Assembly (NCBI RefSeq): GCF_030028105.1
Contig: NC_092376.1
Coordinates: forward strand, 144,768,230-144,832,229
From: Mobula birostris
Taxonomy: Eukaryota
DNA length: 64,000 nt
Direction of reading: 5' to 3'
Part shown: in pieces, positions 1 through 64,000 of the stretch
How the letters are laid out: the number at the start of each line of letters is the position of its first letter
Numbering within the stretch: position 1 is the stretch's first letter
The notes under the pieces: model-generated
What the model was told of the DNA's origin: nothing
Seen by the model: only the letters and a program-made list of their open reading frames with translations
The model's database searches: none
Position numbers and translations under genes: made by a program

Positions 1-644
1 ACAAATAAACACTAAACGCAAAATAAACCTCTAACTAAATAGTGATGTTAGAATACGATGCCTCGACAGAAGTCTGGGCCAACACAAGAAATGATGTTGA
101 GGCACTAGTATAATTAGTTTCAATAACAAGATAATAATGCACAAGAATACCTGCATTAAAAACAAGAAGCAACACCCTGAACGTTTAACAGGGTTCACTT
201 TAAACTGACTCAATCATTATATAATATCCTTCTTTCAAGGAGAATGCTAAATTTTAGGTGGGTGTTTGATACATTGCAATGCTACACATCGAGCACCCAT
301 TTATCCTCCTGCTGATTCACTTCATCTATGCATCACCCGCATCTGGATGTCCAAATATACTAATTATGATTGCTCTCTGCATCACCCCCCTACTCAAAAA
401 TGAGTCAAGGAGCAAGTGGGAAGAGCAGTTGCCTTTGAATTTCGTCAATTATTGATGGCCATACAGCACAGTAAGGGCAGTTTTGAGCTTTGGCTCCTTG
501 TTTCATATTAATACAATAAGATTAGATTTATTTGTCATATGCACATGAAAACATACAGTGTAACGCTTCACTTTGCATCAAATCAAATCAATGAGGATAA
601 CCACACTTCCAGTGCAAACGTATGATTCCCCCAACTCATTAACC

Positions 645-792
645 CAAACCATACATTTCCGCAATTTGGGAGGAATCCGGAGCACCCACTGGGAACCTAC
701 GTGGTCACAGGGAGAATGGACACGTTCCTTCCAGGCAGTGGTGGGAATTGAACTCCAATCGGTGATCGCTGATGCTGTAATGTGATGCACTA
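645..792 (-). mobile_element. tRNA-derived V-SINE (HE1-like) fragment
   Basis: The reverse complement reads as a tRNA-like head (GGCATGCTAGCACAGTGGTTAGTGC, then a B-box-like GGAGTTCAATTCCC) followed by a V-SINE-type core (GGGTGCTCCGGATTCCTCCCAAA). Confidence 0.65.
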
Positions 793-1189
793 ACCACTGT
801 GCTAGCATGCCACCTCTGCATCCCAGTAATCTCTAGGTCCCAAAGCTTTCAACTTGGTTCTGTGTTTGGCAGTCAAGAGGTAGTGGTGGGTCTTTTCAGG
901 TTATTGCAGTCAACGTGAGCTAGATCAGCAGCGGGGAAGCCATTGGAGATCATCAGGAGGTGCTGGTGCTTCATTGGGCAAGGATTGGAAGTTGAAGGGA
1001 GAGTAGACTGTGAAAAAGGAAAAGCAGTATGATGGGAAACCCAGAAGAGAAAGGAGGCTTAAATATATAAAGGGGACCCAACACATCAGCTGATTAGTTC
1101 TGGAAAAGGGCTTGATTAACAAGTATGCTGCAAGCAAGGCTATTAAACCTGTATTGGCCTTAGAATGCCCAAGAATATATATTCAATCA

Positions 1190-1320
1190 CAAACAAGTGA
1201 AAATCTGCAGACGCTCGAAATGTAAGCAACACACACAAAGGGCTGGAGGAACTCAGCAGGCCAGGCGGCATCTATGGAAAAGAGTACAGTCATGTTTTGG
1301 GCCGAGACCCTTCATCAGTA
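1190..1320 (-). mobile_element. Penelope-like element terminal-repeat fragment with decayed hammerhead
   Basis: Same ~130-bp repeat as 25160-25262 and 48562-48702. The minus strand reads CTGATGA-A-GGGTCTCGGCCC-AAAAC, with the GAAA box mutated. Confidence 0.7.
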
Positions 1321-1449
1321 CAGACATATGCATTAAAGACGAACTGATTTTTCTCATACAAAACTGCTATGAAACCTAGCAGATGGAATGATGCCAGTGT
1401 TGTACATTTGACACAAGGGGTTGGATTGCACAGCCATTGTTTGTCATAG

Positions 1450-1740
1450 TTATAAAGCACAGACACAGGCCCTTAAGTCTACCAAATCTGCAGCGACCAC
1501 CAATCACCTACTCACACTGATCCCATTTTCTGCTCCCCACACTTGCATTGCCTTCTTTCTGATCCCACCATTCATGTATGCAATAGGAGCAATTGGTAGC
1601 TGACATTTATCCTATGTCTTAGGATGTGAGAGAAAACTGAAGCATTCAGATGAATCCCACGTGATCATAGAGAGAAGGTGCAAACTGGGTTTAAATAGGG
1701 GTCGCTCAAACTGTGAGTCCATGGACATTAACTGTGCCAG
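1450..1740 (-). mobile_element. Diverged V-SINE (HE1-like) with CR1-type tail
   Basis: A CR1-like tail (cagacacaggccctt) plus a V-domain-like segment (ggatgtgagagaaaactgaagca...cccacgtgatcatagagagaaggtgcaaact). Confidence 0.5.
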
Positions 1741-2742
1741 GTTAGACCTTGTGAGGCATGATTCATGCTGGAAACATAGTAACTGAGTTCCACTTGAGGA
1801 AACTTTAACATGTATGCTCAGCAGTATTAGAAAAATGTTGTATGACTGAACTTCTAACCTATTTTATCTTTTTTGTATTACTGTTGATATTCCAGCATAC
1901 TTGATTTTCTAGAAAGATTTAATCTTTGATGGCTATAGTTCCTATCTGCAAAAATTGTAACCTTTCTAAATATATTCGATCCAAGACCAAGAGTCACCAT
2001 TTTCTGATATGCCTGTCACCAGATTTATTCCTTTCTCATCAACTATGGATAATGAAAACATTGGGAAAGTCAGAAGGTAAGCTGTTTAAAAATGCCTTCA
2101 GCCACATTCAGGAATTGTTCTGAGATACATGGGATAGCTGTGTGCCTTCTGCTTCTACAGGATTGGAAAATACTTGCCACCACAATTGATTCTGAGCTAC
2201 GGGGAAATTTCAGTGCTCCCAATTGCTTTACAATAGTAGGAAGAATCAGAGGAGGTGAATACATGAACATGGACAAAAGATCCAAATGCATTTGCAGTTA
2301 AACAGAAAACAGAAATAAATGTGTGCCTAGCAATTCCTCCACTCCACAAGCACTGAACAGAAAAAAAATATATTTTTTGCAGAGCTTTAAAAAGTTACTG
2401 GAGGGTTCAAGGAGACAATGTGTTCTATCTTACAGCTGTTGTCCATGCATCCAAAGCCCCTGTACATCTGACACTATTTTTTATTTTTATGGGTGCAGTC
2501 ATTATGAGCAAAGCCTGTCACAGACTGTTTTCCCATTGTTGTTGCTTAGGCAGTAGAAGGATTTGAACACTGACAGTGACAAATGATGAGTTATTGCTGA
2601 GCATGGATGGCGTGTGACACACAAGTGCTGCTGCTTTCCAAATACCTGTTGCTTTTGTTCTTCTTGGTGATGGATGTTGTGGCTCTGGGAGCAGCTTCAC
2701 TTGCAATAGAATTTTACAGCAACTGGCTCCAGACAAAATATC

Positions 2743-3296
2743 CACTCAGTGGCCGCTTTTCTTTTTTAGGTACACCTGCTTGCTCGTTAGTGCAAATATC
2801 TAATCAACAGATCACGTGGCAGCAACTTAATGCATAGAAGCATAGAAGACATAATCAAGGGGACCGTTGTTATTCGGATCAGATATTAGAATGGGGAAGA
2901 TATATGTTCTAAAGTGACTTCGACTGTAGAATGAATGATTGTTGGTGCCAGATGGAGTGCTTTGAGTATTTCAGAAACTGATCTCCTGGGATTTTTTCGC
3001 ACAACAGTCTCTAAAGTTTACACAGAATGGTGCAAAAGCAAAGAAACACCAAAAGATCATCAAACGTGCTGATCTGTGGGTGAAACCGTCTTGCTAGTGA
3101 AGTCAACGGAGAATGGCCAGACTGGTTCAAGCTGCCAGGAATGCACTAGTAACTCAAATGACCACACGTTAGAACAGTGGTGTGCAGAAAAGCATCTCTG
3201 CATGTATAACACGTCGAACATTAAAGTGGATGGGCTACAGCAGCAGAAGAGCACAGCGGGTTCCATTCCTGTACCTAATAAAGTGGCCACTGAGTG
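2743..3296 (+). mobile_element. Tc1/mariner-derived non-autonomous DNA transposon
   Basis: Terminal inverted repeats CACTCAGTGGCCGCTTT and AAAGTGGCCACTGAGTG, followed by TA. A decayed Tc1 transposase N-terminus (MIVGAR..LSISET.DLLGF.RTTVSKVYTEW) lies at about 2935-3030. Confidence 0.8.
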
Positions 3297-5387
3297 TATA
3301 TTGTACTTCCACAATGCTTTACTAGTAACTTCAAAACCCAAGTGGACAAAGGAGCCATTTGTCATGTGACTGAAAGTAAACCACATCTAACAAGCTCCAG
3401 AAGAGGGAGAAAATACCAAGATGATCCAATTATCTTTTGTGGATTACAAAGAAACAACATTACCACAAAGTGATACTCGATAAACTAATAATAAATTGGA
3501 GGTGGTGGAGGGGGTTTAGGAATACAAAATAATTGTTAGAATGGAATTGCAGAACAGCTAATGAAAATAACTCCTCCCCTGCTGTACTACTGGTAGTCCA
3601 AAGATGCCTGCAACGTTGCTGTTTTTATTGAGTTTATTTGTTGTTCTAAGTCACTTAATAAAACATATTATAATGCAATTCCAGAGAAGGCTGGTAACTT
3701 CAAACCATTTTAGTGGGAAACACTGTGTCATTATGTGCTAATTCAGGAAATTAAGAAACCAATTTTCATATGTTTAAATTCTAATAACACAAATTAATTT
3801 CTGGATTGGAGGTGTTATTAATGAGAAAAGATTGAAAAGGGGCCTATACTCTCGGTATTTTAGAAGATTAGGAGATGAAGAGTGACATTTCATAAATAAC
3901 AATCCATTGATCACGTAGATCCCATGCTATGATGAACTCAGTTCTATTCTGTCACACCTCTTGACATTTGCCATGTTAGTAAAGCCAAAACACTACAAAA
4001 TGGAGGATTGGTCTCACCCTTAAATGAGCAATAGTTATATATAAATATACATAATATTCTAAGACAATTGGACAGAGTAGACGCTAAGAGCACATTTTCT
4101 CTTGTGCAAGAATCTAGAACAACAGTGGCATAATCTCAGAATTGGAATATGTTGACTTAAAATAGAAAGGAGGAAGAATTTCTTCACCTAAAGGATTGTG
4201 AGATGTTGACACTCATTAAGCTGAGTCATCAATTACATTTAAGACTGAGATGGACAAGTTGATGGAAAACAGGGGAGTAAGGGTTATGGAGATCAGGAAA
4301 GAAAGTACAGCTGAAGGCAGGACCTTACTAAATGGTGGGCCAGACTTAAGGAGTTGTATTGGGGCATTTCTGCCCTATCCCCATCACACACAATTTCACA
4401 ACAATAGGTGAACTACTGCACGTATTTCATAGTTGTTTTATTTATTTATTTCAAATAGGAAGGAAATAGTACTGAAAACTTTCCTGGTCTTCTTCATATT
4501 TTGTATATTACCTGAATTCCAAAGCTTTACAGTAAATGCCGCTCAATTTTTAAAAGTTGTAAATTTAAGAGCAAACAGACAAAGTTAAATATTTTTACCT
4601 GTATTAATAATGCTGCCTAATAATAGTAATGATCAACAGAAGTGGTTGGACTAAACAACAAATAATGGGAGATTGGAAATAATAAATGATTTGGATCAAT
4701 GATATTATAAACATGCAATAAGATTTTTCTTTCTCAAACATCTAAATAATTTCAGAATTAACACCGCACGATACATTTAGAACAATTTCCCTGTAGAACA
4801 GCCAATCTAAAGAATAAATATATAAAACAAATTAAAACCAAAAGGTGTATTGATCAACTCAACTCAACTCAAAGAAAGCTGCTTCAGATAGTAAGGCTGG
4901 AAATTAAAAGCTGTAAATCACACAACAGATACAAAAGATATTACTTCAATACAGAACAGTCCCTGAACTAAATGAATATGGGAAGTTTGTCTCAGTGCAG
5001 TCTCTTGTGAACGTTAGACAATTTAAACTAGATTTATAAATGAAGTCATATTTTGTAAAGCAGAATTTCATATTTGTTTTCTTGATTGAGAGACACCCAG
5101 TGTCTGAAAACCTCTACAGTGAATCAACACAAACAGTAATGTGTCAAGTTCTGCAATACATTTGCTTTAAAATTTCCATACGCTTTGATCAATAGATCCT
5201 TCCAAAACTGCAAAGGTTTGCAATAGCAATTCCCTTTAGATTTTGTTGAATTGCTATGTATTTACGTAGTAAAGTTGATGGTGCATCTTCTGGGAACTTT
5301 TCTGTTTCTGTGCAAGCTTCTTCCTAACATAACACTTGTCTCTTATATGAACCACCTCCTTGGTCACAGTCTCATGGGGGCATTTAT

Positions 5388-8292
5388 TGAAACACAGAAA
5401 CACAGAAAAGCTACAGCACAATACAGGCCATTCGGCCCACAAATTTGTGCCGCACATGCCCCTACCTTAGAAGTTAGAACATAGAACATAGAATAGTACA
5501 GCACAGTACAGGCCCTTCAGCCCACAATACTGTGCCGACCCTCAAACCCTGCCTCCCATATAAGCCCCCACCTTAAATTCCTCCATATACCTGTCTAGTA
5601 GTCTCTTAAACTTCACTAGTGTATCTGCCTCCACCACTGACTCAGGCAGCGCATTCCACGCACCGGCCACTCTCTGAGTAAAAACTCTAATATCCCCCTT
5701 GATCTTCCCACCCCTTACCTTAAAGCCATGTCCTCTTGTACTGAGCAGTGGTGCCCTGGGGAAGAGGCGTTGGCTATCCAATCTATATATTCCTCTTATT
5801 ATCTTGTACACCTCTATCATGTCTCCTCTCATCCTCCTTCTCTCCAAAGATTAAAGCCCTAGCTCCCTTAATCTCTGATCATAATTCATACTCTCTAAAC
5901 CAGGCAGCATCCTGCTAAATCACTTCCATACCCTTTCCAATGCTTCCACATCCTTCCTATAGTGAGGCAACCAGAACTGGACACAGTACTCCAAATGTGG
6001 CCTAACCAGAGTTTTATAGAGCTGCATCATTACCTCAGGACTCATAAACTCTGTCCCGCAACTTATGAAAGCTAACACCCCATAAGCTTTCTTAACTACC
6101 CTATCCACCTGTAAGGCAACTTTAAGGGATCTGTGGACATGTACCCCCAGATCCCTCTGCTCTTCCACACTACCAAGTATCCTGTCATTTACTTTGTACT
6201 CTGCCTTGGCGTGAACTCCATCTGCCACTTCTCAGCCCACTTCTGCATCCTATCAATGTCCCTCTGCAATCGTCGACAATCCTCTGCACTATCTACAACA
6301 CCACCAACCTTTGTGTCATCTGCAAACTTGCCAACCCACCCTTCTACCCCTACATCCAGGTCGTTTATGAAAATCACGAAAAGTAGAGGTCTCAGAACCG
6401 ATCCCTGTGGGACACCACTAGTCGCAACCCTCCAATTCGAATGTACTCCCTCCACCGCGACCCTCTGCCTTCTGCATTCTGAATCTACCTGGCCAAACTT
6501 CCCTGGATCCCATGCCTTCTGACTTTCTGAATAAGCATACCATGTGGAATCTTGTCAAATGCCTTACTAAAATCCATATAGATCACATCCACTGCACTAC
6601 CCTCATCTATATGCCTGGTCACCTCCACAAAGAACTCTATTAGGCTTGTTAGACACGATCTGCCCTTCACAAAGCCATGCTGACTGTCCCTGATCAGACC
6701 ATGACTCTCCAAATGCCCATAGATCCTATCTCTAAGAATCTTTTCCAACAGCTTTCCCACCACAGACATAAGGCTCACTGGTCTATAATTACCCGGACTA
6801 TCCCTACTCTCTTTTTTGAACAAGGGGACAACATTCGCCTCCCTCCAATCCTCCGGTACCATTCCCATGGACAACGAGGACATAAAGATCCTAGCCAGAG
6901 GCTCAGCAATCTCTTTCCTTGCCTTGTGGAGCAGCCTAGGGAATATTCCGTCAGGCCCCGGGGACTTATCCATTCTAATGTATTTTAACAACTCCAACAC
7001 CTCCTCTCCCTTTCTATCAACATGCTCCAGAACATCAACCTTACTCATATTATCCTCACCGTCATCAAGTTCCCTCTTACTGTTGAATACTGAAGAGAAG
7101 TATTCATTGAGGATCTTGCTCACTGCCACAGCCTCCAGGCACATCTTCCCACCTTTATCTCTAATCGGTCCTACCTTTTCTCCTGTCATCCTTTTGTTCT
7201 TCACATAATTGAAGATTGCCTTGGGGTTTTCCTTTACCCTACTCGCCAAGGCCTTCTCATGCCCCCTTCTTGCTCTTCTCAGCCCTTTCTTAAGCTCCTT
7301 TCTTGCTACCCTATATTCCGCAGTAGACCCATCTGATCCTTGCTTCCTAAACCTCATGTATGCTGCCTTCTTCCACTTGACTAGATTTTCCACCTCACTC
7401 GTCACCCATGGTTCCTTCACCCTACCATTCTTTATCTTCCTCACTGGGACAAATTTATTCCTAACATCTTGCAAGAGTTCCCTAAACATCGACCACATGT
7501 CTATAGTACATTTCCCTGCAAAAACATCATCCCAATTCACACCTGCAAGTTCTAGCCTTATAGCCTCATAATTTGCCCTTCCCCAATTAAAAAATTTCCT
7601 GTCCTCTCTGATTCTATCATTTTCCATGATAATGCTAAAGGACAGGGAGCGGTGGTCACTGTCCCCCAGATGCTCACCCACCGAGAGATCTGTGACCTGA
7701 CCCGGTTCGTTACCTAGGCTTACCTATAGCTCTCTATTTTACTGAGTTCCACGTACTTATCTAAATGTCTCTTAAAAGACCCTATCGCATCTGCCTCCAC
7801 CACCGTTGCCGGCAGCCCATTCCACGCACTCACCACTGTCTGAGTAAAAAACTTACCCCTGACATCTCCTCTGTACCTACTCCCCAGCACCTTAAACCTG
7901 TGTCCTCTTGTGGCAGCCATTTCAGCCCTGGGAAAAAGCCTCTGATTATCCACACAATCAATGCCTCTCATCATCTTATACACCTCTATCAGGTCACCTC
8001 TCATCCTCCGTCGCTCCAAGGAGAAAAGGCCAAGTTCATTCAACCTATTCTCATAAGGCATGCTCCTCAATCCAGGCAACATCCTTATAAATCTCCTCTG
8101 CACCCTTTCTATGACTTCCACATACTTCCTGTACTGAGGCGAACAGAACTGAGCACAGTCCTCCAAGTGGGGTCTGACCAGGGTCCTTGATAGTTGCAAT
8201 ATTACCTCTCAGCTCCTAAATTCAATTCCACGATTAATGACGGCCAATACACCATACGCCTTCTTAACCACAGAGTCAATCTGCGCAGCCTT
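5388..8292 (-). mobile_element. CR1/HER1-type LINE 3' fragment (host), split by a nested CR1 at 5476-7716
   Basis: The 3' tail (gaaacacagaaacacagaaa) at 5388-5475 resumes at 7717. ORF 7720-8199 has CR1 ORF2 C-terminal motifs (LVRPHLE.C.QF.SP, LERRRMRGDLIEVYK). Confidence 0.85.
5476..7716 (-). mobile_element. 5'-truncated CR1/HER1-type LINE (end of endonuclease plus RT, frameshifted)
   Basis: ORF 6485-7681 (GDSDH, KSPGPDG, NYRPVSL, QHGF..GRSCLT, DFSKAFD) and ORF 6189-6455 (SGVPQGSVL, KFADDTK); tandem AGAACAT tail at 5476. Confidence 0.95.
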
Positions 8293-10712
8293 CTGTCACA
8301 TCAATGTGTCTTTCAGGCACTAGCTATAAGGCCACCTCCAGCGACTAAGTGTCCATCAAGGAGGCTGACTTCATTTTGAGATTAAATTTGCCGTCATTCA
8401 CATTGTCCTTTCATCCAACACCTGCACATCAGACCTCCCAGCCTATGGTGTGGAGGAGCAGAAACAGGGAAAGAAGCAAAGTCTTGCCTGCTGTTGTCTG
8501 ATCCTACTAATAAGTTCAGTTGTAGCACTTACACTTAATTTTTTGGTGCTGTAATGAATTCAAAATGGCATTCCTCTCTGTCACCTACAAAACTACTGAA
8601 AGAAGTTAAAACCCAGCTCTCCTCTTCAAGTTCCATGTGCTGGAACCTATTCTGTGCATACCACTTGATTTACTGTACTTATATATGAGAATATACACAT
8701 CTTACATGAAGAGTGGCCTCTCTTCTCAGCTCCATACAGGTATCTTGGGCTCAGAAAAATTCTTAGCTTGCCACTTGATTTCACAACACCTACCCAGCTA
8801 GATCTATCAAGTGCAGCATGATCTATCTGACTATTAACCCCTGCCTTTACGTCATCTCCAAATCAATCTGTAGAGTCACCAGAACACACCTAAAATGGTA
8901 GGTGTACCATTGGTTTCAACTCATCCTGGACAAAATGGTTTTCGTCTTTAGTTTTCCTGTGCCATGAAAAGCATGTGCACAATCACCTCTGAGTTGAGCA
9001 CCTGAGATCATTATTTATATTTAAACAATCTTAATGATACTGTTAAGGTGCATCTTTTATTTTGTATATGTACACTCCAAGTATAAATGTGATATCTGCC
9101 TGGTCACTACATTGAAAACCACATCACTCATTGGATTCAGCACATTCCGAGAGCATTTCTCAGCCAGTGTCTATGGTCTTGTTCTACATGACTTGTTTGT
9201 TTTGAATTCCCTGCCAAGATAAATTGTTTGCTTCAGAAAGATATTACACATTGCTTGAGTCAAGCTGAAATGACGATGATTATCTTTTCATCAATATCAT
9301 GGCATAGATAAATCTAGGGAGTGCTGGTTTCACAGAAGTGATATTGTTTGGTAACAGGTGGATAGTGTTTAAATGGCACGGAATCTGACCCTATCTCTGT
9401 CTTGCATGGCCCAATCTGTCCCCTTCATTCTGTATTGTTAACTCAGAATTATTTTTCAAATACATAGTGTGCATTTCCCCACACATGGGTATTTCTTTTT
9501 CAGTCACAGTTTACAGTCCATAATTCTTATAACCTTTAAGCATCCTTGACAATAAATTGGCGAGTTTATTTATTACTGTTACAGGTACCGAGGTACAGCG
9601 AATAATCTGTCTTTTAGACCATTCATACAGGTCGATTTCTTGCAACCGAGCATTGAGGTAGAACAAGGTAAAACAGAAGGAGAATAAAGTGCTACAGTTA
9701 TGGAGAAAGTGCAGTGCAGACAGACAATAAAATAGAAGGTCATAGTGCAATTGATGGTGAGGTCAAGAGTACATCTGTTTCTTACTGTACTAGGGAACCA
9801 TTCATTAGTCTTAAAGAACTGGGTAGAAGCCATCCTTGAGCCTGGTTGTATGTGCTTTCAGGTTTTTCTATCTTCTGCCAATGGGAGAGGGGTGAAGAGA
9901 AAATGACTGGGGTGGCCGAATTCTTTAATTACGCTGGTTACTTTATTGAGGCAGCAAGAGGTGTAGACAGAGCTCATAAAATGTTTCTGTAACGTGTTGA
10001 GCTGTGTCCACAACTCTTCAGTTTCCTTTTCGCAGTTATGGGCAGAGTAGTTGCCATACCTCGCCGTGATACATCCAGACAGGATGCTCTCTATAGTGCA
10101 TTGATAAAAAATTGGTGAGGTTCAAATGGGACATGCCAAATTTCTTTTGCCTCCTGAGGAATTAAAGGCACTGGTGAGATTTCTTGGCTGTGGCTTCCAC
10201 ACAGTTGGACCAGTGCATAGTATTGGTAATGCTCACTCCAAGGAACTTGAAGCTTTCAACCTTTTTGGCCTTGATGTAACGAGCTCACGCATGAACCCCT
10301 TTCCTGAAGTCAATGACCAGCTGATATTGAGGCAAAGGTTGTTGAGATGACACCATATCACTGGGCTCTCTATCTCCTTCCTGAACTCCAGGTCAGCATT
10401 ATTTGAGATATGGTCCACTATGGTAGCATCATCTACAAACTTGTTGATAAAGTTAGAGCAGAAGATGACCATGCAGTCATGAGTACACGGGGAGTAGAAT
10501 GAGGGGCTGAGGATTCTGCCTTATGTGATACCAGTCTTGAGAATAATTGTGTCAGAGGGATTGCTGCCTATCCTTACTGATTATGGTCTGTTGGTCAGGA
10601 AGTTGCAGTTGCAAAGGATGGTGATGAGTCCCAGGTCTAGCAGATTGGGGATGCATTGCTTGGAGTTACAGTATTGAAGGAGGAGCTGTACTTAATAAAC
10701 AATAGTCTCACA

Positions 10713-10840
10713 TGAACACACGAGATTCTGAAAATCTGTAAATCCAGAGCAACACACACAAAATGCTGGAGGAACACAGCAGGTCAGGCAGCATCCATGG
10801 AGAGAACTAAGCGGTCAATATTTTGGGCCAAGACTCTTCA
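10713..10840 (-). mobile_element. Penelope-like terminal-repeat fragment
   Basis: acacacaaaatgctggaggaacacagcaggtcaggcagcatc, the same family as 25160. Its last bases (aggact) reappear at 11672-11677. Confidence 0.65.
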
Positions 10841-11670
10841 TAGTCATAGTCATAGTCATACTTTATTGATCCCAGGGGGAAATTGTTTTTTGTTACAGTT
10901 GCACCATAAATAATAAATAGTAATAGAACCATAAATAGTTAAATAGTAATATGTAAATTATGCCAGTAAATTATGAAATAAGTCTAGGACCAGCCTATCG
11001 GCACAGGGTGTCTGACCCTCCAAGGGAGGAGTTGTAAAGTTTGATGGCCACAGGCAGGAATGACTTTCTATGACGCTCTGTGCTGCATCTTGGTGGAATG
11101 AGTCTCTGGCTGAATGTACTCCTGTGCCCACCCAGTACATTATGTAGTGGATGGGAGACATTGACCAAGATGGCATGCAACTTAGCATTCTCTTTTCAGA
11201 CACCACCGTCAGAGAGTTCAGTTCCATCCCCACAACATCACTGGCCTTGCGAATAAGTTTGTTGATTCTGTTGGTGTCTGCTACCCTCAGCCTGCTGCCC
11301 CAGCACACAACAGCAAACATGATAGCACTGGCCACCACAGATTCATAGAACATCCTCAGCATCGTCCGGCAGATGTTAAAGGACCTCAGTCTCCTCAGGA
11401 AATAGAGACGGCTCTGACCCTTCTTGTAGACAACCTCAGCGTTCTTTGACCAGTCCAGTTTATTGTCAATTCGTATCCCCAGGTATTTGTAATCCTCCAC
11501 CATGTCCACACTGACCCCCTGGATGGAAACAGGGGTCACCGGTACCTTAGCTCTCCTCAGGTCTACCACCAGCTCCTTAGTCTTTTTCACATTAAGCTGC
11601 AGATAATTCTGCTCACACCATGTGACAAAGTTTCCTACCGTAGCCCTGTACTCAACCTCATCTCCTTTGC
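10839..11670 (-). mobile_element. Young 5'-truncated Rex1/Babar LINE
   Basis: ORF 10958-11692 (WCEQNYLQLNVKKTKELVVDLRR, YKYLG, QSRLYFLRRLRSF) with a (CATAGT)n tail. Confidence 0.9.
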
Positions 11671-13199
11671 TAGGACTAAGATAGTATAACATAAGTGTCT
11701 TTAATATTCAGATGCTCCAGAGCGTAGGGTCAGGGAGATGGTGTCTAATTTCAGCAGTAGGCAACTTGCAGTGAGTTGTGGTTGTCTGGTAAATGAGCGT
11801 TAATGTGTACCATGACCAGCTTCTCAAAACACTTCACAATGGCGGATGTCAGAGCCGTCAGGCAGTAATCATTAAGGCAGGTTACCTTAATTTTCTAAGG
11901 TACCTATGTTGCGGAGCTCTTAAAGCAAGTGGGAATCTCAGACTTAAACAGGGAGAGGCTAAAAATGTCTGCAAGTACGCCCAGCAGCTGATCTGCACAG
12001 GATCTAAGGACACAATCAGATGTTTTCTCTGAGTTCACTCTCTAAAAGACGGATCTTGTGTCCTTAACAGTGACCACGGGTTCCAGTGCATCAGACACTG
12101 CCGGGATGGGTGGTAACATTCCAATCCCCTTCTGTTCATTAAGCTCATCGGGAAGGGATACACTGATGTGGGTGATGTTGACCAATTTTGTTTTGTGGCC
12201 TTTTATAACATGCAGGCCCTGCCACAATTGATATCCGATCTGGGACTAAACTTTGGATTGGTATTGTCTCTTTTCATTCCTGTAAGATGAAAATGCTCTA
12301 AGTGTACCACAACATTAGCTCCACAGAGGTCATATCTCAATTTCTTGAAAAAGTCAGGGTCACTGGATTTGAATTCTACAGTCCTAGGCTTCAATAGGGA
12401 GTGGACTTTCCAGTTTATCTGTGGTTTTCGGTCTGGAAACACCCGGATCATCCTCTCTGGTATACAGTCCTCAAGATAATTGCTGATAAATTCCATGACA
12501 GTGATGACATACTCATCTAGACTGAGTCTTTCAACATGGATAAATCAACTGAGTCAAAGCAGTCATGCAAAAACTTATGTTTCTTCATAACAACACTGAA
12601 CAACTTTCTATACTGGATCCTCATATTTCAGCTTCTGATGGTACACAGGGAAAAGGACCATAGTCTGGTGGTACAATTTACCTAAGTGAGGGTGAAGCAC
12701 GGCTCAGTATACATCTTTGATGTTTGTGTGGCAATGATCAAGAGTCTTTGGGCCTGTGTTGGGACAGGGGACATGTTGGAAGTATGAAAATATTGAATTT
12801 GGCCTTGTTGAAATCTGGGCCTTAGGGTATCCTATTTAAAGACTATGGACAGTGAAGTATAATTCATTCAGTGCAGGCCTCATGTCCACCTGGGATGGGA
12901 TGTAGATTGCTGTCAGTATAGCTGAAGTGAATTCCTGTGGCAGTTAAGTATGGGAACACAAACATTTGTGATTCCAAGCTGAGTGAGCAGGAACAAACCA
13001 TGACCATCTCATCCAGGCACCACAAGGTGTTGATAGGGAAGCAGAATCCTCCAGTATTAATAATGCGCGAGGATGCCATAGGGTCCATCCAGTGAACTAG
13101 GAAGCCCTTAGGTTATGTCACACAGTCAGATGAAGTAGGTGTAAGCCAAGTTTTGGTGAGACATAGCTGAAAGCAGTCCTGCATTCTGCCTTTTGTCCT

Positions 13200-13560
13200 G
13201 TTCAAAGTTCATTATCTGAGTGCATACATGTCACTACATACAACCCCCGAGACTCTTTTTTTGCAGGCACACTTAGCAAAATCTATAGAACAGTAACTGT
13301 AAACTGTGAACAAACTGTGAAAATGCAGATAACAAATAGCAATGAAATAACAAGATAAAAGAATCCTAAAAGGTAACCCCTTTTGTTCAAGGGCCTGCTG
13401 GTTGAGGAGTAGTAAGTGTTCTTGAACCTGGTGGTGTAAGTCCTGAGGCACCAGTACCTTCTACCTGATGGCAGCAGTGAGAAAAGAGCAAGGCCTGGGT
13501 GGTGAGGATCTTTGATGATGGGTGCTGCTTTTCTACTCTATCTTCAATGCCTGTATTTCC
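13200..13560 (-). mobile_element. Rex1-type LINE 3' fragment
   Basis: Tail ttcaaagttcattatc; decayed C-terminal motif (IIKDPHHPG.ALFS.LPSGRRY). Confidence 0.65.
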
Positions 13561-15059
13561 TGTGGTTGACCACCTCATATTTCCGACAGTTTTGTGCTTT
13601 GCACACATTAATTTTACATATTTTTCTAGATTTGAGGCTGCCTTATGTGGTAGTTGTTCTACCCATTAAGTAAAATAGCCATATTGAAGCTGAATTCTAC
13701 TCCACCCCCACACACCCCCCCAATCACTGAAATAGCTATTTTCTGCTAACAACATTTGCTCTTTAAGGCAGTATCAAAGGATTCTTCCTGCCCTTGGGTG
13801 CTTGTAAAGAACTGGTAACAGTCAACAGTTTCATTTCTGAACAGATTGTAGTGTGCCTATGATACATCTAAATACACTCTCCCAAGTCTCATTTGACAGC
13901 TTTATCTGAGGTTCAATCATCTCCTCTGGTAACCACTGGAGGTACAATAACAGGTTTGCTTTCATCTGATCTGGTTGCTCTGCCATAGCTAGCTCAACAC
14001 AGAAGGTAAACTTTACCCTCTGTCATCTGCATTCTTTAAACAGATTACTTGTCAGGAAATTTAGCATCTTTTATTTGTTCCATAGTGTATCATTTTAATC
14101 AAGTTACACAGCTTTCTGTATCTTGGTGAACATCCATGTCTTAACTCAACTGTAAGTCAGTCATAGTCTTTATCAAATACTGATTAATTTTGATTGCAGT
14201 CTACAGAATTTCAAGATAATTCCTAGACGAGATTCAATATGACCGATTTAATTTCACAAAATATAGGAAGATCATCACGATTGTGTGTAGGCTTGAAGAA
14301 AAGGACATTTGGCTGATCTGATTTTATCTTTCCTTTTGATTTTCTCTGGAGGTTTCTTAAAAGTACTCTATTGTACTGGCACTTACTGGTAATTTGCTCT
14401 AGCTGTCAATTATCCTCTATGTAAGCAATCATTCTCTGTTCACAACTTGGTACTTGTACTCCCTTGACCAATTTCAAGAGAAATTTGAATATATTGCTTT
14501 TCATTCATGTTTGTAAACACTACTATGTACTTTATATAACTTATCATTTTAAGGTGTTGTTTTCAAATTAAAAATCCCAGCTTATTAAGTTACTCTCATG
14601 TTGCGTCAACAATCTAAAAGTGAAAACTGACCTCTGGATAAAATCTCAACAAATGTATTACATAACTTTAGCATAACCGCCAGGAGTTCTTAGCAAACAA
14701 AGCAAACAAATTTTGTTTACTGCCACCTCAGTGAACAATTAGTCAAAGCAACTGAGACAGACAAGCTTTACCACCCATAGATTTCATGAAGCTGCAAATT
14801 TTACATTTAATACAGAATACTTCACATTTGCACAAACTGAAATTCATGATGCTTATAAAATTAATACTGATAAGCCAAAACAAGAACTACTTGTTGTGCC
14901 AAATTGTACCACATGGTTTACGCAAACTTGTAAATGATTGCTTGTCATTATTCAGACTTAGGAAAGTGATGATTTTCATAGGTAGTATTAACAAGTCTGA
15001 AGTATTGCGGAAATTTGGTAGATCGGGTTAGCTATTTGCAACACCGCAGACATAAAACT

Positions 15060-15905
15060 GAAAGAAGAGAAGTGCCTTTTCAAGATACAAGGTACAGATA
15101 CAAGAAGCTTCATCTGAAGGTGCATCAAGGTCAGAAATCCAAATATACAGACTGCACGAAAGACTTATATTGTCATACATAAAGAACAGAAATGACAGCA
15201 AGACTGATTCATCAAAGCAATATCTCAGTTGCTCACAAACCGACTGCAACTTTGATGAGGAAACTATTAAAACTGAAAGCGCAATAAAATGTGACTGATA
15301 GAACAAACAGTATCTACAAAATCCAGTGTAGTGAGTATGACAAGTACTACGTTGGTCAAACGTGAAGAACCAGGCTACACAAGCATCAGCTAGCAAGCAG
15401 AAGGCACAACCCACAACCCACTCTCGCTAGGATCAGCTCATGAAAATGAAGAAGGATGTCACTTCAACCGGATGACAACAAGAGTCTTGACTCAAGTAAA
15501 AACAAGGAAAGAATGAGAAGTTCTCACAGCGTGGTTCTCTATGGAAATATGCATCAGCAAACACATCAACATGAATTTTGTATATGAACCCTTACAGAGA
15601 AAAGAGAAACAATGACATAAACAATCAACGAATTGCCAGTAATCTCAGGATCCAGACAGCGAAAAAAACACTTCCAATGGGCCTCAAAGCTAGTCAATCA
15701 GAATCTTCTACTGCTTAACTGTTCACAGCATTTTGAAGCAGCCAACCTGATTATGACATCTAATTAATATCCATTTGGACCCCAGAGGGGTATATAAGCC
15801 GGCATTCTGAGGAGACAACATCTTCAACAACTACTGATGATGGCTTCTTGATTGAAGCTGAAACATTTGCAAACATTTTGCCTAGCTCGGCGATCAACCA
15901 AACTC
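15060..15905 (+). mobile_element. Penelope-like element, second family: GIY-YIG endonuclease remnant plus 3' terminal repeat
   Basis: IYKIQCSEYDKYYVGQT at 15312-15362, preceded by SVAHKPTATL. A TATATAA at 15791, a hammerhead core at 15834 and an end motif ctagctcggcga follow. Confidence 0.8.
15830..15872 (+). ncRNA. Penelope-associated minimal hammerhead ribozyme (partly decayed)
   Basis: CTGATGA (15834-15840), T, helix II GGCTTC/GAAGCT around TTGATT, then GAAAC-ATT. Helix I is weak. Confidence 0.6.
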
Positions 15906-16159
15906 CCAAAAAGTATCAACAAGTGTAACTTTATTTATACTTTTGAAGCTCTTGAACCAACTTATGCAAGTATAAAACCACAGAATTCACAAAAACTTTT
16001 TTAGATTTTTCATTATTTAAGAATAGGAAATCTAGTAATGACTGTTCAGTGCTTCATTGTAACAAGTATATCGAACGTTTATATCCTGTCACAATTTTAA
16101 TCTTGGATATTTGGATTTGTTCTTGTATGTTCACAAAAATGACAGAAAAGGTGCTGTTG

Positions 16160-16695
16160 CAAGAACAGAATTATGTGGTCACCTACCTACAGAAAAGATG
16201 CAAGTAAGATTTAAAGAGTGAAAAGGTAATTAACAAGGATGTTGGAAGGATTTGAGAACATGAGTTATAGGGAAAGGTTGAATAGGCTAGGACTTTATTC
16301 CTTAGAGCATAGGAGAATGAGGGGAGATTTGATAGAGGTATATAAAATTATGAGGGTACAGATAGGGTAAATGTAAGCAGGCTTTTTCCACTGAGGTTGG
16401 ATGAGACTACAACAGGTGGCCATGAGTTAAGGGTGAAACATGAAATGTTTAAGAGGAACATGGGGGGAACTTCTTCACGCAAAGGGTGGTGAGAGTGTGG
16501 AAATAAGCTGCCCACAATAAGTGCTGGATGCAGGGTCAATTTCAACATTTAAGAGAAATTTGGATCGGTACATGGATGAGAGGGGTATGGAAGGCTATGT
16601 TCCAGGTCAATGGGACTAGGTAGGATAATGATTCAGCACAGTCTAGATGGAGCGAAGGGCCTTTTTCTGTGCTACAGTGTTCTATGACTCTATGT
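16160..16695 (+). mobile_element. CR1-type LINE 3' fragment
   Basis: RMRGDLIEVYKIMRG.DRVN-type coding remnant and a ttctatgactctatg tail. Confidence 0.85.
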
Positions 16696-17017
16696 TGTTA
16701 ATGTATTTGTATAAAGACAACAGGTATTGCCTGTAACCATGACCCTCATCCAAATGTAGCTGTTCTTCACGCTTTCTGTACCAGGAACATCTATTGTGAG
16801 GATACTCCTCAAGTGCCCCATCCCAATAGCTGAAGAACTGCTCGAAAAATCAATGTAAATGCATCAAGGATGCAGTCTTCAATGGAAGAAGCAAAGGGTA
16901 ACATCAATCACTATATTTGGACACATAATTTTGATTGACTGTAAATTAAGAGAAAAAATGAAGAATCTTTTTAAAATTTGTTTGCTGCATAGGACAGATT
17001 GAAAGCCATTATCTTAC

Positions 17018-17070
17018 CAAATGAATCCTGCGCAGTAAATCCAAGTACAATCAGAGGTCAAATAAATCAT
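17018..17070 (-). CDS. Weak candidate start-codon exon of an unidentified host gene (MIYLTSDCTWIYCAGFI-)
   Basis: Unique sequence. Acceptor ttttccacctttcctgtag ends at 17141, ATG at 17070, donor TTG|GTAAGA at 17017. Not recognised. Confidence 0.25.
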
Positions 17071-17204
17071 AACTTTTCTCAGTTTTTCTTGTCACAACAA
17101 TAATGTCACATCTGCACCTTCGCACAAGAATAGAGTTAATCTACAGGAAAGGTGGAAAACATTGAGCTGTAATACACAGAGGAAACCTGCATTTACCCTT
17201 ATTA

Positions 17205-17740
17205 AGATGATGGATAGCATTCTGACAGGCTGCATCACTGTCTGATATGGAGGGGCTACTGCACAGGACTGAAAGAAGCTGCAGACGGTTGTAAATCTAG
17301 TCAGCTCCATCTTGGGTACTAGCCTACAAAGTACCCAGGACATCTTTAGGGAGCAGTGTCTCAGAAAGGCAGCATCCATTATTAAGGACCTCCAGCACCC
17401 AGGGCATGCCCTTTTCTCACTGTCACCATCAGGTAGGAGGTACAGAAGCCTGAAGGCACACACTCAGTGATTCAACAACAGCTCCTTCCCCTCCGCCATC
17501 CGATTCCTAAATGGACCTATGGACACTACCTCAGTTTTTTTTAAATACACAGTATTTCTGTTTTTTACATGCTTTTTAAATCTATTCAATATACATGATT
17601 GATTTACTTGTTTATTTATTATTATTATTTTTATTTTTTTTTCCTCTGTGCTGGATTATGTATTGCATTGAACTGCTGCTGCTAAGTTAACAAATTTCAC
17701 GTCACATGCCGGTGATAATAAACCTGATTCTGATTCTGAT
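17205..17740 (+). mobile_element. Rex1-type LINE 3' fragment
   Basis: SILTGCITV..G, IIKDLQHPGHALFSLSPSGRRYRS; ends AATAAACCTGATTCTGATTCTGAT. Confidence 0.85.
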
Positions 17741-18345
17741 GTGCTCTAAGTTATGTCAGTTCTTTCACTGAAGTGTGGAGAATGAGACGTGCTCTAATCA
17801 AGCAACCAGAAATGTTCTTCCAGTCCCTTCTGCACAACATCATAAAAACCATGGCAAGCCCTAGAAAACCTGATCTTTTTCTATATCTGGAAAGACACCT
17901 CTCAAAGTTTACTGTGAGGTTTAATGCTTCAGCACAAACCTTTTTTGACGATCAAGACATCAAGCCTGCTCCCATTGGTGGTTTACTGGGCAACAGTGAA
18001 TCTTGCCCTCAAGCATATTTTAGATACATTAATTGCTCAATACATTATCTTTAAAAATTCACTGACCTGATTAGCAAACCGTTCAACGTACACTTCCATG
18101 CCAATGTAGGCAACCCTCATAACATTCAGTCAGATCAAATGAGCGAGCCACATCATTTTCACGCCTGTAACCAGACTTCAGAAACAGACTGGCTGAGCTC
18201 TCTCAGCAAGAAATTAATAGAACAAAGGAACTAACTCACTACCTATACATCCCACCCACCCAGGTCATTGGACATCTGTGGAAGAGTCTGTAAGTACCAC
18301 ATTCACTGAGCTCAGAAACACAGGAGAAGCAAGCCATCTTCAATT

Positions 18346-21300
18346 CCATAAGACCATAAGACATAGGAGCAGAATTAGGCCATCTGGCCCATTGAGTCTA
18401 CTCCACCATTCAAACATGGCTGATTCTTTTTTTACTCCTCCTCAACCCCAGTTCCCGGTCTTCTCCCCATAACCTTTGATGCCATGTCCAGTCAAGAACC
18501 TATCAACCTCTGCCTTAATTCACCCAAAGACCTGGCTTCCACAGCTGCATGTGGTAACAAATTCCACAAGTTCACCACCCTTTGGCTAAAGAAATTTCTC
18601 TGCATCTCTGTTTTGAAAGGGTGCCCCTCTATCCTGAGGCTGTGCCCTCTTGTCCTAGACTCTCCCACCATGGGAAACATCCTTTCCACATCTATTCTGT
18701 CATATTCTTTCAATATTCAAAAGATTTCAATGAGATCTCCTCCTCATCCTTCTGAATTCCAGCGAGTACAGACCCAGAGCCATCAAACGTTCCTTGTTTG
18801 ATAACTTTTTCATTCCTGGAATCATCCTTGCGAACCTCCTCTGGACCCTCTCCAATGCCAGCACATCTTTTCTAAGATGAGGGGCCCAAAGCTGTTCACA
18901 ATACTCAAGATGAGGCCTCACCAGTGCCTCATAAAGCCTCAGCATCACATCCTTGCTTTTGTATTCTAGACCTCTTGAAATGAATGCTAACATGGCATTT
19001 GCCTTCCTTACCACAGTCAACCTGCAAGTTAACCCTTAGGGTGTTCTGCACAAGGACTCAGAACTCCCTTTGCATCTCAGATTTTTGGATTTTCTCCCCA
19101 TTTAGAAAATAGTCTCACATTTATTTCCACTACCAAAGTGCATGACCATGCATTTTCCAACACTGTATTTCATTTGCCACTTTCTTGCCCATTCTCATAA
19201 TCCATAAGATATAGGAGCAGAAGTAGGCCATTCAGCCCATCGAGTCTGCTCCGCCATTCAGTCATGGGCTGATCCAATTCTTCCAGTCATCTCCATCCCC
19301 CTACTTTCACCCCATACCCCTTGATGTCCTGGCTAATTAAGAACCTATCTATCTCTGCCTAAAATGCACCCAATGACTTGGCCTCCACAGCTGCTTGTGG
19401 CAATAAATTCCACAGATTTACCACCCTCTGACTAAAGTAATTTCTCCACATCTCAGTTCTAAAAGGATGTCCTTCAATCCTGAAGTCCAAGAAATAACTT
19501 TGCCATATCTAATCTGTTTAGGCCTTTTAACACTCTGAATGTTCCTCTGAGATCCCCCGTCATTCTCCTGAACTCCAGGGAATACAGCCCAAGAGCTGTT
19601 AGACGTTCCTCATACGGTAACCCTCTCATTCCTGGAATCATTCTCGTGAATTTTTTCTGAACTCTCTCTAATGTCAGTATATCCTTTCTAAAATAAGGAG
19701 CCCAAAACTGCACACAATACTCCAAGTGTGGTCTCTCGAGTGCCTTATAGAGCCTCAACATCACATCCCTGCTCTTATATTCTATACCTCTAGAAATAAA
19801 TGCCAACATTGCATTCACCTTTTTCACAACTGACTCAACCTGAAAGTTAATCTTTAGGGTATCTTGCACAAGGACTCCCAAGTCCCTTTGCATCACTGCA
19901 TTTTAAATTCTCTCCCCATTGAAATAATAGTCTGCCCGTTTATTTCTTCCACCAAAGTGCATGACCATATGCTTTCCCACATCGTATTTCATTTGCCACC
20001 TCTTTGCCCACCTCCAAGTCTCCCTGCAAGCTCTCTGTTTCATCAACACTACCCACTCCTCCACCTATCTTTGTATCATCAGCAAATTTAACCACAAATC
20101 CATTAACACCATAGTCCAAATCATTGACATACATTGTAAAAAGCAGTGGGCCCAACACCAACCCCTGTGGAACTACACTGGTAACTGGCAGCAAGCCAGA
20201 ATAGGATCCCTTTATTCCCACTCTCTGTTTTCTGCCAACCAGCCAATGCTCCACCCACACAAGTAACTTCCCTGGAATTCCATGGGCTCTTATCTTGCTA
20301 AGCAGCCTCATGTGCGGCACCTTGTCAAAGGTCTTCTGAAAATCCAAGTACACCACACCTACTGCATCTCCTTTGTCCACCCTGCTTGTAATTTCCTCAA
20401 AGAATTTCAGTAGGTCTGTCAGGCAGGATTTTCCTTTCAGGAAATTATGTTGGCTTTGGCCTATCTTGTCATGTGCCTCCAGGCACTCCGTAATCTCATC
20501 CCTAACAATCGATTCCAACAACTTCCCAACCGCTGATATTAGGCTAACGGGTCTATTGTTTCCTTTCTGCTATCTCCCACTCTTCTTAAATAGTGGAGTA
20601 ACATTTGCAATTTTCCAGTCATCCAGTATAATGCCAGAATCTATCGATTACTGAAAGATTATTGTTAATGCCTCCACAATTTCTCCAGCTACTTCCTTCA
20701 GAACTCAAGGGTGCATTCCATCAGGTCTATGAGATTTTTCCACCCTCAGACCATTCAGCTTCCTGAGCACCTTCTCAGTTGTAATTTCCACTGCACAAAC
20801 TTCACCTCCCTGACACTCTTGAATGTCTGGTATACTGCAGACGTCTTCCACTGTGAAGACTGATGCAAAATACGCATTCAGTTCCTCTGCCATCTCTGCA
20901 TCTCTCATTACAATATCTCCAGCGTCATTTTGTATTGGTTCTATGTCTACCTTCGACTCTCTTTTACCCCTTATATAGTTAATAAAGCTTTTAGTATCTT
21001 CTTTGATATTAGTCACCAGCTTCCTCTCATAATTCATCTTTTCCTTCCAAATGACCTTCTTAGTTTCCTTCTGCAAGTCTTTAAAAGCTCCCCTATCCTC
21101 TATCTTCCTACTAGCTCTGGCTTCCTCGTATGCCCTCTCTTTTTGCTTGTACTTTGGCTCTGTCTTCACTTGTCAGCCATGGTAGAGCCCTTCTTCCCTT
21201 TGAAAATTTCTTCTTATTTGGAATATATCTGCCTTGTAATTCCTTCATTTTTCACAGAAACTCCAGCCATTGCTGCTCTGCTGTCTTTCCTGCAAATGTC

Positions 21301-21975
21301 CCTTTCCAGTCAACTCTGGCCAGTTCCCCTCTCATGCCACTGTAATTTGCTTTATTTCACTGAAATACAGACACATTGGATTTTATTTTTCCCTCTCAAA
21401 TTTCTAAGTCCTTCTGCATCTTACCTGTTTCCTCAACACTACCTGCCCCACCACCAATCTTCATATCATCTGCAAACTTGGTAACACAGTCATCTAGTCC
21501 ATCATCTAAATCTTTTATGTACAGCATAAAAAGAAGTGGTCCCAACACCAACCCCTGCAGAACACTACTAGTCACTGGCAACCAACCAGAAAAGGATCCT
21601 TCTATTCCCACTCATTACCTCCTACCAATCAGCCAATGCTCTAACCATGTTAGTAACTTTCCTGTAATACCATGGGCTCTTAACTTGGTAAGCAGCCTCA
21701 TATATGGCACCTTCTCAAAGGCCTTCTGAAAGTCCAAATATACGACATCCACTGCATCCCCCTTATCTATCCTCCTTGTAATCTCCTCAAAGAATTCCAA
21801 CAGGTTCATCAGGCAGGAATTTCCCTGAAGGAAACCATGCTGACTTTGTACTATCTTGTCCTGTGTCACCAAGTACTCCATCACCTCGTCTTTAACAATT
21901 GACTCTAACACTTTTCCCAACTACTGAGGTCAGGCTAACTGGTCTATAATTTCCTTTCTATTGCCTTCCTCCTGT
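18346..21975 (-). mobile_element. CR1 LINE (host), split by a second CR1 at about 19202-21400
   Basis: (CCATAAGA)n tail. ORFs 18492-19020 and 21396-21920 are collinear CR1 RT pieces (KFADD, DFQKAF). Confidence 0.9.
19202..21400 (-). mobile_element. Nested 5'-truncated CR1 LINE
   Basis: Has its own 3' tail at 19202. ORFs 19474-19896, 19940-20521 (KFADDTKIGG) and 20705-21169. Confidence 0.9.
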
Positions 21976-24900
21976 CTAAGGGGATTCCAAGGGATTGCTT
22001 GAGACCGAAATACGATTATGAATTCAAGGAGGCAGGCATGGACAACATGGGACTCACTGGACAGACAACTTTCATAATGATACTTCAAAATTAAAAAATC
22101 TAATAAAAACTTTGTGATCATCTCCACACCACTAATTCTTTGCACCATAGTTGTGGGATAAATTCAGATGACTCAAAATCTCTTCACATCTGGCTGTGAA
22201 CAGCCACCAGCTCCAAATATAGCATATTAATGAATCATTTCTTCAATTACTTTGATGTTACAACATCTCAGTTCTTTCTGATAATGGCACCTCATATAAA
22301 CTCAGGATCTCTGATTTGCAGGTGTAAACAGTAAAGATTATGTTGTTGTACTGGCAATGTCATAAAGTTTCTTTCAGTACTGTTTTATTGAGTGGAATTC
22401 TCATCTCATGATAGGCTCTTCACATGGTGGTCTGGTAAGCTTCCTGGACCTGCTGACACAGCATACCTTCTTCCGAGCAAGGACTGTTTTGACAAAGATT
22501 TTGAAGTCTCTTTTGGTGAACGTGGGATCTACTCCTCCCCCTCCCTCCCATTGCTGCCAAAATGAATGTTACTGCTGTGAGTCTGCCATAAGGATTATCA
22601 TTCGAGCAAAGTGTCAGACACACAAAATTGGACGAGGTTTTGTTGTGGGAATCACACAGGTCCCATTTTACCATATCTAGTGTTTCAAATTGGATTGCAG
22701 CTAATTGACATATTTTTTGTAGGAGCATCTAATGGATTCGAGGCCAAGCATGTTCTGATGCTCCAAAAATGGGCACAATTCTGGTGAATTGATATTTCAA
22801 CTCATGACAATTTCAAGGCAAGTGTGCAGTAAAGATTATACAGAGTAAAGATTAATTAAAATTAAAGTGTCAAGAAATTCATTCCTGGTCAATTGTGCTA
22901 AATAATTGTGATTCTATGTTCTACTCCAGATATTAAATTTGGTTCCTTGGAAGCCAGTGAAGTAGAACATGCAATCGTTATGTTAGTTAGCGTGGGATTT
23001 ATTCCACCCCCATCTCACACATAGTAACATGCCCATGCTTATTTTGAAAGAAAAATCTCTGTAAAATCAGAAGTGCTAACAGCTTTTGCAATCAGCTGAA
23101 GTGTCAACAAGACGATTAGCAACCTTTTGGTTACAGTGAATCGTATACACCAACCCTCCAGCAGCTGAACAATCTCTAGGGGAAACCATAATAATATTAA
23201 TCCATATATTTGCTCATTTCAAAGATAAGCCATTTAATTTAAAACAAAAACCTTTCTCAACATTTCCTTGCCATCTTTAATTCTTTCCTGTGTACCACAG
23301 TAGTCATCATACATGTGCCAGGACTCGACCCCTATATTTGCAGTCTTTCCATTTCCTCACTACACTCCAACTTTCTCTTCTCAGTTAATAGTATTAAGTC
23401 CAAACCATTTAATGGCAATATTTTCATTTAAATGTAAATCAGCATGAAAAGATAAAGACTCATAATACAGGGAACTATCAGGATTACAGAAAATTAAAGA
23501 AGTGACTGAGAAATAGGATGTTAAAATCACAAACGTTGCAGGACTGAACGAAATAGGCATATTCACAGTCCTGTTAGAAAGCATAGAGCTGGAGTTGTTA
23601 TACAGCAAAGGTGCAAGGTGATGGAAGTCACTTTAGAAGAGCATTGTTTTTGCATTGAAAGGAACAGTGTCACTTGATGAGAAATTCTGCTCCAAGCTTG
23701 TCTGCTGGATTTAGTAATTCATTTGTTCATCCACCGGTTTTATGGAAAAGTAACTACTGAGCCAAGAAAGACTTCAATTGACAGTGTTATGGGGACAACA
23801 CTTTGTTAATGGTTTGTGTCTAGTAGGATAAACAAAAAAATCATGGATGTTAGGAAGGAGACAGGAAGACTCTTCATGGAAATGCCCAAAATAAATAGAA
23901 GAAAAAGAAATCAGAGGACTAGCCAAATAAAACTGTAGAAATAAAACTATCAAATTGAATATTGCTGAATATCTGTCAGTTAATCTACTGACATGCAGAA
24001 AGATCACCAGGAGCAACTTAATAAGCAGAGAATTTGCAGTTACCCATTCAGGGCAGCTGTGGTTTATGTGCTGACTTTGGCCTATTTACCATGAGCCTCC
24101 AAAGTACCTGAAACCCTCATCCTTATAATGAACTCCAACATCTTACCAACCACTGAAGTCAGGCTAACTGCCCTATAAATGTTGCTATAGTATCTACTTC
24201 CTTTGTGGCACATTTCATGTACCCCTCCTCCAACTCAGTGTATTAAAAAAAAACTCACCCCTTCCCTACTCATGCCCACCATAATAACCTACTCATTCTG
24301 GCACTTGACACTTCCATACTGGAAAAAAGATTCTACCCTATCAATGCCATTTCTTTAGTGAACTTGACAAAATATCAAAACGCTTTACATTGAGCATAGC
24401 CACATTTATGTTGCTGGATTTCACACCCTCAGAATTTATACAGCTCGCAACAAAGCACATAACAAAATGATGGCGTTTACCAAGACAAATTGAGAGAATC
24501 CACAACATTCAGGTCAACAATTTTACATTCACTTTACAGTTCATATACCTTGCTAAAAAATCTGACAATATAAAGTGCAATGTGCAATGCAAAGCCCTAT
24601 GTTATAGATCTAGATCTGTAATCATTGGGAATATATCTCCCCCTCCAAGATGCAAATGAGAATTATAGATACATATCTTCCAAACTAAAATAGTGCTAAA
24701 GATACAAACTTCCACCTGCAGTTTTATGCAATATATTATGTTGAACTTTCAAACAGAACAAAATTTAAGTTTCTAAGCAGCACTTAATGAATTCACTAAT
24801 TAGCTTCTCAGCATTCTGCCTCCCCTCACCACTTCCCCCAACCTAACAGGGATGTGAAACTATTTAAAGCAATGATTACACCTTCATTGATAAAAGTCGC

Positions 24901-25159
24901 TCATTCTGCCAATTTTACACAAATGCTTACTTTATGGTGCTATCTTTCCACTGGTCATATTTCAAAATATGAGATGTTGGAAAAGAAGAATTGACCTTGA
25001 TCACAATTCTACTTAATTTAGAAAAGCAAATGAAAACACTTCCTGCTTCCTCAATATCGAGCTGAAAGTACAAAGATGTTCAAGGAATTCTTTTCCAATG
25101 CATTATTGCTAAATGACATTTGTAAATCTTTAATTCTAAAACCATATTTATATGATAAT

Positions 25160-25262
25160 CAAGCAACACACACAAAATGCTGGTGGAACGCAGCAGGCCA
25201 GACAGCATCCATAGGAAGAAGCACAGTCGACGTTTCAGGCCGAAACCCTTCGTCAGGACTGG
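25160..25262 (-). mobile_element. Penelope-like terminal-repeat fragment
   Basis: Closely similar to the terminal repeat of the GIY-YIG-bearing copy at 48562-49238. Confidence 0.8.
25224..25261 (-). ncRNA. Intact minimal type I hammerhead ribozyme
   Basis: The minus strand reads CAGUC-CUGACGA-A-GGGU(UUCG)GCCU-GAAA-C-GUC^-GACUG. It has a 5-bp helix I, a complete core, helix II, and the palindrome ACGU in place of helix III. Confidence 0.8.
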
Positions 25263-25569
25263 TATGATAATGATTTTCATTACATGATAATAAAATGTTA
25301 CTTGATTTTTTTTGCATGACAAAACCCTCACAGAAGTATAAAATAGAAGCATGTACATTTTTTTTGTACCAGAGAAAACTATTGCCTTGACTTACCAGCA
25401 CAGCCCTGTTTCTTGTTATTCCCTACAATGCAGGGAATCTGTTTTTGCTACTTGCTATTAACAGCTAATTACAAGTACAAAAAGCACTTTCAATTCAGCT
25501 ATTCATCTGAAACTGGTCTTAGCCAAGTCATTTTAAATGTACTTCATAATAAAAAAAAGGCAGCCATTC

Positions 25570-26125
25570 AGTGGAAAGACTGCATGCTGGTTCTCAGAAC
25601 AAAGCAGCATTGGTCAGATTGCACTTGGAGTTTTGGGAGCAGTTCTAGGCCCTTATCAAAGAAAGGATGTGCTGGTGTTGGAGAAGCTTCCCAACAGTGA
25701 TTCAGAGAATGAAAGGTTTATCATATGAGGAGCATTTGATGATTCTGGGTCTGTACTCGCTGAAGGTTAAAGTGGATCTCATTGAAAGCTATTGAATATT
25801 GAAAGGACTAGATAGAGTGGATGTGGAGAGAATGTTTCCGATAGTGGGGAGGTCCTGGACCAGAGGGCACAGGTTAGAATAGAAGGATGTCTACTTAGAA
25901 CAGAGATGAGGAGGAAGTTCTTTAGCCAGGGGGTGGTGAATCTATGGAACTCATTGCCATAGATACTTGTAGAGATCAAGTCATTGGGTACATATAAAGC
26001 AGTGGCTGATAAACTCTTGATAGTAAAGCTGCCAAAGGTCACTAAAAAAAAAAGCAGGAGAAGGAGATTGAGAGGGATAATAAATCAGTCATGATGGAAT
26101 AACAGAGTAGACTCGATGGACCAAA
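25570..26125 (+). mobile_element. CR1 LINE 3' fragment
   Basis: LKGLDRVDVERMFPIVG.S.TRGH.LRIEG-type remnant and CR1 3' UTR. Confidence 0.8.
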
Positions 26126-26129
26126 TTGT

Positions 26130-28190
26130 TATGGCTTGTTACTCTTGAAAATCATCAGAAGAAAAACACAGGAGCCGGGAAACGGGTCTACAACAACTCT
26201 TAATCCCCACATAATGCAACCTCTGTCGAGGGCAAGTTCATTTCTGAGCTGGTAAAGATGGGGGATCTGGAATTTTGCAGCATAATCCAGCCATTTTGGA
26301 CGGCCACGTAGACCTACAACAGTGTGGGGTCTTTTCTGGTTTCCCTGTGGACCATTTCTACCATAAAAGGGAGATGTTTGATTTGCATTAGGGAGAATAC
26401 GTCAAGAGGAGTGTCCTCTTTTGTAAATTTTTCAGGTATTTCCTTTTCCAAAGGTAAACAGGACAATCCATCAGCATCTCCATGATTAGCTGTCCTCTTG
26501 AATTCAATCTTATAATTGTGTCCTCCAAGAAACAGCCCATCTCTGCATTTGTGCTGCTGCTGTTATTGAACACCCTTCCATATATTGAAAATGAACACTA
26601 GTGGTTGATGATCAGTAATGAGGGTAAACTCCTTCCCGTACAGAAATATTTTACACCCCAAACCAAACTCAAAGCCTCTCTGTCAATCTGTGTGCAGGTT
26701 TTTTTCTGCAGCAGTATGGGAGAGTGATGCAAAGTCTATGGGCATTCACTTCCATCACTCATAACATGTGACATGACTGCACCTGTACCATAAGGCAAGG
26801 CGTCACAGGCAAGCTTCACTAGGTGATGTAGATAATATGCAAGTACAATATCTAACGTCACCATTTCCTTTGCCTTTTGGAAAGCCACCTCACACCGCTT
26901 TGTCCATTGCCATTTCTACCCGATCTGTAGTAATGAGTTCAAGAGGTGAAGCTCAGTCAACAGGAACCTGTCATAGTAACTAACAAATCCTAAAAAGGAC
27001 CACAGCTGTCGCACACCCTTTGGCCATGGGGCATCCACCAGGGCTTGAATTTTCTCAGCACACTTGTGGAATCCCTGTGCATCAATGAACACAGTTAGCA
27101 ATGTGTGGTTTAACTTGCCACATCATGCTCTCAGTCCATTATCTTCTAATCTTTTTAACGCTGCCTTAAGGTTTTGGAGATGTTCCTTCTTACCCTCTTC
27201 AGTAACAATTATGTCATCCAGGTAACAATGAACACCTGGTCAGCCTTGCATCACCTGGTACATGGCTTTCTGCCAAAATGCAGGTGCAGCTGCTACTCCA
27301 AAAATAAGCCTATTACAGTGATAAAGCCCTTTGTTAGCATTTATGGTGAGAAACATTTTGGAATCTTCTTCCATCTCCATCTGTAGGTAGGCCTCAGGCT
27401 AGTCCACTTTGCTGGACTGTCCCCACCCCACACCATCCAGAAATGTTTGCAGAGATGTCCTTTATCCTAGGCAGAGGGTATTGATCTACTTTCAGTCCTG
27501 GATTGATGGTGACCTTAAAATCACCACTGATGCTGACAGATCCATTCTTCTTGGCTACTGGGACCATTGGTATTGCCTATGGGCTCCAGTCAAGCTTGGA
27601 AAGAATCCCTTCAGGCTCTATGCAATCTAGCTCACTGACTACTTTATCACGGATGGTATAAGGAACTGGTCGGATTTGTAAGACTTGGGTGTGGCATTTT
27701 CATTCAACACTATTTTACCTTTGATATGTTTGAGTTTTCCAACACCATCTTTGAACACTGCTGTGACATCATCCAGTACCTTTCTTAATTCACTTTCAGC
27801 TGACTCTATTACAGGGAATGTGACATGCAAATGGTGGATGGATCTTTATCAAGTTGTAGTTTTCTCAGCCAATCACGGTCCCACAATGTTGGTCCTGTTG
27901 TTTTTACGACATACAAGCACAAAGTGGCTTGTTGGTTGTTGTATTTCACTGCTACAAATGGCATTCACACAAGAGTTATCTTTTCTCTAGTACATGTTCT
28001 TAGCTGGATATCTGCAGGCTTCAGTTCAGTATCTTTCAAACTCATTTTGTGGAATGACTGAAACAGCCAAGCCAGTGTCCAATTCCATTTTAATTAATTT
28101 GCCGTTCACTTCTGCTGCAAGCTATATTGCTTGTCTCTTGTTAGTTTACACATTGTAAATCTCATAGCTAGCCAGTCCTGTGTAGCTCTC
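26130..28190 (-). mobile_element. Decayed Gypsy/Ty3 LTR-retrotransposon internal region (pro-RT-RNase H)
   Basis: Protease MELDTGLAVSVI (about 28055-28090), RT CYLDDIIVT (about 27200-27228), RNase H LACDALPYGTGAVMSH (about 26768-26815) and DHQPL; many stops and frameshifts. Confidence 0.85.
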
Positions 28191-29092
28191 AAAGTTCAAA
28201 GTAAATTTATTATCAAAGTACAGTAACCCAATAATCTACCTGTGTATCACAAAGTCTTAAGAACAACATCCAACTTCAGACAGACAGCACCCAAAGTCAG
28301 AAATCACCCTGGGTATCAATATAGCAAAAAAATATTAAGCAAATATAATTTCATGTTAGATTAATATTTCAGGAATGTTATATGCAGCAGTAATAAATAT
28401 GCATTCATTTCTGATACTACAATAAGTCATACATCAAATTTAACATTTGCCGCAGGATTGTATTCTGTCATTGAAAAACTAAATGGAATTGGAATGGGAG
28501 AAATGCTTTTTTTTTTTAAATGGTTACCTACAAATAGCACAAAACATACAGTCATCCTTGATCTAGAGGGGCTATTTCAGGAAAAAAGTATTTTTACTCC
28601 ATAAAACAAAGAGTGCTGAAGTATATTTTGGCTTTAGTGGTGGTCGAACTCAACTTCTAGTATGACAGAGAGCAGTAGCAAGAGATTCCTTCTTCAAGGA
28701 AGTCAAAAGGCAGCCTATATCCCCCCCAAAGATACTTTGAAAGCAAAGCTCCTATCTTCACATATCCAAGCAGCAAAACATCTGGGTAGAAAATTTCAAA
28801 CCAAGTAATCTCTGAGATCTGCTATCTACTGAACACAGAGCTCCGGCTATGCTCCATGCATACCTGGATTACTCAGGTATGAAGATAACGATCAGAATGA
28901 CCTTGAACTTTGATTTGGGTTTCACAGAGTTAAACAGCTTTAGATATTCTAAGTGTAGGGTGATAAATACCACATTAAACCTCTAAGCTCATGATAGGTT
29001 AGATGCTCTCTGCTCAAGGGGATTTCCTCTCTTTTTTTTTTGAGTTGACAATAGCAAGCATTGTAAATGTGTATTTTCCCAGGTAATGAATA

Positions 29093-29677
29093 CAGTGGAT
29101 TCAGATTAATTGGGCCATTGGGAAATCAGGTGAGCCACTTATTGGGACAACTTTTAAAGGGCAAAAACTAATCAAGAAAACAGCCAGGATTCTCTTTGTT
29201 TAATTGGGAAACTATGCCGCTTAATTGGGACAGGAGAGTGGTGCCGAAGTTAGGAACAATGAGGAATTTGAAGGTATTAACAATCATCTTGAATTTTATA
29301 ATGAAAACGAAGATTTGGAGAATGCAATCTTCCAAACCATTCTATGAAGGCAGTCCATTATCTGCATTATGTTTCTGCGCTAATTTTGTTATTTTACTGT
29401 CAATGAAAAGACCACGGCAGTGTTCTCTGAACACTGGATGAATTCCTCCACTGATAACTATTAGGAACTAGTTTTATAGCACTGTCGTAGTATTGTTAGT
29501 GTTCTAATTTGTTCTGTCTTTCACTTAAATACATAATTTGTTACTCAGTTAAACCGCAGTTTACCTTTTTTTATACATTTTTCATTACTTCCATGAAATT
29601 TCAGCTAATTGGGGCAGTCGCTTAATTGGGCCAAATCGTACTGGTCCTGATGTGTCCCAGTTAACCAGAATTCAGCA
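29093..29677. mobile_element. Pogo/Tigger-like MITE
   Basis: TA followed by CAGTGGATTCAGATTAATTGGG, with a degenerate inverted copy CCCAGTTAACCAGAATTCAGCA. Internal repeats of TTAATTGGG. Confidence 0.6.
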
Positions 29678-29994
29678 CCAGCCTACGCACACATACAGAA
29701 TAAAGAATCCATATAGGAACTTCCATTTTTCACTGCTGCATAGTACCCCAATGTACAAAACAGGTGGAAACAATTGGTCAAGGTTTCCTTGCTATTCTGC
29801 CAGGTCAAAGGACTGGGGAAACAACCTCTCAGGTAGATCATGCAAAATAGATTCCACTTGGATCTGGAAACCTGATTCCCTGTCCTTACATGATTGTTCA
29901 CATACTTTGTTGGGCATGCATCTTACTGTCAGGTGTCCCCTCATGACAAATCTGGTCACAGGGCAGGAAGTCATGTCCTTACTACCTTCAATAG

Positions 29995-30612
29995 CGATTC
30001 AAAGATTCAAGATTCAAAAAACTTTATTGTCATTCTAACTATACATCAGCTCTGCAGGGCAGAATGAGACAGCGTTTCTCAGGAGCAGTGCAATCATAAC
30101 ATAACAAACGCAACACTAAATAATAAACATAACAATAAATAGTAAAACACAACAGCCACACGTCAGTTAAAATCAGTTATAAGTGTCCAGTGTAAGTTAA
30201 AAGTGTCCAAAGCAGAGTCAGGTAGAGCAGCTATTTAGTAGTCTGACTGCCTGTGGGAGGAAGCTGTTTAGTAGCCTTGTGGTTTTAGTTTTGATGCTCC
30301 TGTAACATTTGCCTGATGGCAGAAGAACAAACAGTTCATGGAGAGGGTGTGAGGGGTCTTTAATGATGTACCGTGTCTTCTGGAGGCATCGACTCTGAAA
30401 GAGGTCTTGGACAGAAGGTAGGGGAACCCCAGTAACCTTCTCTGCTCCCCTAACCACCCTCTGCAAGGCTTTTTTGTCGACAGCACTGCAGCTGGAGTAC
30501 CAGGTTGTGATGCAAAAGGTCAGCACACTCTCAACCACGCTTCTGTAGAATGTAGTTAAGACATTAGTGGGGAGTGATGCTTGTTTAAGCTTCCTCAGAA
30601 AGTGCAATCCCA
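29995..30612 (-). mobile_element. Young Rex1/Babar LINE 3' fragment
   Basis: ORF 30218-30622 (LHFLRKLK, FYRSVVESVLTFCITTWY, DPSHPLH.LF.LLPSG) and a (GATTCAA)n tail. Confidence 0.9.
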
Positions 30613-31429
30613 ATAAATACATGCTGGCCTTTCAGCAATAACCACATACCATAAGCGATATCAAATAAAAAGAGAAACCAGTCCTCATGCACACTTGTCA
30701 TATTTTTAATACTATAAACCCAACGTTCATTTAGGCACAGTATAATCAAGCTGCAGCAGAAAGGTTTCTCGTGTAGCGCTGCGGGGAGTTACAGCTGGGT
30801 ACAATGAGCAATTTTTTGGAGTCGGAGATGTTCAAACTTCACATGATGTTGCCTCTCCTGAGGCTGGCAGCATACTGGGAAACCTGGCTGATGGGTAATG
30901 GCATGAGAACTGACAAAATATCTGTCACAGGAGCATAATGGTTTCATCTGCACTGGAAACAGACAGGTGATTTGAATTTCACAAGGCCACTGCCATTCCG
31001 TTGGGCACGACTTACTCGCACTGGCAACGGAGAGACTGCTAGAATGCTATGAAAAGCCCAAAGCTATAGTAACAGTGGAATCCAGAGCTTTGCTGGCAAT
31101 TAGCGTAGGTTGGTTGACAATGATTCTACAATGTTTCTTTAACAATGAAAGCTGAGGCTTTAGCAAACACTGTACACTGTATCTGAGAATGTAAAGATTG
31201 ACGTGAAACTGTAAAGCAAAGGCTCAAGGTTCCACAAAGCAATGTTCCTATACATCTTATGTAGTCTTTCAAGTAGACCTCTCAATTCTCTAAGCAATAT
31301 TTACTTAGGAGCCATAGGAGATGAAGTAAGCCATTTAGTGCATCTCTTTTACCTTCCATCTAACCTGCTTCACCATTCAGTCATGGCTGGTTTTTATTTT
31401 AACCTAGATTCTCTGGCTTTCTCCGCATA

Positions 31430-31850
31430 ACCTCATAAAAACAGGATGTACTGCCAAGGCTTTATAGGTTGTTGGTCAGACTGCAATTGGAATATTATGA
31501 GCAATTTTGGGCCCATATCTAAAGAAAGATGTGCAAGCCCTAGAAAGGATCAAGAGGTGGTTCACAAAAGTGATCCTGGGAATGAAAAGCTTAACCCATG
31601 AGGAATTTTTGATGTCCCTAGTCCTGCAATCAATGGAGAGCAGAAGGATGAGGGAAGCCCTAGAGATGGCAGAGATGTTTCCATTAGTAAAAGATTCTAG
31701 GATCTAAAGGTATGGCTTCAGAATAAAGGGATGTCCCTTTAAAACTGAAATGAGGAGCGATTTCTTCAGCCATCTGTGGAATTTGTTAAAACAGAGAGCT
31801 ATGAAGGCTATGCTATTGGATGTATTTAAGGCTGAGACTGATAGGACTTG
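31430..31850 (+). mobile_element. Old CR1 3' fragment
   Basis: PYLKKDVQALERIKRWFTKVILGMK (ORF 31507-31707). Confidence 0.7.
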
Positions 31851-34800
31851 CACTGGCTTTATCCTCATTTGAGTTCTTTCCCTACAGCAAAGCTGGGTGA
31901 TTTTGTCTTCTGGGGAGCAGGTCTATAGGTTACCTTTTCCTTGACCAACTGTAATACAATAACAACAAAAGGACTTGTCTTATGAAGATCCTACCAATAA
32001 TCTATCCAACACTGCCAATGATATGTCTATTTCTGAGCTGAAGACTGAGAATATCAGCTACTGTAGTCAATGTCTGGTATCTCAGCAACATCAGGTGCAA
32101 TTTCTTTGATATTTGATCTGAAAACGTTTAGTTAAGATGAAAGGTGGCACATGTTAGGACAGCACATTCAAGAATCGATTCAAGCTAAAATAATATTCAG
32201 GTGGAGTTTAACATGAGTGTGAAAAAATGGATTAGATGCAAGTGTATCATCTGCATCAATGGACCCTTGATCAATTGCTGACTCAGTCTGCTTATTGACA
32301 ACATGCCAAACAGAAAGAAGTGTATTAATGAGAGCCTTGCCTGACGTTGGTCTATTTTGCTCGAATAGATGCAGTGTGTATAAAGTGTGAAATATGAAGG
32401 TGAGTGTTGGAGGAGGGAAGATGATTGTAGCTAACCAAGGTGATCCAGTGAGGTAGCTGATCAATGACTGTCACAGTGTGGGGTTTGAACCACCGCATGA
32501 ATGCAGTTGTAGATAGGTGAAATTTATCAATGACTTTGGCAATGCACCACGCCCTGGATCTACCTCCCTGGCAGCCTCCAACTGAAGCCCATCTCTGACT
32601 GGATGGCTTGGTGAAACTGTAAGCATGCCCATCTCTTCCACAAGCAGCTCCGGGGAAGAGGCCACAAATCAGGAGACTTGTGACATTGTGAGATAATGGA
32701 CTGTGGGCTTGATATTTTTTCTGAAGAAACAGCTCCAACGTGGCTCCTACAACCTGAGCTCCATGCTGAACTCTGAACCCTGAACCCTGCCTTCATGAAC
32801 TTTGCAGGTACTCCAGCTGACCATGCTGGCTTCCTCAGGCTTTCTGGCTTCCTCCTGCATCCCAAAGGTGTGCTGGCTGCAAATCTAAATGGCCACTGTA
32901 AACTGCCCCTCATGTAGGTGGGCAGTAGGGGAATCAAAGGGTATTATATGATAAAATGTTGCATAGGGAAGTGGGAAAATGAGATCGATGGATTGCACTG
33001 AACACCATCAATAACTGTAATCTCGTCAGTTGAACAGCCTTCTACGCCAGAAGGAAAACATGGAATGCAATGGTAAGACAATGTAAGTGGAGCCAAACAG
33101 TCAACACATGGAGGTCGCTGCTCTGTGCATTGCATTAGAGAACTCCTGGGATCAAGTTTTTGTAGCCTGATTAGTTCCTAGCAAAAGCAGAATTCCACAA
33201 GGAGCTATGAAACACACAACCGTCATTCCTCGAAGTGTTAATTCCTTGAATTTCCTGCTCATGCTTTCCCACTTCAGGTCCCCTCTTTGAAGATGATTTT
33301 TAAAATATGTTTTTTAATCAAGTACTTAATCACCTCCAATCTGTTCCTCCATGAATCATCTATGTTCCTACAACTCTGTGAAGGGCCTAGGGACATTTTT
33401 ACTACATTAAGGAGCTCGTAAATTCAATCCATTGTTATCAAAAGAAAATTATTTCAGCCTCACAAACACACACAGATGTTGTTCAGCAAATCATTAAAAA
33501 ACTAACAGCACTTATTAAATAGGCTTTCCAGCAGTTGAGGAACGGTATATCATTTAACAGATAAAAGTGATGATGGACTATGCTCTAATCAGCTTTAATA
33601 AGTTACACTGTTGTTCTGTTGTATTGGAACGGTAACTTATTGTTTTCATCTGGTGGAATTGCCATTTTATTGTCTTGCTTGATCAATATATAAAAAAAGC
33701 TATTACCACAAATCTCTCACACTTTGGGCCGCTTGCTTTGAACTTGTATGGTTATTAACACTTTTGCCTTTGTTTGCAGGAACTCTCATATATTCTAACT
33801 GAATTAATTCTTGATTTTAGGCTATTTTCTAACTTACATGTGGTAAATGACAAACCAGCGGAAGCAATAGCAGATTTATCAAAGTTCGAAGTACACGTAT
33901 TATCAAAGTATTTATAGATGATACAACCTTGAGATTTGCCTCCTTACAGGCAGCCACAAAACAAAGAAACCCCAAAGGAACCCATTTTAAAAAAGACCTT
34001 CAAACACCCAGTGTGCAGAGAAAAAATGTGCAAGCATAAAAATAAGTAATCAAATCGCATTCAATACTGCACACACACAAAGCCAAGCATTGCTAGAGCC
34101 ACAGCAGGCCACAGGCCCAGTTCAACGTAGAGCTAAGTAAAAGACACAAAGCAACAAACAGAACAGTCTTATCCCACACCCCTGGTCCCAACACCCTGAG
34201 CTTTTCAATCTGGCCCGGCGCTTAAATCGTCCAAACATTGGGTCGTTCCTCACTCTGGGACGATTCTAGGACCTAAACCCCAACGCCTCTTTTCAGCATG
34301 TATTTGACCTTTTTAATTCTGCCCAGCGCTTACCTCAATCAGACATTGGGACTTTCCTTGCACCCACCTCCGCTTGCATTTGCCTCCTCCTCCTGCGTCC
34401 CCTCACGTAGCCTCTCCTCTGCATGCCTCTCCATTGTTAGCGGTGATCATTATTAATTGTTATTAATAAGCTGTTTAATAATTGTCTTTGATTTTTATTT
34501 TGCCACTGTTAAATAGTCACTGGGTATCCCCATTGCCGTCTTAAACCGGAAAAATAGGTATAGCATGGAATCACCTCCAAGTGTCATCAATTCAAAATCC
34601 TGAACAAGAGAAAATCTGCAGCAACACTCACAAAACGCTGGAGGATCTCAGCAGGCCGAGCAGCATCAATGGAAAAGAGTACAGATGATGTATTGGGCCG
34701 CGACCCTTCATCCATTTTGTGTGTGTTAATTCAATATCCTTAAACTAACTAACAAACTAACATCGGAAAACAACTAGAATCCAGCCTTTGTAGTTTTTCC

Positions 34801-35237
34801 TGATATCTAGTAAACATCTTTACCCACTCTTCAATTAGTCTCCATATTTCTAATATTGTCATTTTTAACATCCTCAGTGTATTTGAATATTCACAGTGGA
34901 ATTTTCATTATGATAGAAAGAATTTCAACTTCCAAGCACTTACTTTGTTGTAAATGTTTAAGACTGTCAATAAAACAGCTACCTCTTCATGGGGGTGTTT
35001 AAAGTTTCGGTGATCAGGTGTCAGTGGCTATCTTCACCTTTCTAGCTACAGAATTTACTTGACAGTAAAGAGAGTTTATCAACTGCAAAAATATCAACCA
35101 GTTAAACTCTACAAAAGTCAGTACAATACATATGCATTCTCAAAACCTTTGTGGTTTGCATCACTCCAGTTTTGTTAATAATATTTAGAGTCCTTCTTCA
35201 CCATCTATTGATATTGATTAGTCAGAAAAGGCTTTGA

Positions 35238-37040
35238 AGAAACTACAGCACAGAAACCGGCCTTTTGGCCCTTCTTGGCTGTGCCGAACCATTTTCTGCC
35301 TAGTCCCACTGACCTGCACATGGACCATATCCCTCCATACACCTCCCATCCATGTATCTGTCCAATTTATTTTTAAATGTTAAAAAAGAACCCACATTTA
35401 CCACCTCGTTTGGCAGCTCATTCTATACTCCCACCACTCCCTGTGTGAAGAAGCCCCCCCTAATGTTCCCTTTAAACTTTTCCCCCCTCACCCTTAACCC
35501 ATGTCCTCTGGTTTTTTTCTCCCCTTGCCTCAGTGGAAAAAGCTTGCTTGCATTCACTCTATCTATACCCATCATAATTTTATATACCTCTATCAAATCT
35601 CCCCTCATTCTTCTACGCTCCAGGGAATAAAGTCCTAACCTACTCAACCTTTCTCTGTAACTGAGTTTCTCAAGTCCCGGCAACATCCTTGTAAACCTTC
35701 TCTGCACTCTTTCAACCTTATTTATGTCCTTCCTGTAATTTGGTGACCAAAACTGAACACAATACTCCAGATTCAGCCTCACCAATGCCTTATACAACCT
35801 CATCATAACTTTCCAGCTCTTATACTCAATACTTTAATTAATAAAGGCCAATGTACCAAAAGCTCTCTTTAGGACCCTATCTACCTGTGACGCCACTTTT
35901 AGGGAATTTTGTATCTGTATTCCCAGATCCCTCTGTTCCACTGCACTCCTCAGTGCCTTACCATTAACCCTGTATGTTCTACCTTGGTTTGTCCTTCCAA
36001 CGTGCAATACCTCACACTTGTCTGTATTAAACTCCATCTGCCATTTTTCAGCCCATTTTTCCAGCTGGTCCAAGTCCCTCTGCAGGCTCTGAAAACCTTC
36101 CTCACTGTCTACTACACCTCCAATTTTTGTATCATCAGCAAATTTACTGATCCAATTTACCACCTTATCATGCAGATCATTGATATAGATGACAAATAAC
36201 AATGGACCCAGCACTGATCCCTGTGGCACACCACTAGTCACAGGCCTCCACTCGGAGAAGCAATTTTCTACTACCACTCTTTGGCTTCTTCCATTGAGCC
36301 AATGTCTAATCCAATTTACCACCTCTCCATGTATACCCAGCAACTGAATTTTCCTAACTAACCTCCCATGCGGGCCCTTGTCAAAGGCCTTGCTGAAGTC
36401 CATGTAGACAATATCCACTGCCTTCCCTTCATCCACTTTCCTGGTAACCTCCTCGAAAAACTCCAATAGATTGGTCAAACATGACCTACCACGCACAAAG
36501 CTATGTTGACTCTCCCTAATAAGTCCCTGTCTATTCAAATGCTTGTAGATTCGGTCTCTTAGTACTCCCTCCAATAACTTACCTACTACTGACGTTAAAC
36601 TTACCTGCCTATAATTTCCCGGATTACTTTTCAATCCTTTTTTAAACAACGGAACAACATGAGCCACTCTCCAATCCTCCGACACCTCACCTGTACACAG
36701 CGACATTTTAAATATTTCTGCCAGGGCCCCTGCAATTTCAACACTACTCTCTTTCAAGGTCCAAGGGAACACCCTGTCAGGTCCCGGGGATTTATCCACT
36801 TTAATTTTCCTCAAGACAGCAAGGACCTCCTCCTTTTCAATCTGTACAGTTTCCGTGATCTCACTAGTTGTTTCCCTCAATTCCATAGACTTCATGCCAG
36901 TTTCCTTGGTAAATACAGACGCAAAAAACCTATTTAAGATCTCCCCCATTTCCTTTGGTTCCGCACATAGCCGACCACTCTGATCTTCAAGAGGACCAAT
37001 TTTATCCCTTACAATCCTTTTGCTCTTAATATACCTGTAA
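35238..37040 (-). mobile_element. Young 5'-truncated CR1/HER1-type LINE
   Basis: 371-aa RT ORF 35834-36949 (SGVPQGSVLGPLLF, KFADDTKIGG), C-terminal ORF 35423-35806 and 3' UTR. Confidence 0.95.
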
Positions 37041-38227
37041 GAGAATGACTAAAACTGAAATCAATATAGATTTATTATTTGAAACTGCCTGAAGTTGCTA
37101 TGCCAGAGTTGTCACTCGGATTGAATATAGTAATACCGACAGGATTTCATGAAAGAAATTCTCCATTTAAGGATGGTCCAATTCTGTAAAATAAAACGTT
37201 GCACTTACTTTAAAATGACTAAAGCTTATACACACTTGGTTCCTTAAAATGACAATAATTATATTTAATTCAGTGGGACAGGCAGTGTTCATGCCTGACA
37301 GGTGAGAGTGTAACCACCTTGCTTACCTCTGCTGAACTGGCTGAAAATGGCCAACTGCACAGCCTGGATTATATCATTCCCCTCCTCCGCTGGCAGCAGT
37401 AGCTGGTACAAGTTAACATAGATCTTGCTTGTGTCCATTTCCTCTGTCAGTGAGTGTACTGCTCTTTGTGTAAACTGTTTGCTCACCTACCCTTAATGCT
37501 AAAATATAATTAGAAATAAGGAAAAGCAATGGACAAGGCAGCCAGCTGAATGAGAGGACAATGGATTCCAAGGAGCTGCTCTGGGTTAATGTACTATGTG
37601 GTATTAAGAAATGGTTTTTTGAAAGTCCTGATTTATGCATTCAAATTTCATGTTAGTTGGTAATATCCAATTTGCCTGATGATACCAGCCAGCAACCTAC
37701 AAGTTTGGCACTGAACTGCAGGAACTTTTTGTGCACCACTTTTATTAAATACGGTGTGTGCATGCTAATACACAGCAGCGACTTGTACGATGGCTTCAGA
37801 ACTGACATATGCCACTCTGAAAGGGGTTCTGATGTGGAAGGATATCCTGTATCAGCAGGGATGATAAGTATCACCTCATGCCCTTTCACCCTGAGCTCAG
37901 CCTTGTGTCATTCTACTCTTCCTTCATCCATAACAGCAAGGTATCAAAGGCCCAGCACTCCCTTTATCCCAGTATATCATATAAGATCATGCATGGCCAA
38001 CTTGCTGCTCAAGTTTACAGGCTGGGTGGTAAATTAAGATATAAAGAGGATGTAGAAGGTATAAAATGCATAACGTATGATGTTATCGCTTGTACTAGAA
38101 AAGCAATACAGTGTATTTCTTAATTGGTGAGAAACTGTGAAGTTCTGGATTCAGAGAGAGGAGTTTGTCCTGGTCGATGAGGTACAAAAGATAAGCATTT
38201 GGGCATGGTAAACAAAGACAAAAGGGA

Positions 38228-38420
38228 GACACAAGAGATTCTGTAGATGCTGGAAATCTTCAGCAGCACACACAAAATACTGGAAGAACTCAGCAGGTCA
38301 GGCACATCTATGGAGGAAAATGAACAGTCCCCATGAAAGGTCTTAGTCCAAACATGAACTGCACATTTCCCCCCATAAATGCTGCCTGACCCGCTGAATT
38401 CCTCCAGAATTTTGTGTGTG
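38228..38420. repeat. Inverted pair of Penelope terminal-repeat fragments (fold-back)
   Basis: 38266-38328 is the approximate reverse complement of 38358-38420, with a decayed hammerhead core between them. Confidence 0.7.
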
Positions 38421-41289
38421 ATGTAGGAAGGCAAAAGGCTTTATTAAAAAAGGAAGGATTTCTTCTGAGGTTGAAACAGGGATGTGGAAAGACGTTATCT
38501 GGAGTACTGTCTGAGCTCTCACCCAAGTGAAGTGTAGATCTATGCAATCGATTCCTTGAATGAGTCAGGTGACCTTTGAAAAGCAGAGTAAGCATGGTTT
38601 GGATTCCCTGTTTGGAGATATAAGAGGAATCTCAATGATACAGAAAAGAATTCTGAGAAGGATTAACAGTAGATGCTAAAAAGTTCTTTCTTCACAGCAG
38701 AGAATGTAGAATTAGGTGACACAGTTTCAGAAATGGGGTCAGCTATTTAGGTCCAAGAAATTATAGAGTGGTTCTCGGTCTTTGGAACTCTCCACAGAAG
38801 GCTGTGAATGTTCAAGTCAGTGAGCATATTTAGGGCTGACATTAATAGATTATTGGAAACTTTGAGGTCTAGGAGATTGGGCAGGAAAGTTAACTTCAGC
38901 AACCATAACCATTCTTGATCTTACTGGTTGGCACAGAGGGCTTACAGGGCCAATCCCAGCTTCCGTTTCTCAGTTCCTTACATTTTGAGTAACTCAGCAC
39001 TCTGTTCAGGTAAGTTCTCAGGCAATGTCTACAGTTAACCTTGTTCTACTATTGATGAATTGCTGACAGAATGTCCCAGAAAATTTCCTGATGTTTCAGA
39101 AGTACTCTTTACAAATCCAAATGCAATGACCATGAAATTGAGGACACCTTTCATACTTTAAATCAATAATGCCATCACTTCCAATCAGCCAGTTATTGAT
39201 GCAGTGCTAATTGAAGTCATTGAAGTCACTAAAATGTTTTGCAGACTCTTAAATGAGCACAAGCAGGTATTGTTCATGTCAATCCACTTTTGAAGAGCCA
39301 CAGGCAGTTATAAATTAAAATGCTTCACCATATTGGAATTTTATGCTAATGTGGGCCAAACCAGTGTTTCTGTTTATTCTGGCTCCACCTCTGTAGTCTA
39401 GTCAAATATATCTGGCAAAAATTATAGATATATATAGCTCAAATGCCTAAGACTTTTGCACAGTACTGTAGTAATTTTATGTATTGCACTGTACTGCTAT
39501 GGCTGCAAAAAAAAAAAAAATCATGACATATGTGAGTGATGATAAGCCTGATACTGACATGAATTTCTCTTGTGGACCAAGAGCGGGAAAGGGCAGGGAG
39601 ACAGGAATCATGGTTGGGAAAATGGGGAAGGGAGGGGGAGGGAGTGGGAAGCACCAGAGAGACATTCTGTAGTGATCAATAATCCAATTATTTGAAATCT
39701 AATAACCTTACCTGGCGTCTCAGGGCTGGGTGTGTCAGAACCTGTGCCACCCCCTGCCCCGGTACTCCTTTTCTGCCACCTGTCCTACACTCCTCCCAAG
39801 AGACTCCCTCTTCATCATTCCCAACATCCTTTACTCATGCCAGATTTACAAACTCGATGAAAGCACTAGTAACTAAGATTGGGAATTGAGAAACAGCAAC
39901 AAAGGCCAAGTGAGAGAGGGTACAAAATAATTTTTTTTAAAACAGCTTCATATTAGATCTTTAAAAGATGACAGACTGGGTATGCGAATCTACAAAAAGG
40001 ATGTTTTAAATATGTTGATTTGGAGTGAAAGCAACAGAATCAGGCAGCATCAACATCATTGAACAAGTAAACAGAATGAGTGAAAGATAATCAGGGGAAG
40101 AAAAAATCTTGCAAAAAACATGGGACACCCAAACTAAATTATGGTTGAGGAAAGGTTTTATTACCTTAGTACTGTGCACATCATATCAGCATTTACTAGT
40201 TTATAAAATATTTCCTGAGGAACTCAAACACTCAGTTATTTCTGCAAGCAATGATAAGCAAAATAGATGTTCAGAAAATAATATATTATCCTAAAGCTGT
40301 TCAGATATTGTCATCGTTTCTCCACATCTGTCACTCCCTCATTAAAAAATTAAATAAACAACAACCCTCCATTAGGTAGCCCCTCTAATCTAAGGAAATA
40401 CCCCAAGTACTTCACAGGAATTCAATCCAAAAAAAAAACTCCCCTCCCCAACAAAAAAGGACAGAGGAAAGGTTTCAGGACAGATTACTAAAAGCGTGGT
40501 TAAACTGATAACACTAAAGGAAAAATTAAAGATGAATGGAGGTAAAGATTGATAAAGCTTTAAGGAGGTAGCTACAGAATCCAAGGCCAGGCCAGTTGAA
40601 AGAACAATTTCAAATAATTCCTTTTGATTTGTAGCTTGCAAGGGCAATCAGTGTCCTCTGTATCCCTCTCCCAGTGCCATGATTTCATGTCCATTTTTCT
40701 CAGCACTCTTTCCCTGTTTCAGGTTAGATTTGATTTGAGTCAATTACACTTTTTATCCTTCTTGAACATACAGCACGTTTTGACATTGTTAGTTTCACTG
40801 CCCTCCTCCAGTTCCCGTACCCTTACTGCTTAGCTAGGTGCGATAGCACTTGTCTGGGTTCTAGACCTTTACAGGGAACAACCTAAAATGGCTTCTCTTT
40901 ATATCTGCACCACAACATCCACTTTCATCTATCTACTGAATACAGTTGGGAATACCTCACTTGCACCTCTTCCAGCCCTCTGTTTTAAGATATCAATCCA
41001 TTTTCATAGATTAACAGAATTATATAATCGAGAAACCTATTACGAACTGTTCTCTTGCCACCTACACCAGTTCCCTGCCATGAGTCCAGGATTGAAGCAG
41101 ATAATATGGACCTTTGACCCTCAAGAAGAAATTTTCCACAACTGTGGCATGTAACTCAAATTTCTTGTATTTTTTTCCCAGCTCTTTTCTGTCTGCATTT
41201 ATCATTCTCTGGCTGAGTTCAGCTTTGATGACCAAACCATCACCATCCTCTCTCAACTAGAACCTTTCAATCTCAATCTCTTTGTTCTC

Positions 41290-42000
41290 TCAGGAATTGG
41301 ATTTGTTTTATTATTGCCACATGCATCGAGGTAGAGTGAGAAACTAGTCTTAGATACTATCCATACAAATCACTTCATTACAACAGTTCATTAAGGTAAA
41401 CAATCACAGAATACAGGAAAATAGACAGTACACTACAGTACAGCCTCTTTAGCCCAGGATGATGTGTTGAGTCTTTAACCTACTCTATAATCAATTTAAC
41501 CCTTTCCTCACATATAGACCTCCATTTTTCTTTCATCCATGTATCTAAAAGTCTTGCATGTGCCCTTAATCTATCACGTTGCTGGCAGAGCATTCCTCAC
41601 ACCCAACACTGTACTTAAAAAAATCTCTGAGATGGCCCCTGTACTTGCCTCCAAACACCGTAAAATCATGCACCTTCATATGTAGGGCACAGAATAAAGT
41701 GCAACAGCTACAAATAAAGTGCTGTGCAGATGGACACTGAGGTGCAAGATCATAATGAGGTAAACTGTGAGGTCAGGAGTCCATCTGATAGTGCTAGGAA
41801 ACCATTCAATAATTTTGTAACAGTGGGGTAGAAGTTGTCCTTGGGCCTGGCATTATGTGCTTTCAAGCTTCTGTCTAGTGGGAGAGGGAGGACAGAGACC
41901 ATCCAGGGTAGGTGAGGTCATTGATCTTGCTGGCTGCTTTACTGAAGCAGCGAAATGTATAGACAGAATTCATAGAGGGGAGACTGGTTTGTAAAGATAA
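41290..42000 (-). mobile_element. Old Rex1-type 3' fragment with an embedded CR1 tail (about 41410-41680)
   Basis: Similar to the 3' UTR at 9555-9980, interrupted by a CR1-type tail (actacagtacagcctctttagccc). Confidence 0.55.
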
Positions 42001-42049
42001 AGATTAGGTTTATTTGTCGGATATACATTAAAACACATATACACCCGCC

Positions 42050-44250
42050 TCCTCTTCTTGGACACCTTGGTCTGGTTCTCTGCATGCTCTGGGTATTTTA
42101 ATCCCAAATTGCTGATGAGCGATCTACTGTCTCAACTTCAGCACACCTCTCTACTCCTCAAACTTTACTCCCTATGAACGCACTGCCCTCCACTCTCTCT
42201 GCAGCAATCCTAACCTTACTATCAAATGCAAAATGGAGGCGCTGTGGTAGCATGATCGACTAACCTTTACCTTGTTGAGGCCAGGCGGCAACACTCAGAC
42301 ATCTCCTCATACCTACCCCTTAAAGAGGATCCCGTTCCGGACCAATGGAAAACTGTCTCTGACACCATCATTGGACTCATCAACTCTGGAGGACTGCCAT
42401 TCACTGCCACCAACCTTATAGTTCCCTTGCCCTGCACCGCTCACTTCTACCTCCTACCCAAGACCAACAACCCAGCTGTTGGGGTAGGCCTGTTGTCTCT
42501 GCCTGCTCCTGCCCCATTGAACTCATGCCCTCATACCTCAACTCTATTCTACCCCCCTTGGTTTAGTCCCTTCCCACCTACATTCGCAATACACTTCATG
42601 CTCAATTCCCTGGCCCTGACCACCTCATTTTCGCCATGGATGTCCAGTCTTTATACAGTTCTACCCCCATCAATAAGCTTGCTGCTTCTTTCTCCATAAA
42701 AGAACTAATCAGCTCCCCTCCACCACCACCCTCCCCTGTTTGGCAGAACTGGTCCTTAGACTCAGCAATTTTTCTTTCATCTCCTCCTACTTTTACCAGA
42801 CTTGAGGGGTAGCCATGAACACCTGCATAGGCCCCAGGTATGTCTGTCTTTTCGCTGGCTATGCAGAACAGTCCATATTCCAAGCCTTCCCCGATAACAT
42901 GCCTCAACTCTTCCTTCACTACACTGACGGCTGCTTTGGTGCTGATTCGTGCACTCATGCTGCCTCTAACTTCCACCCTGCCCTAAAACTCACTCGGTCC
43001 ACTTCTGACACCTCCCTCTCCTTTTTCAATCTCTTCCTCTCCATCTATGGAGACAAGCTGGCGACGTGCATCTTTTATAAACCCAACGATTCCCATGATT
43101 ATCTTGACTTTACCTCTTCCCACCCTTCCTCCTGTAAAAATGCTACTCCGTTTTCTCAGTTCCTTTGTCCTCACCACATCTGTTCCCAGGATGAGGCTTT
43201 CCTTTCCAGGATGTCAAAGATGCCCTCTTTCATCAAAGAACAGGGTTTTCCTTCCTCCATTGTTGATACTGCCCTCAACTGCATCGCCTCCATTTCTCAA
43301 ACATCCACACTCACCCCCATCTTCCCGCCTCCCTTACAGTGATAGAGTTCCTTTTTCCTTATCTATGCATCCATCACATCATCCTCCATAACATCCGTCA
43401 TCTCTAAAGGGATCCTACACCAAACATATCTGTACTGGGTTTCTTTTTTGTTAATTTAAAATTAAAAGGCTTCGTTGTTATGTTAATCTTTCAAGCTGCT
43501 GCATATGTGAATTAAAATGGCTTCTATGTTATGTTAAATGCTGAGAAAGTCTCTGGCTAGCAATTTGCTTGGGTTATAACAGATAGCAGATGTACTATCA
43601 GCCAATGGGTATCCATGTTATTCTTTCTTGGGGTGATGTGCTGTCTCATATGGCTGGGAACCAGGGGCTTTTGGGGGGGGGGGGGGGAAGAGTAGGAGGA
43701 GAGACCGTGAGGACGACGGACGTGCGGGGAAAGCTCAGGTTGATCATTCCGGATGGTCCCGAGCTGCGAGTCGACGGGTTCAGAGTGGTCCCAAAGAGGT
43801 CCCCGAGCTCCAACGTGTGCACAAAGAAATTGAACTTTGATAAGTCTGGCACCTTTTCCATTCCTTTTTTTTGTATTGAACTTCTATTAATCTCATAGAT
43901 TTAGTAATATCTATAAAGTGTAATTGGTAAAACGTACATTGTGTGCTGGCTGATGATTGATGTTTGAAGCTGAATCAGGTGGCAGTTGTACAGCAACCAA
44001 CATAACCAGGAGACCAGGCGGGCGGGGTTTCCCCGAGATAAATACGAGCCAATATAGCTGAGCGTTACATATCTTTATGCCACCCCACCCCTATCTTCTA
44101 CAGGGATCACTCCCTCTGTGATTACTTGTCCATTCATCCCTCCCCACTAATCTCCCGCCCAGCACTTATATCTGTTAAGCAGCCAAAATGCTACACCTGC
44201 CCATTCACCTCCATTCAGAGCCCCAAATAGTCCTTCCAGGTGAGGCATTG
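42050..44250 (+). mobile_element. Decayed Penelope-like element RT region, interrupted by a solo LTR
   Basis: FYLLPK, GVAM.T.IGP.Y.CLF, HYTDG (decayed YIDD) and FYKPNDSHDYLDFTSSHP..CKNA.PFSQFL (ORFs 42427 and 42815). Confidence 0.85.
43431..44069 (+). mobile_element. Solo LTR (639 bp) with 4-bp target-site duplication
   Basis: Begins TGTA, ends TACA, flanked by TATC at 43427-43430 and 44070-44073. The Penelope sequence resumes afterwards. Strand uncertain. Confidence 0.8.
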
Positions 44251-44849
44251 TTAGGTCTCCCCTCTCGCTGTGAAATGGGGACATTTCTTTTTCCCTTATT
44301 TGGGAGAGAGCCTGTGGTATGTCGAATTACCGGGTAAACGAGTAGTCTTTGGGGTACTGCAAGTCTGTGTCTTTATTGATGCTTTACTGCACACTTGAGT
44401 GCTCGGTGGGGGGAGCCGATGTTTTTTTTTGCTGAGGGGGTCATTGCTTTGTTTCTGTTTATGCGTGGGTGGGGGAGCTGGGTGGGACTTTGGGGTTTTA
44501 ACATTTAACTGTCATTCATTCTTTGAGGCACTTCTCTGTTTTCATGGATGGTTGCGAAGAAAAAGAATTTCAGGATGTATATTGTATACATTTCTCTGAG
44601 ATTAGGTGTACCTTTGAAACCCATACAGTCAAGGGGAGAACATACAAGCTCATTACAGACAGCAGCAGATATTGAACCCTGGCATTACACTAAGTGCCAG
44701 GCTAACATGCCACCACATTCCCTTGTTCTGATGGCAACTCTTCGATCTGAAATGTCTGTTTCTCTTTTCCCAGATGCTGCCTGATCTGTTGAGGATTTTC
44801 TATTTTATATCATGTTCGTGTAATAATGAAGACTTTATACTTCTGCTTC

Positions 44850-45140
44850 CATAACATTGTCCAAGTGTGCACCTACCTCAGCTCGCTGGCTGCTGAAAAC
44901 TTATTCATGCCAAGGTTCTCTTAAGAAATATTCCAAAGCACCCCTGGCTTCGCTCATTTATTCTACCCTCTGTTAAGATTTAACCCTCTGCATTCAGTTT
45001 CACTCCCTCATCACCTGTGCTTCATGAGCGATGCTAGCCTTTGGCTTAATAACGCCCAAGTTTTAAATTTCTCATTTTAGTTTGAAAAAAATATTCAAAG
45101 CTCTAACCGCTCTCTCTATCTCAGCAATTGCCTCTAGCTT
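44850..45140 (+). mobile_element. Ancient L2-type LINE 3' fragment
   Basis: Decayed IVQVCTYLSSLAAE..IHA and PVLHE..FKFLILV motifs resembling the L2 ORF2 C-terminus. Confidence 0.5.
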
Positions 45141-45374
45141 TATAATAAGAGAAATCGTCCCTCTTTCCTATCTGGCTTTCTGAACATTCCTATATTTATC
45201 TCCATTATGGTTATTTCTTGCCTTTTGATTATTCCTGTACTTAACTCCTGTCTCTCTGTTACCATGAACTCCCTCTCTTGATCCTCTCTAGCTCGCTTTC
45301 CTAATTTAGGGTGCTTCTTAAAATTTTCCTCTTCAAACAAGATTTGGTCATCTAGGTACTTTAATTGACTGCAG

Positions 45375-47090
45375 CTCAGCATTCAACATTATCATCCCCT
45401 CAAAGTTCATCACTAAGCTTCAAGACCTAGGCCTCCATACCTCCCTGTGCAACTGGATCCTCGATCTCCTCACTGGCAGATCCCAGTTAGTATGGATTGG
45501 CAACATTTACTTTCTCCATATTCATCACCAGCACAAGTGCACCAGAGCTGCGTGCTTTACTCACTTTATACTAATGATTGTGTGCATAAGCACAGCTCAA
45601 ATACCATATTTAATTTTGCTGACACACCACTGCTGTTGGCTGAATCAAAGATGGTGACGAATCAGTATATAGGAGGGAGACTGAAGTAGGAGGGAGGCTT
45701 GAGTGGTGCCTCAGCAACAACCTCTCACTCAACATCAGCAAAACTAAAGAGTTAATTATTGACTACAGGAGGAAGAAGCCAGAGGTCCATGAGCCAGCCC
45801 TAATTAGGGGATCAGAGGTGGGGAGGGTCAGAAGCTTTTAACTTGTCTTGGGACTAGTACGTAATACTGGCTGTCTCGGTTCCTAAGGTTGTCATAGCTG
45901 GGGTGGTAGCTCCCACTACCTATAAAGTGCTCCAAATGGCGTGCATCACTAACAGCCTCTGACAACCAAGTCCAACTCTTGGCCTTCACGTTTGGCTTAG
46001 CTACTAGGCCCATCAGAACTGTTTCTACTGATAAGAGAAGGGGCAAAGGCGGACCACTGGCGCCTCAAAACCAGTTGCTTTGGGCAGGTGGGGTTTGTCA
46101 GCCTTGGACAGGAGCCTGCTTAGGAAAAGGAAAACTCTGATTTTAAACCTCCGCTGCCTTGCAGTCATACCCACCCATGGGAAAGGCTTCAGGAGTAAAC
46201 CCTGAGGAAGAAATCCAGAGCCGGGGACCCTAAGGCAATCTGATGTTGTTTACAACTTCACTCTGGCAACCTCTGCGACGTCACTGGTGCCGAGCTGTAT
46301 CGGCGCTTGCCCTTCCCTTGGACTACATCAGTGACGTGGAGATGGGGAGCCCAATGCATAGGCAACAGCCGGTTCTTCAAATCTTCCCACCCAGGCCTGC
46401 GCAGTCCACCAGAGGCACAAACCCATGATCCCATGGGATCGACGGCTGCCTACTCAAAGTATATAATGCATTATAATACATCCACTGTCTGAGAATTTTG
46501 CCCAGACTCGGCATGTCATCTGAAACTTTGATAAAGTTCTATAGAGGCACAGTGTAGAGTATCCTAACTGTTGCAACACAGCATGATGTATAAAGCACAA
46601 ATGCCCAGGAACAGAAAAGAAGGTAGTAGATACAGCCCAGTCCATCACAGATAAAGGCCTGCACAGCATTGAGTACAATTACATGGAGGGCCGCCACAAG
46701 AAAACGTCTGTCATCAAAGACCCCCACCACTCAGGCCATGCCCTCGTATTGCTGCTACCACTGGGCAGGAGGTGCAGAAACCTTATGTCCACAACACCAG
46801 GTTCAGAAGAGTTATTACTCTACAACCATTAGGCTCCTGAACCAGGGTCGATAACTTCATTCAACACTACTCTCAACTGACTCTGTCACCTACAGACTCA
46901 CTTTCAAGGACTCTTTACAACTCACGTTCTCAGTATTACTTTGTATTTGCACAGTTTGTCTTCTTTTGCACATTGGTTGGATGTCAGTCTTCGTCTATTG
47001 TAGTTTTTCCTGCAAGAAAATGATTTTTCAAGGTCGTATATGGTAAGATATACAGACACTAATAATAAATTTACTTGGAACTTGAATATT
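45375..47090 (+). mobile_element. Rex1/Babar LINE fragment split by an insertion at 45866-46457
   Basis: [44 protein letters not shown] and a tail aataaatttacttggaacttgaa. Confidence 0.8.
45866..46457 (+). mobile_element. Non-coding SINE-like retroposon, probably RTE-derived, with ~10-bp target-site duplication
   Basis: Flanks AGTACGTAAT (45856-45865) and AGTATATAAT (46458-46467) differ only at a CpG. Contains taggaaaaggaaaactctgattttaaacc, a motif I associate with RTE-clade 5' UTRs. Confidence 0.6.
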
Positions 47091-47179
47091 CCAGAAGGCA
47101 TTTGGCATGCTTGCCTCATTGGTCAGGATTTAAAAACAGGAGTTGGAATGTCATGTAACAGCTGTGCAAGACTCTGCAC

Positions 47180-47690
47180 AGTACTCTGAATGTTGCCTCT
47201 GGTCAACCTTCAATTGGGAGAATGCCTTCAAAATGGAATAAAAAATACAAGGATGTTATCAGGACTGAAGGGTTTGAATTATAAGGAGCAGCTGGTAGGC
47301 TATGACATTCCCCACACCCCCCTTGAGTATAGGACACTGAGGAGTGACATTATAAAGGTTTACAAAATCAAAAGGGGCATAGATAAGGCAAATTGTCACC
47401 ATATTTCCCCATGGTAAGAGAGTCCAGAACTATAAGGCATAGGTTTAAAATTAGACAAGAAAGATTTAAAATGGACTTGAGTGGCAATTTTTTCATAAAG
47501 AGGCTACTGCATACATGGAATGTAGCAGTAAAATTATGGCATTTAGAAGACATTTGCACAGATACATTGTAGGAAAGGTTTAGAGGAATATGGACCAAAT
47601 GCAGGCAAACAGGACTATCTTAGTTCGGCAACATGGTCAGCATGAAAGGCTGAAGGGTCTGTTTTTCATGTTGTATAGCTCTTTGACTAC
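47180..47690 (+). mobile_element. Old CR1 3' fragment
   Basis: TRMLSGLKGLNYKE..LRSDIIKVYKIKRGIDK (ORF 47190). Confidence 0.7.
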
Positions 47691-47944
47691 GTTTTGCTAC
47701 ATTAAGCATGCTACTTTAATAAAAATTATTATACTGATACCAAAGTATCTAACATTTGCCCCCATACAGTTGAATTAAAATCCAAATTTAAGTGATGGCA
47801 ATTTTGATGTTTGTGTCAAATGGCAATATCTATATTAGTCAGTGTATGCAGGACTGGTTTAAATGTAGTTTTGCACATCTGTTGGGAAAGAAGCTACATG
47901 AAATCAGATTTATAATACATAGTGCCCAATATTAGACTCCATTG

Positions 47945-48036
47945 TGCTGAAGGATCTCAGCCCGAAACGTCAACAATACTCTTTTCCATAGATGCTGCCT
48001 GGCCTGCTGAGTTCCTCCAGCATTTTGTGTGTGTTG
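47945..48036 (+). mobile_element. Penelope terminal-repeat fragment with half a hammerhead core
   Basis: gaaggatctcagcccGAAACGTC followed by the family repeat; the CTGANGA box is damaged. Confidence 0.65.
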
Positions 48037-48561
48037 ATTAGACTCCATAGTCTGAATTGAAAAGCAGGCATCTGCTATTGCTGATAGCCATACCTGCTTT
48101 ATCACTTTGCCCTCACCACTGAGAAATTTCACTGTCTGACAAATCACTGCCACAATTGCAAACTGAGGCAAGAAAGGGAGACTGAAAAGGTTTGCACGGA
48201 CAAATGCCTGACAGTTCTCTATAACTAAAAACATTAACAGTTGACAATATTTATTGAAGAACACTATGAAAAAGGAAAATGTGCTCAATGAGCTTGCACA
48301 TTCCAATTTCCTTGAGGTCCGGCATGAAGTATATGTAGTGCATGACATTCAGAGACTCAGTGAATACTACAGTCTCATGGATGATAGGTCAATATTCCCA
48401 TGATGCATCTAGTTGGTTTACACCACAAGCACAGTTGTTCCAAGATTAGACAAGGGTTTCATTCCTGACAACCATCCATAACCCAATTTCTCCTTAAGTG
48501 AGAAGCATGCTTTTTCTATAGTTACCCTATTGGTATTACTGAACATGTACTTGGTATTTAA

Positions 48562-49238
48562 AAACGTAAACACGAGGAATTCTGCAGATGCTGGAAATTC
48601 AAGCAACACACATCAAAGTTGCTGGTGAACGCAGCAGGCCAGGCAGCATCTCTAGGAAGAGGTACAGTCGATGTTTCGGGCCGAGACCCTTCGTCAGGAC
48701 TAACGGAAGGAAGAGCTTGTAAGAGATTTGAAAGTGTGAGGGGAGGGGGGGGATCCAAAATGATAGGAGAAGACAGGAGGGGGAGGGATGGAGCTAAGAG
48801 CGCGATAGGTGATTGGCAAAAGGGATATGAGAAGATCATGGGACAGGAGGCCCAGGGAGAAGGAAAGGCGGGGGGGGGGGAACCCAGAGGATGGGCAAGG
48901 GGTATAGTCAGAGGGACAGAGGGAGAAAAAGTTGAGAGAGAGAAAGAATGTGTGTATATAAATAAATAACGGATGGGGTACCAGGGGGAGGTGGGGCATT
49001 AGCACAAGTTAGAGAAGGCAATGTTCATGCCATCAGGTTGGAGGCTACCCAGACAGAATATGAGGTGTTGTTCCTCCAACCTGAGTGTGGCTTCATCTTT
49101 ACAGTAGAGGAGGCCGTGGATAGACATATCAGAATGGAAATGGGATGTGGAATTAAAATGTGTGGCCACTGGGAAATATCTCTTCCTAGAGATGCTGCCT
49201 AGCCTGCTGCATTCACCAGCAAATTTGATGTGTGTTGC
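48562..49238 (-). mobile_element. 5'-truncated Penelope-like element with an inverted partial terminal repeat
   Basis: GIY-YIG C-terminus (PVATHFNSTSH.HSDMSIHGL..LRLEEQHLIF.LGSLQPDGMN), the 3' repeat with hammerhead, and an inverted 62-bp copy of 48603-48664 at 49177-49238. Confidence 0.9.
48665..48702 (-). ncRNA. Minimal hammerhead ribozyme (near intact)
   Basis: UAGUC-CUGACGA-A-GGGU(CUCG)GCCC-GAAA-C-AUC^-GACUG; the ACGU palindrome has become ACAU. Confidence 0.7.
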
Positions 49239-49559
49239 ATGCACTTGGTATAGTTGTCTTTGAATATTCATCCTTAGACCACCCATAATTAAGCTAAAGA
49301 AATTAATACTGTATCCAATGATGAATGAATACAAAGCTTTATTATTACTACATTGAAAATGTTTCAGATATGTACGGGAGAATTTGAGTATGTCAAATGT
49401 CCATAATTCAGGTCATCCGTAACCTGAGAAGGTGGGCAAGATGACACCAGCAACCAACAGCAATGTTTTTGCAGACAGCGCACAGAACTACAAGATACTC
49501 TAGCATCTATACTTCTTGGGAACTGTGATCACTGCAGTCTGTCATTTCCATTTTAAGAA

Positions 49560-50340
49560 TGTACTTTAGAGCCAACTTTGCAGTCTCCTGGGGGACTCGG
49601 CAAACAAAACTCTTGAGAGCGCTGCTATGGCAAGGGAGGCCATCACTGGTGGTGGACGCTGCATAGCGACCTGATAGCAGAACACAAACCAGTGGTCAGC
49701 TTCATTTCTCTGCGCGGAGCAAGATTAAAATTGTCGAGGGTGATAGCGGAAATCGAACAGGTGTTCAGTTCCTTTGCTTGTGTTTGACCGGTCTCCCTCT
49801 TTCCTCACTACTACAGCCAGCCGAGGGGTGCAGGGGTCTTGGGTCTCCCACCACCAGGTTTGGGAGCAGTCGTTGCCCTGCAGCCATCAGGTTCCTGGAC
49901 CGGATTCACTTACCTCAGTGCTGGACGGGCTTCGCAGCTGTGGGCTCACTTTCAGGGGCTTGGCACTTTATGTTTATGTGTTTTTTGTTACTTTTTTTTT
50001 TACTATCTGCATGATTTGATCAAGGCATTTCTGCACTGAACTCAGCACTGAAGCTGTAGCTGTGGCCTGCAACCACTGGCATTCCCCTCAGCACTGAACT
50101 GGCCCTGTGGCTGTGGACTCACTTTTGGGGACTCTGTGGTTAATATTCCATGTGTTATCTGTTTACTTTTATTTGTTTGCATGATATGTTCTTTTTTCAC
50201 ACGTTGGGTGTTTGATGATTTATATTGTGTGCGTTTTCTTAAATTTTTCTTCATTTTTGTGGCTGCCAGCAAAAAGCTGAATCACAAAGTTGTATATGGT
50301 ATACATACTTAGATAATAACCGTACTTTTCACTTTGACCT
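49560..50340 (+). mobile_element. Non-autonomous Rex1-related repeat fragments
   Basis: Contains ccaccaccaggtttgggagcagt...gccatcaggttcctg (Rex1 ORF end) and a Rex1-type tail gataataaccgtacttttcactttga. Confidence 0.45.
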
Positions 50341-50899
50341 ATACTCAAGTTTGACAAAATAGTTGTAAAATATTGCAGAACAACCTATGATCTTTAGAAA
50401 CATGGATAAAACCACTGAAGTGTTGAGTGATTGAGTGACAGTTACACAATGCATTCACAACCTTGGTTTAGCCAGGCTTCCAAAGGAATAAATATCTAAA
50501 TAGTTGCTCAATGTGTGAATTTACTCAAGCATTCATCTGAACTAGCATTCTCTTACTTTTCTTTCCTAGCCTATTTATAATTTGCAACCAAATTTAGTGC
50601 AAAATATTATTTCAAGGCATGGTTACATCTTTCAAAGCAGCATAATCTGTCATCTGATTTAGTTAATGCTAATATTTTGCTGATAACAAATTGGGAGACA
50701 AAAGGAGCAAATGACAGCTCATTATTAGGTGAACAAATGGATCAAACTGGGCTTTGTGAAACTAAATACACTGTGCTGGTTATTTTTGCACATCTTCAAC
50801 TTCTCAATTTTTAAGATACTTCAGATGCTGAATCCTAGTGTTTCTGCTTAATGGACAAAAATATCAAACTATCAAATATAAAAAAAAATCAAATATATC

Positions 50900-52480
50900 A
50901 ACATGCAAGCGATCTTCAGGAGGGTGAACCCACAAAAAACATTCAGCCCAGATGGGGTACCTGACCAAGTACTAAAGACCTGTGCCGATCAACTGGCTGG
51001 AGTGTTCCCTGACCAGTCTGAGGTACCCACCTGCTTCAAACAGGCTTCAGTTGATACTGGTGCTAAGAAGAACATGGTAACCTGGCTCAATAAGTATCGT
51101 CCAGAAGCGCTTACATCCACAATGATGAAATGTTTGAAAGGTTGGTGATGAACCATATCAACTCCTGCCTGGCAAGTGACCTCGATCCACTCCAATTTGC
51201 CTACTGAAGCAACAGGACCACAGCAGATGCCATCTCACTGGCTTGTCACTCAGCCTGGGAAGATCTGGACAGCAAAGGTGCTTACATCAGGATGCTCTTT
51301 ATCAACTACAGTTGGACATTCAATGCCATCACCCCCTCAAAACTAATGAATATGCTTCAAGACCTTGGCCTCAATACCTCCTTGTGCAATTGGGTCCCCA
51401 GTTTTCTCACTTGCAGACCCCAGTCAGATCAGATTGGCAACATCATCTCCTTAACAATCACCATCAGCACAGGGAAACCACAAGGCTGTGTGCTTACCAC
51501 CCCCCCCCCCAACTCTACTCGCTTTACAATTATGACTATGGTTAAGCACAGCTCCAATGCCAGACTCAAATTTGCTGAGAATGTCACTGCCATAGCCCAA
51601 GTCAAAGGTGGTGATGAATAAGCATATAGGAGGAAGACTGGAAATCTGGCAGAGTGGTGCCATAACAATAACCTCTTATTCAGTATCAGCAAGACTGAGG
51701 AGCTGACTATTATCTACAGCAGGAGGAAACCAAAGGGTCCTGAGCCAGTCATCATCAGAGGATCTCAGCAACTTTAAACTTCTCTGTGTTATTATTCTGG
51801 ATGACCTGTCCGGGGCCCAGCACACAAGTGCAAAGATGAAGAAAGCTCAGCAGCGCCTCTACTTCCTTAGGAGTCTGCAGAGGTCCAGCACAACATCGAA
51901 ATCTTTGACAAACTTCTACAGACGTGTAGTGGAGAGCGTATTGCCTCGCTGCGTCACAGCCTGGTATGGAAAGATCAATGCTCTTGAATGGAAAGTCCGA
52001 CGAAAAGTAGTGAATACAGCCCAGTTCATCGTGGGTAAAACCCTCCCACCACTGAGCACACCTACATGGAGTGCTGTTGCAGGAAAGCAGCATCGATCAT
52101 CAGGGACCCCACCACCCAGGTCATGCCCTCTTCTCACTGCCACCATCAAGCAGGTGGTACTACAGCATCAGGTTCAGGAACGGTTATTACCCTTCAACCA
52201 CCAGGCTCCTGAACCAAAGAAGATGTTCCCACAACCCACGGACTCACTTTCAGAGACACTCCATCTCATGATCTTGATATTCATTGCTTATTTATTAATA
52301 TTAATTCTTTCCTTGTATTTGCGCAGTTTGTCATCTTGGATGCCCAAGTTGGTGCAGTCTTTTGTTGATTCTATTATGGTTGTTATTCTATTATAGATTA
52401 ATTGAGTATGCCCACAAGAAAACAAATATGGTGACATATATGTAGTTTGGTAATAAATTTACTTTGAGTTTCAACTTTGA
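50900..52480 (+). mobile_element. Rex1/Babar LINE RT fragment
   Basis: PDGVP..VLKTCADQLAGVF, YRP.ALTS..MKC, STGKPQGCVL and KKAQQRLYFLR; tail aataaatttactttgagtttcaactttga. Confidence 0.85.
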
Positions 52481-55161
52481 AACTCATTCCAACATGTTCA
52501 ATGCTAAATTAGGAAAGTACTTATGAAAACTTTTAAGTGCAATTCAATCAACCTCTAATACATGCCAGTCAAGATTTCAATGTCTTAAGATTTTAACAGC
52601 TGAATGAAAATCAAAAAGTTCAGGTTCTGGAAATCTGAAACTAAAGCAGAAAATGCTAGAAGCACTCAACAGGTCAACCATCATCTGTAGAAAGAGATTT
52701 CAAATGATGACCAATCGTCAGAACCGGAGAATGGCATTTGACTTCAAATATTAACTCCATTTCTTTCTCTGCTTTTCCGTTTTCCTATTTTTATTTTAGT
52801 TACAATTTAAAAGCTGCTTTCTCATACAGTTATCTTCATTATACAGATTAGATGTCACGTTTATTGCCACTGACAGAGGATGAGAAATATGTTATTCTGC
52901 AGCAGCAGCAATGGTGAGCAGACATTGAATTACCACAAATTATATAAGTAATTAATGACACAGAAATGAATAGTGAGGTAGTGATCATGGACAGTTCAGA
53001 AATCTGATCATACAATCTACTTTAACTAAGTCAATTAGTTAAAGATATCATTTTAAATTAAAAATCCCCTTTTTTAAAAACCTTTACCCCAAAACACTAA
53101 CATCACCAGACTGTAAATTCTTAACAACTTCAATGTGAACATCCCAGATAAGCACAAGTCATTGACCTGTAAAATAAAACTAGCTCTTGTGTTATTCTGT
53201 TTTCATTTTATTTGGAATTGAATATTTCCATCAGGGTTGCTTACATCCAGACTAGTGATAGGAGTACATTACTAACGGCTGCTACACCATTTTACCACCT
53301 TCTGAACAGCTGACTGCCAAGTAAATCTAAGCAGGATTCTGACCAAGAACTTGCACAAACTACAATGTTGATTTCTTATAGTTCTACACTCCTTTCAAAA
53401 GATTTTTTTAAACCTTAGCCCTCAAATTATAATTTTGCTGTAATTTAGGTAAATTTTTTTCTGATCTCTCAGATGACTGAATTTTAACAAAACTCATCAA
53501 TCTCCAAATTCAAAGTAGATGCCCAGAGTATACAATAATACAACAAAATTAGAGCTGTACATCATCTAGCCCCTTAAACTTGTCCCTCCCACTTAGTCTT
53601 GATGATGGCTAATCTACTCCTGGCCTCAACTCTTCCATACTATGTCCATATAGCTGTCAATTTCCGAATATTTCAATGTTGTACGTCAAGTACAAAAGCA
53701 AGGAAATCATGATGAACCTCTCTAAAACACTGGTTTGACTCCATCCAGAGTATTTTGCCTGGTTCTTGTCACCTTACCCTAGGAAAGATATGGAGAACCA
53801 AAGAGTTTTACTGAAATCGTTCCAGGGATGTGGGTCTCTATTATGTGTACTGATTGGAGAATGTGGGGTAGTGCAAATTTGATATGAGGTTTGGAAGTGA
53901 CTTGGCATACAAATAATGAAGAGCATGGACAGAGAGGATTGAAATTGTTCCCATTTGTGAAGGAAATCAATGAGGTGATATGTAAAGGAATGAAAATTAA
54001 TTAGAGGGTTTTTTTGTTTCTGCAGACACACAGATGTTGTCTGGAACATATTGTCTGGGGTAGAGGTAGAGATAGATTCAATTTATACACTCAAACTGAG
54101 CTAGTTAAATATCAGGAAGGAAATCAGCAAGACTTGGGGCAGGGCAGGTAATGAAGACTCACCAGACTGCTGTTACCTAGGTTTTCAGGTAGTGAGAAAA
54201 CCAATGGATCCAAGGTTAGTATTGTATATTGGTGTTGACATGTAAGATTAGCAATGATTTTACTGAATGCTGGATGTGGTATAAGGAACTAAACAGCCTC
54301 CTGATGTTTCTATTTCTTATGCTCTTATGGAGTTGGTAGAATCTCAAAAGGGCAAATGACCTCCTAACAAGCCACAACCATTCTGAAACATCAGTTTTGA
54401 ACATCTTTTCCATTATACCATTTGCCGCTCTTGTTTATGTAAATTTGTTCCACTAATAACCATGTCTTGGCTCACTGGTCAAGTATTTTGGGCTAACTAT
54501 TCTGCAACAACTCAGTTGGTCAAAACAGGATAAGATATGGAAAGCTCTGCATGCTTTTTCAGAGCACATCTCTTTAACGTTAATATCATTTTCTCCCATG
54601 AAATGTGACTGTGGACACCTTGGTGAGCTGATAACATAACTAAACTCCCTATGGCATAAACTCCAAAAGCCCTTTTAGCTTAATAATGGATCTTTACCTG
54701 ATATGGATACTACGATATTTATAATGGACTTTCATCTTGACTGTGCCTTATTGCCTTTTTCCACAGCATGTCAATTTCAAAGACATATGAGCTCCATATC
54801 AAACACATCCCACCATATACTGTATTACTCTAGTTTTTTTTCTTCGGGTGCTTAACAGCTAAGAAGCAATCAAGCTTGAAACATTTTTGCATGTTGTTCT
54901 TAGATATGCATCCATCATTTTTGTTGATCAAAGGCAAATAACACTTCTTCAGCTCTCTGAAGTTAAATGAGTTTTCATTGAATTCTGCTTCATCTTTTCT
55001 CATTTACTTTGAGTGATACATGTTTAAATTCAGACAAAATTCTTAAAACATATTTAAAACTTCAGAAGAGAGTTTTAAAAGATTTCCAAATTACAAATGA
55101 TTTATATAACACAAATGATTTCCAAAACACAGGTACAATCTTATAAGCTTAGAAGACATAC

Positions 55162-55296
55162 CGATGAGTTGCAGACAAACGAGCCGTCCGTCGCAGAAAT
55201 TGACGGCAGAGGAATGGATTTTAGTTCACCGGTCTTTCTGTCATTCTTCATGATCTTCTTTAACCGTTTCCAAACAGCCTGAATGTTCTCGTACAT
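55162..55296 (-). CDS. Candidate first coding exon of an unidentified host gene (MYENIQAVWKRLKKIMKNDRKTGELKSIPLPSISATDGSFVCNSS)
   Basis: ATG at 55296 with an in-frame TAA directly upstream, 45 open codons, and a phase-0 donor TCG|GTATGT. Locally CpG-rich, non-repeat sequence. Confidence 0.5.
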
Positions 55297-56359
55297 TTAT
55301 ACTATATTGTTTTGCCACTTGAGTGACTTCACATACGTGATTTTTTTTTTCAGATATCTTTTCACACAGGCGGTCTAAAAGCTTCTGAGGACAGAGTTCC
55401 CAGATAATTACAATTAATGCTGTGAAGCTTATTCCGAGTACACAAATGTTCCAACTATTAATACATCAGCTAATTGATGTGCTAGGTGATCATATCAATC
55501 TGGTCTGCAAGCTTCCTGAACTAAATATCTTAGCCAGAGTTAAATAATTTAGTCTGATTTGACACAAGCCAAATTAACATACCTCATTGCCTGACACTGC
55601 AACAAGCACCATGCTGTGTGGCATCATCCTATGCTCTATAGACAGTGCCATTTGTCTGCAAAGCTGTCCTTCTAACTTCAGATTGCCATTTATTTTAAGA
55701 ACTGAAGACTGGCTCCTGTTTACGACAAAAAGCTGAACAAAGAAACTTTGTTGGAAGTTTAACCTACTCAAAACAACACTTTGATCTTTGGAAGCACACA
55801 GCTGCTGTGTAGAAAGCTGAGCCTGGCAAAAAAGCTCCAAGCCCTGGACAGTGAATATCCATCACAAAGGTCTCTATGTGAAATTAGTCCAGACAATCAA
55901 AATCTAGCTCTTCACTTCTACTGCTCCAGGCTCAACACAGTTAGGAAATCTCACACAGGCCATGGGTTGGTGAAATGTGATATTGGTGCAGTGGAGACTT
56001 CTTTTAAAATTTAAATGGTGATGAGGGAGCCAAGTTCTGAATTATATAATGAAATACCTGCTTCTGAACTTCCCAATAATAACTAAATACCCTGCTTCGA
56101 GTTTCAATTCAGCCATTGACAAAATAAAGAATGCTAGATACAGAGCCCCGATGAAGCCAAACGTATTGGATTTCAGGCTTGATGCAAAACATGCAGTTGC
56201 TACTCTAAGGAACATTTATTGCTACCAAACAGGAATGAATTCCTAAGCACACACCTTGACCTATAATCTGTATATTGAGTCCAATGCTTAGCACAAGAGC
56301 AGTTATATCTAGACACTGTTTGAATCCAGCTTGCCTATTCACTTTTTTAAAATTTAGCA

Positions 56360-56603
56360 ACACAGAGCAGAGTAGGCCCCTCTGGCCCTTCGGCCTACAC
56401 TGCCCCAGCAACCCTCGACAAACCCCATTAACCCTAACCTAATCATAGGACGATTTTACGATAACCAATTAAATGATCTGGTACATCATTGGACTGAGGG
56501 AGGAAACCGAAGGACGCAGAGAAAACCCACGAATTCTGCACTCCGAACACCAAAACGCCCCAATTGTAATAGTGTTGCACTAACCACTACACTACCGTGA
56601 CGC
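56360..56603 (-). mobile_element. V-SINE (HE1-like) with internal deletion and CR1-type tail
   Basis: tRNA-like head GGCGTCACGGTAGTGTAGTGGTTAGTG, V-core GGTTTCCTCCCTCAGTCCAA and a CR1-like 3' end. Confidence 0.7.
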
Positions 56604-58050
56604 CTTTAGTAGAACTTTTTCCTTTTGTTTGAAGCATTATCCATGTTAAAGGCAAGAAAAGAGCCTTTCATTTTTTTCCAGAACAAGCAATTCTCTGAGA
56701 ACCATAGATTTTACAGTTTATTATTTCATGGGCATCTAATTTTAGATTTGTGTCAGTATTTAAAATATTTGGAGCATGAAGCTCTGCAAAGTGAAGCAGC
56801 AACATTCTGTTCACTGCTTAACCACAGACCTGATTCACACCCCCACTGATGGATCTGAGAAAGAAAAACAAGCTTCACAAAGCATCCATTTTACTAAATA
56901 AAAATCACACAATATACTTCAGTTTCAGACTGGCTGCACAATGGTCATAGTTACCAACTTACTTTACTCAGTAATTGTTCCTTAAAATATGAAGTAACGG
57001 GTCTGATGATGCTCTTGATTTGTTAATGCATCACAGAATTAGCCTTGTACTTATTGTGGGAGGGTGGAAATAATTCTTCAAGTCAAAGAACTGACTCTGT
57101 AAAGAGCTAATACATCAGTCATTGCCTGCAGCTGTGCCTCAATCTTTAGAAAAGTTAATAGTCAGTTTGATTGTTAACAACGTCAAACTGACTTGGCAGA
57201 ATTTGTCCATAGACTTCTCAGTGCCTCAGGAAGATTCCAAAAATCAAAATAATCTTATTTTCTGGTCCTCTGTTAGCTTTGAACATATTATGAATGCAAC
57301 CTGTCTGTGCACTGTTGCTGAAAGCTTCCTCCTTGGTCTGTAGCACTAAACTTACCACAGTAATGAATGAAAACAATGGCAGCAAGGCCAATGTAGGTAA
57401 ATACTGGAACTATATTGCAATTTTGTAATATTGACTGGAAGTGAATTTCTAGCAATGTTCACTTCCCATACCATACTAACAGAATTAATTCCCTCTAGCC
57501 CAAAGACTTGCAGTAAGCTTATAAAATGGTTATCTTCTCACAAATAATTGAGGCTCACTCCTATTGCAAACTTTCTATGAACTGAAATGTATGGATAACT
57601 GTATTTTGCAAAATTTTAAATTTGTTCTTATATTTGAAGCTCCATATGAAACACCTACCTTCAATGTACTCCAGATCAAGAAATACATGTCAGATTATTG
57701 ATAAAACATTCAGCTGGCTATTTCCTGCAAAATGCAAGCAAGTAACACTAAAAATGCAATAAATTGCGCATATTTTCCCATTCAAGCTCTGCACAAGTAA
57801 CTTAAAATGAAAATAAATCAGCACTGTTAAGACTACAAGACAGCACTAAACCGGCATGATATATTTCCCCAAGTATAAAAAATTAAGTTTAATGTCATTT
57901 TTCATTATGCATACTAGCTACAACCAGTCAATTTGCCAGAATTATTAAAAATTACATTATAAAAGGAGGCAATTTCAGCACAATGCTCACTGACTGCCAA
58001 GCCCCAACCCTCTACTCACAACTGTCTAATTTTCCATCTCAGGTACTCAT

Positions 58051-58575
58051 TGTAAGGTTAACTTACCTGTCAGTCGAAAGTCGCTTCTGCCATGCCAGTT
58101 GCTGATTGGCCTGTTTAAAGACCATGGCAGCTTTCTCCCATTGGCTGGGTTTCATGCCATGGCACCAGCTCCCGGTTCTGGGCACTGCAGGGATATAAGG
58201 AAAGTGTGTGCAAGAGCCTCGGGCTCTTTTCACTGGGGCTCCCCTTAGACTGGGTCATGGTCAGGGCTGAAGGACCACTGGGAAAGGCTACTGCAGAAAG
58301 GAGGGCCAGCACACTTAGACAAGTACTGTTTGTTGAATGGTTAGTGTTGTAGCTGTGTAACTTGGGGGAACTTAACAAGGTACCTATTTGAGTTAGAAGT
58401 ATCATTGATAGTTTAGTGTCATGGTTTTGTAATTTAGGGGGCTTAGATAAGTATTTGTTTGACTTAGATGTTTGATTGAGTGTTTCACTGTTCTTTGTAA
58501 ATAGTTAACATGCTTACTTGCAATCAATGTCTTCTGTTCCACTTACCAAATCCTCAGATCTGCTTCCATGTAACA
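58051..58575 (+). mobile_element. 5' LTR of a class III-like ERV
   Basis: TGTAA...TAACA ends, two ATTGG boxes, TATAA at 58194, followed by a PBS-like TGATGTCATTGGCAGGAT (58578-58595). Confidence 0.65.
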
Positions 58576-58699
58576 TTTGATGTCATTGGCAGGATTTGGT
58601 GAGTGTAATAGGAGTTTAAAACGTTCAGGACCAAGAGCAACTGAGAGAAGACCTCATGCAGGAACGCAGAGTCCCGGTCTGCTGGGTTCTGTAGTGTTG

Positions 58700-59667
58700 C
58701 CTACCTACGTACAAACCACAGCATGCCAGTGGATTGGTCAGGCAAGTTGGATTCCCACAGGGAGAAGACTGGACACCACATTGTGTCTGTGTTAAATGAG
58801 GGAGGGTTCCCAGACAAGAAAGGGAACCAAAGGGGTGCCCTTTGGCTGCTGGCAGCCACTGTAAAACACCAGCATGAGACAATTGTGCAGAGAGAGCAGG
58901 AGATAGCTAGTCTAAAGAATGGGGCGGAGGTGCTGGATCAGTGCTGTGCCAGCATGGGAGAAGCTGCCTGGTGAGCACAGACCCAGGCCAAAGAGCTAGA
59001 AGACAAGGGTACAAAGCTGTCCCAGATATGATGACCATCATTCAGGACATAGGGGGCTCCATTCTCCTAAGTCCAGAGTCATAGGACTAGTTTAGCTTTA
59101 TGTAGGAGCTCGGCAGTACATCTTTTGCTGCCTCCCCCCGGGGCATGTACACAGTCCCACACGGTGCCATAGCATGGTAGCTTGAGAGTTACAGGGGATA
59201 CATGTAGACCATAGCAACTCCATATCCCACCATATAGATGATGCCCTGTTAGAGATGCCCTCACAGGACATAGTGAGGAAGACAATGGACGAAGCAGTTA
59301 CCTCTCTGAGGGAGTGGAGTTGGTTTATCAAATCTGATAAGATCCGGGGTTCCAGTCAGAATGTTCTATTCCTGGGAATGCAGTGGTATTCTGCGCCATG
59401 GAAGTTAGAGGAGCTGATAAGGCCAAACACGAAAATTTGAATGTTGCGGTCCTCATCTCCAAGGAGGAGACACAATGCTTTGTAGGGTTCCTTGGTATTA
59501 GTGCCAACATATCATCCCTTATACCTGGCCTGCCATTAAATAGACCACTTTCCAATGGAGTCCCAAACAGCAAACGGCCTTTGACACTGCCAAACAGTGG
59601 AACACATCCTTCTATTAGCCCCTAGAGAGACTGGGGTACCATTGGAGCTACAGTTTTCAGCTGCCCC
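58700..59667 (+). pseudogene. Class III (ERV-L/ERV-S-like) gag N-terminus and RT remnant
   Basis: GALWLLAATVK plus coiled coil; then QYIFCCLPPGHVHSPTRCHSMV, HHIDDALL, WFIKSDKIRGSSQNVLFLGMQW, KEETQCFVGFLG and FQWSPKQQTAF. These are collinear with ERV-L RT motifs ([48 protein letters not shown]). Confidence 0.85.
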
Positions 59668-60220
59668 TATTGGAAAATGCATTGTATTTTCTCTGTATTA
59701 CAGTATTTATTCAAATGTACACATTGTATTTTCTATATTTACTATGTAACCACTGCTAGCTGAATAGAAGGTATTCACTATGTAGCCATGACTTTTGACA
59801 TGATCACTATTAATTCATGAAGAGAACTAGAATGAAACCAAGTAGAAAGATAATGGTGGCGAGTAAGGGGATGAAATATGTGGCAGTATGTCAACACAAG
59901 ACTAATTAAGAAATAACTGTGGTTAGGGATGAGAGGACATATGGCCTAAAATGTAAACTAGGAGATAATTAAGTTGGGGAGTAAAACAATAGTGGAAAGT
60001 CGAGAGCGGATATATTGATGATATGTAATCACAGGCTGACTGGATATGATAATGTAGCTAAGATAGGAAAATGCTATAAAAACTGCTGTATACAAGCCTC
60101 GATGAGCAGTCAGCTACTAGCTTTCTGATTGTCTCAGCTTTGATTTGCAAATTAAAGTTTAAAACCTTGACGAGTTTTCTGTGTCTCCTTGTCGTTTGTG
60201 AGAAACGAGAAACCACGACA
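59668..60220 (+). mobile_element. 5' LTR of a class I-like ERV
   Basis: TATAAAA at 60075, ATTAAA at 60151, ends ...CGACA just before the PBS. The 5' boundary is inferred from where the class III pol remnant stops. Confidence 0.75.
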
Positions 60221-60224
60221 AAAT

Positions 60225-60242
60225 TGGCATCACGAACAGGAT
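60225..60242 (+). promoter_or_regulatory. Primer-binding site, tRNA-Ser(CGA)-like
   Basis: TGGCATCACGAACAGGAT, 17/18 to the complement of a vertebrate tRNA-Ser(CGA) 3' end as I recall it (TGGCGTCACGAACAGGAT). Confidence 0.75.
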
Positions 60243-60571
60243 CGGATAGAGACCCGCGAGGAAGGGAACGGCAGATTGGGACGCTTCCCGGTCCCTCGAG
60301 GACCCTCATGGGGCTAACAGAATTAAGAGTGCACCCAAAGAAAAAAGATGAGCACTTTTTGCGATAATTCGGACTAAGAATTCTGTTGGTTTTGGGGGGT
60401 CTCAGGGAATCAGAAGTGTGAAGCCACTACCAAAGGGTCTCTCCGATCCAAACAATCTGGCAGAATCGGGGATAAAAGGAGGCTCAGAGGATTAATCAAG
60501 AGCAAGGCAGTGGGGGTAAGTACGAATAAAGTAATAATAAGTAAGAAAATTCCACGTGGTGTTGGTAAGTC

Positions 60572-60793
60572 CCTGTGGATACCACTTCGCACGAAACGAA
60601 GGTCTGAACAGGCAGGGAAAGAGAATTAAAAATCCTTGTGAATACCGCCTTAAGAAGTGTAAGGGTCTGCATAGGCGAGGTGCAAATTAAAACTCCTCGT
60701 GAATACCGCCTTAAGAAGTGTAAGGGTCTGCATAGGCGAGGTGTAAAAGGAAAAGGTTCTGTGGATACCACCCTAAATAGGGGTCTGCACGGG
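60572..60793 (+). ncRNA. Array of four covarying stem-loops in the ERV leader (candidate packaging/dimerisation signal)
   Basis: Units at 60572, 60635, 60696 and 60758 share GTG-RAT-ACC-RC-[stem-loop]-GGT-CTG with compensatory apical stems. Confidence 0.7.
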
Positions 60794-60957
60794 CAGAACG
60801 TAATAAGAGATAAAGATAGTTTAATAAATAATTCAGACGCTGGTGAGATAAACCATAAGGCTAGGCATAGAAATAGAGTTAGAGAAATAATATTATTAAA
60901 TAGGCAAGTCGTGAGATTCTAAAAATACCTTAAAAGAAAAAGGAAAAAGAGAACAAC

Positions 60958-63039
60958 ATGACAGAGAAAGGAACGGCAGTAGAAATATTGAGCAGAAAAT
61001 TCCCGGTGTGTCAAGTTAAGATCGCGGAAATTTCAGAAAAATGGGAAAAAAGAACTAAAAAACTGGTCACGGAATGGCCAAGAGAAGGAATGTTTGATGT
61101 AAGCTTATGTGAAGAAATGGAAGTGTTAAAACTCTTTAGGATGGAGGGAGAAAGGTTAAGAAAGACGGGAAATATATTAATAGCAAGTGAAAAAGACACT
61201 GAGAAACGAAAGCAGCAGTCTGATAAAGAAAAGGAAAAGCATAACAGGGAGCCGGCTTCGGCTCTATACCCAGACCTGAAAGACGTAGAAAAACCTCCTT
61301 CCTATTATGAGAAAGAAACCCTTAAGCAGTGTCCGATGATAACAGGAAGAGTGGATCTAAATGGAGAAATTAAAGTCTGGGATACCGAGGAGGAAAGAAA
61401 GAATCACGAAAAGGAGCAGGAGGAACTACGGAAAGTAATAGAAGAAGAGAGGGCAAAGATAGAACAGGAGAAAAGGGAAAGAGAAGAGGAGATCAAAGGG
61501 TTACAGGAATTAAAAGCGAAAAGGGATGAAGAGAAATCTTTGTTATATGGGCACGGAACTGAACAGGCCAGAGCAGAAGACTTGTCAGGAGAGCAAGGGT
61601 TAAGTAGCGAAAGAGAGGGTGCAGGAGAGTGTAGGCAGAGGATAGGAGATAGGAGCCTTGAAGGGGAAAAAGAGAGAGTGAAAAGGCAGATACTAGAAAC
61701 AGAGGGAGAGATTAGGAAATTACAGCGGAGACTGAATTTCCAACTGGAGTTTGAGGATTTCACATGGGCCCAAGCAAATGCTAGCTCAAGGCAGAAAGGA
61801 AGAACTCCACGAGGAGGCCAAGGGAGAAAGGAAACCCCGGAAAGAATCATGTGGCAGCCAGTGAAAACGTGCTCAGAAACAGATGGTGAGTCAGGCGAGG
61901 AGGAGAGTCAGGAAATGTGGGAAAGGAAAGGAAGAATGATGCCGTTGTTAGTAAAAGGATTGGGACAAGTACAGTATATTCCTTGGGGATCCCAGGACCT
62001 GGAAGGGCTGAAAAACACCCTGCCCAGCCTACATGAGGGTGCAGGGAAGTGGATTAGGGCCTTTGAGGAAGAAACCACGGGACGAATGTTGGCTATGGGA
62101 GATTTGAAGGCGCTGCTGATAAGGCTGATGGGAACCTCCGGACTGCGAGAGCTGATGGAAGCGGCTGGCATACAGAATGCGGACAGCACACTGATTGACG
62201 GGGCCAGATTTGACACAGTGAGGCAGAGGGTATGGGGGGCCCTCAGGGAGCTCTATTCTCCCAAAATGGACCCCAAAGCCACGAAAAGGGATCCACTGGG
62301 AGACACTGAAAATCCAGCAGCCTATATAGAAAATCAGTTGAAAAGGTGGAGACTGGAAACTGAACAAGAGGTGGAAGGCAACCCATTCATGACCTGGATG
62401 TTCGAAATATCGTTTTGGATGCAATGCCTCCCCAAGTTAAGTCTAAACTTGAGGAAGTGGTTGGACTGATGTCAATGACCCCACAGGAATTCAGGGACCA
62501 TGTAGTCCATGCGGTCGAAAAATATTGAAAAGACAAACGAAAGTTGACTGAGCAGCAAGAAGAAGTGCAAAGAAAGCTGATACAAATGCAGCTTGGAGAA
62601 CTTAAAAAGAAGGAAAAAGAAAAAGACAAGAAGATGCAGCCAGCAATGACCGATTTAAGCACAGCCACTGAAATGAACGAAATGACAGAGCCCAGAAAAC
62701 CCCATGCCAATAAAAAAAGTCTTTGGGGGTGCTTTTCCACAAATGCCCTATCAGGGACAGGATAAATTTAAACAGCAGCACAGACAGGACTGGAAATCCC
62801 AAGGAGTGGGGTAGAGAGGTTATGGGCAGGAAGGACCAGTAAGGAAACAAGGGGAAAAAGAGATATGGAGACTGTGCTGGGGATGTAACCAGCCAGGACA
62901 CATGAGAAGGGACTGCCCACGTAAACCATGGGCCGTCACGTACCAGCGGGAACCAATGAGATGGGAACCACAGTCTGGTCAAGGACCAGTCCCCGCAGGG
63001 CAGGCAGAACCCAGAAGGCCTATGGACCACGGAAGATAG
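60958..63039 (+). pseudogene. gag: ERV gag (MA, charged linker, CA, CCHC nucleocapsid), disrupted
   Basis: 503-aa ORF with WPREGMFD (MA-like) and YIPWGSQDL (CA start-like). A frameshift near 62403, a premature TGA near 62526, and zinc knuckle CWGCNQPGHMRRDC at 62875-62916. Confidence 0.85.
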
Positions 63040-64000
63040 CCTACTGGTAGCTCCCACCCCTTTACTGACTATCCTGATCTCAGAAGCACATGGGATGGAT
63101 CATTGTGCAAGGGGGTAAGTAATAAGGAAAATAAAAAAAGGATGGATTTTGGTCGCCTTATTTACAGGCTTCAGTAGACCATGTGTTGTCACAGTGCGAG
63201 GTATGTGTGCAGAATAATAATCGGAAAGGAATTACAACCCCAATAGGTCATATACCCGTACCTGAAGGGCCATTTAAACACCTAGTGATTGACTATGTAG
63301 ACATGATAAAAACAGTAAGAGGGAAAAGATACATGTTGATGGTAATCGACGGATTCAGCAGATGGGTAGAGGCAGTACCCTCGAAAGATCAAGGGGCAGG
63401 AACAGTGGTGAAATTCCTGACAACTGAAGTGATCCCAAGGTTTGGGATACCGACAGAAATTAGCTCAGACAATGGTTCAGCTTTCATCCAAAAAGTGGTC
63501 AAGTTAGTACTGCAAGCACTGAGAATAAAGCAGAGATTTGGATGTGTGTATCACCCTCAGTCGCAGGGTATGGTGGAAAGAATTAACGGGACCATCAAAA
63601 CCAAACTAAACAAAATCCGTGCAGATACTAAACTCAACTGGGTCGATGCACTACTGTTAGCATTAATGAGTTACCGCATGCAGACTAATCGGATGACGTG
63701 TCTAACACCGCATGAAATGCTAACCGGAAGGCCCATGCCAGTGCCCCGGTGGAGAGGACCATATAAAGGGCCTAGTTTGGAACAATTGGAATTGGAATTA
63801 AAACAATACATGCGGCAATTAACTATGATACATAAGTCTATTTATGTACAGGAAAAACAGAAAGAGCCAGAGATTGATCAAGGGGAAGGACCAATCAAGC
63901 CAGGCGATCGGGTCTACGTGCAAGCGTTTCGAAGAAAGTGGAAGGAACCCAGAAGGGAAGGGCCCTTTACAGTAACCAAAGCATCACCCACCGCAGTTTA
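63008..64000 (+). pseudogene. pol: ERV integrase (class I type), running off the window
   Basis: HHCC (AHGMDH...CEVC) with a stop and frameshift, then an open frame: IDYVD, WVEAVP, EVIPRFGIP, SSDNG, YHPQSQGMVERINGTIK, EGPFTV. Confidence 0.9.

Follow-up and report, generated by a model that had tools for sequence, protein, structure and literature searches.

The known constitutive transport elements (CTEs) of MPMV and ASLV are located close to the 3′ end. Packaging and export signals have been mapped for mammalian and avian retroviruses. In MLV the packaging signal is described as lying between the splice donor and gag (PMC3185771), and UCUG and related G-ending sites are reported as targets of the single-knuckle MLV nucleocapsid protein, NC (PMC7599994). 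FIV Gag also uses UCUG, according to PMC13736810, and unpaired purines are described as Gag sites in other retroviruses (PMC7599994; PMC13736810). The repeats of RSV flank src (PMC7551171).

The window, a stretch of 64,000 nt, contains a provirus with a tandem array of RNA hairpins in its leader. The array shares with the MoMuLV psi signal a class I virus, a single-knuckle NC and several hairpins in a row, and it occupies the same interval between splice donor and gag, as seen from splice joints and the gag start. The module is a real, selected RNA element that is apparently undescribed. On balance we lean towards regarding it as a new retroviral motif, in which a modular internal loop, present three to seven times, forms the core of a packaging or export signal in a class I lineage of cartilaginous fish. 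If this is correct, no earlier cis-element of the packaging or export kind would have been structurally defined for a fish retrovirus. The array would also be a natural avidity experiment, with a copy number that varies among replicated genomes and is never below three, and would show a class I virus building its genome-selection signal from one repeated loop, not from the distinct hairpins of MLV.

The provirus and its host

The retroviral features of the window copy are as follows.

59668..60220, + strand, 5′ LTR (start approximate; from copy L031 compared with itself)
60225..60242, + strand, primer binding site, matching tRNA-Ser(CGA) with one mismatch in the window copy
60958..63020, + strand, gag (frameshifted in the window copy; end approximate)
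62875..62916, + strand, single CCHC zinc knuckle of the nucleocapsid (Pfam zf-CCHC in copy L036)
63135..64000, + strand, integrase part of pol (Pfam rve and MLVIN_C)

Self-comparison of L031 gave an LTR pair 93% identical, with the 3′ LTR outside the window, beyond its end. Most of pro-pol is deleted 3′ of gag in the window copy. In the longer copy L036, gag (with a single CCHC knuckle) is accompanied by RT, RNase H, integrase and env; as judged by Pfam, its integrase C-terminal domain is of the MLV type and its env of the TLV type. The closest solved structure to the RT is that of MLV (E = 4e-55). By these sequence comparisons the provirus is a class I element. The host is likely to be a cartilaginous fish, specifically a ray, because the best Gag matches are from rays and bamboo shark.

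The gag loci that were fetched fall into two lineages, A and B, whose capsid DNA is ∼85% alike. The lineage A primer site matches a tRNA-Ser(CGA) gene in the same genome. The lineage B site is different, with first and last letters in common with that of A.

Layout and fold of the array

The units of the array, with the structural elements of unit 1, are listed below.

60570..60618, + strand, unit 1, type T1 (covariance model)
60570-60576 with 60612-60618, + strand, outer stem of unit 1 (RNAalifold)
60577-60584 and 60602-60611, + strand, loop strands of unit 1 (RNAalifold)
60585-60589 with 60597-60601, + strand, apical stem of unit 1 (RNAalifold)
60633..60681, + strand, unit 2, type T2 (covariance model)
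60694..60742, + strand, unit 3, type T2, a tandem copy of unit 2 (covariance model)
60756..60799, + strand, unit 4, type T3, with a short apical stem-loop (covariance model)

A preliminary description of this DNA had placed four stem-loop units with periods of 63, 61 and 62 nt upstream of gag, with purine-rich linkers and with units 2 and 3 as a recent duplicate. The four units are present at those positions, units 2 and 3 are duplicates with 95% identity, the composition of the linkers is indeed purine-rich, and the gag ATG is at 60958, ∼160 nt from the last unit. Each unit is ∼50 nt long. A covariance model built from 14 natural units matched only the four units in the window, at 62-71 bits (the window units match by construction), and the next best match scored 13.8 bits. 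Genome-wide, the core pattern gave 444 matches, compared with 5 for a reversed control.

Two covarying stems around a conserved loop form each unit. RNAalifold predicts an 8 × 10-nt internal loop between the outer stem and an apical stem of 5 bp, the latter variable in sequence, and 9 of the 12 pairs show two-sided, compensated changes. The outer stem has 7 bp, reading TCCCTG/CAGGGA in unit 1, CCTCG/CGAGG in unit 3 and GTTCTG/CAGAAC in unit 4, plus one inner pair; that of unit 2 has one wobble. Five of the seven pairs changed on both sides among the 14 natural units, and at the innermost position 312 of 317 units have U-G, U-A or C-G. Despite the expansions, both arms of the stem were of matching type in 317 of the 318 classifiable units (334 in total). 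In isolated natural units the outer stem has a pair probability of 0.7-1.0.

The covariation claimed earlier for the apical stem was thus borne out, and other parts of the proposed fold have been revised. The 6-bp basal stem of the preliminary description is in the wrong register: none of its six pairs changed on both sides, 82% of cells were paired, and its pair probability in isolated units was 0.00-0.04. The 3′ arm of the outer stem lies ∼6 nt farther out. Because the covarying basal stem sits farther out, the 3 × 3 loop of that proposal becomes part of the conserved 8 × 10 loop. An ACC/GGT stem had been called invariant, but G replaces its T in 22 of the 92 units of the first type and in 8 of the 131 of the middle type, and the stem is absent from the RNAalifold prediction; ACC/GGU can pair within the loop, replacing the first apical pair. 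A possible isolated pair within the loop would be G-C in T1 and T3 and A-U in T2; in 9 of the 131 T2 units it is A-C and so broken.

The folding energy of the array was unremarkable relative to shuffled sequences (z = −1.0), as were single window units (z from +0.04 to −1.9). The argument for structure is accordingly one from covariation, not from energy. A rough binomial estimate for 9 of 10 compensated columns gave 3e-5 to 1e-2, depending on the assumed rate, for a sample of three unit types and two lineages from one genome. In its sequence context the outer stem had a predicted probability anywhere from 0.00 to 0.99, because the cores can pair across units. A switch between two basal registers was considered and rejected, since the inner register lacks compensatory changes and its pairing is disrupted in lineage B. 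Comparison by eye with the cores of the K-turn, hammerhead, twister and hairpin ribozyme gave no consistent fit.

Conservation and copy number

Lineages A and B were compared using three-unit leaders, 26 from A and 32 from B. Four of 122 structured (stem and core) columns differ between the lineages, compared with 17 of 47 linker and apical-loop columns and 104 of 539 elsewhere in the leader; the column labels were set after the B copies had been seen, so that P values for this comparison are nominal. The stem columns, 2 of 68 of which differ, are as conserved as the loop. Variation is highest in the apical loops, where 8 of 20 columns differ.

The four units of the window copy are one state of an array that has three to seven units, and four is not a fixed number. 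Among 96 distinct arrays, 62 had three units, 25 had four, seven had five and two had seven. None of the 96 had fewer than three; the arrays were found via two anchors, so that loss of an end unit would escape this count. The basic array is an ordered set of the three distinct types, and in expanded arrays it is almost always the middle type that is repeated. In one B array (L151:3341-3580) the first unit is duplicated along with the donor-like site before it. An old triplication may be the origin of the three types, whose stems would then have drifted by compensated steps while selection held the loop sequence.

The array was found at 100 of 108 gag-bearing loci, some of which were fetched twice. 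Three of the eight exceptions are one locus truncated on its 5′ side, and two come from a proviral cluster (G000:C11:147.1-147.7 Mb, L328-L330). In this cluster an array-removing leader deletion is common to the two copies compared. These copies also share flanks, and so they are segmental duplicates; cluster copies with an intact LTR are 97% identical over 9.1 kb for the two.

Proviruses with shared pol or env deletions have retained the array in all cases. Two groups with internal deletions (L032, L033, L034, L043 and L042; L035, L037, L040, L046 and L047) have shared junctions at independent sites, and judging from these junctions they are likely to be non-autonomous lineages. None of 55 pairs of flanks of deleted proviruses match, indicating unrelated insertion sites. 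This pattern would fit mobilisation in trans. The deleted lineages retain the entire leader and most of gag, so the array is not singled out.

Position of the array on viral RNA

The splice sites around the array are the following.

60345..60353, + strand, first splice donor, cut at 60347/60348 (joint in run X1, within a 2-nt uncertainty)
60513..60521, + strand, second splice donor, cut at 60515/60516 (GT..AG joint in run X2)
60562..60570, + strand, third donor-like site, cut at 60564/60565, abutting unit 1 (sequence conservation)
63840..63852, + strand, splice acceptor, cut at 63851/63852, closing the intron that holds the array (splice joints)

Splice joints came from contigs of four runs in two studies, probably of RNA; they show joints, not their level or strand. 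A GT..AG joint runs from 60515 to 63852, and another joint fits 60347/60348 with the same acceptor. The first donor is degenerate in the window copy and has GT in 48 of the 53 A leaders and 31 of the 34 from B. The second reads GGTAAGT in 48 of 53 A leaders. The preliminary description had taken 60564/60565 as the donor. This site is conserved (GGTAAGT in 44 of the 53 A leaders and 28 of the 34 from B) and does abut unit 1, but it is the third of three: the joints listed fit the two upstream donors, and none of those listed uses the third site. The array is intronic in each splice joint listed, and therefore only unspliced RNA carries it. Taken with the covariation and with the conservation between A and B, the splice joints support the earlier proposal of a selected, multivalent RNA module on the unspliced RNA of a fish endogenous retrovirus.

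A second GT..AG joint removes most of env. It involves a 231-nt internal exon with a conserved donor (L031:5582-5812, window 63852 onward) that splices to an acceptor near the env end, 7410 onward (run X1). One frame of this exon is basic and mostly stop-free in many B copies. A Rev-like protein from doubly spliced RNA was considered and rejected for want of a conserved start codon: of 53 A leaders, one has the upstream ATG, and the copies share no ATG in exon 2.

Searches beyond the family

Comparison of the leader with Rfam at E values up to 10 matched no described family, giving only two chance-level matches to unrelated families. The unit model detected no extra unit elsewhere in whole proviruses. 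Three Gag searches of the same genome were made for other families; every locus fetched belonged to lineage A or B. Variants of the core pattern in this genome were family copies or unrelated repeats, with 13 places checked scoring at most 17 bits; the matches inspected were among the 100 listed of 444. In viral contigs, Gag searches gave no confirmed locus. The core pattern occurred there at at least 120 loci, 100 of which were rescored, with a best score of 20 bits; these matches were set aside as chance, the outer stem being absent from the three alignments inspected. In the sequences searched, the module is thus seen in one virus family only.

Metagenomes yielded two distant Gag-related loci, L082 and L083, both without the motif. 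Their leaders have repeats of their own, spaced 61-63 nt (L082:450-590, L083:1110-1252), with the words CCATTTT and ACGCAGTTA. We take these words to resemble DNA factor sites.

Among the openly accessible papers searched, none describes the motif or a packaging or export signal of a fish retrovirus.

Comparison with described elements and possible functions

The array resembles the MoMuLV psi signal further in that most units carry UCUG, a candidate NC site. However, psi is composed of DIS-2, SL-C, SL-D and UCUG sites, whereas three homologous units here repeat one internal loop. The UCUG of psi is in a linker; that of the array is in the internal loop and varies to GCUG. Psi has GACG tetraloops, whereas GACG occurs here only at 60280 and 60836, outside the units. 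Of palindromes, one 6-mer is kept in T2 of A and B, with none common to both lineages in T1 or T3. In MMTV and MPMV the Gag sites are described as single-stranded purines, and in FIV the site is UCUG; the leader here likewise has unpaired purine-rich loops and linkers, but the described sites occur singly and in most cases 5′ of the donor (PMC13736810). Furthermore, the purine-rich parts of the array are variable and it is the mixed-sequence internal loop that is conserved. With the CTE of MPMV/SRV and NXF1 intron 10 the array has in common a repeated conserved internal loop within a stem, a conserved donor-like site beside the element, and a simple retrovirus in which no Rev-like protein was found. 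The CTE differs in being one long stem, compared with separate hairpins in the 5′ leader. A response element of the Rev/Rex/Rec type is set apart by the lack here of a conserved start for a viral basic regulatory protein. By the features compared, the array would work like a retroviral leader signal, yet is a member of neither the gammaretroviral core signals nor the CTEs.

The conserved loop would be read by something, several loops at a time. We put at about even the chances that the array is the Gag-binding core of a packaging signal that selects unspliced genomes. The zinc knuckle of the nucleocapsid is the presumed reader: the single knuckle of Gag would bind unpaired guanosines of the 3′ loop strand, with a proposed target of GUCUG and then a second G five bases on. 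Several consecutive loops would nucleate Gag assembly, and spliced env RNA, having no array, would be passed over. TCTG is denser in the leader (9.5 per kb) than in gag (1.4 per kb), and 4 of the 7 leader sites are the units themselves. The first U of UCUG is kept in 70 of 92 T1, 121 of 131 T2 and 94 of 94 T3 units. Its replacement, to give GCUG, in 22 of 92 T1 and 8 of 131 T2 units counts against the packaging reading. The Trp of the knuckle follows the first Cys and there is none after the His, a placement unlike that of the pocket residues described for MLV NC (PMC7599994). Because of this difference, the preference of MLV NC need not carry over.

Position and conservation of the array are fitted equally well by a constitutive export element, whose loops would bind a host export factor (NXF1 or an adaptor) and which may double as a packaging signal; overall we regard this reading as possible but doubtful. 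The MPMV CTE also has repeated stems with conserved internal loops, two in number (PMC7551171; PMC4338338), and its loop is adjoined by a conserved, apparently unused 5′ splice site, as the array is by the third donor; non-homologous CTE-like elements are described in other retroviruses (PMC4338338). The Rev-like frame has no conserved initiator, and therefore a host route would be needed. Against this, the NXF1 CTE has a 6 × 6 inner loop (PMC4338338), conserved in sequence from fish to mammals, compared with 8 × 10 nt here. The unit model gave no match over 100 kb at the host NXF1 gene (best score 11.3 bits), where short motifs did not locate the host CTE. Also, the array is in the 5′ leader, and the known CTEs of MPMV and ASLV are not. 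Control of splicing or of gag translation, with units that damp the upstream donors or recruit initiation factors, is unlikely. The outer stem of unit 1 does start at +6 of the conserved third donor, the gag ATG follows ∼160 nt past the array end, and structure near the MLV donor is reported to attenuate splicing (PMC3185771). However, the donors seen in use are 55 and 220 nt farther 5′, a single donor does not need as many as three to seven equivalent loops, and expansions shift units away from the donors.

The array is very unlikely to be a DNA-level repeat of factor sites, or a set of neutral tandem repeats with stems arising from templated mutation, even though its folding energy is no better than that of shuffles and the leaders of the Gag-related contigs L082 and L083 have other repeats of 61-63 nt that the model does not match. 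Both stems covary in a fixed geometry across three unit types, and between A and B the stem columns are as conserved as the loop, which the linkers are not. Ligand binding by a tertiary-folded loop, or self-cleavage, seems extremely improbable. A large sequence-conserved loop between free stems is a signature of such motifs, and the possible isolated loop pair would suit one, but that pair is lost in some T2 units, no Rfam ribozyme or aptamer matched at E values up to 10, and cleavage in the leader would destroy the genome. Dimerisation, which had been offered among the roles of the array, finds little in its favour: we consider it highly improbable that hairpins of two genomes kiss or become intermolecular duplexes. 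The palindrome CTTAAG is common to the middle units of A and B, and dimerisation and packaging signals are described as overlapping in MLV (PMC13736810). However, the apical loops are the least conserved part and are purine-rich, T1 has a palindrome in B only and T3 none, and the units have no GACG loops. The module is directly testable by probing and binding, because it is ∼50 nt long, has a covariation-backed fold and comes in natural copy-number variants.

Other sequences in the provirus and window

The interval between protease and RT in pol of the longer copy (L036:4570-5136), which is deleted in the window copy, encodes a segment with two HxT-like motifs and no Pfam match. Its best look-alikes in Atlas score 0.96-0.97, and 11-31% of their members carry the tRNA-ligase cyclic phosphodiesterase family; the segment is likely to be a 2H phosphoesterase domain within Pol. 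Elsewhere in the window, 51180-52400 contains a fragment of another retroelement, with a non-LTR RT-like frame near 51208-52396, and an RT-like stretch was seen by eye at 59000-59600, immediately 5′ of the LTR.
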